Positions 1 through 32,127 of a stretch of DNA of 32,127 nt are shown piece after piece. The notes beneath the pieces were generated by a model, which saw nothing but the letters and a program-made list of their open reading frames with translations, searched no databases and was not told the DNA's origin. Source of the stretch: Hyphochytrium catenoides (taxonomy: Eukaryota; Protista; Hyphochytriomycota); NCBI GenBank assembly GCA_900088475.1, contig FLMG01004522.1:1-32127 (forward strand), in the 5' to 3' direction. Position 1 is the first letter of the stretch; the number at the start of each line of letters is the position of its first letter. A program made the position numbers and the translations under genes.

Positions 1-226
1 GTCTTGTTTCTCCTCAAAAGGAGAGAGAAGACTCTGCTGCTGGAGATTCCAGTACGTGTTCTGCAGGACTCTCTCCTCGGTCGCGTCTTCTCCCAGACCC
101 TCCGCGTCCCCTGGGGCTAATTACCAACAAGGGAAGTCAGTTAGCCAGAAGAGGTATACACGGAGAGTCACAGGAAGAGAGAGAGACAGAGACAGAGACA
201 CAGAAAGAGAGAGAGAGAGAGAGAGA

Positions 227-292
<66 letters not shown>

Positions 293-1927
293 TGGAGTGA
301 GAGGAGACAATCAGAGGATAGAAGAGTACTGGAGGTAGAGCTCCATCATAAAGGACGCCAAGATTCTCCTCCCTCTCTTTCTCCCTCGTTCAAAAATAAT
401 CGCTTACCATCGCTAGCTGTCCAATTGGTCTCTTCTATTCCAAGGAGACACTGGAGCTTCTTCAGCTGTGAAAAGAATCTAAAGCGGGCAGGCGAGAAGG
501 ACATAACGTGGTGCCGATAAAGGAAATGTGAATAGGTACAATGACAGAGTGAAAGTAGCCGGCCTCGAAGGAGACAGAGAGAGGAGACTTGCGGAGGAGA
601 GAGAGAGCTTCCTGGGCCACATCAATGAAAAAAGGAAATCTAACGGAGTGGAATTGGCTCTTTTAAGTTCCATAGACTAAAGCAAGGGGACAGTCCACGA
701 TAGGCTGTCCCAAGGAAAATGGATGCTGGATAGATGGAAGAAGAGAAGCAAAGCAGAAGTGGTAGCGGCATTCGGGAGAGAGCAACAGGAAAGAGAGAGG
801 GGCACGACGGAGGGAGAGAAGGGATCCCAGGACAAATGCCATAAGCGAGAGGTTGGGGTTTCTTACCCACTGTTAGGATGCGTGGCTGGATACCACTGAG
901 TTACATAGTTGAGACTGTCGAGAAAAGACCTAGGTAGCGAAAGAAGAGAGAGAGAGAGACGGTGAGAGAAGAGTGAGAGAAGGGTGCGGAGATAAATAGA
1001 CAGAAAGAGACAGACATCGAGAAGAAGCTAAGAAAAAAAGAGAGCGAAATAGACCAGCCATGTAGCATGGTAACCGGAACCGCAACCTTCTAATCTCTTC
1101 TCTTTCGTCTAATCTCCCTCGGTTTCTCTCTTTTCTCTCTTCTTTGCTACCTTTATCAACTCTGGAACTGAACCTTCCGCACCTGATGTTCTCTTCTCTC
1201 CCTTCTTCCCCCACTTACCACTTGAAATGAGCCATGAGGTACATGATGAGGCAGGCAGGCGCTCTGCTTTTCCCTCTCAAGGAGTGGATCAGACAGCGCT
1301 CTTCCTCTTTCTCCAGCTGAGAGATAAACTCTTGGATAATGGAGAGAGGGGAAAGGTCCTTCTCGTCGTACAGAGATTGCGAGGGATCGTCATCCCAATC
1401 CAACGTCAGATAGCTTTGGAAAGGATGCAAAGAGTGCATAATGACAGAGAGAAGCGATGGAAATTGGTCAAAGAGCAAGGAAAGGAAGGCCAGAGGGAGA
1501 AAAGAGACTTAGTGCTGATGATGTAAGTAGAGAGGAGATTGAAAAGTCCGAGAGCAATGGGCTTCCCACTTAGCAACCAGTACCGCTCTTTCTCTGCGTC
1601 TCTCTCTCTCTCATTTTGTCTCTCGATGTATCTGCCCTGTTTACTCTGTCTGTCTGTCTGTCTGCCTGTGTCTTTCTCTCTCTGTGCTCTGTCTCTCTTC
1701 CTCCTGTTGCTATCTCCCTGTCTCTTTCCCTCATGTCCTCACCCTTTCTTTCCCTTCTCAGGTTTGAGATCTCTCACTTACGTGACTCCTTCTTCCTCAA
1801 AGTTGTTAGGATATTCTTTAGGGCAGCAGTTTATGATGTGCGTGATCCGCTGCTCGCTGATAAACTCCCAGTCTTGTGCCACGTCAGCGTCTCCCAGAAA
1901 GAGAGACTCAGTTATTTTTGTCCCCAT
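1..1927 (-). CDS. Dual-specificity phosphatase (DSPc) family protein, likely a pseudophosphatase; 3'-truncated by the window edge
   Basis: Hand-spliced exons 1927-1782, 1413-1219, 929-867, 478-408 and 110-1, all with GT-AG borders and matching phases. They give MGTKITESLFLGDADVAQDWEFISEQRITHIINCC...VTYLTLDWDDDPSQ...CLIHSLRGKSRAPACLIMYLMAHFKWSFLDSLNYV...PNSGFFSQLKKL...EERVLQNTYWN. This matches the DSP motifs LFLG, ITHIINC, H-x-x-x-G-x-S-R, YLM and PN-x-GF-x-x-QL. The start codon is not certain. Confidence 0.9.
170..300. repeat. (AG)n compound microsatellite in a DSP intron
   Basis: Long GA/GACA run visible directly; it generates the spurious RERE ORF 56..520. Confidence 0.95.
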
Positions 1928-2072
1928 GATGCAGGAGGAGAGAGTGAGAGAAAAAGAGAGAAATATAGAAACAGACAAGCGATAGACGCTCGGCAGAGAG
2001 GCCAACCTACGTCCGAGATGCAGGAGATCTGGTTGAGCCGACGGATGAAACCCGATAGAGCGGTCTTCCAAG

Positions 2073-2105
<33 letters not shown>

Positions 2106-2903
2106 AAGAGAGGGAGAGAAAGAGAGAGAGATAAAGAGAAGAAAAACAGAGGGAGAAGGAGAGAGATGGCCACAACAAGTGGAAGGAGCAGGATGAGTCT
2201 GCCGGCTAATGTTCCAACATCCAGTCCATTGCGCTGTGCCAAGGACAGAAGCTCACTCAGCTCGACTTAGGGCCCCGCTAGCACTAAGAGATGAACCTTT
2301 ATTGGATCACTCGATCATTGCGCTCGTCTTGATCTGTCTGTCGTTGTTTAGCATGGCCTCTTTCTCTCTACTTTTCCTCTCCTTATGGCCCCATCCGCTC
2401 TCGTTGTCTTGCTCACCCAGTCCGCAAGGTCCAACCTTGTCCTTGTAACACTTCCACTCCTCCATTCCCCCTTGGACGGAACCACTTGCAAAGACTAATA
2501 TGTCCCCGCGTCCCAGAAGAGAAGCTAGGCCTAGGCCTTGTCAAACATTTTGGCTTCCATAGCAGCTTCCTCTTCGTTCGTGTCCTCGCCCGACCGCCTC
2601 CATGCCCATCCTCCGGGCAATCCTTCCCCATCCGCCTCCAGCCCACCACCACGCGCTGCCTATAGCGGGAAAGAGCTCGCAAGCTATCTTTCTGTTGCTC
2701 TCCATCATGCTTTCTATTTCCTTTGTATCTCTGCATGTTCTTCTTCTGGTTGGCCGTGAAGTTATCTTTTCTCATTTCTTCTGCCCTATTCTTTCTTACC
2801 CTCCTCTTTGTCCCTCTCTCTCTCTCCATATGGTTGTCTGACTCTGTACGGGTGTCTCTCTCCTAACTTACCTTTCCCCTGTAGTCCTCTCATGACACTT
2901 GAG

Positions 2904-2905
<2 letters not shown>

Positions 2906-2941
<36 letters not shown>

Positions 2942-2947
2942 CTCTCC

Positions 2948-2990
<43 letters not shown>
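2906..2990. repeat. (CT)n microsatellite
   Basis: Near-perfect CT run visible directly. Confidence 0.95.
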
Positions 2991-2991
<1 letters not shown>

Positions 2992-4064
2992 TCTCACTCC
3001 CGTCCCACTTTCCTCAGATGCGAACTCCCATCATTTGCTTCTTACCAGCAAGGATGTAACCGATTTTATCTGATATCCCAATCAAATAATCGCGGTAATC
3101 ATTCTACTTATACATTATCGGTTATCATATCTCTTATGGAGCAACTAAAGACATTATTAGCAGGCCAAACCTCAAATCCTCGAAGAGATGTAGTTATCAA
3201 CTCTTTGATTATAGGAAGAAGGTGAGAAGCACTTGGTACTGTAAAGGATCTTCAAGAGCTACAGTACAGATCTTCTATCTTCCACTGCAAGCTTCAAGAT
3301 CCAATGCCCAAGCTCTTCCGTGGCGATGAAGTCATGGGCGAAGGTAGATCAGAAGAGAATGGACTTGCTTTGTCTAGGAGGTGGCGTTCTCCTCTCACTC
3401 CGCGTCCACTTCCCTGGGGCCAGTTATACGGGACCGATTTCCATATGCTCCTCCATCGGCAAAGGACGGTCCTTCCTGGCACGTCTTACATTTGGCAGGC
3501 CAGAGGTTCATGCAGCTTCTCTGACCACGAAAGAGAAGTTCATTTCCTTTGCTTGCAGTCGCCCTACGTAGTTGACTGCGCAGAAGTGTCTCTTCCTTCT
3601 GTTGACTGCGTCCTCTGAGGCAGCCTGGAGGATGTTGCACATCCTACCAAGGCCGTGTAGGGACGGGACCCAGCATTGTATAATGGCTCAAGATGACTAC
3701 GTTCCCGACTGCAAAGGAGTGTCAGACGGCAAGGCCCTAGTAATGGCTACAAGGTAAGCGTGATGAGGCGAGGAAAGTGATTGAAGGGAAGTCTTAGTGC
3801 TTTCATCTGATGGAGAACCGTTGACTACTATCCACTAATAATATCTAGCATGCTCTACAAAGTTCCCTACTGCCGTCATCTCCTCTCTTTCACGGCTTTG
3901 ATTGCTGTGTAAGAACGGCCAGCAGTCTCACGTCCCCTTTCTCTCCTGTCTTCAACATCAATGAACCAATAAATACTTTTTAGCGTCCCGTCCCTAAGCT
4001 AAGAAGCTCAGGGACTGTCCGTCGACTTGAGACTGTTGCCGTTGGCGACTTACAAGGCTTATAG

Positions 4065-5117
4065 TCACTCCCCATTGATCTGTCTGATCTCGCTCTGCCA
4101 GGCTTGATCGTGCTTCAAGATGTCAACAGGCACCCACCTCTTTCGCCCTCCCAGTTCTTCTTCCAGCACTTCTCTAATAAAGCAAGAGCGCCATGGTGCC
4201 ACTATTCCTCCGCTGCCTTGGTAGTAGAAAAGAAAGTCTTCATCTAAGAAGCGAGGAGGGACATCGTGGATCTCCACCGTCGGGCCACGATTCATCAGAA
4301 ACTCTGCATCTTTGACCTTCCACTTTCTACCAGGAGTCGGATCAAAAGGAGCTTTCCCGTCGGGCTCAGCACTGAAAATGGAAACGTTATCCCCGACCGC
4401 AGGATCTCCTACCGCTACCGTCTCGCCCTCACCAGTCTTTATCGGCTTTGGAGCACCGTACGTGACATTCTTTGCTGAGATAACAGCGCGAAAACCACAG
4501 GTTGCGTACTGGGCTGCGAGAGTCTTGATGACGGCCTTTGCAGACTCGCCCTTGAGCTCTACGTAGAAAAGGTCAGAGGGAAGTCTACCAGTACTTTCAT
4601 CTCGGAAGCGTTCGCCTTCACCTCCCTCCTCCACGTCCTTCGCGCCGATGGCGACCTTGATGGAAGGAGGAAGAGGACCGAAAGCCTTCTCAAAAGTGGA
4701 AAATAGACCTTGAGCGGACTTAGCAACGACTTCGAGGGAGTTGGTTGAAGACGAGCCGCAGCTGATCAGGGGAGCAGAAGTCGAGAGAGATCCAGTTTTC
4801 GTCTCTTCTTCCTCATAGACGTGGCACCGCTCCATAAGGAAGGCACAGCCTCCTTTGTACTCTCTCCCTCCTAGGAGCACCCAGCGAAAGGAGCGTAAGG
4901 GATAGTAAGGGTCAGCATGCTCTAAGTCGAGAAGGCCTTGAGAGGAGAGGACACCTCTCGCCCTCTCTTCATTCAGAGTCGTCCTGGCGCAAGGTGATAC
5001 TTTAGGCGTGTTGCTCGTGTTAGGAGGACCGCGCAGACGGACGGACTGGTCGCCGTTGACGCTTCCGGAGAGGACCAGGGGAAGAGCAAGGAGCATGATG
5101 GACAGTAAGGCTCTCAT
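4065..5117 (-). CDS. Secreted protein of unknown function, paralog A (350 aa, intronless)
   Basis: Uninterrupted 350-codon ORF with a signal-peptide-like N-terminus (MRALLSIMLLALPLVLSG). It is colinear with and highly similar to the ORF at 9013..10089, with many synonymous codon differences in identical peptide blocks, which supports coding status. Confidence 0.9.
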   Translation of the reverse strand: MRALLSIMLLALPLVLSGSVNGDQSVRLRGPPNTSNTPKVSPCARTTLNEERARGVLSSQGLLDLEHADPYYPLRSFRWVLLGGREYKGGCAFLMERCHVYEEEETKTGSLSTSAPLISCGSSSTNSLEVVAKSAQGLFSTFEKAFGPLPPSIKVAIGAKDVEEGGEGERFRDESTGRLPSDLFYVELKGESAKAVIKTLAAQYATCGFRAVISAKNVTYGAPKPIKTGEGETVAVGDPAVGDNVSIFSAEPDGKAPFDPTPGRKWKVKDAEFLMNRGPTVEIHDVPPRFLDEDFLFYYQGSGGIVAPWRSCFIREVLEEELGGRKRWVPVDILKHDQAWQSEIRQINGE

Positions 5118-7467
5118 TGTGATGTGCTATTGAGCTCGAAAGTTAGTGGATATTGGAGAATTCTGTTCTCTTCTTTTATCGTGGACCTGAGACGAAGGCC
5201 TCTTTGCTGGCTTATCCCGTCCGTAGTACTTCTGATGTTGACCGTTGAGCTAATAATGTGCTAGCTTGTGCTTCTTTATGAGTAAATTTGAGAATGAGCA
5301 GATGTAGCACAGAAGATACGATAACATCACTCTCCTAGTGCATGATCCAACACTGCATGTAAAAGACAGCCCTCCTACCATGACTTTGACAAGGGAAATA
5401 CGAAGGTAGCAGGGCCAAAGGCCAGGAAGAGGAAGGGAGATAGGAGGACCGTCCAGAGCTAGCTGGAGGGGGCTCGCTCTAGCGCCAATGATCACCTTAT
5501 CAGCCTGAAAAGCTTCTCCTAACGACAGGGACGATAATAAGGGAGATCGTAGTGTTTCCTCTCTCGCTTAGTCCATGATGATACTTTCCCTCTCTTCATA
5601 TGTTTGACTAGGACGCGGCGGTACGGTCATGACCCTGGTCGCCTTGGGTTTGAAAAGGTTACAGGTTACGACTGTAGGACGGCTAACAAAGCTATCAGAC
5701 TGACTGCAGACTACTAAAGAGTATAAGGAAGGAACAGCACGATGTAATTACCGCCAAACAGAGTTGACAGGCACAGCATTAAAGGCACAGAAAATGATCT
5801 GCCCTCCTTTTATGTGCCTTTCGCTGTATCTTCTTCAAGGTGCATCTCAAATCGTCTCCGTCGCAGAGGCATGAGCCTGCTGGTGACGGACGACGAGGAG
5901 AGGCGGGAACAGAAGAAGAGGCAGAACATGCGACAGAAAAGTATCAGATTATGAGGCGGTGATGGAGCAGTGACGAAGAAGCAGAACAGCGAATCTTCAT
6001 TGTGATCTTTCTTTGGTCTTTCCTTCTCATTGCGATGTGACCCAAGAGAGAGACATTTACTAAATACATCGACTCTTTCCAGAAAGGGGCAAAGAAGCCT
6101 GGGCCGTGGGGTGCCTTGCTCTCTCTCGATGGTGATGATGCAGTGTTCCAGGAATGATGCTGCAGGGTTGCATGAAGGTAAGACAGCAGCGTAGTACTGT
6201 AGAGCCAATGAATGAAGGCCTTCCTTGAACGATCTTCGGGGTTCTATTCCTCTCAGTTCTTTGAAAAAGGGTCTCTCCTACAGTATCAAGCAGGAGAGGA
6301 GGAAAGGGCCTCGAGGTATTTCCTTCTTCGTCCCTATCTTATCCGCAATTTTTGCCTCTTCTTCTCCCGCCCGTTTGGTCCTTGTAGACGCTAAAGGTTC
6401 CTACCGGTGAAGACAACCATCTCCCACCCAATCCAACCAAACCCGCATCCCTTTTGTCGCTTCAACATCATTGTCTCTACTACCTGTCAACCTCGAGCAA
6501 GAGAAGCGGTGGTTTCTCTGATCCAGTAGGAAGCTCGACAGGGTCCCTCTCTCCACCATCTTCTAGGCAATAAGAACGTATGGGGCCGATGTCACTGGAC
6601 TCTGCTTCTTCTTCGTCGTCTAACTCTCCTATCTTTTGTTCCTCGGACCGCCGCTCTCCCTGCAAAGCAATAAGAAGGTAGCCTCGCCCATCACTTGCAT
6701 CCTTGGACTAAGAAGAGGTCCATTCTTCTATAATTGACGTGCTTACACTGTTGGCCAATCAAACGACGAAGCTTGGTTGGCGGCAACAGCCAAGGGACAA
6801 GACAGTAAGCTTCTTGGTGGGTACAACATCAGGCACGCTGTTGCACCGCTTCAAGTCACTTAATTGATATTACCTCTTGAGGACGTTTTTCTGCTGCGTC
6901 ATGTTGTCAGCGAGGAGGAGGGATAAGGAAAGGCGGGTGACATGTGAGGAAGGTTTGATCGCACTAGGAATTTCTTGCTTCTTGCTCCTGGTGATGGGAT
7001 AGATGGTGGCATAGATTTTTCTTCATAGAATGATGGTAAGACCGAGACCAGTGGTGGAGGAACACAAGAATAGCGGAGAGTCAGAGAGAAGAAAGGAGGC
7101 AGGACCAATCGCTAACGGTTGGACAGACAAAGGCGTATGGTATGGGAGCAGCTTGGTTGGACAAATGAGAAGGAAGACTGCTGTGGCGGCGGCGGCATTG
7201 GCTGCTGCTCTTCTTGAGCTGTGGCGGCCACACAAAGGTTTACTTCGGATTTATTTATTGAGCTCTCTCCTATTTTTGTCTGCTTCTATAAGTTTTATGA
7301 TGATTTTGTATTGAGTATGGCAAGACTTCTTCATAGGCCACGCATTATAATGGTATATGTTTATTCATCTTTTGTAGATTTATTAGTATTTTTTATGCTA
7401 TTATTCTAGTGGGTTTGGGTGGACCAGAGGTGGGACGACAACAGACAGACCAGCTTGTGGGGCTTGC

Positions 7468-7600
7468 TCTCTCTCTCTCTCTTTCTCTNNNNNNNNNNNN
7501 NNNNNNNNNNNNNNNNNNNNNNNNNNNNNNNNNNNNNNNNNNNNNNNNNNNNNNNCTCTCTCTCTCTTTCTCTCTCTCTCTCTCACTCTCTCTCTTCGTC
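7468..7600. repeat. (CT)n microsatellite spanning assembly gap 7489-7555
   Basis: CT runs on both sides of the N-run. Confidence 0.9.
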
Positions 7601-7932
7601 TCTCTGCATGTATCCCCTCGCTCACAACTCTCAACGACCGGGCGATGAGTTCACTTCTCTTTCTCGAAGGATGGTTGTATGTCCAGGAGCTAGAAATAAT
7701 CGCCGAGCTGCTTGTCAAGCAACCAGGCCTCACCTGCACTTGAACCCTCCTAGAAGGCAAGCTGCTCTTCTCTCCGCCTTGCACTGCAGCTGATGTGGTT
7801 GCAAGCACCATTGATTGTTTATAACAATGCCGGCAAGTGCAAGAATCATGGAACAGGAAGGAGGTCTGTTCCTTGTTAGGGGTGCAGAACAAGTCGGGGA
7901 ATCCGATGCTTCTTTCTTGGTGGGCGGAGCTG

Positions 7933-7934
<2 letters not shown>

Positions 7935-7976
<42 letters not shown>

Positions 7977-8175
7977 TTCTTTCTCTCTCTCTCTCACAAT
8001 TTGACTGCTCAAAATATCCTTTCACTCGTGTCACGGCCTTTCTTCTTCCACTAGTTCCTTCTGCTTGATGTCCTACCTCTGGTCATATTTTTGTGATGAG
8101 CAGGATTCTTTTTACCTTTTTTCTCTGTTCTGTTCTTTCTCCCCTCTCTTCTCTCTTTTCTCTCTTTCGTCTCTC

Positions 8176-8221
<46 letters not shown>

Positions 8222-8225
8222 TTTC
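7935..8225. repeat. Two (CT)n-rich tracts (about 7935-7995 and 8120-8225)
   Basis: Visible directly in the sequence. Confidence 0.9.
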
Positions 8226-9012
8226 CCGTTTCTGTTCGTTGTTGGTTCGAGGAGGATTCTGTTCTTCTGTTGGCTCTACTCTTCTACTGACAACAGCCAA
8301 ATTTGGATTGGGGAACAGTGATCACGTCCCTGGTAAAGAGAGAACTCGGAGGCCAGTCGTTTACGTCTTGTCCGCTCGCCATGAAGAAGATTCTCTCCCA
8401 CTTGGTCACCCGTTGGTGTCTCCTCTCCGTCCACTCTCAGGGTGCACAAGGATGAGCGGGGGGAGGACAAGAGACAAAGCTCGGAGGAAGAAGAGAGAAT
8501 AGGAGGATAGAGGATGAGAGGTCCAGTGGAAGCTTGTCAACCGGTAGTTACACTCTCTTTCTGCCCTCTCCTCCTCCCAGTCAAAGGATTGACAATTGTG
8601 CGGGAGGCTAGTGGATCTCCGTCGTCCTCCGTTGCTGTGCTTCAAGATCAATCATCTCCTGTCAACCGTTATATCCCAAGCTGTAGGATGATTACGGTCC
8701 TCCAGGAGTGCGAGGGCAGCAGGGACGGAGAGAGAAAGAGAGAGAGAGGAGAGTAGAGAGAGAGGGGGAAAGGAGGGATGAGAGAGGAGTAAGCGAAGAA
8801 GAAGAGAGAGTCGAACCAAAGTGGCTAGCTGCACGTGAGCCTGGCACCAGTAGGTAGCTAGTTCTCACTCATAATAATTCCCTTTACTGATCAAGTCATA
8901 GACTTCAGAGCTCTTGAAGAGTTTCCTCTGAGCTAGGTCATAAGTTACAGCTTCCGATCTATCAACAACAGTTCGAGCAGCAAACTCATCACAGGAACAT
9001 CAGCACACAAAA

Positions 9013-10089
9013 ATGAGAGTACTTCTCTCCCTTGTTGCCGCCGTCTCTCTCATTTCCTCTCTCTTACCGATCAGCATTGCCCTTGAGGGACAACTGCTGC
9101 GTGGTCCCACAGCAAGCGGCGCGAAAGCTCCTTCCAAGAGTGCTACTACAGCGATAGGAAAATGCGGACGAACCCCAGAAAATGAGAGAGACGCTCGAGC
9201 GTTCCTCTCTTCTAAAGGCCTTCTCTCCTTAGAGCACAAGGATCCTTACTACCCAGCGAGATCCTTCCGCTGGGTACTCTTAGGGGGAAGAGAGTACAAG
9301 GGCGGGTGCGCCTTTGTTATTGAGCGCTGTCATCTCTATGATGGCTGGACAGAAGAGGGCTCGTCTTCCCCTACGCCACCACTGATTAGCTGTGGCTCTT
9401 TCTCATCTCAAGGCGTGGAGATCATTGCAAAATCTGCTGCCGGAACCTTTTCTTCCTTCGAGGATGCTTTCGGTCCTCTCCCTTCTTCCATTAAAGTCGC
9501 CATCGGAAGCAAAGACCTTGAAATGGATGATAAGGAAGGAGGGAAAGGGAAAAGTAAACTTCCGTCAGATTTATTCTACGTCGAGCTCAAGGGAGAGTCA
9601 GCAAAAGCCGCCATCAAGACTCTTGCAGCGCAATATGCAACCTGCGGGTTCCGCGCCGTAATCTCAGCCAAAAATGTCACCTATGGGTCGCCCAAGGAGA
9701 TACAGAGGAGCGACGGAGAGACAGAGATGGAAGGAGAGATTCCTTCAGGAAAGAATCCTACCATCCTCAGCGCTGAGCCGGATGGGAAAGCTCTCTTCGA
9801 TCCTACTCCTGGTAGGAAGTGGAAGGTCAAGGACGCAGAGTTTTTGATAAATCGAGGCCCATCGGTGGAGATCCACGACGTTCCAGCGCGCTTTCTGGAT
9901 GAAGACTTTCTCTTCTACTACCAGGGCAGCGCAGGGCGAGTGGCGCCCTGGCGGGCTTGTTTCATCAGAGAGGTGCTGGAGGAGAGGTCAGGGATGGGAC
10001 AAGGAGGGAATAGATGGCGTCCAATTGACATTGTTACCTATCATCAGCGGTGGAGTCAGGAGAGGAAGGTAGTGAATGGTGATAGGTAG
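9013..10089 (+). CDS. Secreted protein of unknown function, paralog B (358 aa, intronless)
   Basis: Uninterrupted ORF with a hydrophobic N-terminus (MRVLLSLVAAVSLISSLLPISIA). It shares the blocks RSFRWVLLGGREYKGGCAF, LPSDLFYVELKGESAKA, FDPTPGRKWKVKDAEFL and RFLDEDFLFYYQGS with paralog A. AATAAA lies downstream at 10178-10183. Confidence 0.9.
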   Translation: MRVLLSLVAAVSLISSLLPISIALEGQLLRGPTASGAKAPSKSATTAIGKCGRTPENERDARAFLSSKGLLSLEHKDPYYPARSFRWVLLGGREYKGGCAFVIERCHLYDGWTEEGSSSPTPPLISCGSFSSQGVEIIAKSAAGTFSSFEDAFGPLPSSIKVAIGSKDLEMDDKEGGKGKSKLPSDLFYVELKGESAKAAIKTLAAQYATCGFRAVISAKNVTYGSPKEIQRSDGETEMEGEIPSGKNPTILSAEPDGKALFDPTPGRKWKVKDAEFLINRGPSVEIHDVPARFLDEDFLFYYQGSAGRVAPWRACFIREVLEERSGMGQGGNRWRPIDIVTYHQRWSQERKVVNGDR

Positions 10090-10229
10090 AGAGACAGAAG
10101 AAGACGAAAGGACGACTCTGTTCTCCTGCTGCCATGCTAGACTGATAAAAGAGTTCAGCTGTAGATATAAAACATGTAATAAATCCATAGAGACCGTGAA
10201 TGAAGAGTCCATAATAGTGTTATTCAACT

Positions 10230-11130
10230 CAGTGTAGAGTATCCTGGCGGTCGTCGCCTCTGGTCTGCGCTAACGTTCAACCTGCTATGCAATGTGTCCT
10301 TTCTGACTTTCTCCTAGCAGTGAAGGACATGTACAGAGTCTTCTTGCTTCAACAGCTTGCTCCTCTACATATCGCGCGGCACTTTATACACCTCTATCGC
10401 TTCCCGTCTGGCCGTCTCCAACGCCCCTTGAGTCCACTACTGCTCCTCTTGAATCTGTCGTTTACCTTCTCTGTCTTCTATATATTGAGTCATCTGCCGC
10501 CTCCTTCTTCGTGCCTCAACAGCCAAGAAAGCCCTCGCCCAGTGGCTTTGAGTCTCTAGCTCTCCTACTATCCGCTGTCACCTCACTGCCTCCACATTGC
10601 TGGCTGCTGGCTGCCAGCCTGGCCTTCATCCGCTTCCTCCTTCCTTGGGCCGGACAACAAGCGCGGCGAAGGGAGAAGATCGTGTCACCGGCGGCCTCTT
10701 CTAAGATCGTGTCACCGAGGCCCTCTTCTTCTTGGGCTTCTCCTTCCTTTATCCTTTCCTCTACTGTCTCTAGTTCTACAAACAGCTGAACGAGCTGCTG
10801 AACGCTTGCCAAGTCGTGCTCACCTGAAAAGCTCGTAAGTTCCCCTGTATTACCCCAGGACCTGGACTTGTCAAATCTCCCCCAGGAGCTATGTGAGCAG
10901 TGATCTCAAGGATGAAGCAGCAAAAGTGTTCATCCTTCCTTTCTCTGTCTCGTCCCAATCTCATTATTCTCTGTCTTGCCCCACTCTTCTACAATTATAT
11001 TGCGAACCCTGTACCTAGTCTCTTACCTTTTGTTCTATCTCGGTCTCTTCTGTCTTGAAGTCTCTTCTCAGCTCACTTTCGTTCTGATGCCACCTGTGCA
11101 GCAGCTCAGCGGCGGAGAGATCAGAGCGCT
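10230..11130 (-). pseudogene. Possible decayed gene for a charged, coiled-coil-like protein
   Basis: Protein-like E/R/Q-rich segments (ELLHRWHQNESELRRDFKTEETEIEQK followed by GTAAGA; LFVELETVEERIKEGEAQEEE; AVEARRRRRQMTQYIEDREGKRQIQEEQ) that I could not join without frameshifts or in-frame TAG stops. Confidence 0.25.
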
Positions 11131-11496
11131 AATGCCCGCTCAAGACGCAGCGGCGCCTCTATTGCCCAGCAGCTGCCGATTGGAACGAGAGAAGAAAGAG
11201 AAGCGACAGAGAGAGGTTGAAGGAGAGCGATGGCGCCGTAAGTGTTACAGAGAGTCAAGCACAGAGAGGCTCAAACCGTCGGAGTTGATAGAGGAGGACT
11301 GCTGAGGGTAAGAAGAGTAGACCAGAGGAAGACCCCAGATGACAGCGAACACGGAAAGTGACAGATCTGGACATTGTTGACTGGATAACAGAAAGCAGTG
11401 GAAGCCAAGCGCAGGCCAAATAGATCCATCCCTTAGCGACAAGGGACTTACAGGGAAAGTGAGAGCAACTCGAGAGAGACACAGGAAGGAGAAAAA

Positions 11497-14400
11497 ATGA
11501 GTTGGTTTGCGAAGGGCTTGAAGGCTGCTGCCGCCAAGGCCACGGAAGTGATGGAGAAGGCCACGGAGGTGATGGCACCAGTCAACTTTAGGAATAGTCT
11601 CGAAGAGTTTGCTTACCGCTGGTATGGACGCAATATCTAGTCTCTTCCCTACTTTTCCTCTCTTCTGGGTTCTCTGTCCTCTCTTCCCCATCAAGGACAC
11701 GAGCACCAGTCTTCGCTGCTCCCCCCACGTCATCCTCCTCTCTCAGATCTTGACGTTCGATCTCTCTAACCTTTTCCTCTTTCTGTTCCATCTCGGCGTC
11801 TTTTTGTTCTCCCTTCTTTCCTCAGGGTTGTAACCCTTGACTGCCGCCATTTCCACTGCAGCCTTCCGTGTCCACCTCTCTTTCTCTTCCTTCAACCCCT
11901 GGCTCTCCTCCCTCTTCGTTTCCTCTAATAGTTGTCTCCTCTTTGCAATAGGGCTGCGGTGGTCCAAGCTCGAGAGCAGATTCTAGCGCACCAGACAAAT
12001 ACAGAGAGTAAGATGAAAGTCTAACCAGTTCCGTTGTCCCATCCCTTGGCTGCCGCGTTGCTTGCCAGTCCTTTAGAAGTCCCATAGCAGTCCCGTCCAT
12101 GTCTATACCTTCCTCTCTATACCTGTATAGTCGGTCGCCTTGGACTCTCGTCCTATGCCAATCCTACTTTAGGCTAAGCCTTCTTCCATTGACAGGGAGA
12201 CATGGGCTATTTATCGCTTTAATAGTTTCTGACCTCTGCTCCCTCTGTGTCTTGGCTTCTAACCGCCTTTCTCTCTATGTAATCTTGTCTCTTCTCAATC
12301 AAAATCACAATGGTCGTAGCCGAACTCCAGCAGCTGAAGGTGTCGAAGATTAGGGAGAACCTGGACAAGATGGTCCATCTGCTCAAGATAGAGGACATGG
12401 CCACCAATCAGTTGCTTCTAAGACAGTCAGCCAAACAAGCAGAAGATGAGGTAGAATTGCTTGTCAGTTGCTCCCTTTGTGTCTCTGTAGTCTGTCTGGG
12501 GACATTCTTTCTCTCTCGCTCTCGCTCTCTTTACTTCTCTCCCTATTTGTTCTCTGTGGCCTTTTTCTCTCTCTCTTTGCCTCTTTTCTCTCCCTCTTTG
12601 CCTATCTTTCTCTGTCTCTACATGTTCTCTCGCCTCTATCTCTATCTATCTACGTGTCTCTCTCTCTCTCTCTCTGTGTCAACTTGAACGTGAATAGGTT
12701 ACTTCAGGAACTCGTTTCGCTACTATGCTTATCTGTCCCTGGGCAAAATAAGTTTCTTTTGAAGCTCGGCTCGATCAGAGATGTTCCCCATCGTCTCTTC
12801 CCTTTCCTGAATTCTTCTCTCTCATCCACTGGGGCTCTGTCATACCGACTGTTGGCACTTACGTTCTTCCCTTCCGGCAACAGGATGCGGATATGGGTGT
12901 TGAGATGCTGCGTCCTTGCCTAGAGTATTTAGTAGAAAAGAAGATTCTCCTTCACATATGTGAAGCCGGCGTCTCAGATGTAAGCGATAGCATTAAACTC
13001 CCAAGCACTCCTCTTTACTCTGGTTGTTTGGGTTTCCCCCGTCTCTCTACAATAATGTCCATATCCATAGGGTAATGCTAGGTCTCTGTTTATCTCTTTA
13101 CTCTTTCTCTTTTTGCTATCTCCAGTCTCCGTATCAGGTGCTAGCAAGCTTGCCTAATCATGCGTAGTCGCTTGATCTCCTCTTTTCTTTCTCGCCCTGC
13201 GTCTCGTGGTGACTCTCTTTGACCTACTATCTTTCTCCAGAGACCTGCCGGTATGTTAGCGGTGGCTCTTCAATTCGTGAGCTGTATCTTGAAGCACGTG
13301 CGCTATCCTCTTCTGCCGAATAAGTCTATACACAAGCCGGTGTTAAGGCTCATAGCAGCGGCCTCGGACATAGACCACTTCTGGAAGCCGGGCACCACCA
13401 ATAAGGCTAGGTAAGTGTGAGCTTCTAATAACTGTCAGGGGAGAGGAAGATGCATGACAACCCAATATTGATTATCTTCTCAATTGCTCCCGCTTCCGTC
13501 TTACGAGCGCTCTCTCCTTCTTTTCAGATTGCGGCGTGATCTTATCAACTTAATCTATGAGATCTGGGTAAAGCTCGCAGAAATTCCTTCTCAATTGGAC
13601 TTCTTCACGTCGGAATACGGTGGCGTCGCTCTCTCATTTCCATCCTCGTCTTCGTCGTCGGACGCCATAGAGTTGCCGACAGATGAAAAGCCCAAATCAG
13701 AGCTCTTGATATTCTCAGTGGTATGAACCAGTGAAGATTATGGACGACTTATGTGTCCTCTGCGTCTGATCCTCTACATCCTGCTAGTTTCCTTAAAACG
13801 TTCACGAGTTACGAAACTTCTGGCAAATTTTATGGCCTTCATCTCAAAATCCTCTAAAGAGAATGGGATACTAATAGCCTTTGCCTGCGCGTTGCCTTAT
13901 CCATAACCCCGTGCAGCTTCTACCCCATATCTCGGAGCCGGGTTACATAGGAGACAAAGCACGAGAGTGCATACTTCTTGCAGTCTCGCTAGGAGAAGTA
14001 GGTGCCTCCTTTTATAGGGGAAGAGGGCGCACCCACTCATATTGTTATCTCTGACCACCTCTTACATCGCTGGAGACTTAGCCTTGCTTCTATGCTCGTG
14101 CTCCTCCTATCGATGCTCTTTCCCTATCGGCTCTTTATGACGCTTATCCTACGATACCTCTCCTTGTAGTCCAAGCTGATGGATTACATATTGAGGGACT
14201 CAGGATTCGCAAGGAAGCTAGTTATCTCCGTGTTAGCTGCGTACGACCCGCTGCCAATCAGCTTACCGCCAGGACAAGGTTATACTCGTTTTCCACGCAC
14301 TTCTTTACGTCTCTGGGTGCTGCTCAGAGAGCTTTCCGCTTCTTTCAATTTACTGCTGAGGCAGTTGGCCTCGGCCTTTAGCGAGCACTTTCACTTTGTC

Positions 14401-17400
14401 CAATACGCTTCCAGTTTGCTTCTTGTCAGACACGGTAACCTTAGTATTTCCTTTCAAAAGGCCTCTCGTCCGAGCAATCCCAAGATTTGGGAGAGCTTCT
14501 GGATCGGCTTCAGTTCTGCAGTACTGTTGCCATGGCTGGAGTGTCAGATCAGGACATCCAACAAGTGGTCACTTTTCCTGGGGAGAAGGAGAGACAAGAA
14601 GAGGAGGAAGAAGAGTTAGCGGTACGTCTAGATTCTCTCAAGTTGGCAACAGCTCCATTGACTGCGGAAGTATTAGACTGATGGCAGTTAGAGACAAAGC
14701 GAAGAGGGACGAGGATGGTCTCTTGAGTATTGGCGGCGTTCAGGCTGCCGTTACAGTGACGATAGCGGACAATCTCTCTACTAGGGAGGAAAAGCGGAAA
14801 CGGGGATGAGTGTCTAACAAGCTCTCTTCTCCACCTAGAGGGCCTCACGTTCAATCGCCCAGACCGTAGTCCATTTATTTAAAGAGATCTTTCTAGCAGA
14901 GAGGGTTGGCCCTGCACTACTTCAGGTAACGAGAAAGAGTGGAGAAGGACAAGGTCTATTACCCTTCTCATGAATGGAGGGCGAGGAGAAAAACCTAAGT
15001 GTGAAAAAGACGACTTGGCTCCTTCTGCGCTTTCTTTATGGACCATCTGCTTTTCCTTTCTCATGGCGTTATTCAGCGCCAGATAGCTCATTGGTCCTGT
15101 AGCGTTCCGTAAGTCTGCCTTCAAAGGCCCCTTGCTCTGACCTTGCTGCTGGTTCATGTATGCTGGCTTATCACCCTGTCCCCTAGACATCGGAGGCACA
15201 AGCCCGGGTGGCGACATTCTATACAAGAGAGATGCTAGATGCTTTGGGGCAACAGGGGAACTCAGAGGTCAACCCTGTGCTCTTCGGGTTCTTAGAGTTC
15301 TTGCTAGGTACGCCGGACAGATTCATTAGGACCAGCTCTTTTGATGAGGGACCCAGCAAGTTTCGGCACCCTCCTCGGACTCCACTCTCTCTTTACCCTT
15401 TATCTCCCAGCCTAGACTCCTAGACTTTGTAACAATTGGTCTCTCATTCCCGCTTTCCATATTAACTCCAGTAATCTAGTAAGTAATGTTCAATTGCAGG
15501 AGATGACTTGAGTGAACCGGAGAAGGAAGAGGAGACGATGGAGACCACGCAGCATCTCCTAAGAACAGAGCTCATGCAGCGGATTGACTCATTGTCGCCA
15601 GCTCTAAGCATGGCCACTCTGGACCTAGTAAGATGCGTCTATTGGTTATGGTACCCCTTTCTCTCATTGAGGAGGATCAAGTCTCTCTCCTGTCATCTAC
15701 CAAGCTGATGGGATCAGCTCTTGCCTCCTCTGTCAAGCGTGCACTTTGATCCGCTCTGGGAATCAGATCTCTCTAGTCGCTATGTGGCACGCCTGTTCTC
15801 TGTTTCTTTCCTATTCTCTGCGACGTCGTCTGGATCTTTTTGCATTTCAAACCTATTCGCTCTATCCTATCGTCTAAACGCCGTCTTCATTCATCCTATA
15901 CCATAAAGTTCTCCACCATCCTGGACCTGAATGACGAGTGGGCTTTGCAAAACTTGATCTTCCGGAACTGGGAGAGAAGACAAAGAAGTCCCGCGCGGCC
16001 CGACTCCCAGGCTAAGGAGGCCGAGGAAGGGAGCAAAAAAGCGAAAGGTGCAGACAAGATTGTACATGAGGTAAGCGTGAATGCAGCTAGCCCTTAGTGC
16101 TAAGTGAAGACATTGGGCCAGGCACGAACGCGGCAGAAGCCCTTGCCTTCCCTGTTTGAGTTTTATAAAGTACTATTCTTTTGAGTCTTTCTGTTCGCGT
16201 CCCCATTTGGACTACGTTCCGTTGATCTGCACGAGCATATCTTCTCCGCTAGGAGCACGCTAATGACCCCTTGTTCTCTCTCTTAAGAGGCCAGGGCCTG
16301 GTTTCACACTGAGAATGAAAATGCTGACTCTTTCTCTCAATTCCTTGATAATGTTGTCGCCCACAGTTTGTCCTGTCTTTCCCGGGATCCTCTGCGGCTC
16401 TAAACGAGGCTTACTTTGTCCGCGATGATATCTACGACGAGAGCGTCGAAGCTTATTTATTAGACGCAGAGAGGGAGGCATCGGTTAGAGTGGCTGCGTG
16501 GAGCAAGTGGAAAGGAATTGCGGTAGAGGAGAGAGAAGGCAAAGGTGAAGGTCCATGCGTTTCGCTCCCTCTATCTCATTGTTTTATGCCCAGAGCTTTG
16601 TTGGTAGGCTTCTGACTCCTCGCAACCCAGGCTCACCTACCACTGTTGGCAGTCCTAGCGGTACAGAGACTGGACTTCTAGGTGAGGCACAGCGCTACAG
16701 AGGCAGTTGTTGCACATCTGGCGGAGCGAGAGCATGTCTCAAAAAGAGAGAAGTCCATCTTTCCTTATTGTCACTTTTGACTAAATCCCCTCTTTGTTGG
16801 CTTCCGCATGACTGAATAGATGGCTCCCGATCAGTAAACAGCAAGACCCCAGACGTTGTCCTCCCTATTGCTTCCCTTACTCCTGTACGGAAGGTGCCCC
16901 TTACCCGTCGTCTCTCGTCAAGAGATTCCTTCGATCGAGAAAGAGGAGAAGGAGCAAAGGACGGAGATGGAGGAGGCAGTTTCCCTCCTCCGGCTGTTTC
17001 CGTGACAAACGAGGAAGCGGAGCTATACGAAGGCGCCTTTTTACGGAGCCTAATGAACCGATTAAGCGGCTTCCTGGATCATTCGTACGAAGAAAACCTT
17101 GCCTTGACAGGTAAAGGGAGCTTAAACGACGGAAATGGATAGAGAGAAGCTGCTTCTATGAAAAGACGAGTGAAGCACACCGTTGGAATGGAGGGCGGTC
17201 ATCCCGAGAAGATCAGAAGAGACCGAGAGGAAATAGCTTTTGGAAGGAAGAGAGACGCCGCAGGCCGAACGTCCACAGCTGCTAGTTAGGACTGACTTTT
17301 TGCACACTTCTTGCGCTCAATTGTGCTACATTCCCTCAGAGGTGGTCTCCAAGCTGGCTCAGATACCTCACCCGCAGCTGAATGCTTTCTTGTTCGACCT

Positions 17401-18863
17401 ACAAGCTCTCTCAAGAGACCTTCTGCCACCATCAATAAGGACGATGAGAAAGGTGCTAATGGAGGTAGGTACCTCTACCCTTTCTCAGACTCTCTATTCC
17501 TTGACCATATCAATGAATAACATGATAGCCTTACCATGCTAACCTCTTTGGGCTTCTTTTCCCTGCTGCTCTTTCAGTCTTTTCCTTTGAGCTCGTGGTA
17601 ATCGCTTTGCCGACTCTGTCTTCCGCGTCCTTTCGGCCTGCAATGCCTAGGTCTTTCAAGAGGCTAGGAAACGGAGCGAAGGTATCCCTAAGTTTTATGA
17701 GCGTCTGGCCGCAACAAGACGAAAGTTGCAGGTAAGGATAAAAGCTTAAGTTAAACGAGCAATGAACTGCCAGGCAGAGAGACGGTCCTTCCCAGGGAGC
17801 TCATACGAGCTAGCCCCTTCTTCTGCTGCATCTTTCTTATTGTGACTCTCTCTCTCTCTCTCCCTGCAATTTACTGCTCTGCCTGTTGCTTCTTCTTGGC
17901 TCTCTCTACATATTAGTGTATAAAATGACCCTGCTGTGTGATTGTCTCAAGGTCTCGGACGTTGACGACCAGCAAAGTTCTGCTCCAGCCCTGGAGCTCC
18001 TGAGCCAACTAGAAGACGAGCATCAGATATTCTTGGAATCCTTCATCGTGCTGGAGGAGTTTATCAAGGAGCTGACGTCAATCTTGCACGCAAAGCTCAG
18101 ACTGCAGGTCTCCGTCTATTAAGCTCGTATCTCACGCCTATATGTAGCTTCTCCTCCTCTTTCTCTCTGTTCTCAGCTCTGTTTCTACTTTTAAACCATG
18201 ACCACTCCCTGCTCGCGGGGCTTCCTCCGCTTATCCATACTTTGTCCATGCTTTTGGCTAAGGCAAAACCCTATTGATGCTCTCAGTCATCTAACAAGTT
18301 CCTTCTCTCTTGTACCTTCTTTCTTCGCCCCCCCGTGAGATATCTGCATTTCTGCTGGCTTCTCCTCTTTTGAGTTCAGCCAATCGTGTCAAGAGGTCGT
18401 CACTCTCTGGTCAAATGTGGCAATGAACTGTTCGATGTTCCCTCCGTCTACTCATGTCCCTAATGTTAGAGGATCTGCCACCACACTCCAGCGCAGGCGG
18501 CCGTCTACCGACTCCTGCCCCTGCTGTGTCTATGGGCACCTTAGGTCTGATATTTGTCCTTACCCCGTTACCTGTCTTGGCCCTCAGGTTATCCCCCAGC
18601 AGCTGAAGTACTCCGGTCTAGAAAGTGGATTACTCCAAGAGATTAACGACGGGGCGCTATCTCCCGAAGAAGGAGGGGATAGAGAGCTTGAGATCTCTCC
18701 GGCAGTTTCTCCTAGAAATCGCTCCGTCCAATCGCTCTCTGTCTCAGAAGCGACCCCAGCGCAATCGCCGAGGTCCCTGTTGACCGCGGAGTTGGCCAGT
18801 GTAGGGCTCGCTGCTCCTCCTTCATCGTCTCCTCTTCCGCCTAGTCAGCAAACAAGAAGTTAA
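11497..18863 (+). CDS. FHIP: FHIP/FAM160 family (RAI16-like domain) protein, FHF complex Hook-interacting subunit; about 18 exons
   Basis: Phase-consistent hand splicing gives MSWFAKGLKAAAAKATEVMEKATEVMAPVNFRNSLEEFAYRW (exon 11497-11621), then IRENLDKMVHLLKIED, PCLEYLVEKKILLHICEAG, RPAGMLAVALQF..PLLPNKSIHKPVLRLI, LLDRLQFCSTV, VGPALLQ|TSE, EAYLLDA, YEGAFLRSLMNRLSGFLDHSYEENLALT, KLAQIPHPQL and LESFIVLEEFIKELTSILHAK. These are hallmark FAM160 blocks. The stop is either at 18122 or, via a phase-0 splice to 18588, at 18863. Confidence 0.9.
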
Positions 18864-19490
18864 GGACGATCCTAGAGCATGAAGCAGCTGCTGCAGCTAT
18901 TTATATCTTCACTACATATATATATGGACTGAAGATGCTCCTCTCTTCGCTACCTAGGCGTCCACTGCTCACTTGTTATCTGTTCTCCTGAACTTTGTCA
19001 CCCTGTTTTCTATTCTCTGCCTTTTCAAATGTGAGTGAATAAGTTCAAGAGGAACCCTCTCATCCTATGCGAGGCAAGCCCTAAGAGACCATCCCCTTCA
19101 GCCTCTGACTACAGAGGAAGCGTACCCCGGTGGTGTTGGAGGCGGTCCACATGTATCAGAGGACCAAAGGGAAGAACCATCTGGGTTAACATGTATCCTG
19201 CCTTATGCCTTCGTTCTGTCTGTCGCGGACCAACGTGTTAGGAGGTCCTTAGCAATCATCCCTCTCTATCACTGTCTGTCTTGCCTCTAACTCCACTCAT
19301 TCTCTTTCCCCTTTATGGACCATCGGCCTTCTCTTTCCCGTTCTTCCTGTTGTTTGCCTTCTCTTTTCCCTTCTTCCTCGCTGGGGCTCTTGAAGAAGAG
19401 GTGTACTTTCCATATAGCAAGGGAGAAGATGACTTTATTCCACTTTTCTCTTCCTTCGTTTCCTCTTATATGCGGTTGCTGTTACGATCC

Positions 19491-20536
19491 CTAGTTCTCT
19501 GGAGCCTCTACTCGAGGCTGATTGGGATTATTTGCCAGTATCCACTCTCCTAAGCTCTTCACAGCGTCTAGGCCCACAGGCTTGGTGGCGCAGAGGTGTA
19601 TGAGAGCCTCGGTGATGAAGGACTGAAAGTCGCCCCCTCCGCTCTTGAGAGATGAGAAGAACTCTTTGACCTGCTCTCCTCCTTGGGGCAAAGGCTTGTT
19701 CTGGGCCGTCAGGCCTGTGAATGTAAGCAGACCGAGGGACAAGAGAGGAGAGAATAGGTCAGACCAACCCGAAGAACCGGAGGGAGAGAGGGAAGGAAAG
19801 TAACTCTCAAGGATCAAAGAGATAAGAATTTCGATAGGACTACGAGGGCGTGAGAGAGAGAAAGTCCGCTGTCAAAGCTCGCCAGGTACGAGAAGTAAGA
19901 ATCGAGAGAGAAAAGACAATGCAACGGTGGAGGGAGGAAGCCATATGATCTGAAGCACGGCTGGCATCGGCAGCGGGTGACAGGGAAAGAGTGAAGCAGA
20001 TTGGGCGAGTCAAAGAGAGGGATGCTACCTTCCAACGTTGAGCAAAGTCCCATAGAGCCGTCCGCCAACCGCTTGATCGCTGGTGGCAGCAAATGAAGGG
20101 ACGATAGAGGACAATCAGGGAAGAAGAACGGACAAACGACAATGTTGAGACTCAGGCTAAATCCAACTAGACCTGGTCGCCTTCACAGCCCGCGTCTTAT
20201 CTTCCATTTTTGTTTCTCCGTCTCTGTCTCTCTCCATTAAGTCTCTCCTCCCCCTTTCCCTCTCACTCGTCCCTTTCTCTCTCTCTCTCTGCTTCATCCT
20301 CTTTCTCTTTGTCTCTCTCCGTCTATACTCTTTCCTTACCCAGGGAGTCTGACAGCTTCTGATAGGAGCTCTGATCTCGAGCAAAAGCTATACGGTTGAG
20401 CCACTGTTCATCCAAGTGCAAGGTGTAGTCTCTGTCTGCAAAAAAAGCAAGGGTAGTGAGAGGAAGTAGAGGGCAACACGTAGGAGACGGACAGAGGAAT
20501 CGACCCGTATTCAGCCAAGACAGAAAGAGTGAAAGG

Positions 20537-20573
<37 letters not shown>

Positions 20574-20710
20574 TTTGAGGACTGTCAGGAATTAAGGAAC
20601 ACTAGCCGTTCTTCTCTCCTAAAAAGAGAACCAGGGCAGGCGCATGGAGATGAAGAGGAAAAGAGGGGAACCAGATAGAGTGAGCGATGAGAGAGAGGAA
20701 GAGGGAGAGG

Positions 20711-20746
<36 letters not shown>

Positions 20747-20899
20747 TGGGAGAGANNNNNNNNNNNNNNNNNNNNNNNNNNNNNNNNNNNNNNNNNNNNN
20801 NNNNNNNNNNNNNNNNNNNNNNNAGGGAATGTCTCTAATCTCTACAGCGAACGCATCGGTGGCGCCCTGGTACACGGCTCCTCCTTGTGCCCCCGTCAT
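19491..20899 (-). CDS. Small protein with a C-terminal Dpy-30 (dimerisation/docking) motif; 5' end uncertain because of a gap
   Basis: Exons 20435-20340, 20079-20029 and 19714-19491 join in phase 1 with GT-AG borders and end in FITEALIHLCATKPVGLDAVKSLGEWILANNPNQP. That matches the Dpy-30 pattern (L-x-x-L-C-x-x-KP...L-x-x-W-L-L-x-NNP) seen in NME5/RSP23-type proteins. The upstream exon MTGAQGGAVYQGATDAFAVEIRDIP abuts gap 20756-20823. Confidence 0.75.
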
Positions 20900-21849
20900 A
20901 GCTAAGGTTCGAGAGCAATCTCAGCACTTAACAGTGTAGGAGACTCACAAATAGAAGGAAGAGACGGTAAGAAAGAGAGAAAAAGAAAGAGAGAGAGAGA
21001 GAGAGAGGACAGAGCAACCTCAGGGAATAACTAAACTCTACTTGGTCTCTCCAAGGCTGGCTCTTCGGTTTACCTTCCCTCTTTCTGTCTGCCGTCCCCG
21101 TCTGCAGCTTAGCGGTGGAGGTCTCTCTCTCTCTCTCTCTCTCTCTTGCTTCGGACACAATATCTGTGATGCTGCAGTCAAATCCTACTCGTTGGTACGC
21201 GCGGGCCACTATCGGTAGGTGCTCTCCTTGTCTGTCTCGTTGTCTCTCTCTCTCTCTTTGCCAAGCTCTATCCTTCCTCATTGGCCCGGGCCGTACAGCA
21301 TTTTTGTCCAGCCTCCCACTTTCGATGCGCTCCCTTCGCATTCTGTCTTTTTGTGTCTCCCTGTCTCTTACCTCTGTCACTCTCCTGTCCTCCCTTTTCT
21401 CTCTCTCCTCTCTCTTCCTCTTCTCTGTCTCATTTGCTCTCTCTATGGTGTCTCTCTGTTCACTCTCTCTCTTTGTTCTCTCTCTCTTTGTTCTCTCTNN
21501 NNNNNNNNNNNNNNNNNNNNNNNNNNNNNNNNNNNNNNNNNNNNNNNNNNNNNNNNNNNNNNNNNNNNNNNNNNNNNNNNNNNNNNNNNNNNNNNNNNNN
21601 NNNNNNNNNNNNNNNNNNNNNNNNNNNNNNNNNNNNNNNNNNNNNNNNNNNNNNNNNNNGTTTTATCTAAGCAGTAACGGCTCTTCCAAAGATCCTCCAG
21701 GAGAGGCATATCAAAAATACCAAATCGTCCTCTATGCCCATTGCCAATCTTTGCAGTATCTATCCCGAATCAAAGAGGCGCAGACGTAATAGAAGTTCTT
21801 TGGCTTTTGGGTGTCAACAACCAGCCTCCGCGGGGCATGGGATGGACAG

Positions 21850-21851
21850 GG

Positions 21852-21903
<52 letters not shown>

Positions 21904-22040
21904 AAAGAGAGAGGACAAAGAGAGAGGACAAAGAGAGAGGACAAAGAGAGAGCAACACCAAGAGAGGGAGAAAAACTGGAGAGAGAGAGAGACAGATAGA
22001 CAGAGAGGGAGAGACAAGGAGAGAGAAAAGAAAGAGGAAA
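21850..22040. repeat. (AG)n microsatellite with an embedded 13-bp tandem unit GA(C/T)AAAGAGAGAG x4 (21901-21952)
   Basis: Visible directly in the sequence. Confidence 0.9.
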
Positions 22041-22559
22041 ATGTGTCATGTTGTTAGGACAATGCGTGCTCTATACCCAGAAGGGAGCAGCCAGAGCGAG
22101 CTAAGAAGCACTGAGTTGACCACCATGCGGGTCAGCAGAAACATCGAGGGTTTGCCACGGTTGAACTCTTAGAGCACCGGCCGCCCCTTTCGAAGGAAAG
22201 AGCGAGAGAGAAAGAGAGCGGGAGCGAGATCCATATGAAGGGAGAAAGCGCAACCAACTGGAAGAGCGAGACGAAGACTTGGCTGCTGCTGTCGAGAAGA
22301 AGGTCTAATGGCGTCGTTTAAGGGCGAAAGCAAACTCTCGTGGATCGAGAGGCATCATAGGATAAGGCGATAAGGCCTTGTTGCTAAGCGACGGAGAGTG
22401 GAGGATAGCTGGACGATGAAGAGGAGAGGAGGGACGAAAGATGGGATAGCACAGCTAGTCTCTCTCCTTCTTGCCAAGACCCGTAATCGCTCCTTTTAGT
22501 CTAGAGGCGCAGGCCTGGTATAGAGGCAGACGCGAAAGAAGGATATCCTAGCGGTAGCG

Positions 22560-23850
22560 ATGGCGTCGTCAAAGGAGCCACAGGCGGCGGAGTTTAGCCA
22601 GAACAGCGGGATGCCCATTGCCTCCTTGGCGCGGTTAGTGAGCTCCTCAGACATGGACACGGTATGTTGCACGTGCGTCTTCTTTTCCTTCATCTTTTCC
22701 TCTTTCTCTCTCTTTCTTTCTCTTTCTGTCTGCTGCGTTCCCCATCCTTTCTTTCTTTCCTCCCTTCTTTCTCTTCGCACTTCCGCCGATTCTTCAAGGG
22801 CCTTTTCTGTTATCTCTCACTTCATCCTTTCTCTCTCTCGCTCTCTCTCTTTTCTCTCTTTATTTTCTCTCTCATACTCTCTCACACTTACGACCACTCA
22901 ATCTCGTCCGCTTGGGTTCATCCCTTGGCCTCTCTGCCTAAAAATTAGCGAGAACTTCCCCAGCTAGCAAGCGAGGTCGCCTTTCTTGGACCGTCTAATG
23001 CTAATCCTCTGACTGAGTTAGCTGAAGAAAATGAGGCAAACAACAAAGGAGTTACGCCTAGAAACTCCATACTGGTTCCTGGCGCTCCAGCTGACCAGAG
23101 AAAGTATGTCTCTCTCTCCTGTCTTTCCTCCGCTCAGTCCCACTCTCTCGTTCTCTCTCTCGTACGCTTTTGCCGCTCATCTTCACCCTTCTCACCTCCA
23201 TTCTTCCTCCCCGCCTATCGTCTTTCGTAAAGCGCATTGGTCGCTGTCTTCCTTATATTCTAGTCCGCCTTCCCTGGCGTCGTACTCTCTCTTTCTCGCT
23301 TCGACCTGATCTCTCTCTTCTCATTTTGTCAGGACCTCTCGTTTTCTCTTCTTTAGGCCATCCTGCGCCTTAACGACTATAGAGCTCCTTTCTTCCTGAC
23401 GTTTTTGCCGCCTCACAACCTTACTCTATGGTTCCTTCTCTGTCTCTCTGTCTCTCGCTCTCTCTCTGTCTCTCTGTCTCTCTCTCTGTGTCTCTCTCGC
23501 ATCACGCGTTCCTTGCTCAATACCTGACTGTTTGGGATCATCCATCTATCTGGGGGTATTCTTTCTCATTCTTTCGCGTCAACTCACTCTCTCACTCTCG
23601 CTTTCGCTCTCTTTCTCTCTCTCTCTCTTGCTCCATTTCGTCTCCGCTATCCATCAAGGACAAGCAAGCCTTTTCTTACCAAAAGAAGGAAGTCAGAGAT
23701 GGTTCTGGAGCGATTATCCCCTTCTTCACCTGGGGCGCAGGCTCCTGAACCTAAGCGACCAAGTATCAGCCGGTCTCCTTCAAAGGAGGAGAAAGAAGGT
23801 CCTGCTTATGACCAGCGCTTCTGGGAGGGAGTCATATCCGAGGTAAGTAC

Positions 23851-23883
<33 letters not shown>

Positions 23884-26624
23884 GAGAGAGAGAGAGAAGA
23901 GAGATGAGAGATACCTCACACATAGCCAAAAGCCTCCTTCAGCTGCCCATTGCCCAATCTACTCTTGCGCAGCTCTCGGCGTCAGCCTCCGCCGCTTCAT
24001 CGTTTCTTTCTTCTCGTTGATTACACTCTGCCCCCTAGTCTTCGCTCCTTCTCTCTGGGATAAAATGTGTTCAGACCTTCCGCCTTTTCTCTTGCTTTGT
24101 GCATCCTCTCAGATGGAGATTCAGTTGAATGGCACGGCGAAAGGAACAGGATCTGGGAGTGACAAGAACTTTATAAGCGTCCATGCCGTAAGCAAGGCAC
24201 TGAGAAAGCTCAGGCTGATCCGTCGGAGGATCCAGGAGCGGTAAGAGCCACTGCCAGTGCAATAGGTTGGGGGAGAAAGAAGAAGAGAAGAGAGAGAACC
24301 TTACCACTGTTGTCCCTTTATCTTCTCCCTGTGGTTCTTAGGCTTCTCCTTTCCTCTCCTGTCCCGCCTCACTTGTCTTCCTTCTCACGCTCTTCCTCCG
24401 TACTCCGCTGGGTTTATCGTCACAGTAAACGAGAGAGACTACAAAGGGGAAAGTACATCATTGACCCTCGAAGCCCTGTGAAACTCAAATGGGACCTTCT
24501 CGTCGGATTCTTAGTGATGTACAGCATGCTCATGATCCCTTTTAGACTAGCTTTTCAGATAGACGCCACGGTAAGTCACATGTCACTTGTGAGAGACAGA
24601 GAATGAGAGCGAAGAGCATAGAAAAGGGAAAATGGAGAAGGAGAAAGGGTTACAGGCTCCTCCTAAAAAGAGAGAAAAACAGTGGGAAAACAGGAGTGCT
24701 TTTCCTCTGATCTCCCCTTAACGGTCTAGGTTCTCCTCTTCATCGTTTGCTTGATCGCGTCTCTTCTGCCGTCATGTTCTCTCTTATATTCAACCTGTGG
24801 CCCTGCTCCACTGTTCTTTCTTGCAATGATCTCCCGTCCAGTATATGGAAGTCCTGGACCCTATGGTAGACTCAATCTTTGGCATAGATATCGTCCTGAA
24901 CTTCATGACAGGTAAAAGAGTGTGAGAGAAGCTACTATTTAGTTCTTTACTCTCTCTTCCCGACATTTGTCTTTCCATCTGTCTCTCTTTCTGGCTGTCT
25001 GCCCCTATGCTGTCTTTCTTCAGCTCATATCAGTCAATCAAGCTCATTCTCAGCCTTAAGCGTTCCCTCATCTCTTTCTCTTTCTTCTTGTCGCCATGCT
25101 TCTTCTCCCTGCTCTCATCCATCTAACCTCTGCAACCTCGCTTTAGGTTATTATGACAAGGACAACAACCTCATCTCCAATTGGCGCGCAGTGGTGACCA
25201 AGTATCTTACGTCTTGGTTCCTCCTTGACCTCGTCTCTACGATCCCCATAGATTCCTTGTTCTTCTCAGGAGAAAGAGACAACTCGCGAGGGCTCAGTGC
25301 CGCACAGGGTCTGCAGCTCATACGTATCGCCCGTTTAATACGCTTTCTGAAGCTCTTGAGGCTGCTGAAGCTAGGGAAGGTGTCCTCTTCATTGGATAAT
25401 ATGGGCATCAAGAAGAGCGTGGTGGCTATGATTGAGCTAACGGCCAAGATGGTGGTTCTCTCCCACATTATATGCTGCCTCTTCTTCATGATCTCTAGCA
25501 GCGCCAATGAGCCTTGGATCAACGAAGTACTGGCGGTAAGATACATAGACGAGAGAGAAAAAGAGAGCCAATGTCCACGTGGGTTTGGATGGTTTCGCCA
25601 TCGAATTCAAAGTGTCTCTCGCTCTGGTCACGGTACTACCCCCGTCTTGTCCTCTGGCTGCCCCTGACTTTTCGGTTCCTCTTTCCTCTCGCTGCGCAGT
25701 CTATAGTGGACGACGACCGATACACGCGGACGTTCAGCATGTCGGAGATAAGCAATCGAACGGTCGAGCTATACGTGGCGTCTTTAGGATGGACGGTCCA
25801 GACCATGATGACTGTGGGTTATGGAGAGATCACAGCTGCTTCGGATGAGGGACAGGTTCGAGTCTACGCTAGCTTTCCCCACTTTAATTTCTGTCTGTCG
25901 CTTCATCTGACGCATATTGTCTGCATCTCACTCCGAAGTTCCTCCTCCGTCCTATTGGGAGTCCCTGCTGCCTACTTATCCTCCAAACCTAAGGGCCTTC
26001 TCTCTCTTGCTCCATACGTAGATCTTCTCAATCGTCGTGCAGATCATTGGCTCTCTCTCTGTCTCGTACATTGTGGGAACCATCTCCGAGCTTCTCCAGC
26101 TGTCTCAGGGGACCGTGGATCTGGATGTATCGGCCAAAGTAGAAGAGCTAAAAGGATATTTGGCTCATCATAACATAGACAAAGTGCTGCAGAGAAAAGT
26201 GATTGCCCACTACCGTTATTACTATGACACTGCGATCCCTTCTGAGGCCGGCAGCTGGATTCATAGCTTCCCAGATAAGCTCAAGTTCTTTGTTCTTCAG
26301 CAGGTAAGCCAACCTACGGAGTATAAAGAAGCGAGACGAGAGTGAAGGAAGGATCCATTCAATGAGACCAGGAGGGAGAGTCGACATAGTTCTGGACGAA
26401 GGGAGAATGCTGACAGAGAGGGAAGTCGCAAATGGGAAGACAAGAGAGCAGAAACAATTTATGGGAAGGACTTTGAGGGCCCAAGAAGGCGGTGGTACAT
26501 TACACTCCGACAGCTGGCCCCACTTCTGTCTTTTCTTCCGTCTCTCCATCTAACCGTATGGGGACCTTTGTGGCCTCCCTGGCCCTTCTCGGCCTCTCAC
26601 CCTTTTTTCCGGCTCTCTTTCTCT

Positions 26625-26664
<40 letters not shown>

Positions 26665-29600
26665 GCTATCTCGCTATCTCTCTCTACCTCTCTCTGTATC
26701 TGCCTACATCTTCCCGCCACCTCATCTGGGTAGAATTACCTTCTTCTATCCTCGACAGTAAGGCTTTTAGAGAGGCTAAGTATGGAATATCGCACCGAGA
26801 TGTTCCTCCGATTAGTTCCTTTTGTCTTGGCTGGGGGAGAGGTCCTTCAGGAAGAAAGCGGAGACATCCGCTCTGTCTGCTTTATACAAAGAGGCTACGT
26901 CGAGATCCTTAAGAGGAAGGAGGGAGAGGACGTGACTCTGGGTAAGGGCATTGCCTTTTTGGTTCATTTTGCTTATCTGCAGCGGTTGTTTGTTGGACCT
27001 GGTGCTGTTCTGACAACTGCATTGCCTTGTTGCTACGCTGTCTTTTGCTCTGTCTTTCTCCGTCTCTCTCTTTTGCTCTCCTCTCTTTCTCTCTTCCTTT
27101 CTAACATCTCTATCGCCCTTCTTGCTTTCGGCCAACACATCTCCTATCCAATAGAAACCCAACCTTACCTTTCTGTCTCTTCCTTACCTTGTAACTCTCC
27201 GCGCGTCGTCTTTCATCAAGTTTCTGCTGCTTTCTTTTCCAGGCACCTCCTCCCACTCTGCTTTTGTTCCCTATCTGTCTCGGCATCCTATATCTCTTCC
27301 CCTTGACCAATACGATGTTTCCTCACTTCCACTTACTCTCATCTTGCTCGGTGGCTTTCCTTTACTTGCGCACAGGGGTACTAGGGCCTGGAGATGTCTT
27401 TGGCCATGAATTTTTTCTCAACGAGACGCGACTGGCACAACTGCAGGCTGAAGATGAGAAGCTGGACCTTAATGGCCCTCCCTTTCTGAAGCTTGGATAT
27501 CGGGCCCTAAACAAGGCTGAGATCTGCTGCATCAGGGCAGATCATATCAAGGATATCAGTGAAGATTACCCCGAAGACGCTGCGCGGATGCAGGCTGATG
27601 GACTGGAGTTTGCGGCCATGGTCCGCAGTGTGCTGGATAGTAACGTAGTCAGTCTCCAGGATGGACAGATTAAGGAGCGCCTTCTCTGCCCAGGTCCGAT
27701 ATCCTTATATGTCTGATACCTCCGACTCTGTCTCTTTCTTTCTCTCTCTCTCTCTCTCTCTCAGTGTGCCTGGAGTTGCTTTGCTCCTGTGTCTGGGATA
27801 TCTGTCTCTCTTGCTCACTTTCTCTCTCTTGGTTTCACTCCCCATGTTACCCTTCTTAGCCGTCTGCGTGGTTTACCGCTGCTGGTTTGCGTCTTTCCAC
27901 TCCGGTACCTTTCTCTTATGGAGACACCTTATCGCCTCTATCTCTTCGCAACTTCTCTGTGTGCTTTTTACATAGCTATGCTTTCTCTCTCTTTTCCTCC
28001 GTTACATACCCTCCGCGGCTCTCTCTCTCTTTCTCTCTCCCGTTTGATCAATCTATCAAATCTAAAATCACTTCCCTCGTAGGGCGAGTCCTCCGGACTA
28101 GTGATGAGATCAAGACAGAGCAATTCTACGACGGTCTTAAGAGATCAAAGGAAAAGGGAGAGGTAGTATTGCCTCAAGAAAAGACCTTGGGAGTTGGGAG
28201 CAGTAGATCCTGGGCCCTTAAGAAGGGAAAGGGAAGAATCAGTCCGGCCGATATGTCGAGACAGACCGCCAGCAGCTTACTAATCCCAACGTAGGGTTGA
28301 CTAGTCCTTGTCTCTCTTTTACCGGCTTCCAATGTCCTTTTCACGCTCTCTGACCCTCTCTCTGACTCTCCTCTCGGTGCCTCTCTCTCTTTTTCTTTGC
28401 TGAATCACCCTCTCTCTCTCTTTCCTTCCTCTGTCAGTCTCTCTCCACTCTCGCTTCCCTTGTAGCCTTCTTTCATCTTGGGCCGTTTGTTTAGCTCACA
28501 TTCTTCTGTCTCAGGCCCCACAGATCTTCCTCGCAATCTTTACCTGCGTCTTTAGCTAAAGACACAAAGAACTTGTCGCCCTTCCTTCTCCTGCCGTCGC
28601 ACACTTTCAAGCAAGTCTGGGACGTGGTAATCGCCTTGTTCACCGTCTACTCCTGCATCACTGTGCCTGTCATCGTCATCTTCAACACCTCCAGTCCTGT
28701 CACTACATCCTTAGACTACATTGCCATAGCCTTCTTTGCGGTGGATATCGTTATCAGGTAAGGGGATGCTGAATGAGAGTTATAGCTCCTTCGCTAAACT
28801 TTCCTGTTCGGCTATGCACTCTTTCTTTATAACCTTTCCTGCTAGTCGTTCTCTTTCACTCTTTCTTCATCTTCTTTCCTGCTAGTTCGTTCTCTTTCTC
28901 CATCGTTGTCTCTCACTATCTGCCCATCTTGCGTACCAACATGGCCCCAGCTTCCGCACAGCGTACGTAGATGACGAAGATAACCTGGTCACGGACTCCT
29001 GGCTTATCGCCAAGCGCTACCTGCGGTCGTGGTTCTCCATAGATATTGTTAGCACCATCCCTGTGGACCTCTTGGTGTCCTCAATGATTGACGAGAACGC
29101 GGGAGAGAGTACTGGAGTTGGAAGCAACAATCTCTCCAATGCCCTCTTGGGACTGAAAGTGTTTAGCATCCTTAGGCTTGTCAGGCTTACGAGAATGTTT
29201 AGAGTGATCAAGCTCCAGCAGATTGCAGAGTTCTTGGACTCTGAGCTAATGATCAATGCCGCAGTGATGAAGATTGTGAAGGTATGATCGTCTGGACACG
29301 ACCGTTAATGCCACATCTGGCCTGTCCTGCCATGTTGCTCTCGATCAGCATCTTTGACAGACTTGGCATCAGCCTAGAAATCTGTCATCCTCCGTGGCTT
29401 GGTGACTTCTGCCCTCCTATATCGCATCCTTGTTTCTTAGCTCTGCCAGGCCTTCTCGCCGGATCCTTGTCTTCACTAGGAAGTCTACATTTATGTCTTT
29501 GCGTCCTATTTGGGCTGATGCTACGAGTCAGAATGCGTCTGCAATCAAAGCTTTAGATGTTCACGCTTATCGTTGCTTTGTTCTGCTCTTTCTCTGCCCT

Positions 29601-31333
29601 GGTCATACATGTGTACGTTTAGCTGCTGATGCCGGTGGCCTTTATCGCTCATATCTTGGGCTGCTTCTGGTGGTACATCTCGTCGACGGAGAAGGACAGC
29701 TGGTGGACTCGCACGCTTGAAAGGTACCGAATGGAAGGTGCAACAGACAAAAACAGGTGAGAAGGACCGAGAGAAGGATTACCTTCGGATTGTGGAGCGC
29801 TTAAAACCCTTCAATGGCAGCTCAGCTTCTCTCACTCTCACTTTCGTTCTCCATTCTCTCTCTACTTTCCTTCTCTTGAGCGACCACTACCAGCTACGCA
29901 NNNNNNNNNNNNNNNNNNNNCACTTTAGCACTACATCCAAGTATATCGCTTCCCTCTACTGGTCTTTCACGACGATGACGACAGTGGGATATGGAGACAT
30001 CTACCCTGTCACCACGACAGAGCGAATCTATGCCACCATTGTCATGTTCATAGGAGGCAACGTCTTTGGTCTCCTGATTGGGAGTGTTGGATCTGGTAGA
30101 CCTTGTTCTCTTGCGTCTCTCTCGCCCATAACTCCCGCTTCTTTCAACGTATTGGTCTGGGGTTTCTAGGCAGCTCTGGTTCTCCTAATGCATTCTATAT
30201 CTACTTGCCTTGCGATCTCCCCTCATTGTATTCTGAGGCCTTGCACGAAGCTGACGGCACGTCTACAGCGATGCAGAGTATACAAGGCAGTAGCAGTCGA
30301 AGAGTGGAGCGGGTCCGCACATTGACTTCCTTCTTCGATCGTAAGAACTTTCATAAAGGGTTGCAGAAGGTGCTCGTCAACCAGGTAATCCCTGATCCCA
30401 TTGGTAGATAGAAGAGGGAACAGCCATTACGTCTGAGAATCAGAAAAGCGCCCTTTGTTGGCAGCCCAAAACAAGGAGTGAGAGAAGCGGCGAACGAGGG
30501 AAGACAAATCTGGAAAAGTGGAAGCTTGGGTCAGGAAGAGAAAAGTCAGAAGGGTAGGAAAAAGGCAGCATCACTCTCGATTGAAGGACAAGGATGGGGC
30601 CCAAGAGAGAGAGGAGAAGAGGTAGGAACCCAAGGGAGATGCTCATACCACTTGCTGTCCTCCCTCTCAGATGGACTTCTATTGGCAGAGAAAGAGTCCT
30701 TACAACGAGGAAGAGATCTGGAAAGCTCTTCCGCCCCACATCCTTCGTCCTCTACTTCTGCAGCTAGGAGCTCCTCTGATCAGTTCAGGAGTCAGAATAC
30801 TAGCGAATTCCTCTCCTGATCTGCTCTGCTTCCTGATCCAGCTCTTACAGCCTCAGTTCTTTGGACACCGGCAAGTCATCATTCGCAAAGGAGAGAGAAA
30901 CTCTAACATATATTTCTTGATGGGCGGAAAGGCGAAGGTAGACAGGGCAGAGGTGCTTGGCGATCCGTTTTCTCCCCTCAACGAGTCGCGGAGCGTCACC
31001 TCTAACCCCCCAAACACGGGACGTCAAAGTGTAAGCGAGAAGAAACCAGGGTCAGTGTCAGGGGAAGGCAATGAGTCTCTCCAAAGCATGGATGGAGACT
31101 GCTATCTTGCTGGTGATATGTTTGGCTGGCGCTCTGCAGTCTTTGAAAGGCCAGTCTCCGAGACTCTCATTGCCATTGGCTATTGCTCTACCTACGTCCT
31201 ACCCCGTTCTGCTATTATGTATGCGCAGAAGTACTTCCCGTTCCTAGCGAGAGAGCTGCACGGGACTTTAGCGGCGGCTATCCTTTCCACAGATATGGAG
31301 CACAAGGCCAGATCAAAGAGACAAGCTGTGTAG
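22560..31333 (+). CDS. Voltage-sensor/CNBD-family K+ channel (KCNH/HCN/CNGK-like) with two tandem 6TM+CNBD repeats
   Basis: Repeat 1 has IIDPRSPVKLKWDLLV (S1), DIVLNFMTGY, YLTSWFLLDLVSTIP (S3), LIRIARLIRFLKLLRLLKL (S4), WTVQTMMTVGYGEI (pore, 25811-25828), a C-linker and a CNBD. Repeat 2 has LLPSHTFKQVWDVVI, DIVISFRTAY, YLRSWFSIDIVSTIP, LRLVRLTRMFRVIKL, YWSFTTMTTVGYGDI (29981-29998), a C-linker and a CNBD. All junctions are phase-consistent GT-AG introns from ATG 22560 to TAG 31333. Confidence 0.92.
29901..29920. other. 20-nt assembly gap inside a channel coding exon (other gaps: 7489-7555, 20756-20823, 21499-21659)
   Basis: N-runs visible directly. This one nominally preserves the reading frame. 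Confidence 0.95.
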
Positions 31334-32127
31334 ACTGGGGGAGGGCCGGACGGGAAGAGAGAGGTGGAGACAAGCTTAAGACTAGTTGGGAAGACAAAGG
31401 GCCCACGCTTCCCTTAAGATAGGAAAGGCTAGGACTCAAGGCTTGAATTATGATAAAGGACTGAACGGAGCAGAGCGATAAGCGGAGAGAAGAGAAATCA
31501 GACACGGGACGCCGGCAGCGAGCCTCGCGCACCATAGAGAACCTAGCCCAGCGCATGATGACCCAGACCCAGCAGCACTGCCTCCCTTTGGAGCAGGGAC
31601 AGTGGCAGACAAGGGGCAAGGCTCCCCAGGGGGCGGTGTCAAATGTAACCTCACTGGAGGCCTCACCACCCATACAGCCATAAAAAAAGAAAAGATAAAG
31701 GACTGAAGGCATGCACCATGATACACCTCCTGCAGCAGTCCCAAGCCATCTTAAGCTCTATAGATTGGCGGTTCAATGCCTTTTCTTATCAATATGTTTG
31801 GTCCACTCCCTTTGAAAGGGACCCCGGCTTTCTTGCTTTCAGCTCTCTCCCTTTCTACAGTCGTGCTTCTACTTAGTCCTTGTCCCTTCTCAACTTGGTT
31901 CCCGCCCATCGCGTCTGCTCAACACTTGACAAAGGCTGTCTATGGCCCGGACATCATCTCTATAGTGGACGGATGTCGTATCAGTAAAATATATGCGTCT
32001 AGAGTCGTGAGTGGTGGCTTGTGATTTGCCAAGCGCTGCTTTGGTACTTCACCTGCTGCTGAGAAGCTCAGGCGCTATAACGTCCAAGGCACGGCTTTGC
32101 CAGACGAACTTAAAGGATTTGAACTCA

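Follow-up and report, generated by a model that had tools for sequence, protein, structure and literature searches.

Two intron-free paralogs of Hyphochytrium catenoides encode members of a rare, predicted extracellular protein family and probably came from bacteria

We found that two intron-free genes of Hyphochytrium catenoides, hereafter genes A and B (Table 1), belong to a protein family that, judging from our sequence comparisons, is rare and never described before, without a curated model or a characterised member, and that the genes probably came from bacteria. The reading that we lean towards is that the gene was transferred from bacteria long ago and then underwent an inverted duplication, and that its product is an extracellular protein with disulfide bonds and a conserved pocket of charged and aromatic residues.

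Genes A and B are the two longest open reading frames of the window (the whole stretch of 32,127 nucleotides that was analysed), the third longest encoding 224 aa. Both are intact and transcribed away from each other, so that the head-to-head pair of single-exon reading frames, about 3.9 kb apart, reported by a first-pass annotation of this DNA is indeed present. The pair is flanked by ordinary intron-split host genes, in a genome whose genes average 3.64 introns and 228 bp per exon (PMC5795050). An assembly gap with (CT)n on either flank lies between the genes; gene A starts 2.4 kb and gene B 1.5 kb away from it, and the head-to-head adjacency and the spacing therefore depend on the scaffold join. 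Each gene is complete on its own side of the gap, eukaryotic genes are found on both sides (left, a DSPc exon; right, one of the cNMP-binding type), and the reading frames that apparently run across the gap result from translating the microsatellite.

Table 1. Coordinates, within the window, of the gene pair and of its predicted features.
Feature	Position	Strand	Remarks
Gene A, single-exon ORF, 350 aa (stop codon included)	4065..5117	-	family member
Gene B, single-exon ORF, 358 aa (stop codon included)	9013..10089	+	paralog of gene A, 62% identical
Divergent intergenic spacer	5118..9012	.	between-copy homology limited to CT/GA microsatellites
Assembly gap within (CT)n microsatellite	7489..7555	.	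in neither gene
Predicted signal peptide of A, about residues 1-22	5052..5117	-	cleavage site approximate; hydrophobic h-region
Predicted signal peptide of B, about residues 1-24	9013..9084	+	cleavage site approximate; hydrophobic h-region; low model pLDDT
N-terminal alpha+beta domain of B, residues 48-150	9154..9462	+	helix on antiparallel sheet; C51, C99, C106, C127
Conserved C-terminal part of B, residues 155-345	9475..10047	+	C211-C316 pair; no structural match found
Lineage-specific expansion (about 22 residues) within the SAKN...PDGK long loop of B	9688..9762	+	lower model confidence
Most conserved block of B, residues 259-313	9787..9951	+	
Counterpart of the most conserved block in A, residues 255-309	4191..4355	-	

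The two proteins align at 62% identity (BLASTP, E 2e-160), and 119 of the 232 residues that they share are encoded by different codons. With dN of 0.23 and dS of 1.96, the dN/dS ratio is 0.12 (Nei-Gojobori), an approximate value because dS is near saturation, but not one near 1. At the level of sequence this shows the two genes to be real paralogs under purifying selection, as had been proposed for both copies. Their homology ends at the coding region, and in GC content by codon position they equal a host exon. The lack of introns in both copies, set against the genome average, would fit retroposition of a once intron-bearing host gene, a route that the first-pass annotation had put forward, yet the genome holds only these two family genes and no third, intron-bearing copy, the nearest relatives are bacterial-type, and no poly-A remnant shared by the copies was seen where their homology stops. 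We consider this origin very improbable.

Both N-termini carry a hydrophobic h-region of the signal-peptide type (Kyte-Doolittle 2.6-3.0 over 10 residues), in support of the signal peptides annotated previously, and all six cysteines described as positionally conserved align pairwise between A and B (43/51, 91/99, 98/106, 120/127, 207/211 and 312/316). The NVT sequon within KNVTY is likewise kept in both copies (N217 in A, N221 in B). This Asn, however, is part of a SAKN motif shared across the family, bacterial relatives included; its conservation in the alignments is a reflection of the fold and no evidence for glycosylation.

An exhaustive HMMER search with a profile of just the two window proteins retrieved 80 relatives (best E 2.8e-28, full length), that is, 80 clusters among 1.84 billion, all annotated as hypothetical and at best 30-39% identical to the pair. 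Verified bacterial carriers, 5 of the 532 genomes sampled, are Myxococcaceae and Oligoflexales MAGs; their copies are located in ordinary bacterial gene neighbourhoods, and a comparison of five Myxococcota loci and one from Oligoflexales found no conserved gene neighbour. Besides the window, the verified eukaryotic holders are seven Blastocladiomycota fungi, covering all sampled blastoclad genera; the cluster look-ups gave taxon labels for fungi only, a minority of the 80 relatives. Pfam gave no family for the window proteins even at E values of up to 1, and the 61 members analysed share none either, the only one seen being Somatomedin_B, on two fungal N-termini. Searches of NCBIfam, PADLOC, PHROGs and PDB sequences with the window proteins were blank, the ESM Atlas held no usable match for the window protein or for the metagenomic member P0007, and we found no publication that names the fungal loci. 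A word-indexed protein search returned nothing with a single window protein as query and at least one fungal match with the family profile. The family thus remains unrecognised in curated families, PDB sequences and PDB or BFVD folds, as first suspected, but it is not confined to one lineage, given its relatives in bacteria, metagenomes and Blastocladiomycota.

In 40 of the 61 members a crude hydropathy and pattern test detected a signal peptide, lipobox or membrane anchor, a result that shows the family to be predicted as extracellular or surface-tethered in three kingdom-level groups. The Myxococcaceae copies have neither signal peptides nor cysteines, and so fit a purely extracellular role poorly.

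Structure prediction with AlphaFold gave a pLDDT of 33 from a two-sequence alignment and a usable model from the 61-sequence alignment. The predicted fold of the N-terminal domain of B bears a weak likeness to cystatin and PepSY domains. Foldseek of the model against PDB and BFVD, together with both VIA searches, gave no credible match; the C-terminal part was searched only within the full-length model, so that the absence of a known fold is not established for it. An internal duplication between the two domains was tested with a negative result, and with copper amine oxidase (N-terminal D2/D3 domains) no similarity extended into the catalytic beta-sandwich with its topaquinone and His-copper site. 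Across 61 sequences D263, R268, W270 and W313 (B numbering) are invariant, and P264, T265, R281, G282, E286, D289, D296 and P312 of the conserved block are nearly so. The window pair carries the resulting family signature, F-D-P-T-x-x-R-x-W ... R-G-x-x-x-E-x-x-D ... D-x-D-F ... P-W, and the C-terminal part also has clustered near-invariant residues (K, R, E, D, D and Y). Cysteines 211 and 316 co-occur in 18 of 18 members (p 8e-16), and 106 and 127 also co-occur (p 5e-11), which supports the predicted disulfides, three in all: C51-C99, C106-C127 and C211-C316.

Three lines of evidence, namely identity, a shared indel in a loop and the tree, join the window pair to a bacterial-type subgroup rather than to the fungi. 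The pair is 30-38% identical to bacterial-type members and 22-28% to fungal ones, its SAKN...PDGK long loop is that of an 18-member subgroup, which includes the Oligoflexales genome copy and eight lipobox-type proteins (by a crude pattern), and it lacks the one-residue insertion of the fungi. In our quick trees the pair falls inside this long-loop subgroup (SH-aLRT 84), on a long branch, and the fungi are set apart from all others by a branch with support 99, the deep branches being weakly supported. A different donor, either a Blastocladiomycota-like fungus (a fungus-to-pseudofungus transfer) or a single acquisition behind all eukaryotic copies, was also considered. A single clade of the pair and the fungi survives an AU test (lnL difference 4.3, p 0.43), seven of the seven named eukaryotic holders are zoosporic fungi of similar lifestyle, and the transfer of secreted proteins from fungi to oomycetes is documented (PMC4447370). 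Against such a donor speak the lower identity to fungi, the well-supported branch that separates them, and the make-up of the pair itself, with a loop of the bacterial type and without the fungal insertion, membrane anchor or SMB module; we therefore regard it as unlikely. Far less probable still is derivation from a giant virus or another virus, which had been suggested as a route: large-DNA-virus genes do occur on scaffolds of the published H. catenoides genome (PMC5795050), but no relatives were found in 2.9 million IMG/VR contigs, BFVD structures or PHROGs, and the flanks are host genes of the ordinary intron-split kind. Of the earlier proposal, foreign origin followed by inverted duplication remains the best reading, and its viral and retroposition routes have no support.

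For transfer from bacteria, we hypothesise a history that we hold to be reasonably likely as a whole. An ancestor of the hyphochytrid would have acquired the gene from a bacterium with the long-loop subtype; the gene would have gained a eukaryotic signal peptide, its composition would have drifted towards that of the host genome, and there would have been an old inverted duplication (dS about 2). The mature protein, exported through the signal peptide and held by three disulfides, would consist of the N-terminal helix-on-sheet domain and of a more conserved C-terminal part with the D...R.W...W set. More tentatively, the conserved charged and aromatic cluster may be the catalytic or substrate pocket of a hydrolase-type enzyme for external digestion, a possibility that would fit holders with an osmotrophic or predatory habit; the same residues could instead be structural or calcium-binding. 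It is also conceivable, if somewhat doubtful, that the proteins are not enzymes, and that the cystatin/PepSY-like N-terminal domain serves a secreted or surface binding protein or an inhibitor, for example of a hydrolase. Equally speculative is the idea that the C-terminal part forms a novel catalytic fold that acts outside the cell, as a hydrolase or lyase built around an Asp/Glu/Arg/Trp active site, and that predatory bacteria, blastoclads and the hyphochytrid share it through at least two cross-kingdom transfers; if true, it would be a new enzyme class for external digestion or cell-wall attack.

The acquisition and duplication of an intron-free, prokaryotic-type gene for a secreted protein by a fungus-like osmotroph is a familiar type of event, and would add a case to how gene transfer assembled osmotrophic lifestyles. 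The unusual part is the cargo, a rare family whose confidently predicted structure matched no solved one and whose holders are scattered (Myxococcaceae, Oligoflexales, all sampled blastoclad genera and one hyphochytrid). Without a function the family stays one among many domains of unknown function, and at about 300 residues, with clear candidate pocket residues, it offers structural and enzyme biologists a compact target.

The closest known proteins are 'hypothetical proteins' of Blastocladiomycota, such as Allomyces macrogynus AMAG_06867 (a UniRef 'SMB domain-containing protein') and Blastocladiella emersonii H9P43_009578, which share with the window pair homology over the whole domain, the invariant D, R, W and W, the C211-C316 pair and a predicted extracellular topology. 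Unlike the pair, they have a type-II membrane anchor and a stalk that is Cys-rich and Somatomedin-B-like, together with a short loop and their one-residue insertion before the conserved Asp. The bacterial long-loop members (the Oligoflexales MAG copy L005:6802-7632 and metagenomic P0003-P0012) are the most similar in identity, loop, Cys pattern and secreted or lipoprotein-type N-termini, but are 250-300 aa long, lack both the loop expansion and a 13-residue insert that the pair has between C106 and C127, and none is characterised. With alpha+beta domains of the cystatin, PepSY and fungalysin-propeptide type, the predicted N-terminal domain of the pair has in common a helix that packs against an antiparallel sheet, and its occurrence in secreted proteins. 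Finally, although the documented pseudofungal transfers carried recognisable enzymes, whereas the cargo of the window pair has no model, name or fold match, the horizontally acquired intron-poor secreted genes of pseudofungi (oomycetes, hyphochytrids) resemble the pair in their secreted product, intronless state, prokaryote-like relatives and duplication after transfer.

The two longest open reading frames of the 32 kb window (the third longest encodes 224 aa) are divergently oriented, and we refer to them as genes A and B. Their coordinates and lengths were confirmed as first annotated, and their products are 62% identical (BLASTP, E 2e-160), with all six Cys pairwise aligned, one NVT sequon in common and N-termini in which a short basic portion precedes a strongly hydrophobic, signal-peptide-like stretch, compatible with the secretion predicted earlier. 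Codons differ at 119 of the 232 identical residues, and codon-position identity is 46% at the third versus 85% at the second position; Nei-Gojobori estimates (dN 0.23, dS 1.96) give a dN/dS of 0.12, an approximate ratio because dS is near saturation. Purifying selection, already proposed from the sequence, is clearly acting on both copies, and the duplication that gave rise to them is clearly old. At the nucleotide level only the coding regions are homologous (73% over 797 nt), CT/GA repeats being the sole sequence shared by the flanks, and a single-protein search together with a profile search found exactly two copies in the H. catenoides genome. Genes of this genome contain 3.64 introns each on average, and their exons have a mean length of 228 bp (PMC5795050). 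A single exon of 1.05 kb is about 4.6 times that mean, so the absence of introns from both genes is unusual, not extraordinary. Retroposition as the source of the pair, one of the routes offered by the first-pass annotation, was not borne out and is highly improbable.

An assembly gap in the spacer (2.4 kb away on the gene A side, 1.5 kb on the gene B side) touches neither reading frame; a scaffold join underlies the adjacency, orientation and 3.9 kb spacing of the two genes. The spacer is dense in (CT)n and (GA)n microsatellites at 7460-8230 and 8700-8830, one of which caused the gap, and these yield spurious low-complexity ORFs of 120-200 aa on both strands; ORFs seeming to cross the gap were rejected as genes, being translated (CT)n microsatellite. 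The sequence on both sides of the gap is eukaryotic, and GC at each codon position of genes A and B equals that of the adjacent host exon, so both genes are fully ameliorated. On the left flank, exon 1215-1478 matches Pfam DSPc (E 1.8e-6); this gene has I-H-S-L-R-G-K-S-R at the expected catalytic H-C-x-x-G-x-x-R loop and, since Ser replaces Cys, may be a STYX-like pseudophosphatase. A 27-nt unit occurs in two tandem copies, 89% identical, at 10676-10729, some 0.6 kb downstream of gene B.

Features of the window and positions of the Myxococcota copies (L, locus carrying a relative)
Feature	Position	Strand	Remarks
Dual-specificity-phosphatase-like gene, intron-split	1215-2242	minus	left flank; DSPc exon
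Gene A, intact single ORF, 350 aa	4065-5117	minus	ORF scan
Assembly gap (N)	7489-7555		in A/B spacer; (CT)n on either side
Gene B, intact single ORF, 358 aa	9013-10089	plus	ORF scan
Cyclic-nucleotide-binding exon	30671-31333		right side; Pfam cNMP_binding, E 9e-8
Myxococcota copy	L003:7668-8507
Myxococcota copy	L014:7941-8819
Myxococcota copy	L004:4140-4988
Myxococcota copy	L016:323-1564
Myxococcota copy	L012:1483-2571

Consistent with the initial description of the family as unrecognised, neither protein had a match in Pfam, NCBIfam, PADLOC, PHROGs, PDB sequences, a word-indexed protein search or the ESM Atlas. An exhaustive HMMER search recovered 80 relatives at E <=1e-3 (39 at <=1e-10; best E 2.8e-28), homologous over their full length at 32-39% identity and all named 'hypothetical protein' at source; they include bacteria and Blastocladiomycota, so the family is not exclusive to this organism. 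Bacterial holders identified by a pattern scan belong to Myxococcaceae (two MAGs) and Oligoflexales (one MAG); a profile search of sampled genomes was positive in 3 of 401 for the former's phylum and in 2 of 131 for the latter's. Myxococcota genomes carry two paralogs (G001 and G265) or one (G002) at unlinked loci. Bacterial copies neighbour ordinary genes (RNase J, UvrD, sigma-54 activator, MatE, LysR, carbonic anhydrase), and no neighbour common to different bacterial loci was found. On one metagenome contig, a minus-strand ORF directly downstream of a family member (L006:3905-4627) weakly matches CBM9_2 (E 1.2e-4, below the curated cut-off), a neighbour not seen at other loci. The other eukaryotic holders, Blastocladiella emersonii, three Allomyces species, Sorochytrium, Paraphysoderma and Catenaria, are all Blastocladiomycota.

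Cys 211 and 316 (gene B numbering) always co-occur (18/18, p 8e-16) and Cys 127 is never present without 106 (p 5e-11), which implies three predicted disulfides: 211-316, 106-127 and, as the pair left over, 51-99. Together with export signals in most members and the surface anchoring of the Blastocladiomycota forms, which differ in being membrane-anchored at the N-terminus and in bearing a Cys-rich stalk (scoring as Somatomedin B in Allomyces), these bonds point to an extracellular role. The Myxococcota copies, those of Myxococcaceae included, are an exception: in contrast to nearly all other members they lack a signal peptide and have almost no Cys, and so may reside elsewhere or be exported by another route. 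Across 61 aligned sequences D263, R268, W270 and W313 are invariant, and conservation is 90% or higher at P157, Y189, K202, G212, P264, T265, R281, G282, E286, D289, D296 and P312; these residues, mainly charged or aromatic and clustered in the last 100 positions, would be more in keeping with a pocket than with a hydrophobic core. Given this pattern and the extracellular indications, our tentative preference is for an enzyme acting outside the cell, probably of hydrolase type; a role in binding or inhibition is rather unlikely, and the rest of the probability goes to other functions. AlphaFold2 on the 61-sequence alignment gave a model (pLDDT 84.9, pTM 0.79) for which Foldseek found no match in BFVD or PDB (best E 0.27, TM <=0.14 in PDB); the C-terminal part was barely probed, so we do not claim a new fold. 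A search for an internal repeat found none.

The window pair forms a long branch in a 79-row tree, inside a 22-row group (SH-aLRT 84) that includes the Oligoflexales copy, and in a 43-row tree a support-99 branch separates fungi from all other rows, the pair lying on the non-fungal side with its exact place unsettled. Its identity is 30-38% to bacterial-type members versus 22-28% to fungi. The SAKN...PDGK loop, which at 25-29 residues defines the same subgroup (long-loop members) as in the 79-row tree, is enlarged to 50 residues in the pair; it measures 15-17 residues in fungal members, four of five of which also carry a one-residue insertion absent from every other aligned sequence. These characters and the identities agree with the tree placement. 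A lipobox-like motif, a bacterial trait, was detected with a crude pattern in 8 of 18 other long-loop members, its Cys differing from the family's first conserved Cys. From these comparisons, the pair probably derives from a bacterial donor, in line with the foreign origin and subsequent duplication first proposed. A fungal origin, or a single origin of all eukaryotic copies, is unlikely. An AU test did not reject one clade of the pair and fungi (p 0.43), and most relatives lack taxon labels, which counts against a bacterial donor, but the support-99 branch, the identities, and a fungal short loop and insertion that the pair does not share argue the other way. Viral transfer, also suggested initially, is scarcely credible, with no relative found in IMG/VR; part of the probability goes to none of these origins. 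The cargo family is undescribed, and acquisition and duplication of a foreign secreted-protein gene is an event of known kind.
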